A stretch of DNA of 64,000 bases from Sarea resinae (taxonomy: Eukaryota), in NCBI GenBank assembly GCA_026026165.1, contig JAPEUD010000012.1, positions 434,001 to 498,000 of the forward strand. The letters run 5' to 3'. Positions 1 to 64,000 of this stretch are shown here, piece by piece. The first letter of the stretch is position 1; each line of letters begins with the position of its first letter. The notes beneath the pieces were generated by a model that was not told the origin of the DNA, ran no database searches, and saw nothing but the letters and a program-made list of their open reading frames with translations. The position numbers and the translations under genes were made by a program.

Positions 1-278
1 GATTCGAGCCCCTTGAGTGAACGTACGATGTTGGCGCGAGACGCCCAAGGACAGCCGCGCGCGATGTAAAGGACGTAGCGGCCTTTTGCCGGAGGAAAAA
101 TGGCGCCAGGAAGACGGGAGATAGTGGAGCGGAATGCTGTCGGTGGGTGGAGGAAACCAAGGCCCGGTCCGACCTTGGGGTGGGAGTCTTGGCTCTAGAT
201 TGCGGGATATCAGCTTGAACTGTGGGATGGAGAGGAGGGAGGGAGGAAGGTGGTAATGACTGTGTCTTCTCCTGCCAT
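1..278 (-). CDS. Glutathionyl-hydroquinone reductase / omega-like glutathione transferase (Ecm4/YqjG family), 5' part; runs off the left edge
   Basis: Not in the ORF track. ATG at 278, 18-nt exon 1 (MAGEDT), intron 260-195 (weak GTCATT donor, TAG acceptor). Exon 2 reads ...GFLHPPTAFRSTISRLPGAIFPPAKGRYVLYIARGCPWASRANIVRSLKGLE, with the CPWA active-site motif and family-typical context. Confidence 0.9.
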
Positions 279-295
279 TTTCTTTAGTCGGTGGA

Positions 296-320
296 TGGTG
301 GTGGTGGTGGTGGTGGTGGT
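296..320. repeat. (TGG)n microsatellite
   Basis: About 8 tandem TGG units just upstream of the GST start codon. Confidence 0.9.
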
Positions 321-1494
321 GTACGATTGTTGGAAACGGCGTCTCCACATGCGTGTGAGAGCTAGGTGTCCGGCAGCTAGATGACGACTGTTATTCTGGC
401 TAGATAAGGTTCCTGTCAGCTTGAGAAGCAAACCAGAGTATTCGTGGATATATTGATTTATTGATCAACAGCCACTGCATCCAGGTCAGCATGGGATAGT
501 CAGCGCGGAAAGACTGAGCACCGAATGAGCGAGGGCCGAGCGATGTTCGAGTGCGTGGGGTATATATTGCCTTTGTACGGTATGATGTAGGCAACATAGC
601 CTAGGGCTGATGATTCGATGATGCAACTCTTGCCGTGGGGGACGAGACACGTTCCGGGTTCCCTTCCAGGCACCCATCAATACAATCACGCCTCCACGCC
701 TCCACGCCTCCACGCCAGGCGCCAGGAGCCAGGAGCCAAGAGTCAGAACAAAGCACACCTACGACGGAGCAATTTAGGCACGTCATGACTGTCACGTATT
801 CGGCTACGGTACAACAGAGCTCATGATAAAGTCGACTTTTGTTTTCTGGGGGTATCTAGAAGCCATCTCAACTCTACATTGACGACAAAGTCTCCAGTAG
901 AAAGAATCCAGCCGCGTTCAACCTTGAGAGCCCCTCATAATCGCGCTGCGGAGATCCATAATGCCCCTCAAGATTGGTGAAATTCCTTTTGCTCCCTTGA
1001 GAACACGCTGGGTTCGTTGTCGTCGTCGTCATCGTCGTTGTCAAAGTGTCTATGTCAAAAGTCATGACCATCTCTATGCTCATCAAATATTGCGGCCTTG
1101 TCCGCAAATAAGCTATACACCGTTGCGCCGTTTCTTCATTCGACGTGATTATCACGCCTACCTTCCCAGCTATCTTGGTCTGCCAATCAATTCAGCATCG
1201 ACTCTGGTCCTGTCCATGTAGCGTCATCCTTGTAGAGCATAGTAAAGCCCAGATTTGTCGTTATCGCTCGAAATGACCATCGTAACAACAGCTTGCCACC
1301 TGAGATACACTTACTCGATCTCATCGAAGCATGGAGCTCCCGACACGAAGTGATGATATCAAAGAGCCTCCCTATGCAAACGTAGCCACCTTGTTGGCCA
1401 ATCTCAAACGATGGCGTACCATTCGATCAAACGCCTGACAGCCTTCCAGAACCTGACCAGTACGGAGCCCACGCCACGAGAACATGGCACGCTT

Positions 1495-2298
1495 TCATAA
1501 GATTGTACATTTCTTTGGCATCTTCTCCTTGTGTCGATAGTGTCTGTGCTCTCGGTCACGATCTCTGTCACCGGGTCCACTGGCTTTCCCCGGGTCGGAC
1601 CCATGTCGTTCTTCTGCTCTTTGTCGTTGCCGGCGAAGCTGCCTGACCACCTCGTAGAACGCCTGTTCCACATTCACACAATTCTTCGCCGATGCTTCCA
1701 CGAAGTCACATCCAAGCCTTCTTGCCTCGCTCTGGCCTTCCTGGGTCGAAACTTCTCGTTCGGTGATTCTGTCATTCTTGTTTCCAACAAGCATGATTGG
1801 TACTGACGAGCCTTCCAACGATCCTCCCGTCGACCCAGAGGTCAAAGGTGACCCTGGATACGCACTGCTCATTGGCGAGCCTAAGTATCGACTCGAGGTC
1901 GGTGAAGCCATGTTTGACGCCTCCTTCACCCTTTGAATGTGGTTGTAGAACTTTTCTATCCGGGAGAATGACGACCGAGAAGATATGCTGTACACCAGAA
2001 CAAAGCCCTCGCCATCTCTGATCCATTGATCCCGAAGAGCCGTGTATTCCTCTTGCCCGGCCGTGTCCAGAACCTCTAGCATGCACGGCTGACCGTCGAT
2101 CTGGACTTGTTTCCGATACGAGTCTTCAATGGTGGGGTCATAAGTTTCGACGAAGTGATTAAGACAGAGCTATAGTCTGTCAGTCCTTGTTTCTTCATGG
2201 AATAATTTCAAGCGTCAAACCTGTATCGTCAAGGCCGTTTTCCCCACTCCTCCATCGCCTAACACCACCAGCTTATACATGGTCATCTTCCCCGCCAT
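1495..2298 (-). CDS. RAS2: Ras small GTPase, fungal Ras2/RasB type
   Basis: Exon 1 2298-2221 (MAGKMTMYKLVVLGDGGVGKTALTIQ), intron 2220-2170, exon 2 LCLNHFVETYDPTIEDSYRKQ...DTAGQEEY...NKND...EASAK; C-terminal CAAX box CTIL. Confidence 0.97.
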
Positions 2299-3499
2299 TT
2301 CTGATTTTGCGTGATGCGACTGACCCGATTCGTCTGATTAAGTTGAAAAAGGTGTGCGATTGCTATGGAGTTCGATGTCGCAAAGATCAGGCGGCGACAC
2401 AGACCTCTTAAGACCGAATTATTTTCACTGCCACGTCGACGAGTCCCAATTGATTCGACGATGTTCTGCCCGGCGACAAGAGTGTTGTAAGGAGCTGGAG
2501 GTCGCGGCAGCTTTCAAGGTTCACGAGCGCGCTTTGCTCGCCACGAGGCCGGTTGTGGCTTTCAGACTCTCGAAACGGATATCTCGTATGCCGATGTGCC
2601 CAAAGGGACTTTGTAGATGTCGTCAACGATGTCGAACCGAGGAAGGGCGTCGAGTCAGGAACTCTTCGGTAAGCTTGCGTGTCTCTGCGAAGCTTTTCGA
2701 CGTAGCTTTCCGCTGTCCGAGGCCAGGGATGACCGGACTCCCAGTGATACGTGAGAGCGATAAGCCAATTGATCTCACGCCGAGGAACGTTTCCTTTTAG
2801 AGACGGGGGCACAATTGGGGACAACAACTCTCTGTGTTCCCAAAGTAAAGAGGGTGAGGCGGTCCTTTTTTCCCGAAGGCGGCAGACTGCAGCTTCAGAG
2901 AGTATGTTGTGTTCTGCCACAGGAAACGAATGCACGAGAGAAACACGTGGAGTACTGAGGGGAGGCTATTTGTGTGACGAGCTTAATCTCGTGGGATTGG
3001 TAGTGGGTTTCTCTCTGTTTCGGAAGCGTCCGTGGGGGTCGCCTTTGCTGAAGTTGGGCGGAAGAAGCAAGCAACGAGCGTTGAAGATAAGTAGGTAACC
3101 ACAGGGCTACACGTCCACGGGGGCGAAGGTGTCAAATACTGTGCGTGTCTGGCCAGAGCGGATTGAAGGTAAAGTGATTGAGTGAGTGAGCGAGTGATAG
3201 AGTGATAGAGCGAGTGAAGCGTGCGGATGAGCTCCGTCCTCTCTGAGCTGACTGAGTGGAGTTGGGGCTACAAACGAAAAATTGGGTCCGGACCACACGA
3301 TGCAACACCGAGAGTAGATGGCGAGCGCGGGAATAGCACGACACAAGCAGAGGCGGAGAAGAGGAAAAGGTATGATCGGGCCGTGGGAGGGGAGGAAGGA
3401 AGTTGACACTCAGCAGGGTGGAAGAGTGGAGGAGGAGCAAGAGGCAGTGGTGGAATAGTAAGGTTGTGGTGGAGCTGGAAGATAGTCCAGGTGTGGTGT

Positions 3500-3640
3500 A
3501 TGGTGTATGCTCGACAGATCAAGGGTAGTGGCAGCAGCAAGCAGCAGCGAGCAGCAACAGCAAGCAGCAATGGTAAAGTAGCAAACAGCTTTTAGCAAGC
3601 AAGCTTAAGGTGGCGGTAGCGGTAGCGGTAGCGGTAGCGG
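3500..3640. repeat. Low-complexity simple repeats (imperfect CAG/GCA run and (GCGGTA)x4) upstream of RAS2
   Basis: gcagcagcaagcagcagcgagcagcaacagcaagcagc and gcggtagcggtagcggtagcggtagcgg are directly visible. Confidence 0.8.
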
Positions 3641-6600
3641 GCGAGGGGACTTGGGGGACTAAAGGTTGAGAGCTAGGAGGACTGTTGCTAGTAGAGAGTA
3701 GGTGGAAGACTACATGAGGGAGAGGACTAAAGGTGCTGGGAAGATTCATGTTTGGATTGGACTGGACTGCCGACTACTTTTTCCTACCATACCCTACTAT
3801 TACTGGCGTCGACGGGGAGAGACGGAGGGCAGTGGGCAGTGGGCAGCGGGCACCGTCCTAGGGTGGGAAATAATGGGTAGCTGGAGCCTGCTGGAGGGAG
3901 GGGTGGAAAAAAGTCTCCATTTGGGAGCACAGAGGGGGGCGAAAGGACATAGGGACCTTGTGTACTCTGTTTGGTCGAATTCCTCCCCTTCCCTTGTCAT
4001 CCCTTCCCTTCCATTTACTCGTCCTTCTCTGGGGATATTCGGCCTCTCGCCTCTTCTCGAACGAGAGAGCGGTCGAGCGAAAGGGATCGATTGATGGAAG
4101 GGGGGAGGTTGCGGTGGTGCGTTCGGCGACATATGCAAGCGAAAAGTCGGATTTTTCGGATTTTCGGTTGTAAAATGTCAATAATAATGTGGTCAGTGCA
4201 GTGTCAGGACATCATCCATGGATGGCATCGAACGCAGAAGAGGTCAGAGAGCTCGCCAGTCCGTGTGTAGGGTGTGGGGAGCACTGTATTTATCTCCAGT
4301 ACTCCAGAGTAGAATGGAAGAGGAGACGACAACGACGATCAAGGTTCATGTATGCTTTTCGCAGGAGCCTCTGAGAAGCGCTTTGACGAGCGGCTTCTAT
4401 TTCTAAATTTTCTCATACGGTCTCCCCAGTCTGTCTTTCTGCAGCTTTGCAGGAGCTCGAGCTCCTCTTTTGCGGCGAAGTTCCTCCTCCCCCCTTTGCC
4501 CCCTCCCATCCCTTCTCCTCTCTCTCTCCTCCTCCCCTCTCTCCTCTCCTCTTCAGTTGCAATCCTTAGCTCGAGAAGGTGGTGGCCCTTGGCCCACATG
4601 GGCATATCTAAGCTGCAAAAGTAGTGGTACATGTCAGGCCGTCAAGATTGCCGAGCAAACAGAGGTACTCTCTTCTGGACACGCACCAGCTCGCGTGGCT
4701 ATAAACTTTCACCACATAGCTACTAGTAATGGTAAGGTCAAGTGCACGAATGGCACGCGCGGATCCAGCCAGCTCTCTGTCTCGCCCTCCGAGCGGTGCG
4801 ACCCATCTATCCGTCCAAGACAGTAGACGCCAATTCGTACCGATACCCAACGCCGTTATATTGTGGTGGTACGCACCGTCCACTCCTACGTAAGTCACAT
4901 AGCCAGCCAGTCGGTTCACTCGTCCAGACTCTGTACCTTTACTCCAGAGTGGTGGTGAGGACTGGAAGTCGGCATGGAGGCCGCTGGGAGACAAGACCAA
5001 GAGATACATGGATACAGTAGTGAAGTATTCCAGGCGCACGCACACGGCGAGGGCCGCCAGACAAGCCTTTTCCCTCGAGCACGCACAGATGCAAATTCTT
5101 CAGAACCGTCGGCAGAATGCTAATGGAATCTTCGATGCGCTTCTGCAGAGACAAGGCCATGAGTGCACATTCTCGAGGCGTCTCACTGGCTCCAGGGACG
5201 GATTTAACTGCCTCGGTGGTGACCGTCGGTTCAATTGAAACGGGATGCTGTTGGGTATACCGAACAGTACGTTTCCGAAGCATCCGTTCTGGTGACCGAT
5301 CAAGTATGCGCAAGTACTTCGTAGACGGGTGAGCAAGGTCGAAGAGACGGTAAGTCTGCAATGCAGACATCCCTGACTCGGCACTCCCACCGACCCGACG
5401 CATATCGTACTCCGATCCCCTCAACGGCAACGATCGTCTCGATGTTGTACCTGGCAGACAATTGCCGTCTGTATTTGATATGCCTGCAGCGGTGGCTTCC
5501 AGCAGCACCTGTAGCAGTGGCCCTATGAAGTAGCGGAGCAGTGTAGAACCAACAAGAACATGCCTACTCCTACTCCGTACGGTGAGAGTGAACGCAATCA
5601 CCTCCTCCAGCGGATTCTCGCCGTGCGAGGCGTGCATTAATACCTACGTATGTAGTACTCTAATGCTACTACTAACTCTGTGACTTGGCTGGCTACCTAC
5701 CTTGCCTACATAGTACCTTGCCTACCTTGCTTGCCTTGAACCCCATGTTTTCTCGCAATGCCCCGACGAGCCTCGAAATGGCAAGGTTCCAATCCCGTCC
5801 ATCATACGACCGACTCAGCTATTCCGACCAATGTCTTGCTTGGTAAGATGCTCGAGCGGGACGGCTCGCGCAGCAGCCTCAACAACCAGCAATAATGATA
5901 ACATCCATCAACATTGAAGTCGGCAAGCGAGCTCGCCCGGCGAGACAGAACTAAGACGAACGAGCACCGATAGCACTCATAGCAGCTCTGTCACTACCGA
6001 CACACATCCTGTGTATGAAGTAGGTCCGCAGAGCTCCTCGCTCGCCCGCTTCTCGCCCGCTTCCTGCCGACTGCTCGCGTCGAGCTGCATGCTGTCGATC
6101 TTTACCGCTACTGAGCCCACATTCGTGGATTCATTGATGAGTCTCTATCATCGAAAGGAGTATAGAGAGATGATGCAATTCTTCCACCAAGGTATATCTA
6201 TCTCAAGCACTACTCGGAGTACTCCGGAGTAGTGCCGTCGTGTCTCTATGCAGCCAGCAACAGAGAAAGGAGACCGTGCAATACGCTGTGGGCATCATAA
6301 TGACAGGGCCCAGCAGTAGCAAAGCCTCAGACTCTCGTGGGAGATAATGCCGTAATCACAACTGCTTTGGGCACTCAGATGCCTACCCCAAGTTTCGACT
6401 TATCCAGCTATCCACCCAGCCAAGAACTATCACGATAGCATCTTCAGCCATCCATCCCTTTTGCACCTCCCCCTTCAAGCCTAGCCCCCCTGTACCCGAG
6501 CGAAGAGCCTCGCCTCACCTGAGCTGGGTCGCCTCGTCTGGTCTCGTCACGCCCCGCCCGTCTACTTCATAGTTTACCTGTCCGTATGCAAAGCGCATCC

Positions 6601-8287
6601 ATGCCACCATACCCACGCCGCGTGCTCTCGCTCTTCACCCGCAGAGATACATACATCACGCACGCACAGACAGATGCACACGCTTTCGCACCGCGCGCGC
6701 CCACGCAGGCGGCGCGGTGCCTCTAAGGACGGAGCAGGTTACGGAGTTTGTGGACACGACACCACCACCGTGGAGAGCAGCAGGCGGAGAGGAGGAACAC
6801 CATCTTGATTCCCAGGAGGGGCATCGGAACCGAGGCTCGAAGGCGTCCCCTGTGCCTCTCCTTCGGGTCATATATCAGACCTCTTCGACCAATCGAGTTT
6901 TTTCTCTGATCGGCCGAGAGGCATCAATGCAATCACTAAAGAGCTATGCACTCGCCCTGCATGTAGCACACGAGGCAGATGCAACGACCGCTACATACAC
7001 ATCACAGTGTACTTCAGTATGCATACTGTGTACCTTATATACGAACCACCCTAGCTAAGTCCCCGCTCTCTCTCACCCCGGCCGCATCCCTTGGCCCTTG
7101 ACCGCTGGACTCCGTCAACTGCATGAGGATGCACTCACGTGAAATGAGGTAAACTTATCCTTGGGTATTGATGGGGGATAGGGAGCCGCTGCGAGCCGGT
7201 AGTAGCACACCGAGTACATACTCCGGAGTAGTGGTAGTATTGGCTGTTGATAATCCTCTGTTGTTTGATCGCCGTCAATCGTTCTTTCTCACCCTTGATA
7301 TCGTAGTCCGTCATTGGTGCCTCGCCGTCCTCACTCACGAGTCTGACATGACCTCCATCCAGTTCCGGCTGCTCAGACCAACAGCCGGGCTGCCCTCTGA
7401 TCTGAGATCGAAAATGGCCGTTATCGTCCGTCGTACCTTATATAGTTCCGTCCTTCCGAGTACGTAGTAGATTGTGCACACCCCATTAATGAACGCCCTT
7501 CTTCTTTCGTTGCTTCCTAGCTCGAGATTGCATACTCGACGGGGTCCATATGCCTACATCACAGAACCCACCAAGTCGTGAAGCTCATGTTCACATCTGG
7601 GAGTTGTATGTGTGGCTTCGGCAATCGTGTCGTGCTGAATGAAGATGGGCTGTTTGTTGTGGAATGGTAAGCAAGCTGCTGTGCTGTGCTTTGTTGATAT
7701 CGATATCCCCTCTTCTGTATCTTTTTTTCATATCTCAACGTTTGCAATTCCCTTTTCCTGTACTCGTCGCTTTTTTCACGGTTTACATTCTCGGTTCTGT
7801 TCAAGGTCATTTGAAAATTTTGGTTACATCTCCTTTGCTCCCAGAACGAGAGGCGATGAATGTGGTGGATAGTAGGGTGTCTATTGAGATCATATCATGT
7901 CTTATTATTGTGTATGCATTGCTTTGTGTCTAGGAGGGATGATTATTCGATCAGCTCGAATTGGTCAAGAACGGGGATCTCAGGCACACCGTGTCAAATC
8001 CTAGAGGAAAAGAACAAACCAATTCAATCCTCTTGCATGAAATTCCCTGGCGCCTACTCTACTTTTCTGCTACTGTTCAAGAGAGAAGACCCTCTGAAGA
8101 GAGGCATGTATGAGGAAGAAGTCGTGGCTCTCTAGAGAGATTGCACATACACATGTATGCATACTGATTGCTATATACAGTAAGATCAGATTCAGAAATT
8201 CATCATATATCAATACCGCAATGCCAGCCAAACATGGCGCCCGCTCTGTAGCAAAAGATCATCGACGGAAATGCGGGAAAATCAAAT

Positions 8288-10566
8288 TCACAGCCTCGCC
8301 TTCACTTTCTCCTCGGTAGGCTGATGAATATCCCCTCCCTTTTCCAGGAAGTACTCGCGGATCTTCTGCTGCGCGACCACGAGCGTCTTAGGATCCTCGA
8401 GGGTGGCAGGAGCAGCGACCTCCTTGTCGAACTCGCCATGGACCGCGTTCTCGACCAGCTCCCTCAACACCCTTCTTAGTGTCTTGCCGCTTCTCGTCTT
8501 GGGGATCATGTGGCGGCCCTGCACGATGCCGCCCAGAGTAGCGATGGCGCCGATCTGCTCTCGCACGAGCGTCTGGATCGACTTTTCGAGTTCCTTGGAG
8601 GGAATGGCGCTCTCCGGATGGTCGGTGGCGTCGAGCGTAATAAATCCGAAAGGAAGGTGGCCTTTGAGACTGTCTGGGATGCCGACGACGCAGCATTCGG
8701 CTACGGAGTCGTGGGAGAGGATGGCTTGTTCGATGGCGCCTGGAGGTCACGAAGTCAGAATTGTGATTGCAATAGGAGACGTGGTGTGGAAGAGAAGAGG
8801 GAAAACCCACCCGTACTGAATCGATGCGCGGCAACGTTGATGATGTCGTCGGAACGAGACATGATGTGCACGTAGCCATCTTGATCAATCATGCCCGCAT
8901 CACCGGTATCGATCCATTTCCCCTCGAATCGCTTCATGTACCCCTTATAGAAACGCTCCTCGTCCCTCCACAACGTCGTCAGGCCTGTGGGAGCAAGTGG
9001 GATCGCAAGAACGATATTTCCCATTTTCCCCTGTTCGGAGAGCTCCTTTCCCTCATCATCCACCAGTCGCACGTCGAAACCTGGCATGGGTTTTCCAGCA
9101 GAGCCCGGTTTGATGGGGAGGGGTTTCGATTTCTGGTTTCCGGGGTTTTGGAGACCCGCTGCGGCGTTGAGAGCGATCCCAGTGATGGGGGAGCCCGACT
9201 CCGAGGACCACCAATTATCGACCACCATGGCCCCTGGGGCGGCATACTTCTGAAGCAAAGTCTGATACATCTGCACGATGCTCGGCTCACTCCTCTCTCC
9301 AGCTAAGAAAATGGCCTTTAAGGACTTCAACCCACCGCGCTTGCCAATCTTCTGGAAGAACTCGCTATGTGGGTCATACTTCCTGATCCCACGCAGCGCA
9401 GTCGGCGCCGTACTGAGAACACTGACTTTGTGCTTCTCGACGATGCGCCAAAAGGTCCCCGCGTCAGGCGTGGCGACGGGCTTTCCCTCGAAGATTACGG
9501 TTGCGGCCCCTGCGAGAAGAGGGCCGTAGATGATGTAGGAATGGCCGACTACCCAGCCGATGTCCGATGAGCAGAACATGACGTCTCCTGGACCATCCAT
9601 GCCGTAGAGATGTCTGATGGAGAGGTTGAGTCCCACCGCATGCCCGCCTGCATTACGGATGATGCCTTTGGGTGAACCCGTGGTTCCTGGATCTGATTAG
9701 CATCGTACGTTGTTAAACATAGGCCGACGAGGGCCAGCTTACCACTCGTATAGATGATATAAAGAGGATCGGAGCTCTTAACCGGCACCGTCTCGGCCTT
9801 CAATCCCCTCCTCTTCGCATTCCTGACCAACTCCTGCCAGCACTTCTCACCGTTCTGCCCGATGGGCTCCCAGCGCAGTTCCTCCCGTTGCCAAACAATG
9901 ACTCTCTCGACCTTGGACTCGGCTTGCTTCAGTGCACCCTGCACGAGAGGCTTGTAGTCAACTTCACCCTTGATACCGACGACACCGCACGAGGCAGTCA
10001 TAATTGCTTTGGGGGTGCAGGCATCTATGCGCTGGGCTAGTGCGGGAGAAGAAAAGCCACCAAAGACGATGGCATGGATGGCACCAAGGCGTGCGACGGC
10101 AAGGATGGCGAATAGTGCTGCGGGGATCATAGGCACTGCATGGTGTTAAGGAAGGTTGTATGAAAGGAGAGGGCCACGGATACATACTGTAAATAAGAAC
10201 CACATCCCCCTTTTTCACTCCTTCTTCCCTCAATACGCCAGCCAAGGTCTCCACCTCAGTCAATAGCTGACTGTAACTATACTTCTCGGCCTTCTTCGTG
10301 ACAGGTGATTCCCAAATCACAGCCGGCGAATCCCCAAGTCCGTTCGCAACATGGCGATCGACGCAGTTGTAACTCGTCGAGATCTCACCGTCTGGGAACC
10401 ATGACCAGTGTGGGTGTTTGGTTCCGCTGGGAAGCGACTTGGTTGTTTTCTTGAATGCGGACGAAGGCTTCTTGTGCCAATGCAGCTGAGCGGCTTGGTG
10501 GGTCCAAAAAGCTTCGGGATCCTTTAGGGAGGAGGCTTGAACTTGGTCTTGGAGATGCGGCGACAT
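8288..10566 (-). CDS. Acyl-CoA synthetase, propionate/acetate-CoA ligase (PrpE/ACSS3-like), with C-terminal PTS1-like -ARL
   Basis: 4 exons (introns 10187-10136, 9742-9687, 8810-8740). AMP-binding motif YIIYTSGTTGSPKG across a splice; SDIGWVVGHSY, DNWWSSESG, DTGDAG, RSDDIINVAAHR, PKTRSGK. Confidence 0.95.
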
Positions 10567-13500
10567 ATTGCGGAGATGAAGCCAATAATACAGGACGATC
10601 GACTACTCCTTGTTTCCGGCACCGTACCTTTGTCGAGAAGATGAGATGGAATTGCGTCTCTTATGGATTTATACTCTCACTCTTAATGGCAACCCAATTT
10701 CGCGTCAGAGTTCGGTATAAGCATATCATCGGTACGAGGGCATTCGGGTCAGCGGGGGATGGCCAAAAACGTCATTATTGATGGTATGGATGGCATCCCT
10801 CGATCCCGCCCCCACCCCCCAATAAGGTAGCACTGATCGAAGCAAGTCCTGGATTAGCACGACCCAGGAGTTACACGGCCGTCTGACGAACCCGGTACCG
10901 ATCCCTATTGTTTGGGCTGAAGGGTACCGAGACAAGCAGCCCTGGAGTCCTCTGCCAACTTCTGACTCGGTCTAGACCAGCCATTCGGGCCTGCACCAAT
11001 GGTATTGTGGGGTATCTACCTTACTCATAGTAGAACGACGTACTGGGTACTGCATACTGCGCAGTACGTACTCGGCGGTAGTGTTGAGCCGCAGAGTCCG
11101 CGGCAAGTACTCCGAAGTACCTTCCTCCAGCAGTTCGTCGTCTTTCCTTATCCCCCGCATTTTCGGTAGACTGGCAATGGCATCCAATCCACGCTCTATC
11201 GGTTCTTCCAAGGCTCCATTCGGCTATCAGCCCGGATCTGTCGGTCCGTTGTCGGAATTGCATGAAGCTTCCCGGGCCATGTCCTGGACACATAACAGAC
11301 GAAACCAAACACACTTTCTACCCAGGCGACATACCTCCTAGAAGCTGGGATTGTTGTGGATCAGCACTAGGTGCTAGAAGCTAAGAATAGAAGGGAGAGA
11401 TAAGACCGTAAGACGAGGTATAAGCAGGGAGGAGAGTCTTTTATCAAACCGACTCAGGTGGAAACAGAGCCTCCTGATTTCGAATGACATCTAGTATTCG
11501 AATGCCATGGTATTGATCTTGGAGGATAGTGTTTGTCACAGCCTGCATATACCATGTTCGAGGTGAATTGCTGGTTAGGTACAATGGCTGTGGCCCCGAG
11601 TTTGGTGTTTGCTCTGTTGGTGCAGTGAACTCGGTACCCGTCTCCTTGACTTGCAACCCGGCTGACATGGAGGGGTTATGTGTCACTCTATCTCATCGAT
11701 CCCTGTGACTATCTGATTATACAGTTGCTCGGCCAGGTTGCCAGCCTGGGAGAGAAGAAGGTCATAGCCGAGTCCCTTTGAAAGTTGACATTACCACAAC
11801 GCAACAGCACCCTCTTTCATTTCCTTTGGGTATATATATTTATCAATCTTTTGACCACTTATCCACGGCATAAATCGACGAGCTAAACAATGATTCAAAC
11901 AGGTAAGTGAGACCTTTAGTAGCAAGCAAGCTGTAGGACACGCATATGCCATCAAGGATATTCTCAATTCCAAGCTACTACCTAGCCAATAAAAATATTC
12001 TCACACGATTACGCGTAAAGACTGTCATCAGGGAGATTCAAACGAGATAGAAAATAAGGCGGTATTGAATCGGCACACCCAATCACCACAGACAACATGT
12101 TAATTAATTATGTAGCAGATGACAGCAGGAAGCAATGACTTTCCAAGAGTGCCTCGAGTCAGAAAATTGCTCAGGAGCGGGCGTGCCTTACTGGAAGCGC
12201 AATGAGAGACTCAGGCCAAATGCAAAGTAGAATATGGTCGGTGGTATGCGGTGACTCACCAAAATAGATCGGGGTTTCCATGTAAGGCATAGGGCCAGAT
12301 TGTGAGACAGCGAAACTTATCTAATTCGACCCGGGAACGGTGTCTAATAATGGAGTTTATATAGAGTACCGGAGGAGTGATAATATTCGCTCATCCAGGC
12401 TTGCAGCCAGAGAGGAAACTGGGGCAGGGAAGATGCGCTGTGTAGCCTTGATATGCCTGCTCTAATGTAATACCACCCGGACCGTGCTTCTTACATCGGC
12501 CTCAATTTCTTTTCCATCATGACAATACTTAGCAAATATTTCGCAGATCACCTCATCTAACCTTTGTCTGCGTACAGCTGATCAGACAACTCTACGAAGT
12601 TGGTAATTATCAGCACTTTCGGAGACATTCGTAATGAAGCGCGGAGTATCCCCTGCCCTAGACTCGTTGTAAAGCTTGGGTGATGAGCAAAGCAATCATC
12701 CTATCGATGTTCTAAAAGGGACTATATCTGCGCTGTCCTGAGTCACCGAGAAGCATAGTGTGATCTCTGGGGCCAGCGGACACCAACGCAGAAGCTCTTT
12801 TGAACTCGTCTTTGGTAAGACCAGAAACGTGGGGACACGGGCCTGGATTGACCTCCCGGGTGTATTTTGGCATATTCTAATAATTGCGTACAATGTGTGT
12901 ACTCAATCGGTCGAAAGTCTACCCCGTACAGGTCAAGTCGTGCCAATATCAAGCTCATGTTATGATGCTTCGCCAAGTTCTAGCTTTCCCATCGAAGATT
13001 TGATAGAGAGTGATGACAAGTAGCTCGACTCAAGTAAGATACGAAGAGCCTTCTCTCTCTGACTAACGTAACCTATTGGCCAGTAAATCATGATTGGGCG
13101 TGCCAACAGTCACATGCTATATGCGTCGCGCGGCCTAGTAGCCATCTAAATGACGCAGCGTGTCTCTGCGGGAAGGAGCCTGGCAATTTCTGAGCGTCCA
13201 GGGATCCTGATCCTGATCTTGACATTTTCCAAGGTGCGTCGACGATGTCAGTGTGTCTTTGTGCCGTAACGAAGGCCTGAGTGATGTTTCAATGTCCTTG
13301 CCGCCAGCGAAGCAAAGCGTAGATTGGCGCAAATCAAGCTTAGACAGGCGGCTACGGCGTGATAAGCGAGGCGCCATTGCCCAGGTGAGCAAATCCAAAC
13401 TCGGACTCCTGAATGAGATAGGTAGCATCGCTGGAGCAAGAGGAGCAGCAGAAGTCTGGGAACTTTCCTATGGGAGCATTAAACCCAAAGCCGCAGGTAG

Positions 13501-13803
13501 AAATCTTACATAAAAGGGCGGGGATCGTCGATTTTGCTCCCCACAAGCTCGTGAACATGGGATGCATTGGAGTATGTGAAGAGCCATGGCTTAGATGCTG
13601 CCTGGAACAAGGATCAGGATCAGCGTCATCCTCCTTCATCATCAGGCAACCGAGAATTTAGGCAACTGCAGTGAGTTGGAAGTGCGGACCGAGCAATGGA
13701 ACGCGCGTTCTGTGGCGAGTTGCATCCGCATCGTATTTGGAGGTTATATCTTGGATCAAACCCTCCGGAAAAGCTTCACTTTCTTACGTCGTGCTATTAG
13801 ACC

Positions 13804-15376
13804 ATGGCCGACCTACAAAGTATTCAGGACTCTGCTGCTGAAAGCGCCCCGAATCCAGGGGCTTTTTATGATGCATATGAAGAGCACACCTCTGGCCATC
13901 GCATACACACCGCGAGCGCTATTCACATCGCCCTTCGGAAGGCATACCCAAACCACTGCATCACTGCTTGCTCCTGTGATCTAGTAAAGTACGCCAACTC
14001 AGGCCATGCCGTAGCCGATCTTGCAGAAGATGAACCACCAAATATTCGGTCTCGTGTGTTTGAGGCTGCGCGCCGTCGCACATTTGATGATGATCCTGGC
14101 CAGCTGAGAGATGCGGTCCTCTTCGGTCGCTATGATTATCGTTGGGAAGGCCACAAATTCCTGGTTTATGTCGTCCAAGGAGAGACCTTTGCTAGATGTG
14201 ACAACCGGACCTACATTTTGTCTGAACCCGAAAGGGGGCAGGCGGCCAACCGTTCCGTCAGCCAGAGCGCCGATGCTCTTATTCTCGCTGCTTGTGCCTG
14301 GGCCGAAAGGAGCCACGAGGAGGTATGGGTCTATGATCAGGGTCGATGGAACAAGGACAAGGAGCTTTGGAAGGCAGTCCAAGATAAAAATTTCGATGAT
14401 ATTGTCTTGGAGGGAACCCTAAAAAGCTCCATCATGAGGGATATGGTGGGCTTTTTCGACGGCCGCAAATTATATGCTGAATATGGTGCTCCATGGAAGG
14501 TCAGTTCCCTTTCACTATCGTATATTCAGAAGTGTGAAAGCCGTGTCAAAATCTAACGGAATATAGCGGGGGCTTATCTTTCACGGCCCACCTGGGAACG
14601 GCAAGACGATGACTGTGAAAGCTATCATGAATACGCTCATGTCACGCTCCAACCCCATTCCTACGCTCTATATCAAGACCCTCTCGCAGCGTGGTTTTGG
14701 CCCACAGATGTCGGTTCGACAGATCTTTTCGAAAGCCCGGTCCACGGCACCATGTCTGCTCCTATTTGAGGATCTTGATAGTCTGATTACAGACGAAGTT
14801 CGCAGCTACTTCTTGAACGAGTTGGATGGTTTGGAGGATAATGACGGAATCCTGATGATCGGTTCCACCAATCACCGTAAGTCTCTTCCATTCTCGGATC
14901 TATTTGGTCTCATAATAGCTTATAATATCAGTGGAAAAGCTTGATCCTGGCCTTTCCAAACGCCCGAGCCGCTTCGACCGCAAATACCGATTCAGCCATC
15001 CTTCCTTTGAGCAGCGGAAGCTTTACTGCGAGCAATGGAGGTGAGTGTCTTGCTGATGGTCCTCTTCGCTATCGTTGACCACTAAATCTCTTCTAGTAAT
15101 AAACTCTCTAGCAACCCCGCAGTAGCTACGCCTAGCACCGTGCCGGAGCATATCGCCTCTGTCACAGATGGATTCAGTTATGCGTACCTCAAAGAAGCAT
15201 ACCTCGGTGCACTACTTACACTGCTTCGCGAGTCCGTTGACGATAGCACTGCACATGTCGAGGAGGAAGACGACCAGAAATGGGGTCGGCTCGGGAATAT
15301 GCTGCAGAAGCAGGTCGCCATTCTCAGGGCAGAGATGGCCGAAGCAGAGGAGATCAAAACGGATGGCGAGAAGTAA
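13804..15376 (+). CDS. Fungal single-domain AAA+ ATPase
   Basis: 4 exons (introns 14500-14566, 14877-14931, 15041-15096). Walker A GPPGNGKT, Walker B LLLFEDLD, second region of homology STNHLEKLDPGLSKRPSRFDRKY. Confidence 0.93.
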
Positions 15377-16097
15377 GTAGGCTAGCTGATGGGGGTATGA
15401 AATAGGTTCTTTAAGGTACTTGGGCGAGATGGGAACCCTTTTCTTTTAGCAATGGAACAAAACATAAGGGAATTGTCTGCTATTCGGAAATTGTGGATCT
15501 CGTTCTCCTGAATTATGTATTCAACAGTGCCAGACCTTGAGCGTCTCGGTTACCACTATTAAGACTCCGAAGCTGATATCGGACTCCAAAGTTCTTGTGA
15601 ATTCAAAGGCTATTCTAGTGTCTGAATATTTCGCAGCAAGGGCATCTCTCTTACTAGTCTCCTCTCCCTAATTTCCATCGACCCTTGATATACTTGAATA
15701 GGCAAGGCAATACCCGGAGGCGATCGTAGTCTCGCAGAACCAACGTCTTCGATTCCGAATCTTCAGGCTTCTGTAGGGATTGTTCGCTCTTCATTTCACG
15801 CACTAATAGACTCGAGGACAATAATCGTCAAATATCTGTATCCTCTACAATCACCCCTGCCCTATCAAATTCTCGATATTGTTCCGTCGAACGCTCCATC
15901 GAGATTCAGCGTCCAGTGGTACCGTTCTAGACGCAACCAAAGCATCGGAGACCAACTCAGATATCATCACATCACGACCTTAGACAAACATCATCCAACG
16001 TCTCTGCTCCGCTCGCGCTTGGATTTGGCCATCGATGCTGCGTTCTAGATCGTTGTGGATCTAGGTACCTAGGTAGGTAGCAAGTGCCAGCCAAGCC

Positions 16098-16114
16098 GGG
16101 GGGGGGGGGGGGGG
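16098..16114. repeat. Poly-G homopolymer (17 G)
   Basis: Directly visible. Confidence 0.9.
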
Positions 16115-16941
16115 ATACGACATGTTGACCCCAAGGATCGTTGACCGGCTTGAAACTTCGAGCCTGGTGCATCGAGCAAATCTTCAGCTAGGGCCTACCT
16201 ACCTACCTTCCATGATAGAATGGTAGAACTCAAGCTTTTAGAAAAGTCTACCTACCTAAGGTATGGGATGCAGTTTTGAATCGTAATACGGGCGGGTGAT
16301 TTTCCCACACCGCTCAACCGCCATTTTTCGAGTCAGGAGATTCAATACGTAGGGCGCTATAGTGACAAGTCACTGTGCTGAGTGGCAAAACGAAAGATTA
16401 AGCGTCGATGGCCACGAAGACAACTTCCTTAGGCGGTGCAACTAGCGGTCCGATCTTGAAATTTCTTGATTGCATTATATAGATTCTCATTCTTGGTTAC
16501 TCATCTCATCTCCTGTTCCTATTTAGTGGTATCACGGTTCAGTCAATACATACAGTGGGAACGAAAGCCCACACACCCCCAAATGCTCCTGATTTAGCCC
16601 CGAGGAAATGCCCTTCCCAATGCTTGCTTGCTTGCTTGAAAGATAAAAACGAAACGCTAGTGCAGTGCTTTCGTAGGACAAAACGAACTGATAAATCGAA
16701 CGCCGTCTATCATGGCGTGTCGGGTCTGGTCGGATCGTGAAACGAAAGGAAAAGGTGTCGTTGCTAGTTCTTGTATATCGAGAGAAGGAGAGAAAAAGCA
16801 CGCGTCATATGCCATAGCCCATCTATTCATCGCCTGGGCTTATTGGTGTTCTGCTGTTGGGCCCATCCTGATTGGTGTCACGCAAGCTCATGTTACTCGT
16901 GAACAGATGCCTTGGCCTTGAGATATTGATATTGAGCGTCT

Positions 16942-18669
16942 TCACATACGAGAAGTCCAAGGCCGCTCATGTATTCGAGCAGGCTCAATAGGTATCTCGT
17001 CAGATGGTGCATTTTCCAGTCCGCAATGGCAGCCCATCGAGAACAGATAACTTCTTTTCCGCACCAATCCATCAGCTTGGCTAGATCTATTCTGATCTTC
17101 TGTTTCGTCTTCCGGTCCGCCAAGCAGACCCGCGAACAGAACACTTTTCTTCTTCGCTAAGCCATCCGTATTGGCTGGTTTGCTCTGATCTTCCGGTAAG
17201 TCCTCTGGTCCGCCAAGCAGACCCGAGAAGAAACCACTTTTTTTCTTTGTTACGACGTTGGCTTGGGTCGGTCTGTTTCGCAAATTGAAGCAGCTCCAAG
17301 ATCGCGTAACCTTATGCTCGGAAGATTCTTCCGACATTGGCTTTTCATTTGAGATAGGATCCTTGCGAGAAAGATTCGGGCTTGCTCTCTCCTCGGGCTC
17401 TTTCTCTTGTGATGAACTTGCTGCTTCGGCATCCTGCGTGGCGCTCGAGAATAGATAACTTTTCTGCTTCCCGACGCTTTTAGGACGGACCGTGTTATTG
17501 CGCAGACTGAAACAGCTCCAAGTGCGCGTGACTTCATGTGCGGGCTCCTCATCTGTTGGAGCCCTATTCTTTGCAACACCACCTTCGTCCTCTGGAAGAT
17601 CAAGTCGGTAGCGTCGAACGCTACCTACATCGTCATCCTTTTCACTGTTGTAGAAAGGCCGATGACGACTATAAGAGCACCATTTCGGGGCCCAGCGAGC
17701 CCAAAAACCGCGAAACCCTCTAGTAGATTTGTCGATCTCGGCATACTCGCGCCGTCGGGTGGCCATCGACATCCAAGAGATTGTAGTGGTCGGTGCTGGA
17801 GGAGACACTGGAGATGGAGGATCGTTGTGGGAGGCCTCACTGTCGCGGTGGTGACTTAAGGTGTGATCTACAGGATGGTGAGGCTCGGACGTCGATACCG
17901 AGCGCCGTGGAGAGTGCTGACTGCTGCACACTAACCCCACGGTAGAGTGGACACCAGGGTCAGTATGGTGATGTGCAAGAGCCGTTCCCAGTGATTGGAA
18001 AAGCTGGCTGCTCTTGTAGTGGAAGGCAAGTGGGCTTTCCGAGCGTCGTTCAGAAAGATTGAAGCTGCTCCTTCGGGAGGTACTGGCAGAATTTGACTTG
18101 CTATAGATGTTGTAGGACCGTTGTCCTGAATTAGAATGCTTTGAACCTGGGCGCGAATTTGGCTTGGAAGAGGGTCGTCTGGAATATGAATAGCGACGGT
18201 ATCCGGTTTGATGACTGGTCGACGGTGGAACTGCTGGAGGAGTTTCCTTTGGTGTTGAAGTAAAAGTTGCGGATTTAGTCCTGCGTCGTCCTCGCCGGAA
18301 GTCACTTGGCAGATCACCCCTGTGTCGCAATGCCGCTTTCTGTAACAAAGGTGTTGGTGAGGTTCCCGATGACTGAGTGTGGCTCGACTCCGGGCTTGAT
18401 GTCCCTGTCCGACCATGGTCATCTCCATACCCGCTGTCCGTTCGGTCTATCCTCGCTCTTTCTGAGCTCTCAGCAGGCTGCTCTATTGCTTCATCACCGA
18501 GACTATCCGGAATCACCAATGCTGTATGAAAGGTTGTATTGGAGGGCTGATTGCGCAGTATTTCGTTGCTCCTGTGAGTGTCGATAACTAAGGAAGTATG
18601 TTTGCTTGGAAGATGCTCTCGTAGGAGTTCCTCGTGCCTGTCGGCAGGCTGATCCTCTGTTGTGGCCAT
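16942..18669 (-). CDS. Hypothetical Ser/Pro-rich protein (575 aa) with a small central motif and C-terminal internal repeats
   Basis: Uninterrupted 1728-nt ORF. The block TISWMSMATRRREYAEIDKSTRGFRGFW...FY...GSVRRYRLDL resembles a motif I recall from uncharacterised Pezizomycotina proteins. Repeats WSCFxLRN x2 and GLLGGPED x2. Confidence 0.8.
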   Translation of the reverse strand: MATTEDQPADRHEELLREHLPSKHTSLVIDTHRSNEILRNQPSNTTFHTALVIPDSLGDEAIEQPAESSERARIDRTDSGYGDDHGRTGTSSPESSHTQSSGTSPTPLLQKAALRHRGDLPSDFRRGRRRTKSATFTSTPKETPPAVPPSTSHQTGYRRYSYSRRPSSKPNSRPGSKHSNSGQRSYNIYSKSNSASTSRRSSFNLSERRSESPLAFHYKSSQLFQSLGTALAHHHTDPGVHSTVGLVCSSQHSPRRSVSTSEPHHPVDHTLSHHRDSEASHNDPPSPVSPPAPTTTISWMSMATRRREYAEIDKSTRGFRGFWARWAPKWCSYSRHRPFYNSEKDDDVGSVRRYRLDLPEDEGGVAKNRAPTDEEPAHEVTRTWSCFSLRNNTVRPKSVGKQKSYLFSSATQDAEAASSSQEKEPEERASPNLSRKDPISNEKPMSEESSEHKVTRSWSCFNLRNRPTQANVVTKKKSGFFSGLLGGPEDLPEDQSKPANTDGLAKKKSVLFAGLLGGPEDETEDQNRSSQADGLVRKRSYLFSMGCHCGLENAPSDEIPIEPARIHERPWTSRM

Positions 18670-21600
18670 CGAGTACAGTGGAAGCTATGAGAACATGATA
18701 GACTGTCGTTCCATGAGCATAATCCATTTGTCGCGGAGCTTGGATCTTACATATTGTATAAACAAGCGACACACCACGGATGTTGCTGGAAGATCCCCAG
18801 CCAATTGCTCAACCACGGCTTAATTTTCGAAAAGCTCACCGCAAGAATGTTAGGCTTGAAGAGTCTCAACAATCGACCATGCGGTGGAGAATGGCAGAGA
18901 CAGCTTGGTCAATGGGTATATTATTCGCTTCGGATTAGGCGATTGATTCGAGATCGGCCCCCTTCAAGGGCAGCAGCGCTACGTCAAGAGTAAATGGGTC
19001 TAAAGGAGAATGTACAGGCGTGGCCGGACCAGTTGTCGGAGGTTGGTCCAGTCACGATCGTCGAGATGCGTGTCTATTGACGGTTAGCAGACGGCTTCAT
19101 GCACCAGGGCGTGTAGCGAGCCGGACTACTTGGCCTGTTGCTTCTTCACCGCCGTCTCACAGGCACCTTGCGAGGCACGCTCTAATTCGACTTGGCGCGC
19201 GGGACCCCGCTGAGGAGAAAAGGCCGGTGATTAATTAGTTTGAGGACTCTGGAAGAGACAGTCAGGAAGAGAGGTCAGCTGAAGCTGATGAGGGAAACTA
19301 GAATTGATTGTCGAGATAATGTGAGTGCTGGGAGAAGTCGAGTCGAGGGCTATCGGCTGTGGATGCGATGTCATTCATGCAAGCGCATTCACACGCTGTC
19401 AATATATCTATCTTCACATGTCAAGCAGTGTATCGAAGCTGGGAGCCAAATAAGAACGGACAGGCCAGGGCATCGAATGGGGGGCAGCCAATATACGGTC
19501 GGCACCCATCCATAGCAAATGCAGAAGCAGATGCTTCAAACGGCATCGGCACCTCTTGCACCCATCTGCATCAGAGTGTCGACATGACAAGGACTGAGAT
19601 CGGCATCTGAGGCATCTGCGCCATGATTTGACTCAGTGTTTGATAGCTGGGTTGGTGGTCGCCATGGTCATTCTCATTCGCCCGTCACACGTCGAATGCA
19701 GATGATCTCGCGGCAGCACAGAGAGGTCGGTGCCGTATTCGTCGAGGACCAGAGCACCCGAGCACCAGAGCAGCTAGAGGCAGGGCCATGATGGTCGAAA
19801 TGATTGAATGTCTCGAGACCCGGTTCGGGTAGTCTAGCTCTAAGTCCCGTAGTGGCGGACTCCTCCGAGCCTCATCCTTGAACTACTGACCTTACCTACT
19901 ATGAGTACTATGAGTACTATGAGTACTAATGATTCTCTCGGGAGGGAGGGAGGGAGGGAGGGAATTGAGGCATCTTTGGCTGAAATGGCTGAACGGCTGA
20001 ATGGCATGGCTCTGTCATACGAAGAGAGTAAGAGGAAAAGCCTAGAGGCCAAAGCCCGCGTAGCCCTGATTGCTATCGGCATCGATACACATCATTGTTC
20101 ATGGAGGTGTGGAAGATGTGGAATACTCTATGTGGAAGATGTGGAATGGTGTGCTGTTCCAGAGCATGGTGTCGCCCCTCGTGGTCACGGTGGGGCCTCT
20201 CGTCCGCCTTTCCCGTCCCATGCACGCATCCACCGAGAGGTACCTTTAATCTCTCGAAACAGGGGCGCATCCGCAAGTATCCTTCCATCCACCCATCCAT
20301 CCATCCACCCACCCACCATCCGTCCATCATCCATCGAGACCTCTCGCTCGCCGCACAGAACAGCAAACGAGAATAGCGCGGCTGCATCCAGTCCGCTTGC
20401 CATCCATGCTGCAGCACCCTCCTGCATGATGCATTTGCTCGAGGACAACATCCCGACGATGCTACTCCGTACCTATGGATGATGGCTGTCTTCGGTCGCC
20501 TTTCTATGGTCCTACATTAGTAAGTCGTACATAATTGCTAACCACCCCTTTTACTCGTACCTTCCAAGAGCCCTCTCGCCCAGCCCACTGCCACGCGTTG
20601 CTCACTCCGACTTTATCGAGATCTCACCTAAGGCTTCCCGAATAAGGCAGAGCTAGGGCAAGCCAGGAACGACTTGCTCCCTAGCCCTTCAGGTACGGTA
20701 CCTCATGGTAGATGCTAGATAGACACATGTCGGTCCTTCTAGGGATCGAGCGGGGAGACCCGAAACTCTTGGCCATGGCGGCAGGATATTGGAGGAAGTC
20801 GGAATCATTTCCTCGTAGTCACTCATACCTGGATATTCTCTTTCCAGTGGCATATCATAGCCTAGACAAGCATTTCCAGCCCTCCACCTCCGAAGCGCCC
20901 CTCACCACCATGACTGCGATCAGGAGACGTGTCAATGATGGAAGGTAACACTTCCCTCGCCCCATCTGACTGTGGCCTCAAGCCAAGCCAAGCCCAGCCC
21001 AGCCCGTACGATGCGTCTTATAGCGCAGATCCATGGCGAAATTCATCCGAGGCCAAGGTCGAAAAGGCGGAGATTTGTATACCAAAGGTAATGGTCATGA
21101 GATCGCTATGGATAGTGGCTTGTCGACCTTTGGTAGCGAGAGAAGCTACCAAGCGAAGAACAGCGAATATCACGACATCGGATCACAATCACACGTGAGG
21201 AAGGGCCAAAAGCATCACCTATTTGAAGAACTGGGCTGAATCGATCACTGTATGACATGCAGCTGTCATTGTCGCCTTTCTCAGTCGTCATATCATCCCG
21301 CCCGTCTCACAAACGCAATGATCTGGAACTGGAGAAGCTTATTCCAATGCCGAGATCCCCCATCTTCATCTCTGTCGATGCCCTTCTGACACACAAGGAC
21401 GACTTTATAGAGTAATTGCGCGCATGCTTCTCGAATAGCACCTTTTCATCCGAGCTTCGTCCTAGTCAGCGGAGCGGAGAGACTTCTTCCCAGTCCCCGT
21501 GATGGACCCTGAATGGCTTCCTGGGAGTATCACGACACCCCCAGCACGTCAGCAACTCTGTAAAGATGGGCGCGGCTGCTGCTGTGACTTGTACCTGTCA

Positions 21601-21730
21601 ACTGTCACCCTCAGTCTGTTACACACGCTGAATCTTATTCTGATGCCGAGGTACCCGCCCATCTTCCACGAGCTTGTCGAAGCCGAAGTTCATCCTGGTG
21701 GAGTGCAATAGAGGTTTCGAGAGAAGGAGA

Positions 21731-21753
21731 AGAGAGAGAGAGAGAGAGAGAGA
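21731..21753. repeat. (AG)n microsatellite
   Basis: About 11 AG units. Confidence 0.9.
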
Positions 21754-22948
21754 CCCTGAAGATCATGCCGAATGTGGCGTCTATACCCGGCCCGCGTGCC
21801 TTTGTTGCTTCTACTGCAACGGAGATCCGTGGATGGGTAGTGTCATCCTGTACAAATTCATGACGGGTCCAGGTAGGTCTTGCAGCTGTCAGCCATCGTC
21901 TCGTCTTCAGGTTAACAATGGGGCTCGGAAGTGCTTCTCATCTCGATCCCAAGATCCTCATCTCCTATCCACCTTCCACGCAACTACCAACGATAATCCG
22001 ACACACGCGCTCTCTGCCACTCTTGCAGGCCAGCGGGACGGAAAAACACGAGCTCTGTACCCCAGATGGAGCAACTCCGAGACCAATCGCGGGTCTGGTC
22101 GAATCATACGTACTACCATCATGCCGACATCTTCTCATGCCACATGTTTCTCCCCAGACTAGGTACCTTACCTACCTTACCTTACTACGCGGTGATCCGC
22201 AAGACCCGTCATACCCACCCAGCTAGCGTATTTGACCTGCGTACTCCGTACTCAAGTTGCCCTACCAGACCTTACGTACTCGAATCAGACTGTGGCCGGG
22301 AGGCCGCAAGTTCCGATTGATCCTTGATGATGTGCAGACACGCCAGGCATTACTAATCTCTGGGTGCCCTACAGTATGCTGTGTTGCGAAGAAGATCAAC
22401 ATAATAATAACCCTCAAGGATATTATCTCAATAGCAATGGCCTTCCTCCTCCCAAGAAGGGGTAAGAAAGGTATGAGGAACTAAGATCATACGCAACTGA
22501 ATGACTGGAAACCTGCCTCTGTTTCTGCTCTGCTCTGCTACGATCTGATATACTACTCGAGCTGAGTCTGGCGTCTTAAGACATTCCTGACTGTAACTCA
22601 TCTCCATAGTTGGATGGCCTTGCATCTTCTTGAGCGAGCGCCTGGAAGGGATATAGAGGGACAGGGGGCATGATATTTAGACCTTCTGCTCCTTTTTACC
22701 TGTAGCATCTGGTGCTCGGGATCGATGTCTTGGCTCTGCCGCGTGGACCAGACCAAATTAGCTCGAGCTCCTGTCAGATGCTGGCCACAAATGAACTTCT
22801 GATTTCTTCGAAGATTGACAGCAACAATACGTATCAAAGCGTCTAATATCCATCCATCTGTACCCAACTTGCAAGCGATAGAGCATTCAAAAACCTAACC
22901 AGAGCAAGAAACCCAAAACGTGAAAACCAAAAATCCCATCCGATCACA

Positions 22949-25002
22949 TCAGAGCCTGTACGAAAATTCCGGATTCTCCCCATCCGTCAGATCCAGCCAT
23001 TCCTGGTTTTCCAACTTGACATAATGCGGCTGCGCTCTAAACGCCGCTTTCTTCTTGTTCTGCCATCGATAATATAGATAGATGAGCGCCAGGTCGCCCA
23101 GACATGCACCCCAGCAGCATATGATCGTGATCTCGGCGGGCACGTATCTGGGTGCGTCCTTGGGCCGGAAAGTCTGCGGGCCGATGATGTTGCCGGCGCA
23201 GTAGAACATCATATAGATAGCGGCCACGGTAGTCTTCTTCGTGTATCCCGCCACATTTGTTGAGATCAGTGAGAGTAGAGCCACGAACGCCGTCGGGGAT
23301 GCTTGCGTGAGGTAATACCCGCCCAAACGGCCCGAGTTGTTTGACAGGGGCAGCGCGACGATGAGGATCATGCCGAGGATTGAGACGATGAGCCCAGACA
23401 TGGAGATGAGGATTCGGTGGCCGTAGCGATCGCCGAGCCAGCCGCAGACGATCAGTGTTACGACTTCGACCGCGCCGCCGGGTGTGCCGTATAGGAGAGA
23501 TTGTTCGGGTGTATAGCCAAAGGACACAATAAGTTGGCTGAAGAAATTAGAAATACCGCCTGCGCATACCGTAGCATCAGTAGTGCCCACTCATAAAACA
23601 CAAAAATGGGTGATATTTAAATTAGGAATGAGATTACTGACCATTAGGGATATCAGAACAAATAGCATAAAATGCGAACGCCCAGGTCATGGGGTCGAGA
23701 AGACACTCCTTGAATTGATACAGTTTCCAGTGTTTGTTTCCCACGCCCTGTTCATTGATTCTGATACGTTCAATTGCAAGAACGCGATCTTCCTTACTTA
23801 ACCAGCGTGCGTTCATTTGGTTGTCTGGCATGACAAGTAAGAAAATCACCCCAATCGCTACAGTCAGGAGGCCTGTAACAAGGAAGATGATCTTCCAGGG
23901 TGCAATAGCGGAGCCATGCAGACGCGTGCCTTTGGCTATGCCGTAGGCTATCAGTCCGCCGAAGATTTGGGCAAAGCCGTTGAAGCTAAGGCCAAGGTGA
24001 GCTTCGGTGCTTCACAACAGTGTGCACTGAATATTGCGTGATTTCTACATACCTGAACCAAATGCCTGTGCGTGTCCCTTGTTCTTGCTTGGTATACCAC
24101 TTACCACTATCAGCCACGAGCGTATAGCACGTTTCTCTCGGATCTTACCTGAGATGTGAACAACACAAAACCAGGGGTAACTGCTGCTTCAAAGATTCCA
24201 AGGAAGAATCGAACAGCCAGAGCGCCAGAATAATTGTCTACCGCCGCCATACAGCATAGTACAGCTCCCCACCTAGTCAACATCAGCCACTTTTTCCATT
24301 GCCAAATACGGGAGAGGCTACATTATGATGTTGAAAGATGACCACTTTGCCAAAGGAAGTCTCTGTAGGAGGCGATTCGTTGGATATTCCCAGGCAAGAT
24401 ATCCTGGGGTGTAGTCAGTATGATATTTTATATCGACGACGTAAGGTATCCAAATACCAAAGTAGAACATAGACCTTTGAAGATAATCGTTAGCTCAAGC
24501 TTACAAAAGATTACAACCAAGCATACCCCAGCCACTGGTAGTCGTCTCCTTTCAAGTGTATATCCTTCTTGATTCCCATAACACTCGCATACGACAGCGT
24601 TGTCTCTGCAATTCCCCAATGTCAGTTACCCTTTCTGAAATCACAGACGTCTAGAACGGTTCAGCATACTGTCAAGATAGTTCAATCCATAGATAACGCA
24701 AAGGAGCTGCGAAGAATTCAGGCCTCTGTCAGTATTGTGACGATTAATCTGATTCTTAAATTTGCCAAACAGAGTCAGAGACACACAGGCATTAAATTCC
24801 AATCAATCTTTCTCAATAGTCGTCGGCTCGTAGCTTCATCAATCTCGATCACTTGGCCCTCATATGATCCAATGGCTTTCAGCGCCTCATCGGCATCATG
24901 CGCGTGCTTCAAGAGCTGCGCCGGCACGACATCCTGCACCAATTCCGCGGACGCTGATTCCTTCTCCGGATCTGCGTTCTGGGGGATCTTCTCGTCGGCC
25001 AT
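22949..25002 (-). CDS. MFS transporter, anion:cation symporter / allantoate permease (Dal5-like) family
   Basis: 9 exons, start MADEK at 25002 (the track start at 25023 is a TTG). Motifs LLRKIDWNLMP, LNYLDKTTLSYA, GYLAWEYP, RFFLGIFEA, WYTKQEQGTR, NVAGYTKK, GNIIGPQTF, DLTDGENPEFSYRL. Includes a 17-nt micro-exon at 24474-24458. Confidence 0.94.
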
Positions 25003-25778
25003 GGCTGGCGATAGCGATGACAAGTGATCCTGATGGGATTAATGAGCGAGTGAAGCTCATCAGCATAAGAGGTTCATTAGCAGAAGAACATGTTCTTGGA
25101 GGATGATTCCCCGTCTGCGCCATGCCGCATTCGTTACACCAACGGCAATCACGAAATGCCTACATATAATGACTGATTGCAGATAAGGTGTTCGGCGATA
25201 CCGGGGACCCTGGACGGTGTTTATCAGCTGCATACCCCTACACGATTCGGTCATATCGATGCTATCATTGCCATTGACGAGTAAAGGACCCAGCACCTCT
25301 GCCGCGGTCCCCCACCGAACGTTCGGAACGGCGATCTCCATGTGGCTCATAGAACACTTGGCCGGGCTTTGGCATGTCGGCAATCCACAGTCGCACCTAT
25401 CGAGAGGAGAGAGGGGGAGGAGGCATCCATGGATAGAGTAGAGTTACTCGATGTGCTTGTGCTCGTTTCCTAGAAAGGAAGGTGCTTACAGTACTTTGTA
25501 CCTGATGATAGCATACCTAGGTATCCATCCATTGATATGATAGGGTGTGGGATACGGGATACGAATTATGTAAGGTAAACACAACAACGGCAATCATTTT
25601 CGTCACTTCAGATGAGCCACAAGAGCACCTCGTCCTCCTTTATTTATACAATACCTCTGGAAGACCAACAATTCCCCATTCGATAAATTAAATTCAATAC
25701 AGGATCAATATCAATACAGAGTAGCAAGAGAAGAGAATATGAAGTTTGCCACCACTCACTCGTATGGGCGAATCTATG

Positions 25779-28094
25779 TCAGCCTTCCTCAAACACGGGT
25801 GTCAATCGAACACCGCCAAACGACCATCCTCCCACGAATTCGTCCGTCTCAAACTTCTTATTGATTACGATCCCTAACGACCCATCCAGTCCGACTTCAA
25901 CAGGAATGTCTCCCGCAACTTCGAACCAGCCCTTTCCCTTCTTCTGTCGGTATCGTCGGCGACCAAGGCGTACTCGAACGGCATTTGGGTGCATCAGTGC
26001 TGTGACAACGTCGGGAGTGATTCGAACGTCTAGATAGCGTTGCGTAAAGTTCGACGGATCAAATGGTCTGCCTGCCGAGAAGATCAGATCTGTCGGCGGA
26101 CTGACGATCGGCTTTTCCTCGCTACTGTTGCCATTGCCGTTTGCTGCTCCTTCATCCGTGACTGTGAATTCGGCCACTCCATCATCGTCAAACATCCCAG
26201 TCGGAAATTGGATGGGAGTTGGCGGAAAGGATCGTGTAGATAAGGAATTTGTGTCGTCATCAGCGCCCGTTTGCACGTCAAAAACGGAAAGAATGAAATG
26301 GACGTTGTATTTGCCCTGCGGAATGCCGGTCCTGAGTAATCGCAGGCAGATGTTATCCGCACGCACACAGGTTGTAACTACCGCTTCTTGCTTCTTTCCA
26401 TCGCCATCGAGGTCCTCAGCAACAGGATAGATCTTTCGGACTCGTCCTAAGGTGTCAACTTCCAATCCGCCCCTTCCAGAGGGACTGGTAGACCGTAATT
26501 CCTGCACGCTAGTGATATCTTCCGGCGAGACTTTCATGCCTAGCGGGAAGCCTGTTTTAAAATCAAGTTCTTCGTTCAGGAAACACTGGATGTTAGGAAA
26601 CTTCGGGTCTCGGTGTAGCAGTCCCTTCCCGTCGACCCCGACTCTGAAATTCGCAGCCCCTATCTCAACCTTGGGAGGTAAAGCGCCGAACCTGACCATC
26701 AGCTCCGCCACCCTGCTAGATCTGCGGATCTGCCGAGGCTCGTTCATGTATTGTGCAGTAAGAGAGCCCATCTCATTTTCTTTCATATATTCTTCTAAGG
26801 ATATGGCGGCCATGCCTCTGTCCACGTCAAATCGAACGTACTCGGTATGCGATTTAGAATAGGTCCTCTGCATTTCGTTGTCAACTCGAGCTGTGGAGGT
26901 AGCCATGCTCACGAGAGCAGAGGCCAGTGCTACGTCGTGCGAGAGCCCAAAAGGAAGCGGTATAGACTTCTGCACGGACGGAATGGACTGAAGGCCTTCT
27001 CAAAATCAGCACATGTAAAATTCAATGAAGCAGGGTATCTACCGGTCCCGACAGAAACAATCAATCCAATAGATCGCTTGGGCCACAGCGACGAAGCAAT
27101 GTAAGCAACCTCCTCACTTGGATTGTTGAACCCCACACCACCATCTAGATAAGTCATTCTAGGCGTGCCGAAAGTCATCTCCTCGAAGAAGGTTGGGGCT
27201 GCTGAAGTAGCGCGTAAAGCTTCCCATATCTTGGTATTGTGGTCGTTTGCATCGTAAGACGAGAATATGCGAGGTACTCCGAGGGCATTCTTCATGGTCG
27301 AGACGACGAAAGCTCGACATCCCCTACAATGTTCGCGCATGTGCACGGTATCAGTCCGGTGAAGTCTCCAAGTCGAACTCCTCGCGACTGGATTTCCGAT
27401 TGGATCAGTTGCGGCGTGTGAGATGTGACCATTTCGATGCTTTCCGGTTTTCGAGGACTTTGAAGCAGTACCATTGTCCAAGAGCTTTGCAGTTGAGACT
27501 CCGCTTGGGCTCCTTTGTAAAGGCGAGTTTGTGAGGGGAATCTCTCCTGTATCAGTCCATATCGTCTCTCCTGTTTCCTCCACCTCTTCGAACAGATTAT
27601 CGTCCCATAGAAGCTCATCCTCCTTGAATCCTAGCTTCTTCAGCGATTTCTTGATAGAGGCTTCCAGCACGGCGCCCGAAAAGCGATTGGGTCCTATAGG
27701 CAGCTTGGTACCAAATATTTTGATGCTCCTATCATGCTTGAATATCTCTTCAGATAGTTCGGCGTAGATTTTGATGCAGGTAGGTACGTCTTGGCGGAGC
27801 CGGCCAAGTAGAATCGCAATAATGCCACCGGTGGATGTCTGTCAGAGTTAGAGAGGACCTAGCACATGCAGACAAGTTGCTACTCACACCGCCGATGAGA
27901 TCAAAGTAATCACAAGGCTTCAATGCCGTGCTGTCGTTTTTTGGTCTCTTGTTTAATCGCTTCTCTTCGTTCGCAATCTTCTCCATCACCTCTCTCAAAA
28001 TGAGCAAGCTGGACAGGCCCCTAACCCCACCACCATCGAGAGACAGCAGCCGCAATGGCGCCACAGGATTGCGTTGCTCCTCCATGCGTTCCAT
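25779..28094 (-). CDS. Patatin-like phospholipase with about 300 aa C-terminal extension
   Basis: 3 exons (introns about 27887-27839 and 27042-26996). Oxyanion motif LSLDGGGVRG, nucleophile elbow GTSTG across splice 1, ALRATSAAPTFF, catalytic DGG (YLDGGVGFNNP), VSVGTG. Confidence 0.92.
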
Positions 28095-29117
28095 GACGTC
28101 TAGAGGATATCGGGAGAAACTACCGAGAATTGGGAGACTTTCTGAAGGTCAAGCAGCGGCCTATATATCAGTCATTGGGATTCAGGGAAACGGAAGCAAG
28201 GTCGATCAATGCGAAGAGAGGGTCTTCCATTTCATCATGTTATGTACATTGGTCAGAGAGGCAGCCTCGGGGGCCATTACTCAGTGGAAAGACATCCTGG
28301 GATAAAGAGCACCTCGCTCAGCCTTGGTGGTCGGCGGCGGAGAAGATACGTAAGACCTGAGTGGTCACACAAGCGCCCCAGGGGGGTACTCATAGTACTC
28401 CGTATGCAATTTTAGGCTGCAACCCCGGGGGCTGAAGAGCCAACACGAAGACGGATCTCATAGCCTCTTTCTTGGGAACTGTAAGACGCCTCATGCTTCT
28501 CGCCATGAGTAATCCTCAAGTTCCATCGTGAAGCAGGAGCGCATGACTAGAGAGGTAGAGCCCAGTAGGTGAATCATGGCTACTCAGGTAGGTTGCCTAC
28601 CTTAAGGTAAGGTGTTAGGTAGTATTGACGCCGGGAGCTGACAAGCGACACCAGTTCGCCCTCATGTTCTCCACTGCGATCAGTATCTCGGCCCGGTTGC
28701 CGCTCGGCCCCCATCAAATTCAGGGTTCAAAGTAGGGTTCAAAGGCTCCAGCTCGCAGGACAGAACCGAGCGGGGATGGGCCAGCGCTCAACATGATTGG
28801 CATCTCATTCCAGGTTGTCTACATCGTACAGCCACCACGAGGCCGTACTTTTAGCTCGATGAGAATTTCCAGCTCGCTGACCCATCAGCCCAACCATGAC
28901 GGGTCCTAAGAGATATGCTTCCTTTCTATGTGGGCAATTCCTCGAGTCTGCAATGCACAATAGAAGACTTCGGTTGGTCATGGCGATAGAGCAAGGCCGC
29001 AAGAGCAGCATACGGCCCCCCGCTAAGGCCAAACACCATAAACAACCACTTTCTCTCTCTAAAATGATATGTCTAGTGTTGCGGCTCTAGGATCGGCCAC
29101 CATCAACTCAATCGTCC

Positions 29118-29813
29118 TCACGCCGCTTCCCACGAATCAGGCCTGGCAAATCGCCAAACGATCGCATCTTGAAAGCCCAGCAGAGGCGAGTTGAAAGCCC
29201 TTTCTCTCCGCTCCACGAATCGAAATCCAACTTTCTGCAACACATTCATGCTCTTCTCATTGTCCGGATATGTCTGTGCCTCCATGAAATCGAACCCTCC
29301 CTCTGCCTGTGCCGAAGGGACTTGTCGGAAGTAGTAGGGTAAGAAGGCCCTCAGAGCCTCAGTGGCATATCCTTTCCCCCAATAGTCTGTATGGAGACAA
29401 AACCCCACGTGTGGGATCATGGGTGCGGCAAGGATGCCAATCACTTTCATTTTGTCATTGTCCTCTGCGATATCATCTCCTTTCGCCGTCTCGGCATCAT
29501 CGTGTCGCTCCTCGATGACGAGGGTGAACGCCTGGCCGTTGCCGACCCGCTCCAGCATATCGCCTATCCAGACTCTGGCATCCTCGAGAGTAGTGGTTAA
29601 AGTTGACCTAAGGTGGACATAAGCACATAGTGGCTGGCGTTCTTCTATGCTTGCACGGCATCTCAGATAGGCTATGGTGCTCTCTTACGATGTTCTCAAT
29701 ATGGGTTCCAGAGACCTTATCGTGTAGATTTCCGGGAGATCTTTAGGGTGAATGGTGCGCAAGTGTAGCCTTTCGGTAAGTATAACAGCATTCTTGTCCT
29801 GAAGGTGGGCCAT
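29118..29813 (-). CDS. GNAT N-acetyltransferase, RimJ/RimL type
   Basis: ATG at 29813, exon 1 MAHLQDKNAVILTERLHLRTIHPKDLPEIY..., one intron (about 29688-29608), then VGFCLHTDYWGKGYATEAL and NEKSMNVLQKVGF. Confidence 0.92.
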
Positions 29814-30162
29814 TGTGACAGAATCTCTTGGAATCCCTTTTCATCTTCACAAAGCACTTCCAAAGAGAAGTCCCGATCTTTATATATTAGGCAATCATGC
29901 GGAATGTAACTTTCGAATATGGAACTCAGTATTGCCCTTGTCGCTCCGACGTGGCAGTAGTAAGATCCAAGCTACAATGGAAGCTGACTGCAGTAGACAC
30001 AGAATGCGAGAGCCGCCCCAAAAAAGAAAGGAATTGCTAGAGTACAAGGGATGGCGTTGTTCGCTAATTAATGGACACAAGTCGCCGCTGGAGGCACGAA
30101 TTGCGAGCTACCACTTAAAGAGGGAATCCAGTAGGATATTGGGTACCCGATTCCATCATCGG

Positions 30163-31021
30163 TCATCCTTTCTTTGCCTTCTCCACACTCTCTCTCCCCT
30201 GGCTTCCTTTCTTTTCTTTTCCTGCAATATCAACGCCGGCATGGACGCATCCAGCCAACGGATCGAGCTCGCTCTCCGCACACGTATACGGCGACTCATA
30301 AGGCCCAACCCTATCAGGTTTACCATCATCACCACTTACAGCTCTTTCGAGACTGTCGAGTGCTTTTCCGACTCCAACTGCCGCGGTATTGGCAATACCA
30401 ATGGTTGCGTCGACAGGGATTCGAAGTGCGGAACTCAGTGCTGAGCTCATGGCAGCGGCGTTGGTGTCTGAACTGTCGTCTTCATCTGATCCGACGGAGG
30501 ACGACTCTTCATTGATCTCCTTTGTGGTGGCCTGAACGCCCGTCTTCTGTTCAATCGTCAGAACATCTCAAACGCCCCCGAAACTCTTTTATGACGGTAA
30601 ACAAGACGATATAATAGAAAGGAAAACCAGCATACGTACATGCTCGGCCCCTTTTCCGTTATGCTCCCCCTTGTCGTTGACTTTCTCAGTTGAGTTGACT
30701 GTTGAGGTCCCCGGTGGCGCGGGATCTTCTGTTGCGAAATGCAGTCCGTCCTGTTATGACATGGTGAGTCCAAGTCTCTCTGATGGAATATAGCTCAGCT
30801 CCCCAACGGGAGATACGCACTCCATCGTCATTGCATTCGGGATTGGTATCCTTGCTGTTTGCTGCTGCTGGCGGGGGCGGCACACCCGTCTTGTCATCCT
30901 TCTCTTGTACCCCTGGTCCCGTGGGCCTAGGGTTCATGTTCTCATCGTGATGATGCTCGATCTTCTCATACGTGATCATTACACCACCTGGACCTTCTCC
31001 GATCTTCTTTCTATCCGGCAT
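30163..31021 (-). CDS. Hypothetical hydrophilic protein, 3 exons
   Basis: ORFs 30686-31021 and 30163-30450 join in frame via two phase-0 GT-AG introns (donors GTGCGT and GTACGT) and a middle exon DGLHFATEDPAPPGTSTVNSTEKVNDKGEHNGKGAEH. No recognisable domain. Confidence 0.6.
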
Positions 31022-32565
31022 TTCGCTTCAATCACTTTGTTGATGAGTCGAATTGTACGGAGGATGGGTGGGGAAAGTAACACAACTTTGCTCGCAGCAA
31101 GCTTTTTGAGACGTGTTTTATGATGAAGACAATTACAGAGGCGTTGCTGTTTGCTTCATTGTTTACCACCTGAGCTATAGTACCTACTTAGCTTGTTTAC
31201 GTGAACATGTGCACGAGGAGAGAAGTTCCTCTCTTTTTCTCTCTAAGTTGGGGCAGCAGTTGTACACAGATGAAGGGCTGCTTCCCGTTCCGAAAATGGC
31301 AGTCGTGCTTCACTTTTTTCTGGTCGATCTCTACGTTTTCTTGCGCCTTGGTATGCGTGCACAACTCATAGCAATTCATGTCAACAAGTAACTAGACAGG
31401 GCTTGGGTGACCAATTCCCTCTTCCCAAACTTGCGTCATCTGCTCTCGCGACCATTTCTGTTTACCACATAATTGCACAGCAGAGACGACCTCTTCACTA
31501 CGTCAAGATGCAAGCAAGCAATCACCGTTCCAACAACTATTTTCCTGTGAGTGTTATTGCCCAGGTATTGAGGCTTCCGAGGTGTTTTCGCCCATCATGC
31601 TGTCCAGGACTCTGTGCTGCTGCCACTCATTACAGCACATGATCCTGGCAAAGCAGGGATATCATATGTCGCCAGCCGATAGGCAATCAAACAATCCCCT
31701 CAATACACGAATGACTGACAGAGCCGACAGCTCGGAGGAGCACGGTGATACGCTCAGGCGATTTGGCGGACTTGACCAAAATCTACTCTCTCCCACTCCG
31801 CAGTTCTCTCCACCATGTAACTCAATGGGCAATGCAGATCCGTCATTGTCGACTCGAAGAGCAATCAAGCCTTCATGACGATGCTTTTACTCGCAGGCGG
31901 ATTTCTGCACCTGAACAGCACCATGACCTGCATGATACCCGCTACGATGTCCTGAAAGATTTAGCAAACCACAAGATGGGAGACAGATGGCCACGCTCAC
32001 TTAGGGTAAGGAATGCTTGTCCCCCGCTCTGCGAACTCAGCTGGCAGCATTACTTTGCGGTTGCAGCTTAGGCCACTGATCGAGCATGCTCTCCTGTACC
32101 TATAGTCAGCATCGTAGTACGACACATACTTGACGAGTCGATCTCCACATAAAGGAGCACCGAGGTCTTCGTCAATTGACTCGTTCGATTGCCTCATTGG
32201 ATTTCTCATGCCTATGCTGTCTTTGCCTGCAAAAATTCGAGATAAGGAACAAGTAGTACTATATCACAATATCACTGAACCTCTCGAGTACTCCCTAACG
32301 AAGATGATGAATATTCCCTTCCGAGGCCATCATTCACCCCCCCCATAGGCACAGTCGCCGAGAGAGTCCAAGCCACTACGTCGCTTCCATCTATAGTGAT
32401 GCTGGCGCCTATCTCCGACCTGATTCACGCGCATTCGAGCGAGCCACGAATCGGCCCTTTTACTACAGCCGCAACACCCGGCGGTCGCATCATCATCGAC
32501 GCAGCAAGCTGGATGCAGGGGGGGAGGCGGAATCGAAGCTAGACGAACCGAGCTTTGGGGAAACG

Positions 32566-33387
32566 ATGGCAGCAACCTTGGATGGCCTGAGACGAGCTTC
32601 GGACTTTTACTCCCGTTGCAAGCTCGACTTTGACAAGGAGACGATGGGGGTCAGAGGCTATGCCGATCGCGAGATCTTGGACCAGTTGTGGATACTCCGT
32701 GCGAAGACTTTCGGGAAGAAGGACAAGCAACAACAGCAAGGAAGTCATGGGCTTTGCGGCATGGGAGAGGAATTGCTCGATCTTCTGACCCACGCATCGT
32801 TCGTTTCAAAGCGAGAAGAGCAACGTCAAGCCGAGAGGAGAGATGTGCGAAAATTTGGAGACTATTTGGAGACCTATCATCTTTTTGCGAAGGAGTTGAA
32901 GAAGGCGTCTCAGGCACTGGCAGCTTTGATGCCAAACGCGTGCATTCTTCGAAGAGATATCCCGCAATTGGGGAAAGGACTCAATCAGTTGCTAGCCATT
33001 CTCGAGAAAGGCCAGGATGTCTGGTCGTACAAAGGTGATAGAGATATGTCTCGAGGGAAAGGAAGAAAGCATGTGGCTGGACGGCAAGCGGGGAACAGGG
33101 GCCCCGGGAATGAAAAGAAGTTGAACGAACAGATCCACGCCCATGGTAGTTCGCAGAATGACCTGTTGGAAGAAAACTGGGAGGTGGAAGGGGCGGAAGG
33201 CGATGCTGGCGGCTGGAACAATGACGGCACTGACTGTGATGATCAGGGACATGGAGATGAACATGGCGAAGCTGGTGATCTCGAAGAAGACGGCGAAGGC
33301 CACAACCCTTCCGAAGCGGAAAAACAATGCAAGTCCACCTATATTTTGAAACTCGGATGCCACGAAGATAATGCTAAAGGGTTATAG
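32566..33387 (+). CDS. Hypothetical protein with helical core and acidic C-terminal tail; 5' end uncertain
   Basis: 273-aa ORF. The same frame stays open upstream to about 32311 without an ATG, suggesting upstream exons. Confidence 0.55.
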   Translation: MAATLDGLRRASDFYSRCKLDFDKETMGVRGYADREILDQLWILRAKTFGKKDKQQQQGSHGLCGMGEELLDLLTHASFVSKREEQRQAERRDVRKFGDYLETYHLFAKELKKASQALAALMPNACILRRDIPQLGKGLNQLLAILEKGQDVWSYKGDRDMSRGKGRKHVAGRQAGNRGPGNEKKLNEQIHAHGSSQNDLLEENWEVEGAEGDAGGWNNDGTDCDDQGHGDEHGEAGDLEEDGEGHNPSEAEKQCKSTYILKLGCHEDNAKGL

Positions 33388-33476
33388 GGTGATGACATGG
33401 CTACCTCCACGGGTGAACCATATCACGAGCGTGGAAAATGCAGGGATCTTTCATAGTTTACGACTTTCAATGATAT

Positions 33477-34798
33477 TCAATTTGTTAGGCCTGGCCAATC
33501 TATACGGATAAAAATTAGTGTGCAGGCCTATGAGGAGGCTTGTAGCAGACTCACCAAATACAGTTCTCTCCTCGTTGTGTCGTGTTACATTTACCTCATC
33601 ACCCACCCTTATATATTTAGCGGCGTCTCCTTCCTTTAAGAAGCCATATCGACCGAAAATCGGGCTATACTTCGTCCCCTTATCTACCCGCCGATCCCGC
33701 ATCAGCAGCTTTAATACCTTTCCCGCCTCACCGGTCCCAGGTTTTCCTGTCTCATAGTCGATGTTGATGCTTTTGCATCGAGCACAATTATGTGTGAGAT
33801 GGATAGTGACAGTGTTGTCTGGCACGCCAACCGTGCTGCCCTCTGTACTTTCTTTCCTTCTTCCGCCTTCATTCATTCCGCCGTTGCAATCACTTTTTCT
33901 TAAGAACTTAATTTCGCCCCAAAAGTCCTCCTCGAATGCGGCTGAGGCCCCCGAGACGATGATATTTGGTCGAAACTTGCGGATGTCCATCTCTTGGTCT
34001 TCAGGCAGGCGCGCTGAAACGCTTGCTAGCGACGTCTCCGATACGACGAGGAGCTGGGCACAGTCTGTGAACGTAAGGTCATCTTGCTTTGTCATTTCGC
34101 CGTTCACAGTGTTTGGATAGCGCATGAATGGAATTGAGTCGGTAAAGCTGGAGAGCCACGAGGATCCGCCGCTTTGTGATTTTTTGGTTGCAGCATTGGG
34201 CGAAAGGGTCCCCAAAGCTTGCCGTCTGTTGGAGCCTATGTATGCTAGGATGACTTCATATCCTAGGCATGATGAGAACCACGCATTGTACTTATCGCTC
34301 ATGTTGTACGCCACGGTGGGGCTCTTGTGCATCGTCACTTCCAACTGCCCCAGGCTAGCTAATTGAGGCTGCAGAGGCACCTCTATTGATTCCGATGTCG
34401 GTTTAGAGCCTGGTGGCTTATATCTCAGGACAATCTTCCCATCAGTCGCTTTGGCAGAGCTTGGGAATTGGATGTCTGTGAGAAAAAGCGCTAGGTCTGG
34501 GAATTCGGCGATGTGCATATTTTCTAGTCGCCGTTGCGGCTTTCCCTGTTCATCATACTCATCATGCACTTTCAGCAGCATAAACCTTCGGTCGTATGCG
34601 AGTCCCTGTTCCGAGAGCTGGGCTTGGCTGAGCGGGACGCCTCGGAGGGCTTTGATGGGGTAGGTGTAGATCTGGAGGAAGAGTCTCTTCGTCAGTCTGA
34701 TCACGACGCCATGAGGTTCGGGAGACGGGGAATATCGAAGACCGTGGAGATATTACCTGACTGATCTTCATGATGGGAGAGCTCTGGCTGGTGGGCAT
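33477..34798 (-). CDS. MOSC-domain protein (mARC-like molybdoenzyme family)
   Basis: MKISQ|IYTYPIKALRG across intron 1 (alternative start 34771), DRRFML, KFRPNIIVSG, EEDFW, conserved Cys in NCARCKSINIDY; final exon DWPGLTN* after a 3' intron. Confidence 0.92.
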
Positions 34799-35875
34799 AT
34801 ATGAGAGTTGTATGAGTGTCCCATCGAAAAGGTCAATTGCGTCTAGATGGAAGCGGCCTTATGCTGTACAGCTCTGCACTGTATTATCATCACGGGAGTG
34901 TCATGTTTGAAAGTAACAAGAGCGGGTAAGGTATCTACATGTGTCAGACAAGACAAGCTCTTTGGTGGCTGTCTGTCATCGCGGATAGTTTTGCCTACCT
35001 AGGTAGATAATCGCGCCTTTGATTACATTGATGTCGATAAGATAAGCGGCGAGGGATCTCCAGCGGGGTAGAGGGGTTCGGCCATCAGGGGCCCTCGGCC
35101 TGGAGTAGTATCGACTACCTAATAGTACGTGGTTAGAGCCCTAAGTCGATGTACGAAGCCGTTTTGGAGTGCTCTCTCTTCCTATGCGTGATTCACGTCA
35201 ACTGTCGAGCTAGATGTGGTCCTGACAGAATCAGAACGGTTTCTCAGCCACGTTCCAGGGAGGAAAATCGATCGGTCTTCCCCTTTCCAGCAAGCCCTGA
35301 CTTTGTGAGCTCGATGGACGAGGAAAGACTCCTGACTGCTGGAAGATATCGTTCGTATCTATGGCTGACATAATCATCGCACGCGGCCGCCCGGCCCGCT
35401 GGTGTTTCCCCTTCCTAAACCATTCGAGCGCGGGGGATAAGCGCTAGTGCCACAATCCAGTCTACCGCAGTAGCTGCGTCATTATTATCCTACGATTTTT
35501 GCACCAAGCCCGGAGTTTGGGAACGCAATGGAGTTGAACGGGTGGAGTTTAAGCTGAATCTTGCTCTCAGAGCATGAACGGCCGGCTTTTGCTTTTGCTT
35601 TGGTCCTTTGCAAATTCTGAACTGGTGCGGTTTGGGCAACATTGGGGTGGAATCTTACTCTCGTAAATCCGATGAGATGTCCGAGCTGGCGAGGGAAGGC
35701 ATAAAGACCCCTCTTCCCTCTCTTCTCTGTTTTCCACCTCTCTTCGTTAACAACTTGCATCCTATCGCCATAGTCGACTATACATTCTCCCCCAGACATT
35801 TGACATATCAATCAAATCAGCGCACTTGCCTAATTGAAGTCTGCTAGTCGCAATTCCACTTTCGAAACTGAAATT

Positions 35876-37197
35876 ATGGCACCATCTCTCCCCAAGACTT
35901 TCAAAGCCGCCCGCTTCCTCGAAGCCGGTGCTCCGCTTACCATTGTCGATGTGCCCCTCGTGCAACCATCTACGGGTGAAGTACTAGTGAAAGTTCTGGC
36001 CACAGGCGTTTGTTACTCTGACGTCCATGCCCAGCATGGGAGTATGGGGTCTGGATTCCCGCGGACGCCTGGACATGAGACCATCGGGGATGTGGTTGCC
36101 GTAGGCGAGGGTGAGAAGAAGTGGAAGGTTGGGGACAGAGTTGGAGCTCCGTGGCATGGAGGACACGATGGTACGTTCTGCTCTGCGCTACCCTAGAGGC
36201 TAGGCGCGCCAATATCAAGGAATTATTAGGCTGGCAAAATGCTGATGATGCAATTTAGGAACTTGCAAGAAATGCCAAAAAGGCCTGTTCCAGATGTGTG
36301 ATAATGAGACCGTCAATGGAATTTTCAGGGACGGAGGCTGTACGTTCATTTTACCCGTTTCTAAACCAGCTCCTGTCTATCATACCCTGTCTGAAGCTAA
36401 TTGCTTCATTTTCGACGTCCAGACGCAGAATACGTCCTCCTCCGTAGCGAAGCTACTGTCCGCGTTCCCACCTCCGTCGATCCAGCCGCTTACGCGCCCA
36501 TCCTCTGTGCCGGTGTCACCGTCTTCAACAGCATTCGCCACATGCATGTCATGCCCGGCGAGATCGTCGCCGTTCAGGGAGTTGGTGAGCAACCCACACT
36601 TCACTTCGATGTTCTTTAATCGAATACCCCCGGCTAATGAGGATTTTAGGGGGGCTTGGCCATCTTGCCGTTCAATACGCAGCAAACATGGGCTATCGCG
36701 TTGTAGCGCTATCGAGAGGCTCAGATAAAGAGAAGGAGGCGAAGGAATTTGGGGCGTCGGAGTATATAGACCAGAGCAAGGAGGACGCGACAGAAAAATT
36801 GCAGAGCATGGGTGGTGCTGCGCTGATTATTTCGACGGCGCCGAATCCGAAGGTGATATCGCCCTTATTGGGGGGTTTGGGAGCGGAGGGGAAATTATTG
36901 ATCCTTGCGCGTGAGTTACCCCACTGATCTGACTTGCATTGAAGGAATAAGCTGATCAAGAGTCACACAGCGTGCGGAGAAGTTCCTATTAATACCTTCG
37001 CCATAATTCCGAAGGGCATCTCGGTCCACGGTTGGCCTAGCGGTCATGCCAATGACTGTGAAGAGGCGATTGCGTTTACGCAAGCCAATGGAGTTCATAC
37101 GATCGTGAATAAGTTCCCACTTGCTGATGCGCAGAAGGCTTTTGAAAATACCGTGGCTGGGAAGGCAAAGTTCCGTAATGTGTTGGTCATCGGTTGA
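35876..37197 (+). CDS. Zinc-dependent medium-chain alcohol dehydrogenase
   Basis: 5 exons. GVCYSD, PGHE, HDGTCKKCQKGLFQMC structural-Zn cluster, LCAGVTVFN, Rossmann motif VQGVGGLGHLA. Confidence 0.95.
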
Positions 37198-38883
37198 GAT
37201 TTTGCTTTCTCCGAAATGGCCCCTTGTACACGGTGGTTCAATCAGGTCGAGCTGGCCAATGCTATCTCCAGATGTCAAATTTCAGCTCAATTAATATCGT
37301 ATGTCTCCTCAAGAACGAAAAATTCACTGAGATTTAATCCTTCCCGAGTCTCATATCTATCAAAATATGATTGTATTCAGGCGGACTTCTGGACCCATCT
37401 TACCACATGTTCATGTTGTCCTCCATTAACACAGTTTTGCGTTAGCCTGTCGATGTTTCCCCTTTCGTAACACCTAAATACCGCATTGATGTTTTCGTAC
37501 TTTGCTCTCTGCCAGCATTGAGGGTCGGTTGGGTATCGATACTGGCGAAGCTATTCCTCACGCTTCTAGACGTCAAGAATGATGGTATAATCATCGCTAA
37601 CGAACACAATCCCAATTTGTGTTGCATTGTCTGCTGATGACGACGTCTTCAGGATTGCCGGAGCTGAGGGGTCGGCGGCCGATGATATCTGGAGTAATCG
37701 AGGATATTCCGGGTTGTCCTGGTAGTGGTGCGAGGGGTAGTGTTGATATTGATTGATTGATCAGTAATTGAATCTTGGTGGCGCACAGGCTGTGCAGACC
37801 TGCTGCAGCCATTGCCCCTTTCTTAATATTGTACTTTTTTAACGGACCTCCAGGGCTTCCTACAGCTTGGATCCCTTTCTTCGTTGTGACGTCTTAGCGC
37901 TGATCTCGACGGAATCTACAGATGTGCGATCCTGGGGATATTACGGCGCTAATCAGGATGGTCGTGGTTGGAGTGCTCGAGCTCGGTGAGAATTCTGAAT
38001 TGAAAGTTGTTGGCGGTTTGCGCTGGAGAACTGGACCAGGGCATTTGACGTGGCAGCCTCAAGTGCAGGATTGGGAAAGCAGACTGCTTAATCCTTGAAG
38101 CTATCGTACGGTAGCTTCTGGTACTTCGACGATAGATGCAAATCCAGCCTACAGATTTGCCTCAGTGCAATACTTCCTCTAGCCATCAAGCCTTCTCTAC
38201 CTTCAACTATTACGCTACTAGGGTTTCCAAGGTGAAGTGACAGAAGTGTGTGTACAAGCGGAACTCCGTGCTCTCACACCGCTGCCAATTACTACCGCTA
38301 TATATATAAGGCGCAATGGCCCTTTTGGGAATACAACAAGGCTAATATTGAAATCTCTCATGGGAAGATAAACTCCCTCGGGGTGTCAAGGCTTTCGACT
38401 GTGGTCACAACGACTGAGCAGCACTCCTGAAACATGGCCCCAAGTTCCAAACAAAAACCTACTCCCTGCACGCAAATAAGACAAGACATGGATACCTATT
38501 GATAAGATTCCAGGTTTCTCCCAGGCGATAGCTAACACTTCATCCCGGTGAAGGATGTTAAGGTATATGTTCAGTGCATCAACCTCGTCAGGCCAGTAGC
38601 TGGGGTGAATCTCCATGGTGAAGTATACGGGTGCAGAATTCTATGCGCTATCTCGCAGTTGAGCAGGTAATGATGATATCGATGTGCCTTTCGCTCTACC
38701 GGTGATCATAAAGCTGAAGAGCAGAGAACATCTTCCTGTCTTATACTCATCCTCACAACGACATTTCTCAATCACTACACGATCGGGGGCTGATTACAAA
38801 AAGCTGATTTCTTTGTCATAAGCTCCAGACTGAAGGCCAAACACGACGAACGACAGAGCTATCTGTTCTTTGAGAAGATCATC

Positions 38884-39390
38884 ATGTCGGGACAAGTGGA
38901 CTATCGCACAGTGAAGAATACAGGAATACTACATGAAGTTGCAGCGGGAGATTTTGATGTCTTGGCCTATGGCGAAGACGGTGCTACGTGTATTGGCACC
39001 CAGCACCTTGACGGATGCTCTGCAATAATGATCATTTCACAGCGCGGAGCATTGCTTGCCCTCATTCCACCATATATTTTCCGGGACCAGGAGAGAATGC
39101 TAGATGTTGCCAACCTCTATAACGCATGCTACCTCCAGTATTTCATGGGCCCCGTCAAGGCGTACGTCTTCAGCGCTATCCACGACGGTCTAGAAGCGGT
39201 AGCAGGTCAGGGGCCGATTATCGACTACACGTTGCGCCGGATAGGGCTGTTTCCCCATCACTGTGTCTACAGAACCGATTCTCAACCTTTTACAGGTAGA
39301 GGTACAGTCTTCGTCGACGGCCGTGGCGCAGTGCCCTTGGTCTACCTGGAAGCTGAGTTTATGGGCACAAATCTGTCTTCTATACCCTAA
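38884..39390 (+). CDS. Intronless 168-aa hypothetical protein with CNF1/CheD-like GTxxLxGC motif
   Basis: ATG in good context, globular composition, motif IGTQHLDGCSAIMIISQRGALLALIPP. Confidence 0.7.
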   Translation: MSGQVDYRTVKNTGILHEVAAGDFDVLAYGEDGATCIGTQHLDGCSAIMIISQRGALLALIPPYIFRDQERMLDVANLYNACYLQYFMGPVKAYVFSAIHDGLEAVAGQGPIIDYTLRRIGLFPHHCVYRTDSQPFTGRGTVFVDGRGAVPLVYLEAEFMGTNLSSIP

Positions 39391-40403
39391 GAATTCAGCA
39401 ACTACGAGAACGGCGAAAAGCTTGCTTCAACAGCAAGCCTTCCTTAAGATCACTTTCAAGCATCCCCAAGCATCCCCAGCTCACACCAAACCTCTGAGAG
39501 ATGTGATGCTTTTGTAAGACAATGGCCGTTCCTACGTACTGCGCTAATCCTATCATTTCTTTCCCGTGCCTGATTTCTTGACTATTGCTCCCCAGTCCTT
39601 GTCAAGTCACCAATAGGTCTAGCTTTCAGTATCTTAATGAATCGAATTGATGATCTGCTGTCACATCTGCTTTTGGCTTTAGTTAATTCATATTGTGGGT
39701 TTCACTTCGTTCCTACAAGGTGTAGGTCTAATATCAGGTCTGTATACTAGGGTAGGGAGAATGGCGAAGGCACTGCACGGTATTCACTGCCATACTGCCC
39801 ACTGCCCACTGCCCACTGCACATGGATCTATAAAGAAAGGCAAACTCTCGCCTCATGCGCTCGCTGCTTACAAGGGGGATTGAGTAATTGTGCCTGTCTG
39901 ATCTAGAAAACTCTAGAGTAGCTTGGAGAAGCCTTATGGCTTGCGGTACTTTGAAGGCGTCAAGTCTATCCTCCTTACCTCCATATCTCATCTAGGCAAC
40001 CAAAAGTAGACTTGAGGCAAGACAGTTTCTGGTGGAAGGGTATCGAGGGTAGACTTGCAGGTTGCGTATGGTTGCGCTGGTTGATAGGGCTGGCTGGCAT
40101 GGGGAAGCTGAGGCGGCCTTTGCCTTTTAGCGGCTTTAGCGGCCCGCTATGTCATGGAGATGTCCACGCGACGGGATCTTGAGCTTTTCGAGGGTGAACG
40201 CGCTATCCATCGCTACTCCAGCATCAAGCTGAGACAAGTCTGAGACGAGTATTTTTCTTCGTGATCACTCTTCATATTTTTGGGATCAACATTGTTGATG
40301 TCATTGGCGATCATTGGACATCGATGTCTGCTCTCCCTCACGGCAGCCGATACCCCACCAACTCACCCGTCCTCCATGCCCCGGATTTCTATTACTCTCA
40401 TCA

Positions 40404-42939
40404 ATGATGAGTACGAGCGAGTATGTTCCGAAGGTTTGCGATAGGTGCAGATGGTAAATCAACCTCTTTTCAATCCAAAGTTCGACCTGCACCCGCTGAC
40501 CGTGCCATTGGATACAGGAAGAAGATACGATGCGATGGGCGAGAAGGTGGAGTGCGTCTAAACTTCTTTTCACTCCGTTACTAAGAGCAGATCGCTCACA
40601 TTATATGCGTAATGTCAGTGCTCGAACTGCGCCACGGCTCGACTTGAGTGCAGGACTACAACGAGGCTTTCAAAGAAATCAAGCTCCAGAAGGTGAGCAG
40701 TCTATAGCGACCCAGCGATCTGATGCTCATTGCCAGCAGCTATACTGAGTCAATGGAGGCCCTTGTCCGAGACTTGGAGAAAGAGTTAGTCGATTCTCGT
40801 CACAAACAAGGAGAATTGGAGGAAGCTCTACGGAGGCAAAACGATGGGGCGGACCGGGTTATTAGCAGCAAGGCTGCAGGTTCAAGCGCCAAATTAATAA
40901 AACCGGGATCGCCGGCATCCAAGGGAAACCCTACGCGGACCGCGGCTGAGAGCAAGGACGGCCAGATTCACCGTGGACCAGTATCTCGCGAACTTGGCAG
41001 GATGGTCCGACCACACACCAATGTCGAAAACTTTGTTGGAAGCTCATCCGGTGTTTTCTTTCTCGATACTGCTTTTGCTTATTTCAAAGCTCATGTTGAC
41101 CCACAATGCAACCTGGACGCTCAAGTAGAGCAGTCGTTCTCATCTGTTTGGAGGAAATCACCAGCTCCTGATATACCGTTGACGCCATTGTCATCTACGA
41201 GCCAAGTCCTACCTCCCTACGACTCGGCTTTATCTTTCATCTCGGTATTCTTCGACCAGGCGACTCATATGTTTCCGGTGCTGCACAAACCAACTTTCTT
41301 GAAGAGCGTGCAGCAGATATATGAAATACCTCTCTCCACACATTTAACCAGCTTCCTGCCTCAATTGTACATGGTCCTAGCCGTAGGAGCACAATACCAA
41401 GCACTCAAAAGCGGCGATGAGGCTGCCTCAACGATGGTTGGCAGATTCTACCGAATTGCTAAAGACAGCCAATATCCCCGAGGCGCGCACGAGGATCTCA
41501 TGCTACTTCAAGATATGGTCCTGGAGCTCATCTTACTGGAAGCTTGGGATCGACCTAGCGAAGCAGCAAAGCTTTGCAGGGAAACCACGGCATTAGTCCT
41601 ACAGCTTGGCTTACACCGACATAGTCGTCGCTTTCGTTATGGCCCACTGGAAACGGAAATGCGAAAGCGGATATTTTGGTGTGTTTATATCATTGACGTG
41701 TAAGTTGCCTAACAATACTTCTACAGCGAAGCCTAATTTTCCAGATGCACGGCTCTTACCCTTGGTTTGCCCAAGTCTTTGCGTGATCCTGACATTGATG
41801 TTGATTACCCCTCGGACGTTGACGACGATTCACTCACGGAGACGAACTATCTGCCGGTCCTCCCTGGCGAGCCAACTAGAATATCCACTTTCATCTCTCT
41901 TTGCAAACTCTCGAGTATCATGTCGCAGACCGTTGAGATGCTGTATACAACAACCGATCGCAGAGGTGGACCCGCAAAGATTATTCATCTAACCAGGCTC
42001 CTTGACGCATGGGAGGCATCTTCTCTGCAGGAAGACACTTCTGCCGAAGACGCGCTGGGCTTTGAAAGCCAACATGGCGCAGTTTATCCCCCAGCTGAAC
42101 TCCACAAGAAGATTCTCCTCAACTACATCAGATGGATTGTCCACAGGCCCGCGCTATCTTTTGGGATCACAGAACCGCAGTATTCGGCGTCCCTGCACCA
42201 ATGTACACAGGCAGTCGTCAACTTGATCAGAGACATCCGAGCGGCCGTTCACTTGCTGAATAGGATTCCGATCAATACCATCATTAAGTGTCATACCGTC
42301 TGGCTTGCAGGGATCGCCGTTCTATTCCGACTGTGGCTGCATCATGGGAAGCAGTGCTGCAGAAGTGAGTACCACGATAGATTGCGTTTCGAAACCGAGG
42401 CCTCATGCAAGCAATGCATCGAGATCCTCCAGCATTTCTCAACATCCTTAGAGAAAGACACTTCCGCACATACCTCGAGTCTGAGCGGCCTGATGCAGTC
42501 ATCATTTGCCGCATTCGATTCAACGCGCCCACAAGGTCAATATGAATCATCGAATCGACAGCCAGGTACCACGAAGCCAATAATGGACGGAATCCCAGTC
42601 TGCACAGCCACGACCGAGACTACAAATACTTTGGCCGAACCTCCGCCGAACCCTGCAAGTCGTACGCCAATGACATCGAACGGCTTCGAAATTGAGCTTC
42701 TCCAGCCTGGCCTAATGGACTCGTTCAACATGTCTCCTTACCCCGAGCTGCCCTTCCTCACCCATGAATGGAACTTGCAAGCCGGAGACCCCTGGGGAGA
42801 TGACTGGGCTAGCCTAGGTCTGCCACTGGGACCTACGGCGGAAAGTCCGAATGCTCTTGATGGAGCTGTGACGGAGACTACCGCAGGCAAGAAGAGATCC
42901 GCTGCTGTTTTCGAGTCCGATTGGTCTGGAATTTCGTGA
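40404..42939 (+). CDS. Zn(II)2Cys6 fungal-specific transcription factor with Fungal_trans middle domain
   Basis: The spliced N-terminus gives CDRCRWKKIRCDGREGGCSNCATARLEC (introns 40454-40517, 40552-40618, 40693-40736/40739). Also FVGSSSG, FPVLHKPTF, LGLHR...EMRKRIFWCVYIID; last intron 41700-41744. Confidence 0.93.
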
Positions 42940-43345
42940 TATGCTTTTTGAGAATAAGTCTTTGACGTACAAGTTTATCCAGAACTGCTTGTATCATTCT
43001 CTGGAGTCGCCATCAACAGCCACTTCCTCTGTTGGGGTTCAGAGTGCTCTTCGCTGAAAGGTCTCCAAAGAATGGCATGCAGCTCTGACTTTAAAAAGCA
43101 GGCACTAAGGCATTCTCCGGAAGACCGATGTCCATAAATATTCTTCTTCGACGGTTACATGTATCCGTCTTGCAAGACTGCTCGATTCGCGTTTGTCCAA
43201 TGTCTTACACTCGGTTCGATTCCAATCAAGGAGGACACTCGTAATGAAGCAGCGGGTTCAAAATGACAGAGCAGACGCAAAGCAAGGAAGCAGAAAACCG
43301 CTATGGTGAAAAAGTGAGCCTGCTACAGGGGAAAAAAGTGAGCCT

Positions 43346-43701
43346 GCGTCTTTCCGGCGTCATGAGGCGTCCGAGAGATACTGTCAAAAGTTCGCTCTTT
43401 TGCCGAACGCCTCATCTTGGTAGAGCGTCCCCGTCCTGAAAGGGTCGAATCCATGAGGAAGGGACAAGCCGCCTTTGAAGAAAGGAAGAGTGGAGGGACG
43501 AATCTTACACCGACGGAGGAGTGAATGGAACTCACTCTCTCACGAGGAAGGCGCGAGCGTGCGCTCTACCAATTTTTTTTTTGAGACGTTCGACGAAAAA
43601 GCGAGTTTTGGGAGATTTTTCGTCGAACGTCTCAGATTTGAGAGAGCGCCAGCGGGTGGTGGAGCGAGCGCGCGCTCTACTATCTCTTGAGACGTTCGAC
43701 G
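43346..43701. repeat. Array of five alternating-orientation copies of GCGCTCTAC-N(4-12)-TGAGRCGTTCG forming two hairpins
   Basis: Perfect 19-bp inverted repeat 43582-43600 / 43616-43634. Related copies at 43346-43373 (+, degenerate), 43404-43427 (-) and 43664-43701 (+). Confidence 0.85.
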
Positions 43702-44106
43702 GATATTGTTGGAAACTCGGTTTTCCTGGGCGGGTCGTGGAAGCAAAGTACTATGTAAAGTACGATACCTAATATTGTGCGAACATATACCCCCTTTTCT
43801 ATCAGTACCATGTCCGTGCTGGGAAATAGCTCGCATTTACAGTATAGAGAGACAGCTGGTGCTAAAGATAATGTATAATCAAGTCTACTGCGCAGTACAT
43901 ATCTTTTGATGACCGTACCTACGGAGGTCTGATGCTAAAGAGCGATACTGGGAGATATATGGGGAAGGGCAAAATCAGTTTATGATCGCTCTCGTTCCAT
44001 GTCTTTTCTTTCATGCAGTCGCAATACTTCTATACCATCATCTCCTTCAAGGCCATGCAACCTAGCTGATTTATTGTCCCGCATACCAACCTCCGACAGC
44101 CCTTCC

Positions 44107-45630
44107 CTAGGCACGCCACCTCCACGCCCTCTTCTCAACAGCATCGAACCAGCGAACGCCCATCACGCACCCGGCGGCTCCAAATAACAACGCGGCATCG
44201 AAAAGCACCAGGCCTTTATACGGCGCCAATCCGCCTCCGCCGGTCTTTGGAGCGGCATCAGCATCGCCCAGGATCAAGCCGCCGACAGGGCTTCCGAACA
44301 CGGCGCCCATGCCCCGCACCGAGTAGATGAACCCGTTCACGGCCGCGTACGCCTGCAGTCCGAAGACCTCGGCCACCGTGGTGGGGAACAGGGCGTTGTA
44401 CCCGCCCGCGCAGACGCCGTAGAAGATCACGAAGAGCAGCCACAGTAGCTTCCCCGCCCCTGCGCCGAGAGCTACAACGCTGCCGAGCCAGAGCGCCACC
44501 ACGGCGACCGCGCTGCCGATGACGGTGAAGATGAGCGTGTTTTGGCGCCCGCACAGTCGGTCGGCTACGTAGCCCGTGAGGATCCGACTAGCGGCGTTGA
44601 TGCCGTTGTTGAGTGCCAGCAGGACAGCGCCGAAACTGGCCGTGTAGCCCAGAGAGACGCTATACTCTGAGAGAAAGGTCAGGGGGACGAGGTTGCCGCT
44701 GCCTTGGAGGAAGGCGGCCAGCACGGAGAGGAAGAAGGCGGGCTTTCTCGCGATGGAGATGTTGACGTGAGTGGGGCGGCGCGACGCTCGGGATGTGTTG
44801 AAGCGGGAGGGGGCCGCGGTGAGAGCGATGGGCATGGCGATGCCGAAGACGACCAGAGAGAGCACGCGCAGAGTCCAGCGGATGGAGACTCGGCCGATGA
44901 GAGCTCTGGTGGCGGGCGAGAGTACCAGGCCGCCTACGCCTGCGCCCGAGAGAACGAAGCCCATGGCGGAGCCCCGGTGGGCGTCAAAATACTCCGGGGC
45001 GACACTCAGGATCGGGAAATAGAGCATCGAAGACCCGATACCGTAGAGGAGACCTTGGGTCAATAAGAGGTGCCATATCTAGTATATCATCGATCACCCG
45101 GGGCAGGTGGCTGCATGTCAGTTTTCTGCTGCTTTGGGACGAAAAACCGTCTTGGCCTTGTAGGCTGATCGCACCTGAGTAGCTAGACTCGCGAGCCCAA
45201 GGCCTAGGCTCATGAATATCACGCCTAGGACAGTGATATATCTCGTATCCTTGACGCGTGCCATCAGGGGATTGACAGCGATGCTGCCACCCCATGTCAG
45301 CCCCGAGCCCAGAGAGCCGACAAATGCCACGAGAGCGCCATTCTCCCTCTGCGAAGGAGGCAGAATGCTGCGCTTATCGTCGGAGACATAGTAGCTTTGG
45401 AAAACACCATAAGATTGGTTGAGTCCGATGGTGATGCAGATAGTCAGGAAGCTTGTTGTGAGAACGGCGATTTGCCTTTTTCTGGTGATGGGGAGAAGCT
45501 GGTGGGCGACATTGTCAGTTGAAGTCGCCTCGGGCCCCTGTGCTTCGGCGTCTGGATCTCTGAAAGAGTCGTTGTCCGAAGGACCAACTCGATTGAGTTC
45601 CATATTGACACCTTCGAGATGTTGAGCCAT
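44107..45630 (-). CDS. MFS monocarboxylate transporter (MCT/Mch-like)
   Basis: 2 exons. GLNQSYGVFQSYY, LLTQGLLYGIGSSMLYFP, EYFDAHRGSAMG, SRILTGYVADRLCGRQN; multiple hydrophobic segments. Confidence 0.93.
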
Positions 45631-46295
45631 CTTGGCACTGTTCTTGAATCGAGCCTCCTGTCATTGTTTTGCGGCTTCGCGTTCATCCCCTTGACCGATA
45701 AGCGGATGACGGCTATCGCGGCGGGGGGCCTATGCGAATTGCGGGGATCAAGTACCGAACGGCAACCCTGAAGTTGTTCGTGAATAAGGTAGCTAGGTAG
45801 CCAACAATAGGACTTGACAATACATTTCCAATTTGAATTTCTTGAACATCTCATATACACAACATGAAATTGGAGATGATGATTCTGAATTTCTACGAAT
45901 CAGATTTTCAGTCTCCTCTGCGGGTACCGGTAGGTATACTGTCTTTGGAAGAAGAATATTGCAGCAACAATTGTTCATGTTCACATAGCGGGACACACGA
46001 CGCAAAGTACAAGATAACATCCGCGTAATTACGTAAAACCGCAAATCGGAAGCTTTCTTTACCCCCAGCAGGCAACTCAAGGCGAAATGCTGGTCGCTCT
46101 ATAGTAATTAGAGATCATTACGAGATAATTGCAATCTTGGACACCGATATAAAAATCCAACCAGGCTATTGTACGTCTATTGCGAATCTAAAACTATTGA
46201 TACAGGAGTATGTCAACTCTAGTCGCGCGATACGATGTGAAATCGCCAGACGAAGGAGTCGCCGATGCTGGAGTGGAGAGGATGGTAGTGAGAGC

Positions 46296-47078
<783 letters not shown>

Positions 47079-47347
47079 TGTGAGATGTGTAAAGGATGAT
47101 GGACAGCAAGAGCCTTAGAGTGGAGTGTTGAAGGATGGGATTGAAGAAGGATGGAAGACTGAATGAAGAGGGAGAGAGAGAGTTCGGGATGAGGTCGGCC
47201 GGATGAAGGAAGAGGAAAAAACTGGCTTAAGAGCGACGGCTGGATGACCACAGGAGAGGTACCGACCAAGCCACATCCACCATCCAGGATGGGACGGATG
47301 CGAGCAATCTTGAGAAGAGGTCAGCCACAGCGAAGGGACACGGTGCG

Positions 47348-47367
47348 CCAATGGGAGACGTCGGAAT
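47348..47367 (+). promoter_or_regulatory. Candidate CBC:HapX bipartite site (CCAAT-N12-AAT) upstream of cytochrome c
   Basis: CCAAT at 47348-47352, 12-nt spacer, AAT at 47365-47367. Fits the CSAAT-N12-RWT consensus described in Aspergillus, where cycA is a known target. Confidence 0.5.
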
Positions 47368-48111
47368 GGTCAGGGAGAGGCGGCCGGAAAGAGTGGCACG
47401 GAGCAGGCCGGGTGGCTCGGGAGCTAGCTGGCTGCGTGCAGCATCCAGCATGGCTGCGTACTGGGAAGCACGGGCGCCTACGTAGTACTAGGTACGTAGT
47501 ACTCCGTACTCCGGAGTAGTCCCCCAGGGCTGTCGGAGAAAGGAAGCGGCAACCTTCTGGGTTGTCCTCTGCCCTCTTCCGCCAGTCTAGCAGTCTACTA
47601 CGTAGAAGCGTGCCACTGCCGATGCATGACTAAGTCGATTCGAACAACTGGGGGTACGGGGTAGAGTCGTAGATACTAATGATGATGCGAACGAGCCCAG
47701 TGCACGCGAATCTGCGCGCGAAATCCGATCCATGTCCACCCGCGGGCCTGTACCGCCGCCTCCGAGCATTCCAATGTTGTCACCATCAGTACCTCGAAAG
47801 CCCACATCTCAACAATCAACGATGCATCAGCTGTACTTTGTACATAGTGCTCTATCCATGGGCACCTTACCTTGGTTGCAAATAGAAGACGTAGACATCT
47901 TTCCTGACATGCTTCTCAATAAGGATATGCACCACTCCTACATCATGTCCCCTTACCGTATATCGATTGCCCAGCCCTAGAGATGGTGCTGAAGGAGAGC
48001 ACTTCTAGCCACTAAGCCTAGTTTGGGACTCTTCCCACATGGTTGTTGCCCCTTCGACTTGACTTGTTTGGCTGGCCTTCTCTCCCTCTCCCATCTAATC
48101 AACACCCAAGG

Positions 48112-49217
48112 ATGCACACTTGGCTCATTGTCGGCGCCAGCCGAGGCATTGGCCTTGAATTTGTCAAGCAGTTGCTTGCACGAGGCGACCGCGTCATCGC
48201 CACCTTCCGCACACTATCACGAGCATCACCGCTTTGGGCGCTGGCGGGATCAGGGGCCGGGACCGCGCCATATGGCGCATGTCGGATCTTCGAGTGTGAT
48301 GTGTCAGCGGAAGAGAGCATCGATGTGAGGAGCACGTCAACTAGATTGAACGCTCTGCACTATGGTCATTCGAAGGCTGATCCCTTGGACAGGCATTCGT
48401 GCGTGATGTGGCTGCCATTCCCCAGCTGAAGATTGACTTTGTTGTCTTGAATGCTGGAATCCTGAAATACCCAAATGTGCTCTTCAATTGTTCCCTTTTC
48501 TGAATAAACTTTCTAACTTCATCAGAGAGCGACTGATGTGTAAGTCGTGTTTGTCCAGCCATCACAAACACTAAAGCCGGGCCCGTAGTTCGTTCGATAA
48601 TTTCGCTGAGCATCTGCGGACCAACACCATCGGGCCTATCATCACAGCGCAGAAGCTATTGAAGACGCGCATTGCAATTGGCACTCTCATGTTCATGTCT
48701 AGTGACTCTGGTTCCACGGCCGAATTCCGAGCATTTGAGGATGGGTCTGCTATCACTGTTCTCCTGAGCGACCCACAGCTAATCGATGCAATTCACGTAG
48801 ATTCGCTGCATATGCGGCTTCCAAAGCAGCCTTGAATCAGATGCTGAGGGTATCTGAGCCTTCCTCTATATAGATTGCCCTATCTGATAATCATAGCACA
48901 TGGCGGCAGAATTGCAAAGAGAAGGTAGGGATACTATCGTTCTTGCAATGCATCCAGGAGAGGTAGCCACGTAAGCATATTTATGTCGATATCGTTTCGC
49001 AGCTCACAGGACATGCTCTCAGGGACATGGCCAATGTGTCTCTGGACTGGGAGGTTGAGGGAATAATCACCCCTGAAGAGTCTGTGGCAGCCATGCTCAA
49101 AGTGGTCACAACGAAGACTACAGCACAGACAGGAACGTTCTGGACTTGGGAGGGCAAGGTATGTATTCGATGACTATCGTGCCGTTTGCTAATGACATCT
49201 AGGAGTATCCGTGGTAA
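48112..49217 (+). CDS. Short-chain dehydrogenase/reductase (CsgA/C-factor-like classical SDR)
   Basis: 8 exons. GASRGIG, LNAG, MSS, catalytic YAASK, MHPGEVATDM, GTFWTWEGKEYPW*. Includes a 14-nt micro-exon at 48526-48539. Confidence 0.93.
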
Positions 49218-50443
49218 TTTTCCCCTGGATGTGGCATACCAATTTTCCAGGAGAGATACTTTAAGAGACGCATGCATCCGAAAAGATTTTTGCATATCAT
49301 AATCTATAGCTTGCCAATTTGTCCGCAGTCTTCAGGGGTCCCGTTTTATCCAAAAAGCCATCAAGGCAGAGTAGACGCGGAGATCAAGGACAAACTAATC
49401 TATGATACCATTTCTTCCGACTGGAAAACAGTATATGATCATGGCCCTGAATGCCAAGAACTTTCCTTTTGGGCTTTTCTCAAATCCTCAGAAGGCTGGT
49501 GCATCAAGTTGATCCTGATTTCTTCGCGTAGAGCCGCCTCCGGTCCATAATACCACCCCTTACGGCGCAGAAGTCTCTTTCCTTTCCAGCAAACTGTGAG
49601 GGGGGCACTGACAGAAGCACACGTGCTGCCTTTCTCACTGAGTCCGGTCAGATGCTCTAATCGCAAAATGCCTGGGTTTATCCCAAAGCTGAGGCTAGCA
49701 TATTGCTTTCCAAAGTGTTTCAATGCCAGTACAGTATGGGTATGCAGGTTCTGCCGGTTACACACGGAAAACAGGACGAATCACTGTGTTACTTACGCCT
49801 CGTAATTCCTCCTCAAATGCTGTAGCTCTACCTTTCGCCTCATCGTCTAGAGCTTGATGCTATCGTAATGAAGAGCGGGTATTAAGACGTAATGAGGAGT
49901 CTTTTCCAAAGTTAAACGCCCTGGCAAGCCGCTGGATTGCCTGGTTGGCGCATGCGTACATAATCCTGGAAGATAAAGGTGGCAGCCGAGCCATAACCCT
50001 CGGCTTGTAGGACCGTTACAGATGATCAGGACACCGTCGAAAAAGTGACGAGAAACAACAGAATCAATCAGCGCTTTTAGGACCCGGAGAACGAATGGTA
50101 AGATCTCCCAATGTTTGCACTTTACTTTATATAGGAGCTAAGGTACTAAGACTACTCCGGAGTAGTTATTGTCCGCTAGAGAGGTAACGTAGGAGATCGA
50201 CTATGCCTATGATCTAGATAAGATAAGGCAGAACATCAATCCATACAGCAATCCACAAGTACCAAAGCCGCCATAATTATCAACTCCAATTCAATATTTC
50301 GAATCCGCGAAAACACGAACCCGACCCGGATATTCATTCGCACTCAAGATTTCCCACACCCGCAATTTTTACGCCATAACCAGACCCTTGAAAGGGAAAT
50401 AAGGGTCAGATTTCCCTCCTGCCACCAGGGGACAAAGGCTCTA

Positions 50444-51683
50444 ATGGCGCCTACAACGCACCCACTCTTCTCCCCCGCGGAGCTCTCCTACTTGCATACC
50501 TCTCTCTCGCTCACGCCGCCCATCCGTCCAGACGGCCGCGCTCCCGCCCAATTCCGTCCCTTGATTGCCGAAACAGACATCCTGCCCTCCGCAAACGGCA
50601 GTGCAAGAATATGTTTCGCCGACGGTACAGAAGCAATTGCAGGTGTGAAAGCCGAGGTGGAGAAGTCTAGTTCTGTTGGTGGACTTGGGTCCGAGGAAGC
50701 GGACGAAGAGAAGGACGAGAGACATCTGGGTACAGGTGGTGGGGAGGTAGAAGACGGAGATGACGACGAAGGTGGCGATGACGACGAGGGTGGTAGCAGC
50801 GCCGCGAGGAGAGCGAGCAAGGGACGGGGCCGCGACGAATGGGTCGAGATGACGGTTGAGATCCCGGGTTTCAGAGACGATGACGCCCTGCCCGTTTTCA
50901 TGGCCGCGATGATCAGCGAAGCCCTACTCGCCGACGGCCATCTGCGGGATCGACTGTGGATCAATCGGAGGTATCACTGGAAGTTTTACATCGATGTATG
51001 CCATTTATCCTCCTTTCCTATCCTACTCCCATACTAACGCAATTCCGCGCAAACAGATCCTTTTACTCTCCCCACCGACCTCTTACCCTCTTCCACTCCT
51101 ATCGCTAACAACCCATCTCGCACTCCTTTCCACACGCCTCCCCTCCCTCAAATCCGAACTAGACGAAGACCCTCTCTTCAACGACGACTGGGCGGCTTCC
51201 GAGCCCCTCTACCCGCATCCCGAATCGCAATCCACATCCAAAGCCAAGGGACCTTCGAGGAGTATGCGAGCACGACCACCAATCACGCTCCTGGTGATGA
51301 CCGTAGGCAACAACATCATCTTCGACCCCAGCAAAGAAGAGCTCGCCGTCGCGGACTTCGTCCAAGCCGTCTCGGTCGCCGAATCCGCCTCGTCGCAACA
51401 CCTGCGCCTGCTCTCCCTGCGCACCATCGATCCCCCGTCCCGCCATACGAATCCCGGTGTCCCCAATACGCTCAACCCGGCTACCGGGGGCGGTCCTGCC
51501 ACAGCTTCGGTCGCGGAGATGTTAGCTGCGAGAGAGGGCATGGATGCGGAGGGCGTGTGGCGGGCGCCCCGAGGGGGTGTCAAAAGGGGCGTAGTGGGCA
51601 GGATTGTAGGCATGGTTTGCAAAGCCGGGGGAGTGGGCGAGGAGGTATTGGATGGACTCAGGGGTGTCGATGTGGCTGTCTGA
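50444..51683 (+). CDS. RRP42: Exosome complex RNase PH-like subunit Rrp42
   Basis: SPAELSYL...IRPDGR...FRPLIAETDILPSANGSARI...GVKAEV, WKFYID|ILLLS, LALLSTRLP, IIFDPSKEE; intron 50996-51056. Confidence 0.9.
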
Positions 51684-51922
51684 ATATATACTCTTGGAGG
51701 TTTTGAGACGGGCGGGAGTAAGGTGTTCTTGGGATACGTGCGTGAGCATTCGCCATGAAGGGGACGGGACCAAAGCATTGGCAAACTTGGATGGATTTTA
51801 GATGTCAAATTGCCAGTAACGATACTGATAACGTTCAATTTACATATACATCATGATTTGATCTGGCTGCCTAATTAAGTCTTAATCATCTACACGCAGG
51901 AAGCTATGATGACAGGCGGCAA

Positions 51923-52859
51923 TCACCAAATACCGAACCACTTCTTGATAGGTCTCCGCCTGCCTTCAAAATCAGTGTACGATTTCTTCCCATCGGCCTC
52001 GGCCTCCTGAACATCTGAAGCAGTATTCTCCTCCGCTCTCTGCTTCGCCACGGGCGAGCCCTCGTCGCCCTCGAGCGCGGGCCCTAGGGCCTCAGCATCA
52101 GTCTTTGCCGTCCAGCCACCAAACATGCCACCATCGTTCTCCTCCATCCCATGCGCCTTGCGGTAGGCACTGCGCTTCTCCACATCATCGACGCGGCGCT
52201 TGCGCCGTTCCGAGGTTTCGGCACTGACGTGCGCCACGTGCATCTTGTAGACGTCGAACCAGCGTCCCAGAAACTCGAGCGGGTGGGACGTGAAGAGGCT
52301 ATTTTCGGGCAGCAGGTCGGCGAAGGGCGACGTGTGTTTGAAGTTCTGCACAAAGGTGAAGGTGGCGAGGGAGAAGAGGACGGACTGAGGCATTGTCGCC
52401 ACACATGTTAGCTGGAGTTTGCATACGAACGGACGAAGCAAAGTAGATGGGATAAATTGCTTGATCGGGAATGTCGGAGAGAACGTTTGCGATGGCACTT
52501 ACGAGAGTGATATAGACATGGATCATGCGATTCGTCAGAAACCAAAACATGAATGTCCCTTCCGGCGGCATCATATGCGGATATTGCTTGACTTTCTGCT
52601 TCTCAAGCTCCTTTGCCGAAAGCGCCGGGCCGTACGACTTCGGCATACGGCGATTCAGCCGTGCCGGGTGGGATGGCGGGTTGAATTTGGACGGCTTCTC
52701 GAGGACGATGGGTTTGGAATGGGATGAAGAGGAGGCATGGCGTAATGAGAAGGGCGAGACGGGACGGAGAGTTGCTGGAGCGCGCAGGATGGAGAGAGGC
52801 GGCGAAAGAAGACTGCCACCGCGGGGAAGAAGGAAGCGTGGGATCGAGGTGCCCGTCAT
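51923..52859 (-). CDS. Conserved-looking fungal protein, probably mitochondrial, with one hydrophobic segment
   Basis: Arg/Ser/Leu-rich presequence-like N-terminus (MTGTSIPRFLLPRGG...LRHASS), VLEKPSKFNPPSHPARL, YPHMMPPEGTFMFWFLT; one intron (about 52502-52386); ends KKWFGIW. Confidence 0.85.
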
Positions 52860-53129
52860 ATTTGCTGTGCTGATTGCTAGCCAATGTTGGAGATGGTTCG
52901 AGTAAAGACGGAAAGTGATGATGGGCGAAGAGAGATCGGGTGGTGTTGTCGGGATGCCGTGGGAGATATTTTTCTGCGGTGAGCGCAAACAGCCAACAGT
53001 GCAACATCAAACCACCCGCCGCCCGCATCATAACATCTCGCCAATACGACGACAATTCGCGCAAGGAGTAGGGTATGGCATCCCAATACGGATATTGATC
53101 TTGGGAACGATATATATACAGAGAGGAAA

Positions 53130-53912
53130 ATGTCGCCGTCCACTGTTCACTCCTTCGACTCTCGCCAATACTGGGACACACGCTTCCGACGCTCCCCAGA
53201 CCCCTTCGAATGGCTCCAACCGCCTTCTATCCTATCCAGGACTCTCCCGACCATTCTCTCCTCCCTACCTTCGCCTTCCGATGCCAATATCCTACACATA
53301 GGATGCGGGACGTCGGACCTCAGCTTCTGGCTACGTAGCTATGTGTCCAAGGGTTCGCAAATCCACAACGTTGATTTCTCGAGCCAGGCCGTCGTAGCGG
53401 GACGTGCGAGAGAGACCGATGTGTTCGGCGATACTACGAGGCCAGATGATCGTATGCGGTGGGATGTCGTAGACCTCTTGGATTGGAGTGCCTTTGGCAC
53501 AGTTCTAGGAAAGCTGGTTCGAAGGTACGATGTCATCGTCGATAAAAGCACGGCCGACGCCATCGCCTGCGGTGAGGATCGGGTATTGGCATCACCCCTG
53601 AGGCGCGGAGCTGTCGCGTCCGAGGAGCCAATTAAGATAGATGCTGTGTCTGTTTTGGCATTGCATCTCGCTGCGGTGACCGAATCTCATGCTCGATGGG
53701 TCGTATTATCATATTCCGCCGATCGGTTTTCTTTCCTTGACCAATCTCCAAGCCATAAGCTTCCTGACGGGACGGCTGCTCCTTCTCACTTTTGGACTCT
53801 TGAGAGGCATGAAGAGATCCCTGAAAGAAGTCTGGATCAGACGGGAGGTCCAGTTCACCGGCCAGTGGTGACCCACCATTTGTACATACTGGCCAGAAGA
53901 CAAACACTTTGA
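53130..53912 (+). CDS. Class I SAM-dependent methyltransferase (EEF1AKMT4/ECE2-like)
   Basis: F..RQYWDTRF..FEW N-terminus, motif I ILHIGCGTS, post-I NVDFS, motif II VIVDKSTADAI. Confidence 0.88.
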   Translation: MSPSTVHSFDSRQYWDTRFRRSPDPFEWLQPPSILSRTLPTILSSLPSPSDANILHIGCGTSDLSFWLRSYVSKGSQIHNVDFSSQAVVAGRARETDVFGDTTRPDDRMRWDVVDLLDWSAFGTVLGKLVRRYDVIVDKSTADAIACGEDRVLASPLRRGAVASEEPIKIDAVSVLALHLAAVTESHARWVVLSYSADRFSFLDQSPSHKLPDGTAAPSHFWTLERHEEIPERSLDQTGGPVHRPVVTHHLYILARRQTL

Positions 53913-54651
53913 TTAAAAAATTCGAGAATTGTGGCGATCAGACGGTAATGGATTGATGAGAGCGACACTCCGAAAGCTAGAGCACCCACGAGAGGACGCC
54001 CCGAAGAATCTCTTCTGTCTATGAACAACCTAAGCATACTTTTCTCCCGAATTGCTCCGTTGGCCAGCACACAGTCCAAATTCAACACAACACCTCGACT
54101 ATAGCCACCGCAGAAGAAAGTCAAAATACAGCAACCCTTTGATTAGAGTACAAGATAGCAAAGAAAAAGGCGATATGGTGTCGAGTAATTCCGCAAAGAG
54201 ACAGAAGCATGTAAAGAAATATGGTGGTAGTAGATGATGATACAAATGAAAATGCTAATAAAAGCGGTTAATGCTACCGATGACCGTACGCAGCAATTGC
54301 GGGCCGAAGATGAGATGGCGGTAAAACGAATGATGCTGAAAGCAAAGCGTCGGCTTCAGAAATCTAAAGGGGCCGCAAGGGTATAAGGTGTGGTCGAGAA
54401 TGATCAAACGCCAAGGACCCTCTCAAGCCAATAAGAATCAATTAAAAGGCTTTATGTGCTGTAGAATAGTAGAGCCCGTCCCCACTGTAAATGGCAGTGT
54501 GGCACACTCTCTTCACGAGAACCCGTTCCGGACGCGGTTTCGTGGATAGAAACGAGCACCATACTGCAATCAAGACTTTTCCTGACGACTATGTAAAACA
54601 AAGGAAATCCGGGAAGCGGGATGGTGTTGATATGGGTAAAAGGGTTTTGGA

Positions 54652-57224
54652 TCACCGGTAAGCAGCTCCCGCGGCATTAATGCTGGCTGCTGCGGCTGCG
54701 GCCCATTCGTTCTCTTCATAAGGTGGAGTTGGCCAGTGGCGTTCCATGTCATCCCCCGGAAGTCCTTTATCAGGTCCAGGCTTGGTTGGGGTTTGCTGAT
54801 CATGTTGGCCATAAAAGGCACTATTGCGCTTCGAAGAAGGTGATGGTGTAGGATATGGGTTTGGGTATCCGAGATTGCTGGCGGAATGTTGAAGTGGCTT
54901 CCGACTAACTTCTTTGTAGACTGAAGAATTGCGGTTTGATTCAGCATCATTCCGATCTAGTCTTCTCGCCGCCTTGTGGGCGGAGGTGATGACTTCATCC
55001 AGCAACTCTTCTTCCTCGTCTGGAGTTTCATATCGATGTACTGGGTGAGTGGAGAGCTGTAAAGCTCTACGAGTTCGACTTGATACCGGTCCTGCACCGG
55101 TAGCGGAGGCAGACAGGCTATCATTCGATCTCGTCTGCGCCTGACCCTGCGGCAAAGAATGATGTCTCTTGAGTAATGCATTATTCGGGACTGCAGGTGA
55201 TGATTGCTTGGCAGGCGTATTGGAGTGACTCGCATTCGATGAAGATTGCGCTTCAAGACTGTATCGTACGTTTTGAAGGGCTCTATCAAGCTCTGTGAAG
55301 CTGGGATTTGAAACAGGATTAACCGATTGCTGGTCCATTGCCATAGACGACCGATTGCTTGACCATGGGCCACAACCCGCGTTCGCTTCGATATCATCCG
55401 AACGTGGAGACAGAGTAGCTTGATGTCGGCCAGATAGTCTACGTGCTCGTTTCCGCAAGTGAGAGAAGAAGCTCTCCTTGTGTCCACTTGGCGGAGAAGC
55501 TAGGCCTGTTTGGCCGGTCAACGCTTTCTCGGCTTCTTGACGATGTAGTTCCGCATAATGATTGCCATTTGATGCAACAGAAAGCTGTCTTCCTATTTTC
55601 TTTGCCGTCCGCTCATCCATAGTGGCTCGAGCATTTGCGTTCGAAGTTGCCTTCGCATTCGCTTGCGCAGTGACCGCATCCGATAAAGGTGATATTGGAC
55701 GGATAGACGGCAATATAGGCATCGGAGCTCCATTGGCAGGGGACATGCCATTAGTCCACGTAGCCCGTTTACTCACGTTTGGTCTGGACTTCTGAGGAGT
55801 CGATGCGTCGGTGGTGGTATTCGCATGCACGGGCGAAGGTCGAGGGGTAATAGTTTGACTGCTTCCGCTATTCTCGTGCACAGTAGGCACGCTGTCTCTT
55901 CCGATTAATGACCTCCTCAGCCAAGATGGTTTGGAAGTAAGAGTGGGTGAGACTTCCGTGGACTCTTTGGATGCCTTGTACGATAGATCCGAGTGCTTTC
56001 TTCCTAGGATGCGTGAGCTCGACGAAGATTTCGGCCGTAAAGGATCGACAGCGCCAGAAAAGTATTCGTGGTTCATCGCTTGAGCGGACGTTGGCCGATT
56101 TTTAGGATCCCACATCAGACACCAGGTGACAAAATCACTGAACGCTTTTGGCCATTGCGGAGGCTGAAGTATGCTTTCCATAGCGTGTGGGGCCATCTGG
56201 ACACGCAATCAGTTTGGCTCATTATAAGTAATAGGCGGCTTAGAATCACCTTTGGGAACGAGAAGCCCAACTTCGAGGCTAATCTAGTCCCTTCCCGCCA
56301 TTCACCTCCTCCTACTCGAGACCCCGACTTGTTGTACCAGTTGCCGGGGCTTCCCATTATTTCACAGACTCGCCAAACCTGATCAACTTCATTTCCGCCT
56401 GGGAAGAGAGGCTTCAATGTAGCGACCTCGACAGCCATTGCTCCAATGGCCCAGATGTCGACCGGTGCAGAATATTCGCCAGCACGTAGTAGAACTTCGG
56501 GAGCCCGGTACCAACGTGTCGAGACATATGTGGTGTACGGAAGCTTCGAGTGGGTCTCTCGCGCTAACCCAAAGTCCGCAATCTTGACCGTATACGCAGG
56601 AGGCGTAGAAGGCGGTGTGACCATTGCTGAATACCGTCGGAACGCTGTGCTAGAATCCTGAGGGGACGACGTTGATACAAGAATGTTCTCTGGCTTGATA
56701 TCTCGATGGAAGAAGCTGTGAGCATGAATATGTTCCAGGCCGGACAGGATTTGGAACAATATGCTTTTAACACTTGCTCCATCCATGCACTTATGGTCTC
56801 GAGCCTTCATCAGCTGATACAGATTCCCGTCCATATATTCCATGCAGATGTGCAATTTCTTGCTGTAGGGATCCAGGAATATGTCGAGGGCCGGAACCAA
56901 ATGAGCGTGATTTGGCAATGTGCGCAAGAAGATGACCTCTCGAAGTTCTAAGCAAGGACCGAACGAGTCGAAGCTCTTCTTCATAGTCTTGATGGCAACC
57001 TGCAGATTTGTCAGTCCCTGGATGTCGCCTCAACCCTTCGGAATACTTACGACGGTCCCTCTCCTTGCAACATGCGAGCCAGCGCTACGGACACGGGCAA
57101 GCACGACGCTGCCAAAACTTCCGTCACCGATATCTTTGAGAACCTCGAACTTGTCTTCGAGGCGCACGACACCACCAGAGCCATTCGTAGATGCTCGATG
57201 AGAAAAGTCGTAAGGTGCCGGCAT
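54652..57224 (-). CDS. IME2: Ime2/MAK-family Ser/Thr protein kinase
   Basis: 3 exons (introns 57050-57000, 56249-56197). GDGSFG, VAIK, HRDIKPEN, DFGLARE, TxY activation loop PYTTYVSTRWYRAPE; long disordered C-terminus. Confidence 0.96.
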
Positions 57225-60200
57225 ATTGAATTAAAGTATAGCAATATCTTTGAGAAGAATATGGAAGATGAATTTGAGGTTCTGTTTGTACAGACAATAT
57301 TCGCCGCGGGCGAAATCTCTTCGAGAAAGATCAGCTCTGACAGCACAGTATGCGGCGGCAGTCATTCAGTGTCTTGAGTACGCACCACAGTCTGTGGATC
57401 ATCAACAGATCAGTTGAATTAGAGACACCACTGAAATCCCATCCCAATTTGGCTGTAGAATGAGCTTCCAAATCCTATCAACGTCCACTTCGAAAGCCAA
57501 AAGTGACGGTTACTGAACCGAGTTGATGATATTAGGTTATCTTGTCGATAAAGTCCAATGTGCCGAGACGGTGAGCAGAAGAAGCCAGCTTCAAACGATA
57601 GATAGAGAGAAGAATGGATGAGCGAGGGAAGTGGCGTGAAGCTAGGGAAGGATGAGCTCCAGCTCCACGGGATGTGGCAGGAACCCGACGAAGGGAAAGT
57701 TTCGGCTGATCAGCAAAAGAGCCAAGCAGTAGCGCGAAGATGGCTTGCTCGGCTTTGCTTCTGCAGTATCGGTGCAGGAGCGCGGGGAGGTTCGATCTGA
57801 TTCTCACTTTCTGGGTCAGATGCTGTAGAGTAGGTCCGCCTAAAGACAGCTCGATCGTATATTCGCAGCCCCTATATCAGGTCCGAGCAACCAATGCTTT
57901 CTTAGGAATTTCGAGAAGCTCCACAGGCGTAGTATAGCTTCTGAATTAGGTATCGGCTCGAGCCGGTGCATGGATCTGTCCCATTCAATTTCGGATAATC
58001 CAGAGCCAGATTGCGCTCGGAGACGAGGTGATCAAGGAGTGATTCTCCAGAGGGGCCTTGTGTGTTGGGAAGATCAGTCGCCTTTGGTATCGAGGGCACT
58101 CTGATTACGGCGCCAGACGAGGTTATCGGTGAGCTTTCCCTTGTTGCTGCCAGCTCATAGGCGACCGGTCAGCGAGACCCACGATGTGACAACGGCGAAA
58201 GCTTAGTGCGGAATGGCAACCAAAGGGACCACTAGCATCCTAACGCGAGAGAAAAAGGAAACGGACTCGATGTAGAGCGGTGAAAGGGTTGAGGAAGTAC
58301 TGAAGTAAGCGGGCCAAAGGAGAGCTGGCCAGGTTCGACGATCGCGCAAAAAGGTCACGTCTTTCTCTCGGTGCAGCTTGAAGCTAAAGTATGTGCTTGG
58401 GACGGGCAGCCTGGACAGACCAGTGTTATTTGACGTGGCTGACCGATGGATGCAAGTACCACCGAGGAGTCAAAGAGAGGTGACGGGAAACGGGTGACGA
58501 CGGGTGATGGCCGAAAGAGGGAGGGAGTGGTCCTGGTCAAGCAGCTCGACGTACGGAAGTAGGCAAAGACGAGAGAGCACGAGCGAGATGATGCAGCATT
58601 GGGTCGTGCGCGGGCTGGAGAGATGGAGAGACGGACATGAACACGGACATGGAGAGACGCGGAAGGTTGACGATGATTGAGTGATTAACACTGCAATCTA
58701 ACGGGCACGGTCGACGGACGGACAAGCGTGAGAACCGTCGCGATGGCATTGGGCTCCACGCGGGTTTGGACAGGGGTGACGGCTGCCATTGGTCAGGGTA
58801 CCACAGAGACAACAGATACTTGGCGTTTCCCTTCCCTTGCCCTGTGCTGCGCACTCAATGACAAGAGGCACAAGTCGTGTGCATCCGTCCATGACCTACC
58901 TACTTTGGGTACCTACCCTACCTGCTGCGTACCTGACCCTGTCCTTTGCTACGTACTACGGAGTAGGGAGGTGGCAGTTGTCGATTCATCATTCTTCCTT
59001 TCCCTCCGTCTCTCAGAAGACAATCAGATCATTTGAGTGATCTCACCGTCGACTATGTACTTCCTACCTACCCGACCGGAGGTAGAGAGAGACATCAAAT
59101 TCGGACAGATTTGGACCAATGCTGATAATATCACAGCGTGTATTCTCAGGAACGGGAGACTGAGTTAGCAACTCGTACCGAGATAGCCGTGTCTACCTAC
59201 GAATACTGAGTACCAGACTCGGATCACCTATGCTGCTTCGGTACTCTATCCAATGTACTCGTACCTGACTCTCGTATGGAGTAGTACTCCGGTACATGGG
59301 CGTGGTATGGTCCAGTGTTATGTGCTGGTCGGTGGCGAAGTAGTCCTGTTCGTCCTGTGCCCCTTTTTCCCCTCTGAGTGGATAGATGGCACTGCTCGTG
59401 CCCGCTAGGGGGGTTCCCGCGACGTTCCTGAACCTAATTCGGTCGATTCAGTCAAGTCTGGTCTTAGCGCATGGGCCAGTCCACTACTGCGCAGTGGGTG
59501 CTGACTCCGAAGCACCTTACCTTGCCCAATGGCAGGTCCCACGGTACGAGCACCGACCGACCTGGTTCCATCACAGTTCATCACACACCGGCGTAGGAAT
59601 CAAAAAAGAGCCAGCGGAGAATCAGGTAACGCCCCCAGTCGCTTGTTCCTGACTACTGGGCTGTCATTGGATCGATCGTGCAGCTAGCCCTCTCATAGGG
59701 CGAACTCCCCCAAACCGAAGAACTCGTCTCTTCTCTAGTGTCATGGGGGAGACGGGAACGCCCACGGTTCGGCACTTGGCCGCCCGTCGCTGGCCTCGAC
59801 TTCCATACTCTACGGAGTACTCCATACGTACCTTACCTAGCTAGGTAGACGAACTTGTTATTCAGATGGATTGCTCTCTTTTCATGTATCATTAAGTAAG
59901 ATCCATCACAGTGTTCGGTCCTCGGTCCTTCTCTGCAGACATGGATCCATGGATGGCAATAATGTGATCCGTGAGGAAGGTACGTACCTGCTACTTTTGC
60001 ACTTCGTGCCTTAGTAAGGTACTACAGGTAACTTTAGGAAAGGTCAGTAGCGTGCGAGGTTGAAAGACGCGACCGTGCCAGAGTACCTGCTCGGTTTTTC
60101 TAGGTACAGGTACCCCGTGGACCCCTTGGACCCCTTGGACCCCTCTTCCGATATATGAAAAGATCGTCATCGTCCCCAAGACTTCACTTCATCGCGATGA

Positions 60201-62058
60201 TTATTGCCATTCATATCTTGGGTGCCTGGCTACCGCAATACCGGCGATTTTAAACTGAATTATCTGCTGAGTAGCGTCTCCGGCCTCACGGGCCGTCGAT
60301 GATGTGAGCGTCGCGCCCAGACCAATAATCAACATGCTTGGGGAACTGCTATGTATCGCTGGTCGGGGGCTTGACAATCATCGGCCACGAAAATAGAGTA
60401 CTGCGTTAATCACTGCTATGGAGTATTGCATTCCCCCTTTCTTTCCCTGGTAGAGATTACAGTATCAGATCCTGGAGAGCCTGTTCCAAGGTCGATCCTA
60501 TCTCCTCGAGATCTTGCATTGAATAATTGCGCTTATGAGGAGGGGAAGCTATGTATGCATAGCCTATGGGCAAAACGAATCCATGATACATGGTCAGCCT
60601 GTTATTCTACGAGTCGTCCCTTTCGCAATATGAAAGACTGATGCTCCAGTCTTACACGCTTTCAACGCAATGGTGAAAGATAGGTAAAATATGTAGGTAG
60701 GTACAGTACTGTAGAATTCCACGTACCTGACTGACCGATGAGATTACTCTACACCTTGAGCAACAAAAGCCCACATTGAACAAATCTTATGCGAGACAGC
60801 TCCAATGCCTCTAAGGAGTAGTCAGTAGTTGACAATGGTCTGATTATATCTGCGGAGAGGTTCCCAGCTTAGCTCGGAGAAAATGGGAGACCTCGAGTGA
60901 TTTACAGACCTTTAGCATTATGTATGGGAGGATTAATGGATATCAGCGATAATGTGACGTCGAGTTGCTGATAATACGAGAAAGGATAGCAGATAGTAGA
61001 TAGCAGAATCAGAGCCTCCACCACTACATGATAGTAGCCTCGTCAATGCGAGTACCATTATAGCACCCCTCGAAGGTCCAGAACTGATTTTCAGAAATGG
61101 AAAAACAAAGCTATGAGAGGTAGCTTCGGTCTCAGCTCAGGGTAGATGTCGCGCTCTACTCTACTCGTCCAGCAGTCCACTGATCTAGTCCCTGTGGACA
61201 CGATGGAGGAGGGTTCCTTCACAGGTCAAAAATACCCGGGCGTAAGATACAGGTACTACGCAGCTCTCGATTTTTTCCTGACATGTAAATAAAATCGACT
61301 CCATGATACTGCATGACTGACGAAAAAGCATGCAAACGCTGCCTTGGTCTAATTTTGAATATGTGAGGGAAGATGCGGCGGTTCGATGCACGATAATATC
61401 CTTACTTCAAGAGGAAGGTTTGATGTTTGCTTTGTCTAAATAAATAAGCGTCATAAGAATGTCGAAGAAGCCTGAGACGGAAAACTCGGGGGTGAAAATG
61501 ACGTTTGATTTACAATCATAGCATCCATCTCACATACAGATAGTAGCCAATCTGAAAGGCGAGAGATATCGAACAAAAGTACTGTACATCAATGAATGTG
61601 AGTGGAGCGAGTAGTAGGGCAATGTAGGCATACAAACTTCTGAGTTCGTTCTAAACTATCATATTTTGGAAGGATATACGGATACTCGTATGGCACTCAC
61701 TGCTAAAGTGATAGAGATTCCTTGACCAAAATGCCACGTGTACCACCATAAAAACTTTCCTGGAATTGGGAGTACGGCAAGCACGTTTACCAAAAAGCTG
61801 CTGCTTCCTGACAAGGGAATTCACCATAGTGATTCATTCAGTGCCAACCGAGACTCCCATCCATCTCGACATAAATTACGCCCGCGCCCATCGACTGCTC
61901 CTCCGCTTCTCTGCTGATTTTGTCTCCCAAACATTCTTCATTCTTGGGTCTCCTCTTGCATTAACGTGATCAAAATTCAACTCTTACACTCGCAGGCATT
62001 CGATACAGGTGCATATATCATCAACAAGCTCCCATCTAATCGACCTCGTTGACCGAAG

Positions 62059-63336
62059 ATGCCTCCACGTTCGGCCTTCGCTGGCGGCTGGAGTGAGGCT
62101 ACTGCAAAGAAGTGAGTGATCATCTTGCAAGCAATCTCTGAATCAACAACTGCACCACCAAAGGAAACTCTCAACTTTACCAAGACGACCTGGCTGACGA
62201 CTTGATGTGATAGACTTGAAAAAATCACCGTTCCCGACAAGTAAGTCATCTAGTGCCGACCAGATTTCTTAAGATAATCCGCTAAAACAAGCGTCACAGG
62301 ATCAAATGCGGTGGTTGCAAGAAGATCCGAGTTCAGGGAGCCTACTCCAAGAAGCAGCTGACCGACCTTCGGCATAAGATCTACCTGAATGATAGGCTCA
62401 ATCCTTTGACGGGTGGCCATATCAAATGCCGCCATTGCACCGGCCAGCAGGTCCATGAGCTCACTTGCTGCATCTGCGACGAGACCAGAGGACTAGAAGG
62501 CTTTAGCAAAGCCCAGCGGCGCGACCCGGACAAAGCTGTGAGTTTTCCTCGTAGCGTCAAATGATATTGAAGCCGACAAGCCCGTATTAGCGCTGCCTCG
62601 ACTGTGTCAACTTGCACGAGACCCTTGAGCCTGGCCTTGAAGACGACGACGAGACCGACTCCGATACCGCGAGCAACCCATACGAATCGGACGCAGTGAG
62701 CTTAGTACCCGTACAATAAACAGCTTTACTGATCATCTCTGCAGGGTGACGACGTAGAATCTGGAGTTGGACTGCCCGTTGCGTCTCTCGGCAAACTGGC
62801 AATTTCTTCCAAGCCGTCTGACGGCGCCTCTCTTGGAGGTATTCGTCTCTCTGGCAAGGGAAAAGCTACAGAGACGAATTCCATCCAGTCCCCGGCGGGC
62901 GGAGTCGAGCTCGATAGTCAAGACGCTTACAGTAACGCAAGAGAATGGGACGAGCAGCCACGCAGGGGAAGAGGAAGCATTCTCGCCGGAAGCAACGTCG
63001 CCGGTTCGGCATCCTCCATAACATTCGATCCTTTTGCCTATGGACACCGATCATATGCCAGCACAGTCACCACCGATCAGCATTGGCAGAACGTGAAGTC
63101 AAAATCTAGGAAGGGCAAGCCTCTCGACTCGATTGGAAACAAAAACGACAGATTTCCGCGAGTCCCGGTACATTTTTCTTCCTCCGCGCGAAAGATTACA
63201 CATGCTAACCGGTCAGGCTTATAAACCGCGTAGAGACGACTACGACGATCTGAAAGTCCCAAGCTACTTGCAGGGCAAGGGTAATGCTGAGCCAGATGAC
63301 AGTGACGGAGAATCGGACCTGCTTCGAGAGGCGTAA
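62059..63336 (+). CDS. Stc1-domain tandem zinc-finger protein
   Basis: Largely missed by the ORF track. 6 exons spliced to MPPRSAFAGGWSEATAKKLEKITVPDKIKCGGCKKIRVQGAYSKKQLTDLR...IKCRHCTGQQVHELTCCICDETRGLEGFSKAQRRDPDKARCLDCV, then an acidic/disordered tail. Four CxxC pairs with YSKKQ and FSKAQR match the Stc1 domain pattern. Confidence 0.88.
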
Positions 63337-64000
63337 AGTCAACGATTAATGGCGCAAGCAAGCTCGTGGAGGACAGGTGAGAAACAGGCAGCGAACCCGA
63401 CCGCAAACGGTATTGTTGAATAACTTCTATTTAGTCTTATCTGGCTCAGCATGCATCTCTTCCACAAGACGAAAATGCTGCATATGATCCGATGCAAGGC
63501 TGGAGATCTCAAGTCTCTCTTTATCTTTCGGTCTCGGCCACGGGGACAGGTTGCTGAGAAATAGGATACTCGACAGATTCAATAGCAATACAAAAAACAT
63601 TTCTTTTCAGAAAGCAGTCGGGTTTTGAACATACAACGGCGGAGATGAGAGTGACATGCATGATGGATCAGCCTTGTGGAAGGCGTCGTCGTCCCCACAG
63701 AAAGATGCGGGACATGAGGACGATACTTTAGACAAGGCAGCGAATCAAAAGAGGGCGACGGCGACAGTTTCCTAGCCGAATCATCTGCTACTAAGGCATA
63801 GAAACACAATTGAGATTCCATCGTTATCCTGATACGTAAGAGCCGGGATAGCCTCGGCATTCATGCTTTGACAATTGACGGATAGCCTCGTTGACCGCTC
63901 TGGGTCAGGAGGCTGAGCCGGAGCATTTGGGGGAGGTTCACGTTGCAAGAAGGGCGGGCGGTTGATGGGGAATGGGTGAGAAGAGCGGTGTTTCTGAAGG

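Follow-up and report, generated by a model that had tools for sequence, protein, structure and literature searches.

Regulated cell death and immunity in fungi have mostly been framed by NLRs, in which an effector domain is combined with a NOD and repeats. The 64,000-nucleotide stretch of Sarea resinae DNA analysed here (the window) contains a gene on the minus strand, at 25779-28094, whose product begins with a patatin lipase. The questions raised by this locus are what stands behind the patatin domain and what a protein built in this way might do. All features described below are on the minus strand, and positions are those of the window.

Patatin domain and missing NLR module

A Pfam scan of the product, P0001, identified a patatin domain (PF01734; aa 17-311; 27113-28046, a span that includes intron 1) with 81.4 bits against a gathering cut-off of 27.7 (E 1.3e-22). 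Patatin was the sole family found in the whole protein at E-values up to 1. Patatins are characterised by a Gly-rich oxyanion hole (G-G-x-R/K-G), a nucleophile motif (G-x-S-x-G) and a catalytic Asp motif (D-G-A/G), and P0001 has all three: DGGGVRG at aa 20-26 (28017-28037), GTSTG at aa 69-73 with Ser71 (27827-27890), and DGG at aa 301-303 (27137-27145). The nucleophile motif is split by intron 1, with G69 encoded at 27888-27890 and TSTG at 27827-27838. Each motif is invariant in 13 of 13 orthologues and was placed by translation, confirming the intact catalytic set described in an earlier note on this DNA. The observation is more than chance, since the 13-orthologue alignment shows no variation at the catalytic residues or over much of the tail. 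The catalytic halves of the domain are 58-82% identical to the orthologues, compared to 13-39% for a variable low-complexity insert (aa 141-244; 27314-27625). The catalytic part is followed by a conserved segment (aa 337-436, ..MATSTARVDNEMQR..; 26691-26990) that is 50-66% identical to the orthologues in the alignment.

The best solved relatives of the patatin part were bacterial CBASS CapV phospholipases (E 3.2e-11), and phospholipase effector models from PADLOC matched it with E-values down to 5.4e-34. CapV is a single-domain patatin phospholipase activated by cGAMP, a cyclic dinucleotide switch; unlike P0001, it has no PP2-like tail. No signal peptide and no transmembrane or hydrophobic segment was seen in P0001, in which the peak 19-residue hydrophobicity was 1.33. 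The product is thus predicted from its sequence to be a soluble patatin-type phospholipase A, similar to CapV and iPLA2.

We found no Walker A pattern (G....GK[ST]) in P0001, no NB-ARC or NACHT family at Pfam E-values up to 1, and no TPR, WD40 or ANK repeat family by Pfam; the AF2 model of the tail is a single jelly-roll. These results bear out the earlier reading that neither a P-loop nor TPR, WD or ANK repeats follow the patatin domain. By domain type, P0001 shares an N-terminal patatin with an intact catalytic set with PLP-1 and HET-Z1, the patatin-NB-ARC-TPR NLRs of Neurospora and Podospora, and differs from them in having a PP2-like domain and no Walker A motif where they have NB-ARC and TPR. 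Cell death caused by PLP-1 depends on patatin activity (PMC12881547).

The C-terminal domain

The tail (aa 437-738; 25785-26690) was modelled with AF2 at a pLDDT of 82.1 and a pTM of 0.82, and predicted models served as queries in a search of 48,161 PDB representatives. The first match to the window's tail was hinokiresinol synthase (8jmr_A; Z 12.6, 155 aligned residues, rmsd 3.2), followed by a cucumber PP2 lectin (7vs6_A; Z 11.2, 138 of 148 residues aligned) and Nictaba (8ad2_A; Z 9.9, 138 of 165 aligned). Fourth was an unrelated CBM at Z 9.6, and the Nictaba match is tied with unrelated jelly-rolls of that score. Foldseek also placed PP2-family structures first (E 2.8e-4 to 2e-3). It had been proposed that a PP2/Nictaba-like tail on the patatin replaces the NLR module, and the fold searches agreed with this both for the window's tail and for a relative, P0036: the PP2 family ranked first. 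The predicted models support a PP2-type jelly-roll fold for the tail. Its coding region had been placed from 26600, and this was revised to a start near 26690.

The core of the domain is approximately 150 residues, and long inserted loops bring it to approximately 300. One insertion (aa 575-632; 26103-26276) is poorly conserved and gapped in seven of the 12 other sequences, and part of it falls below a pLDDT of 50 (residues 165-181 of the model). The only DxDxDG match in P0001 is a DLDGDG loop (aa 529-534; 26397-26414) that was modelled confidently (block 91-100 has a mean pLDDT of 93). All 13 orthologues in the alignment have D529, D531, D533, G534 and E538. The motif makes the loop a candidate for Ca2+ binding; it is present in the window's clade only, and the sister clade is without it. 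Nearer the C terminus there is a GKGWFEV motif (aa 688-694; 25917-25937), of which G690 and W691 are invariant in both clades, and then a C-terminal motif, GGWSFGGVRLTP (aa 723-734; 25797-25832), whose position was confirmed by translation.

Sequence searches for kinship with PP2 gave a mixture of results. P0001 had no match to PF14299 in the Pfam scan at E-values up to 1, and the tail had no Pfam match at all. Weak matches to PF14299 were detected in six of 49 relatives scanned (13.3-16.5 bits; E 0.0087-0.081), and none of the 49 reached the PP2 gathering cut-off of 25 bits. In five of the six, the match ran to the C-terminal end of the 148-position profile (up to positions 146-148), terminating on the GGWSFGGVRLTP motif. 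Surely unrelated families, MDM10 (three relatives) and DUF2931 (two), also recurred at similar E-values, and the weak PP2 matches were dropped as stand-alone evidence. P0036 shared 210 of 256 language-model features with PF14299 clusters and scored 0.95 to them; 21 of its 30 matches belonged to the PF14299 set. In the same type of search, the top score of the window's own tail was 0.83, with only unnamed or malectin-type leads. Against solved structures, matches were at chance level for the tail as a single sequence (3so2_A, E 0.48) and for the domain alignment A3 (2dby_A, E 0.16); alignment A2, which included columns of the patatin domain, consequently matched patatins alone. A word-indexed search with the A3 profile found no plant PP2 relatives, which has little weight because such a search needs shared 5-residue words.

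Plant PP2/Nictaba domains (8AD2; cucumber Cus17, 7VS6/7W4B; 8JMR; PF14299) share the jelly-roll fold and gave two members of the family their best PDB matches. As in plants, the domain is C-terminal, behind an enzyme or signalling domain, and the window's protein is predicted to be cytosolic. The differences are that structure-based identity is just 8-18%, with the core of about 150 residues stretched by loops to twice that length, and that the tail is fungal, joined to a lipase and below the PF14299 threshold. In Arabidopsis proteins, a Nictaba domain follows an F-box, TIR or AIG1 domain (PMC5767604), and the sugar site of Nictaba includes Trp15, Tyr21, Val39, Trp41 and Trp151 (PMC11632377). 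The earlier note saw no evident Trp-rich sugar motif of this kind in the window's tail.

Relatives and possible roles

The tail family is small, with 40 clusters at E-values up to 1e-3 among 1.84 billion representatives. The branching of the window's clade looks taxon-like. In P0060, a member of the sister clade, a related tail is joined to PNP_UDP_1 (Pfam E 7e-8); in P0069 it is joined to an alpha/beta hydrolase (Pfam Abhydrolase_6/DUF676/PGAP1), and in P0040 and P0049 to patatin. A quick tree shows these three kinds of partner intermixed within a single clade, and the patatin, PNP_UDP_1 and alpha/beta hydrolase families all appear in the list of 19 Pfam N-terminal NLR domains in PMC9815663. 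Partners have been swapped among NLR-type effector enzymes in the sister clade, and the family is a small one in which three such enzymes carry a PP2/Nictaba-like jelly-roll in place of the NOD-repeat part. Two repeat-rich phmmer matches, P0039 (FG-GAP repeats) and P0041, were judged to be motif or low-complexity matches and were excluded from the alignments. Apparently "stand-alone" members of approximately 250 aa were not accepted as free-standing forms; they are mostly on contigs of 1-6 kb and may be the last exons of longer genes.

Because the same module occurs on patatin, PNP_UDP or an alpha/beta hydrolase, we take it as a substitute for NOD plus repeats. In the explanation we favor, the PP2-like jelly-roll would be a ligand-binding control module and the patatin its output. 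Once a ligand is bound, the lipase would be recruited to membranes or set free, and Ser71 and Asp301 would then hydrolyse phospholipids, so that membranes are damaged or remodelled. The ligand could be a glycan, in keeping with the plant PP2 lectins, or else a protein, which is what the lectin fold of Podospora BH recognises; Ca2+ at the DLDGDG loop may aid its binding. With the jelly-roll filling the place of the NOD and repeats of fungal NLRs, the protein would be a two-part sensor-effector without a nucleotide switch. Taken whole, the explanation of a patatin lipase under PP2-like sensor control, in an NLR-like role without a NOD, has in our judgment about an even chance of being correct. 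The earlier note had proposed an NLR-independent immune or cell-death sensor-effector. The architecture held up; the function (that a ligand binds, that binding activates the lipase, and that this serves defence or cell death) is something that we infer, with circumstantial support from the partner swapping in the sister clade.

Podospora BH offers a comparison. As described in PMC10890737, het-B cell death is set by a HET and a lectin-fold domain, and the lectin fold gives specificity toward a protein. According to the same text, BH has an NLR-type effector domain directly on a lectin-fold recognition domain with no NOD module, as proposed here, but its effector is HET/TIR-like, its lectin fold is of the fruit-body lectin/actinoporin type, and it is highly polymorphic. 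If the favored explanation is true, the family would represent a second lectin-fold, NOD-free architecture alongside HET-lectin (het-B), and would provide a link to the plant TIR-PP2 and F-box-PP2 proteins. It would also make testable what a cytosolic PP2-type domain senses and whether ligand binding alone activates a patatin lipase. Neither a patatin-PP2 nor an NLR-effector-PP2 architecture in fungi appeared in the literature found, which consisted of titles and abstract openings and included few subscription journals.

A bolder version, which seems doubtful to us, is that PP2-like jelly-rolls are an unrecognised cytosolic recognition module common to plants and fungi, and that in fungi it forms part of immune sensors that consist of a single chain and lack a NOD. 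Plants would have put the jelly-roll behind TIR, F-box and AIG1 domains, and fungi behind patatin, PNP_UDP and SesB-type hydrolase, the enzymes found on NLRs. The jelly-roll would detect either a glycan misplaced in the cytosol (chitin fragments, or glycans of damaged endomembranes) or a non-self protein, and detection would directly fire the membrane-destroying lipase.

The protein could instead be a housekeeping regulated phospholipase that acts in lipid remodelling or signalling and not in defence or cell death, with the jelly-roll serving as a membrane- or Ca2+-dependent targeting domain. In cPLA2, a lipase is combined with a C2 beta-sandwich that may give Ca2+-dependent membrane docking. 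P0001 likewise pairs its lipase with a beta-sandwich that could allow such docking, although the C2 domain of cPLA2 is N-terminal and has another fold, and Pfam found no C2 family in the window's protein. Several properties of the window's clade fit this alternative. It is patatin-fused in 29 of 29 full-length rows, exon 3 is 42-61% identical from Morchella to Dothideomycetes, the DLDGDG loop is invariant, and the tail is only moderately less conserved across fungal classes than the catalytic halves (44-67% versus 58-82%). A clade that is conserved, always fused to patatin and taxon-like in its branching is more what would be expected of a conserved cellular lipase than of a recognition gene under fast evolution. 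The neighboring genes, which encode an MFS transporter, a GNAT and a MOSC protein, are ordinary and give no hint of defence. On the other side are the small size of the family, the swapping of NLR-type effector enzymes in the sister clade, and, against a core function, the lack of yeasts and Eurotiomycetes among the organism names given for the relatives. The PADLOC defence-effector models also gave the patatin a higher score (116 bits) than the general Pfam model did (81 bits), a weak point because PADLOC contains defence proteins only. On balance, a housekeeping role seems possible but rather unlikely. If it did prove correct, a fold and a family name would still be gained for proteins now called "hypothetical" or "FabD/lysophospholipase-like".

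Another alternative concerns the fold itself: the tail could be a generic galactose-binding-like or CBM-type jelly-roll without specific kinship to PP2, the likeness being convergent or uninformatively old. Many CBM, Eph ligand-binding and Cry domain III structures matched the tail at Z 8-9.6, and no match passed the Pfam PP2 threshold. However, PP2 representatives ranked 1-3 of 48,161 with both models, and the separation was clearer for P0036, which phmmer joins to the window's tail at E 7.5e-11. P0036 matched the PP2 family at Z 13.0, 12.8 and 11.3 (16-18% identity) and the next fold at Z 9.8, leaving the two about 1.5 to 3 Z apart. The top 11 listed Foldseek rows for P0036 were all PP2-family (E 6.5e-8 to 6.8e-6), more than 20-fold better than the next family at E 1.5e-4, where the first non-PP2 row was Skp1-FBG3 (3wso_A; FBA domain). 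The language-model features point independently to PF14299. We therefore consider a generic jelly-roll improbable.

A tail of PP2 fold could also be a small-molecule-binding or catalytic domain, making P0001 a bifunctional enzyme that acts on an ester or lipid-like metabolite. Hinokiresinol synthase, which is an enzyme and not a lectin, was the top structural match for both models (Z 12.6 and 13.0), but it outscores the PP2 lectin by 0.2 to 1.4 Z, within or near the tie range of the tool, and the partners found in the sister clade (patatin, PNP_UDP and alpha/beta hydrolase) have no common substrate. This alternative appears very improbable.

Gene model and transcript cover

The architecture discussed above depends on a gene model of three exons. 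The coding sequence (25779-28094) starts with ATG at 28094 and stops at 25779-25781, and its spliced translation is identical, letter for letter, to the annotated 739-aa hypothetical protein P0001. Exon 1 (27888-28094; aa 1-69) is separated from exon 2 (27043-27838; aa 70 to the first base of codon 335) by intron 1 (27839-27887; 49 nt, GTGAGT..ACAG), which interrupts the GTSTG motif after G69. Intron 2 (26996-27042; 47 nt, GTAGAT..GAAG) precedes exon 3 (25779-26995), and in the alignment the orthologues read ..GTGLQ.IPS.. across this junction. The sequence strings quoted earlier for this gene were all present where they had been placed, in minus-strand frames, and their coordinates were verified by translation.

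Exon 3 is a single open frame of 405 codons that encodes both the post-catalytic segment of the patatin region and all of the PP2-like domain, with no stops between the conserved patatin end and the tail. The 13 full-length orthologues, which come from several classes, are colinear across the patatin-tail junction in the alignment. The earlier note had named assignment of the 3' exon to a separate gene as a result that would count against its reading; the open frame and the alignment speak against such an assignment. In metatranscriptome run X1, RNA contigs 95-99% alike cover no more than 25690-26505, a span that reaches neither the introns nor the patatin exons, so that X1 neither confirms nor questions the splice model. 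It is extremely unlikely that the fusion is an annotation artefact in which two adjacent genes are joined through a false intron, since, although the introns have no RNA support, the unbroken exon 3 frame and the colinear orthologues both argue against it.

Structure of the patatin gene and its junction with the tail

Two short GT..AG introns are visible in the raw sequence of the patatin gene on the minus strand. All nearby alternatives for the exon boundaries were enumerated by script, and the translations were compared with P0001, a protein retrieved from the database at 100% identity and labelled at its source as a hypothetical protein from a Sarea resinae assembly. One GT..AG splice model translates to exactly P0001 (739 aa). 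On the minus strand, it has exon 1 at 28094..27888, exon 2 at 27838..27043 and exon 3 at 26995..25779, separated by GT..AG introns of 49 nt (intron 1) and 47 nt (intron 2). Intron 1 interrupts the GTSTG nucleophile motif after Gly69, and the motif coordinates were confirmed by translation. Every string quoted in the earlier note was present in minus-strand frames of 25779-28148.

Exon 3 is a single open frame of 405 codons with no interruption. It opens within a conserved post-catalytic patatin segment (..LQSIPSV..MATSTARVDNEMQR..) and continues through the entire tail to the stop codon. We scored 8,000 candidates for longer relatives of exon 3 and found 16 at E up to 0.001, with lengths of 718-1538 aa and 42-61% identity across the exon. 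PF01734 was present in 16 of 16, and the named sources were Xylona, Chaenotheca, Bathelium, Trypethelium, Lindgomyces, Patellaria, Stemphylium, Curvularia, Aulographum and Morchella. Alignment showed that 13 of the 16 are colinear with P0001 over the patatin-tail junction. Based on the continuous exon 3 and these 13 colinear orthologues, the tail belongs to the same gene as the patatin domain, as had been proposed, and not to a separate 3' gene.

Three of the orthologues, P0011 (1129 aa), P0012 (1538 aa) and P0013 (1270 aa), far exceed the usual ~730 aa, and P0013 has an Aminotran_1_2 domain at aa 887-1233. These three are probably merged gene models and not true fusions. RNA matching the gene came from contigs of one metatranscriptome run (X1) that were 95-99% alike and covered 25690-26505 only. 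One of these contigs jumps 48 nt within positions 25841-25890, with GT..AG in the plus-strand reading; its shorter flank is just 26 letters, and a second contig is continuous through the same place. Read as a splice in the minus-strand gene, the skip would remove 16 codons in frame (aa 704-719); alternatively, it would be a splice in an antisense transcript.

The patatin half

Searching full-length P0001 against Pfam gave a match to Patatin at aa 17-311 (E 1.3e-22; 81.4 bits versus a cut-off of 27.7) and to no other family. The catalytic set described previously (DGGGVRG, GTSTG and DGG) is intact and invariant among 13 aligned full-length orthologues. The Walker A pattern is absent from P0001, in agreement with the claim that there is no P-loop. 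No membrane span or signal peptide was seen in a 19-residue hydrophobicity scan, because the peak averages just 1.33.

The nearest solved sequences to the patatin half were bacterial CBASS CapV phospholipases (E 3.2e-11), followed by potato patatin (E 4.3e-6) and then iPLA2-beta (E 2.5e-4). PADLOC phospholipase effector models also matched (116 bits; E 5.4e-34), and since that library contains defence proteins only, the score indicates likeness and not a defence role. A low-complexity insert of ~100 aa within the patatin domain (aa 141-244; 27314-27625, minus strand), with 13-39% identity among orthologues, may be a disordered regulatory loop.

A predicted PP2/Nictaba-type fold in the tail

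The tail (aa 437-738) had no Pfam match at E up to 1 and no meaningful match among PDB sequences. When the last 306 aa of P0001 were searched exhaustively by phmmer against 1.84 billion representatives, only 40 proteins came up at E up to 1e-3; of these, 20 reach E 1e-10 or better and 11 reach 1e-30 or better. Compared by language-model features, the tail itself was closest to unnamed bacterial clusters (best 0.83). P0036, a 257-aa relative of the tail (phmmer E 7.5e-11), scored 0.95 to plant clusters whose members carry PF14299 at 83-100%; 210 of 256 features were shared, and the PF14299 set made up 21 of the 30 matches. Weak Pfam PP2 matches (E 0.0087 to 0.081; 13.3 to 16.5 bits, cut-off 25) were found in 6 of 49 relatives (3/28, 3/14 and 0/7 by batch), reaching the C-terminal end of the profile in five of the six. 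Taken alone they carry little weight, as MDM10 turns up at comparable levels in 3 relatives and DUF2931 in 2.

An AlphaFold model of the tail, from a 32-sequence alignment (mean pLDDT 82.1, pTM 0.82), forms one beta-rich domain, in which the loops at model residues 68-74 and 165-181 have low confidence. The top Foldseek match in the PDB was hinokiresinol synthase (8jmr/8jmq, E 2.8e-4), which we take to be a PP2 family member. Cucumber PP2 lectin (7yaq, E 9.1e-4) ranked below it and Nictaba (8ad2, E 2e-3) lower still, and two glycoside-hydrolase chains fell among the PP2-family matches. When the candidates were realigned, hinokiresinol synthase, cucumber PP2 lectin and Nictaba held ranks 1-8 (Z 9.9-12.6). 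In a second search of 48,161 representative chains, independent of Foldseek, the order was hinokiresinol synthase 8jmr_A (Z 12.6; 155 of 171 residues aligned, rmsd 3.2), cucumber PP2 lectin 7vs6_A (Z 11.2; 138 of 148), Nictaba 8ad2_A (Z 9.9; 138 of 165) and an unrelated CBM, 7zvo_A (Z 9.6; 128 of 131). By the tail model, then, the PP2 family is ahead and Nictaba itself is level with generic jelly-rolls. For the P0036 model (pLDDT 86.6, pTM 0.86), PP2-family chains took the first 11 places among the Foldseek matches listed (E 6.5e-8 to 6.8e-6), followed by the F-box FBA domain as the next family (E 1.5e-4), and the wide search gave Z of 13.0, 12.8 and 11.3 at 16-18% identity, with the next fold at 9.8.

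PP2-family chains thus rank first in fold searches of both models, in line with the PP2/Nictaba-like assignment in the earlier note. Taken together, the folds, the language-model matches and the weak Pfam matches indicate that the tail is very probably a divergent PP2/Nictaba-type domain, with a predicted PP2-like core of ~150 residues enlarged by loops. The best structural match of both models, hinokiresinol synthase, is a plant norlignan enzyme, and Sarea resinae is a resin-dwelling fungus; we regard this as coincidence because many fungi from other habitats have orthologues. The sugar site of Nictaba includes Trp15, Trp41 and Trp151 among others (PMC11632377).

Partner domains, relationships and possible role

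The wider family was gathered by profile searches with an alignment of the PP2-like domain. Patatin fusions were numerous among these relatives. In P0060 (Drechslerella, 563 aa) the PP2-like domain is preceded by PNP_UDP_1 (E 7e-8), and in P0069 (Colletotrichum, 677 aa) by an alpha/beta hydrolase that scores slightly below the Abhydrolase_6, DUF676 and PGAP1 cut-offs and is annotated as PF12697 at its source. Pfam found no NACHT or NB-ARC family on any of these fusion proteins. One survey lists 19 Pfam domains that occur at the N-terminus of fungal NLRs. Patatin, PNP_UDP_1, DUF676, PGAP1 and Abhydrolase_6 are all among them, and the words PP2, phloem and lectin are absent from the excerpted text of that survey (PMC9815663).

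A quick maximum-likelihood tree of the PP2-like domain (50 of 61 sequences, SH-aLRT support only, midpoint root) has two clades, each with support of 100. Eleven sequences that did not match the end-motif pattern were left out (P0013, P0023, P0028, P0057, P0063, P0064, P0066, P0067, P0068, P0074 and P0079). Of the 32 rows in the clade containing P0001, 29 are patatin fusions and 3 are fragments. The 18 rows of the sister clade are interleaved and comprise 2 patatin fusions, 1 PNP_UDP fusion, 12 short proteins and a group (support 98) made up of the hydrolase fusion and two unassigned relatives.

In plants, domains of the Nictaba type are nucleocytoplasmic lectins, and those of Arabidopsis lie on the C-terminal side of an F-box, TIR or AIG1 domain (PMC5767604). 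In Podospora, het-B incompatibility is set by a HET cell-death domain with a different lectin fold behind it, and this fold gives specificity for a protein partner and not a sugar (PMC10890737). The fungal patatin domain of PLP-1 is able to execute regulated cell death (PMC12881547). The het-B protein has its lectin fold behind HET, whereas P0001 has a different, PP2-like fold behind patatin. By analogy, there is perhaps an even chance that the PP2-like domain would bind a glycan or protein ligand, possibly with Ca2+, and that binding would position or release the lipase.

The main alternative, which we consider rather unlikely, is a conserved, regulated housekeeping lipase with the jelly-roll as a mere targeting domain. 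It is favored by the uniformity of the clade containing P0001, by tail identities of 44-67% across fungal classes versus 58-82% for the catalytic halves, and by ordinary neighbours that have no obvious connection with the lipase gene, all on the minus strand: an MFS_1 transporter fragment (22949-25038; E 1.5e-8), a GNAT acetyltransferase (29118-29684; Acetyltransf_3, E 1.1e-18) and a MOSC/MOSC_N protein (33451-34752; E 1.9e-20). Two long open frames, one Ser/Pro-rich (580 aa; 16942-18684, minus strand) and one of 358 aa (32311-33387, plus strand), matched no Pfam family at an E-value of 0.001 or below.

Our literature search found no paper describing fungal proteins in which a patatin, PNP_UDP or hydrolase domain is joined to PP2, and database labels for the family are hypothetical or 'FabD/lysophospholipase-like'. 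The general idea is not new, because the HET-lectin architecture, among others, is already known.

The clade containing P0001 has a DLDGDG loop (aa 529-534) that is invariant in 13 orthologues, modelled with high confidence and missing from the sister clade. DxDxDG is a form of calcium-binding loop, making DLDGDG a candidate by motif form. Residues 575-632 form an insertion at which 7 of the other 12 sequences in the alignment have a gap; the model shows part of it as disordered. P0036, P0043, P0057-P0062 and similar relatives are apparently free-standing proteins of ~250 aa, mostly from contigs of 1-6 kb, and may be the last exons of longer fusion genes.
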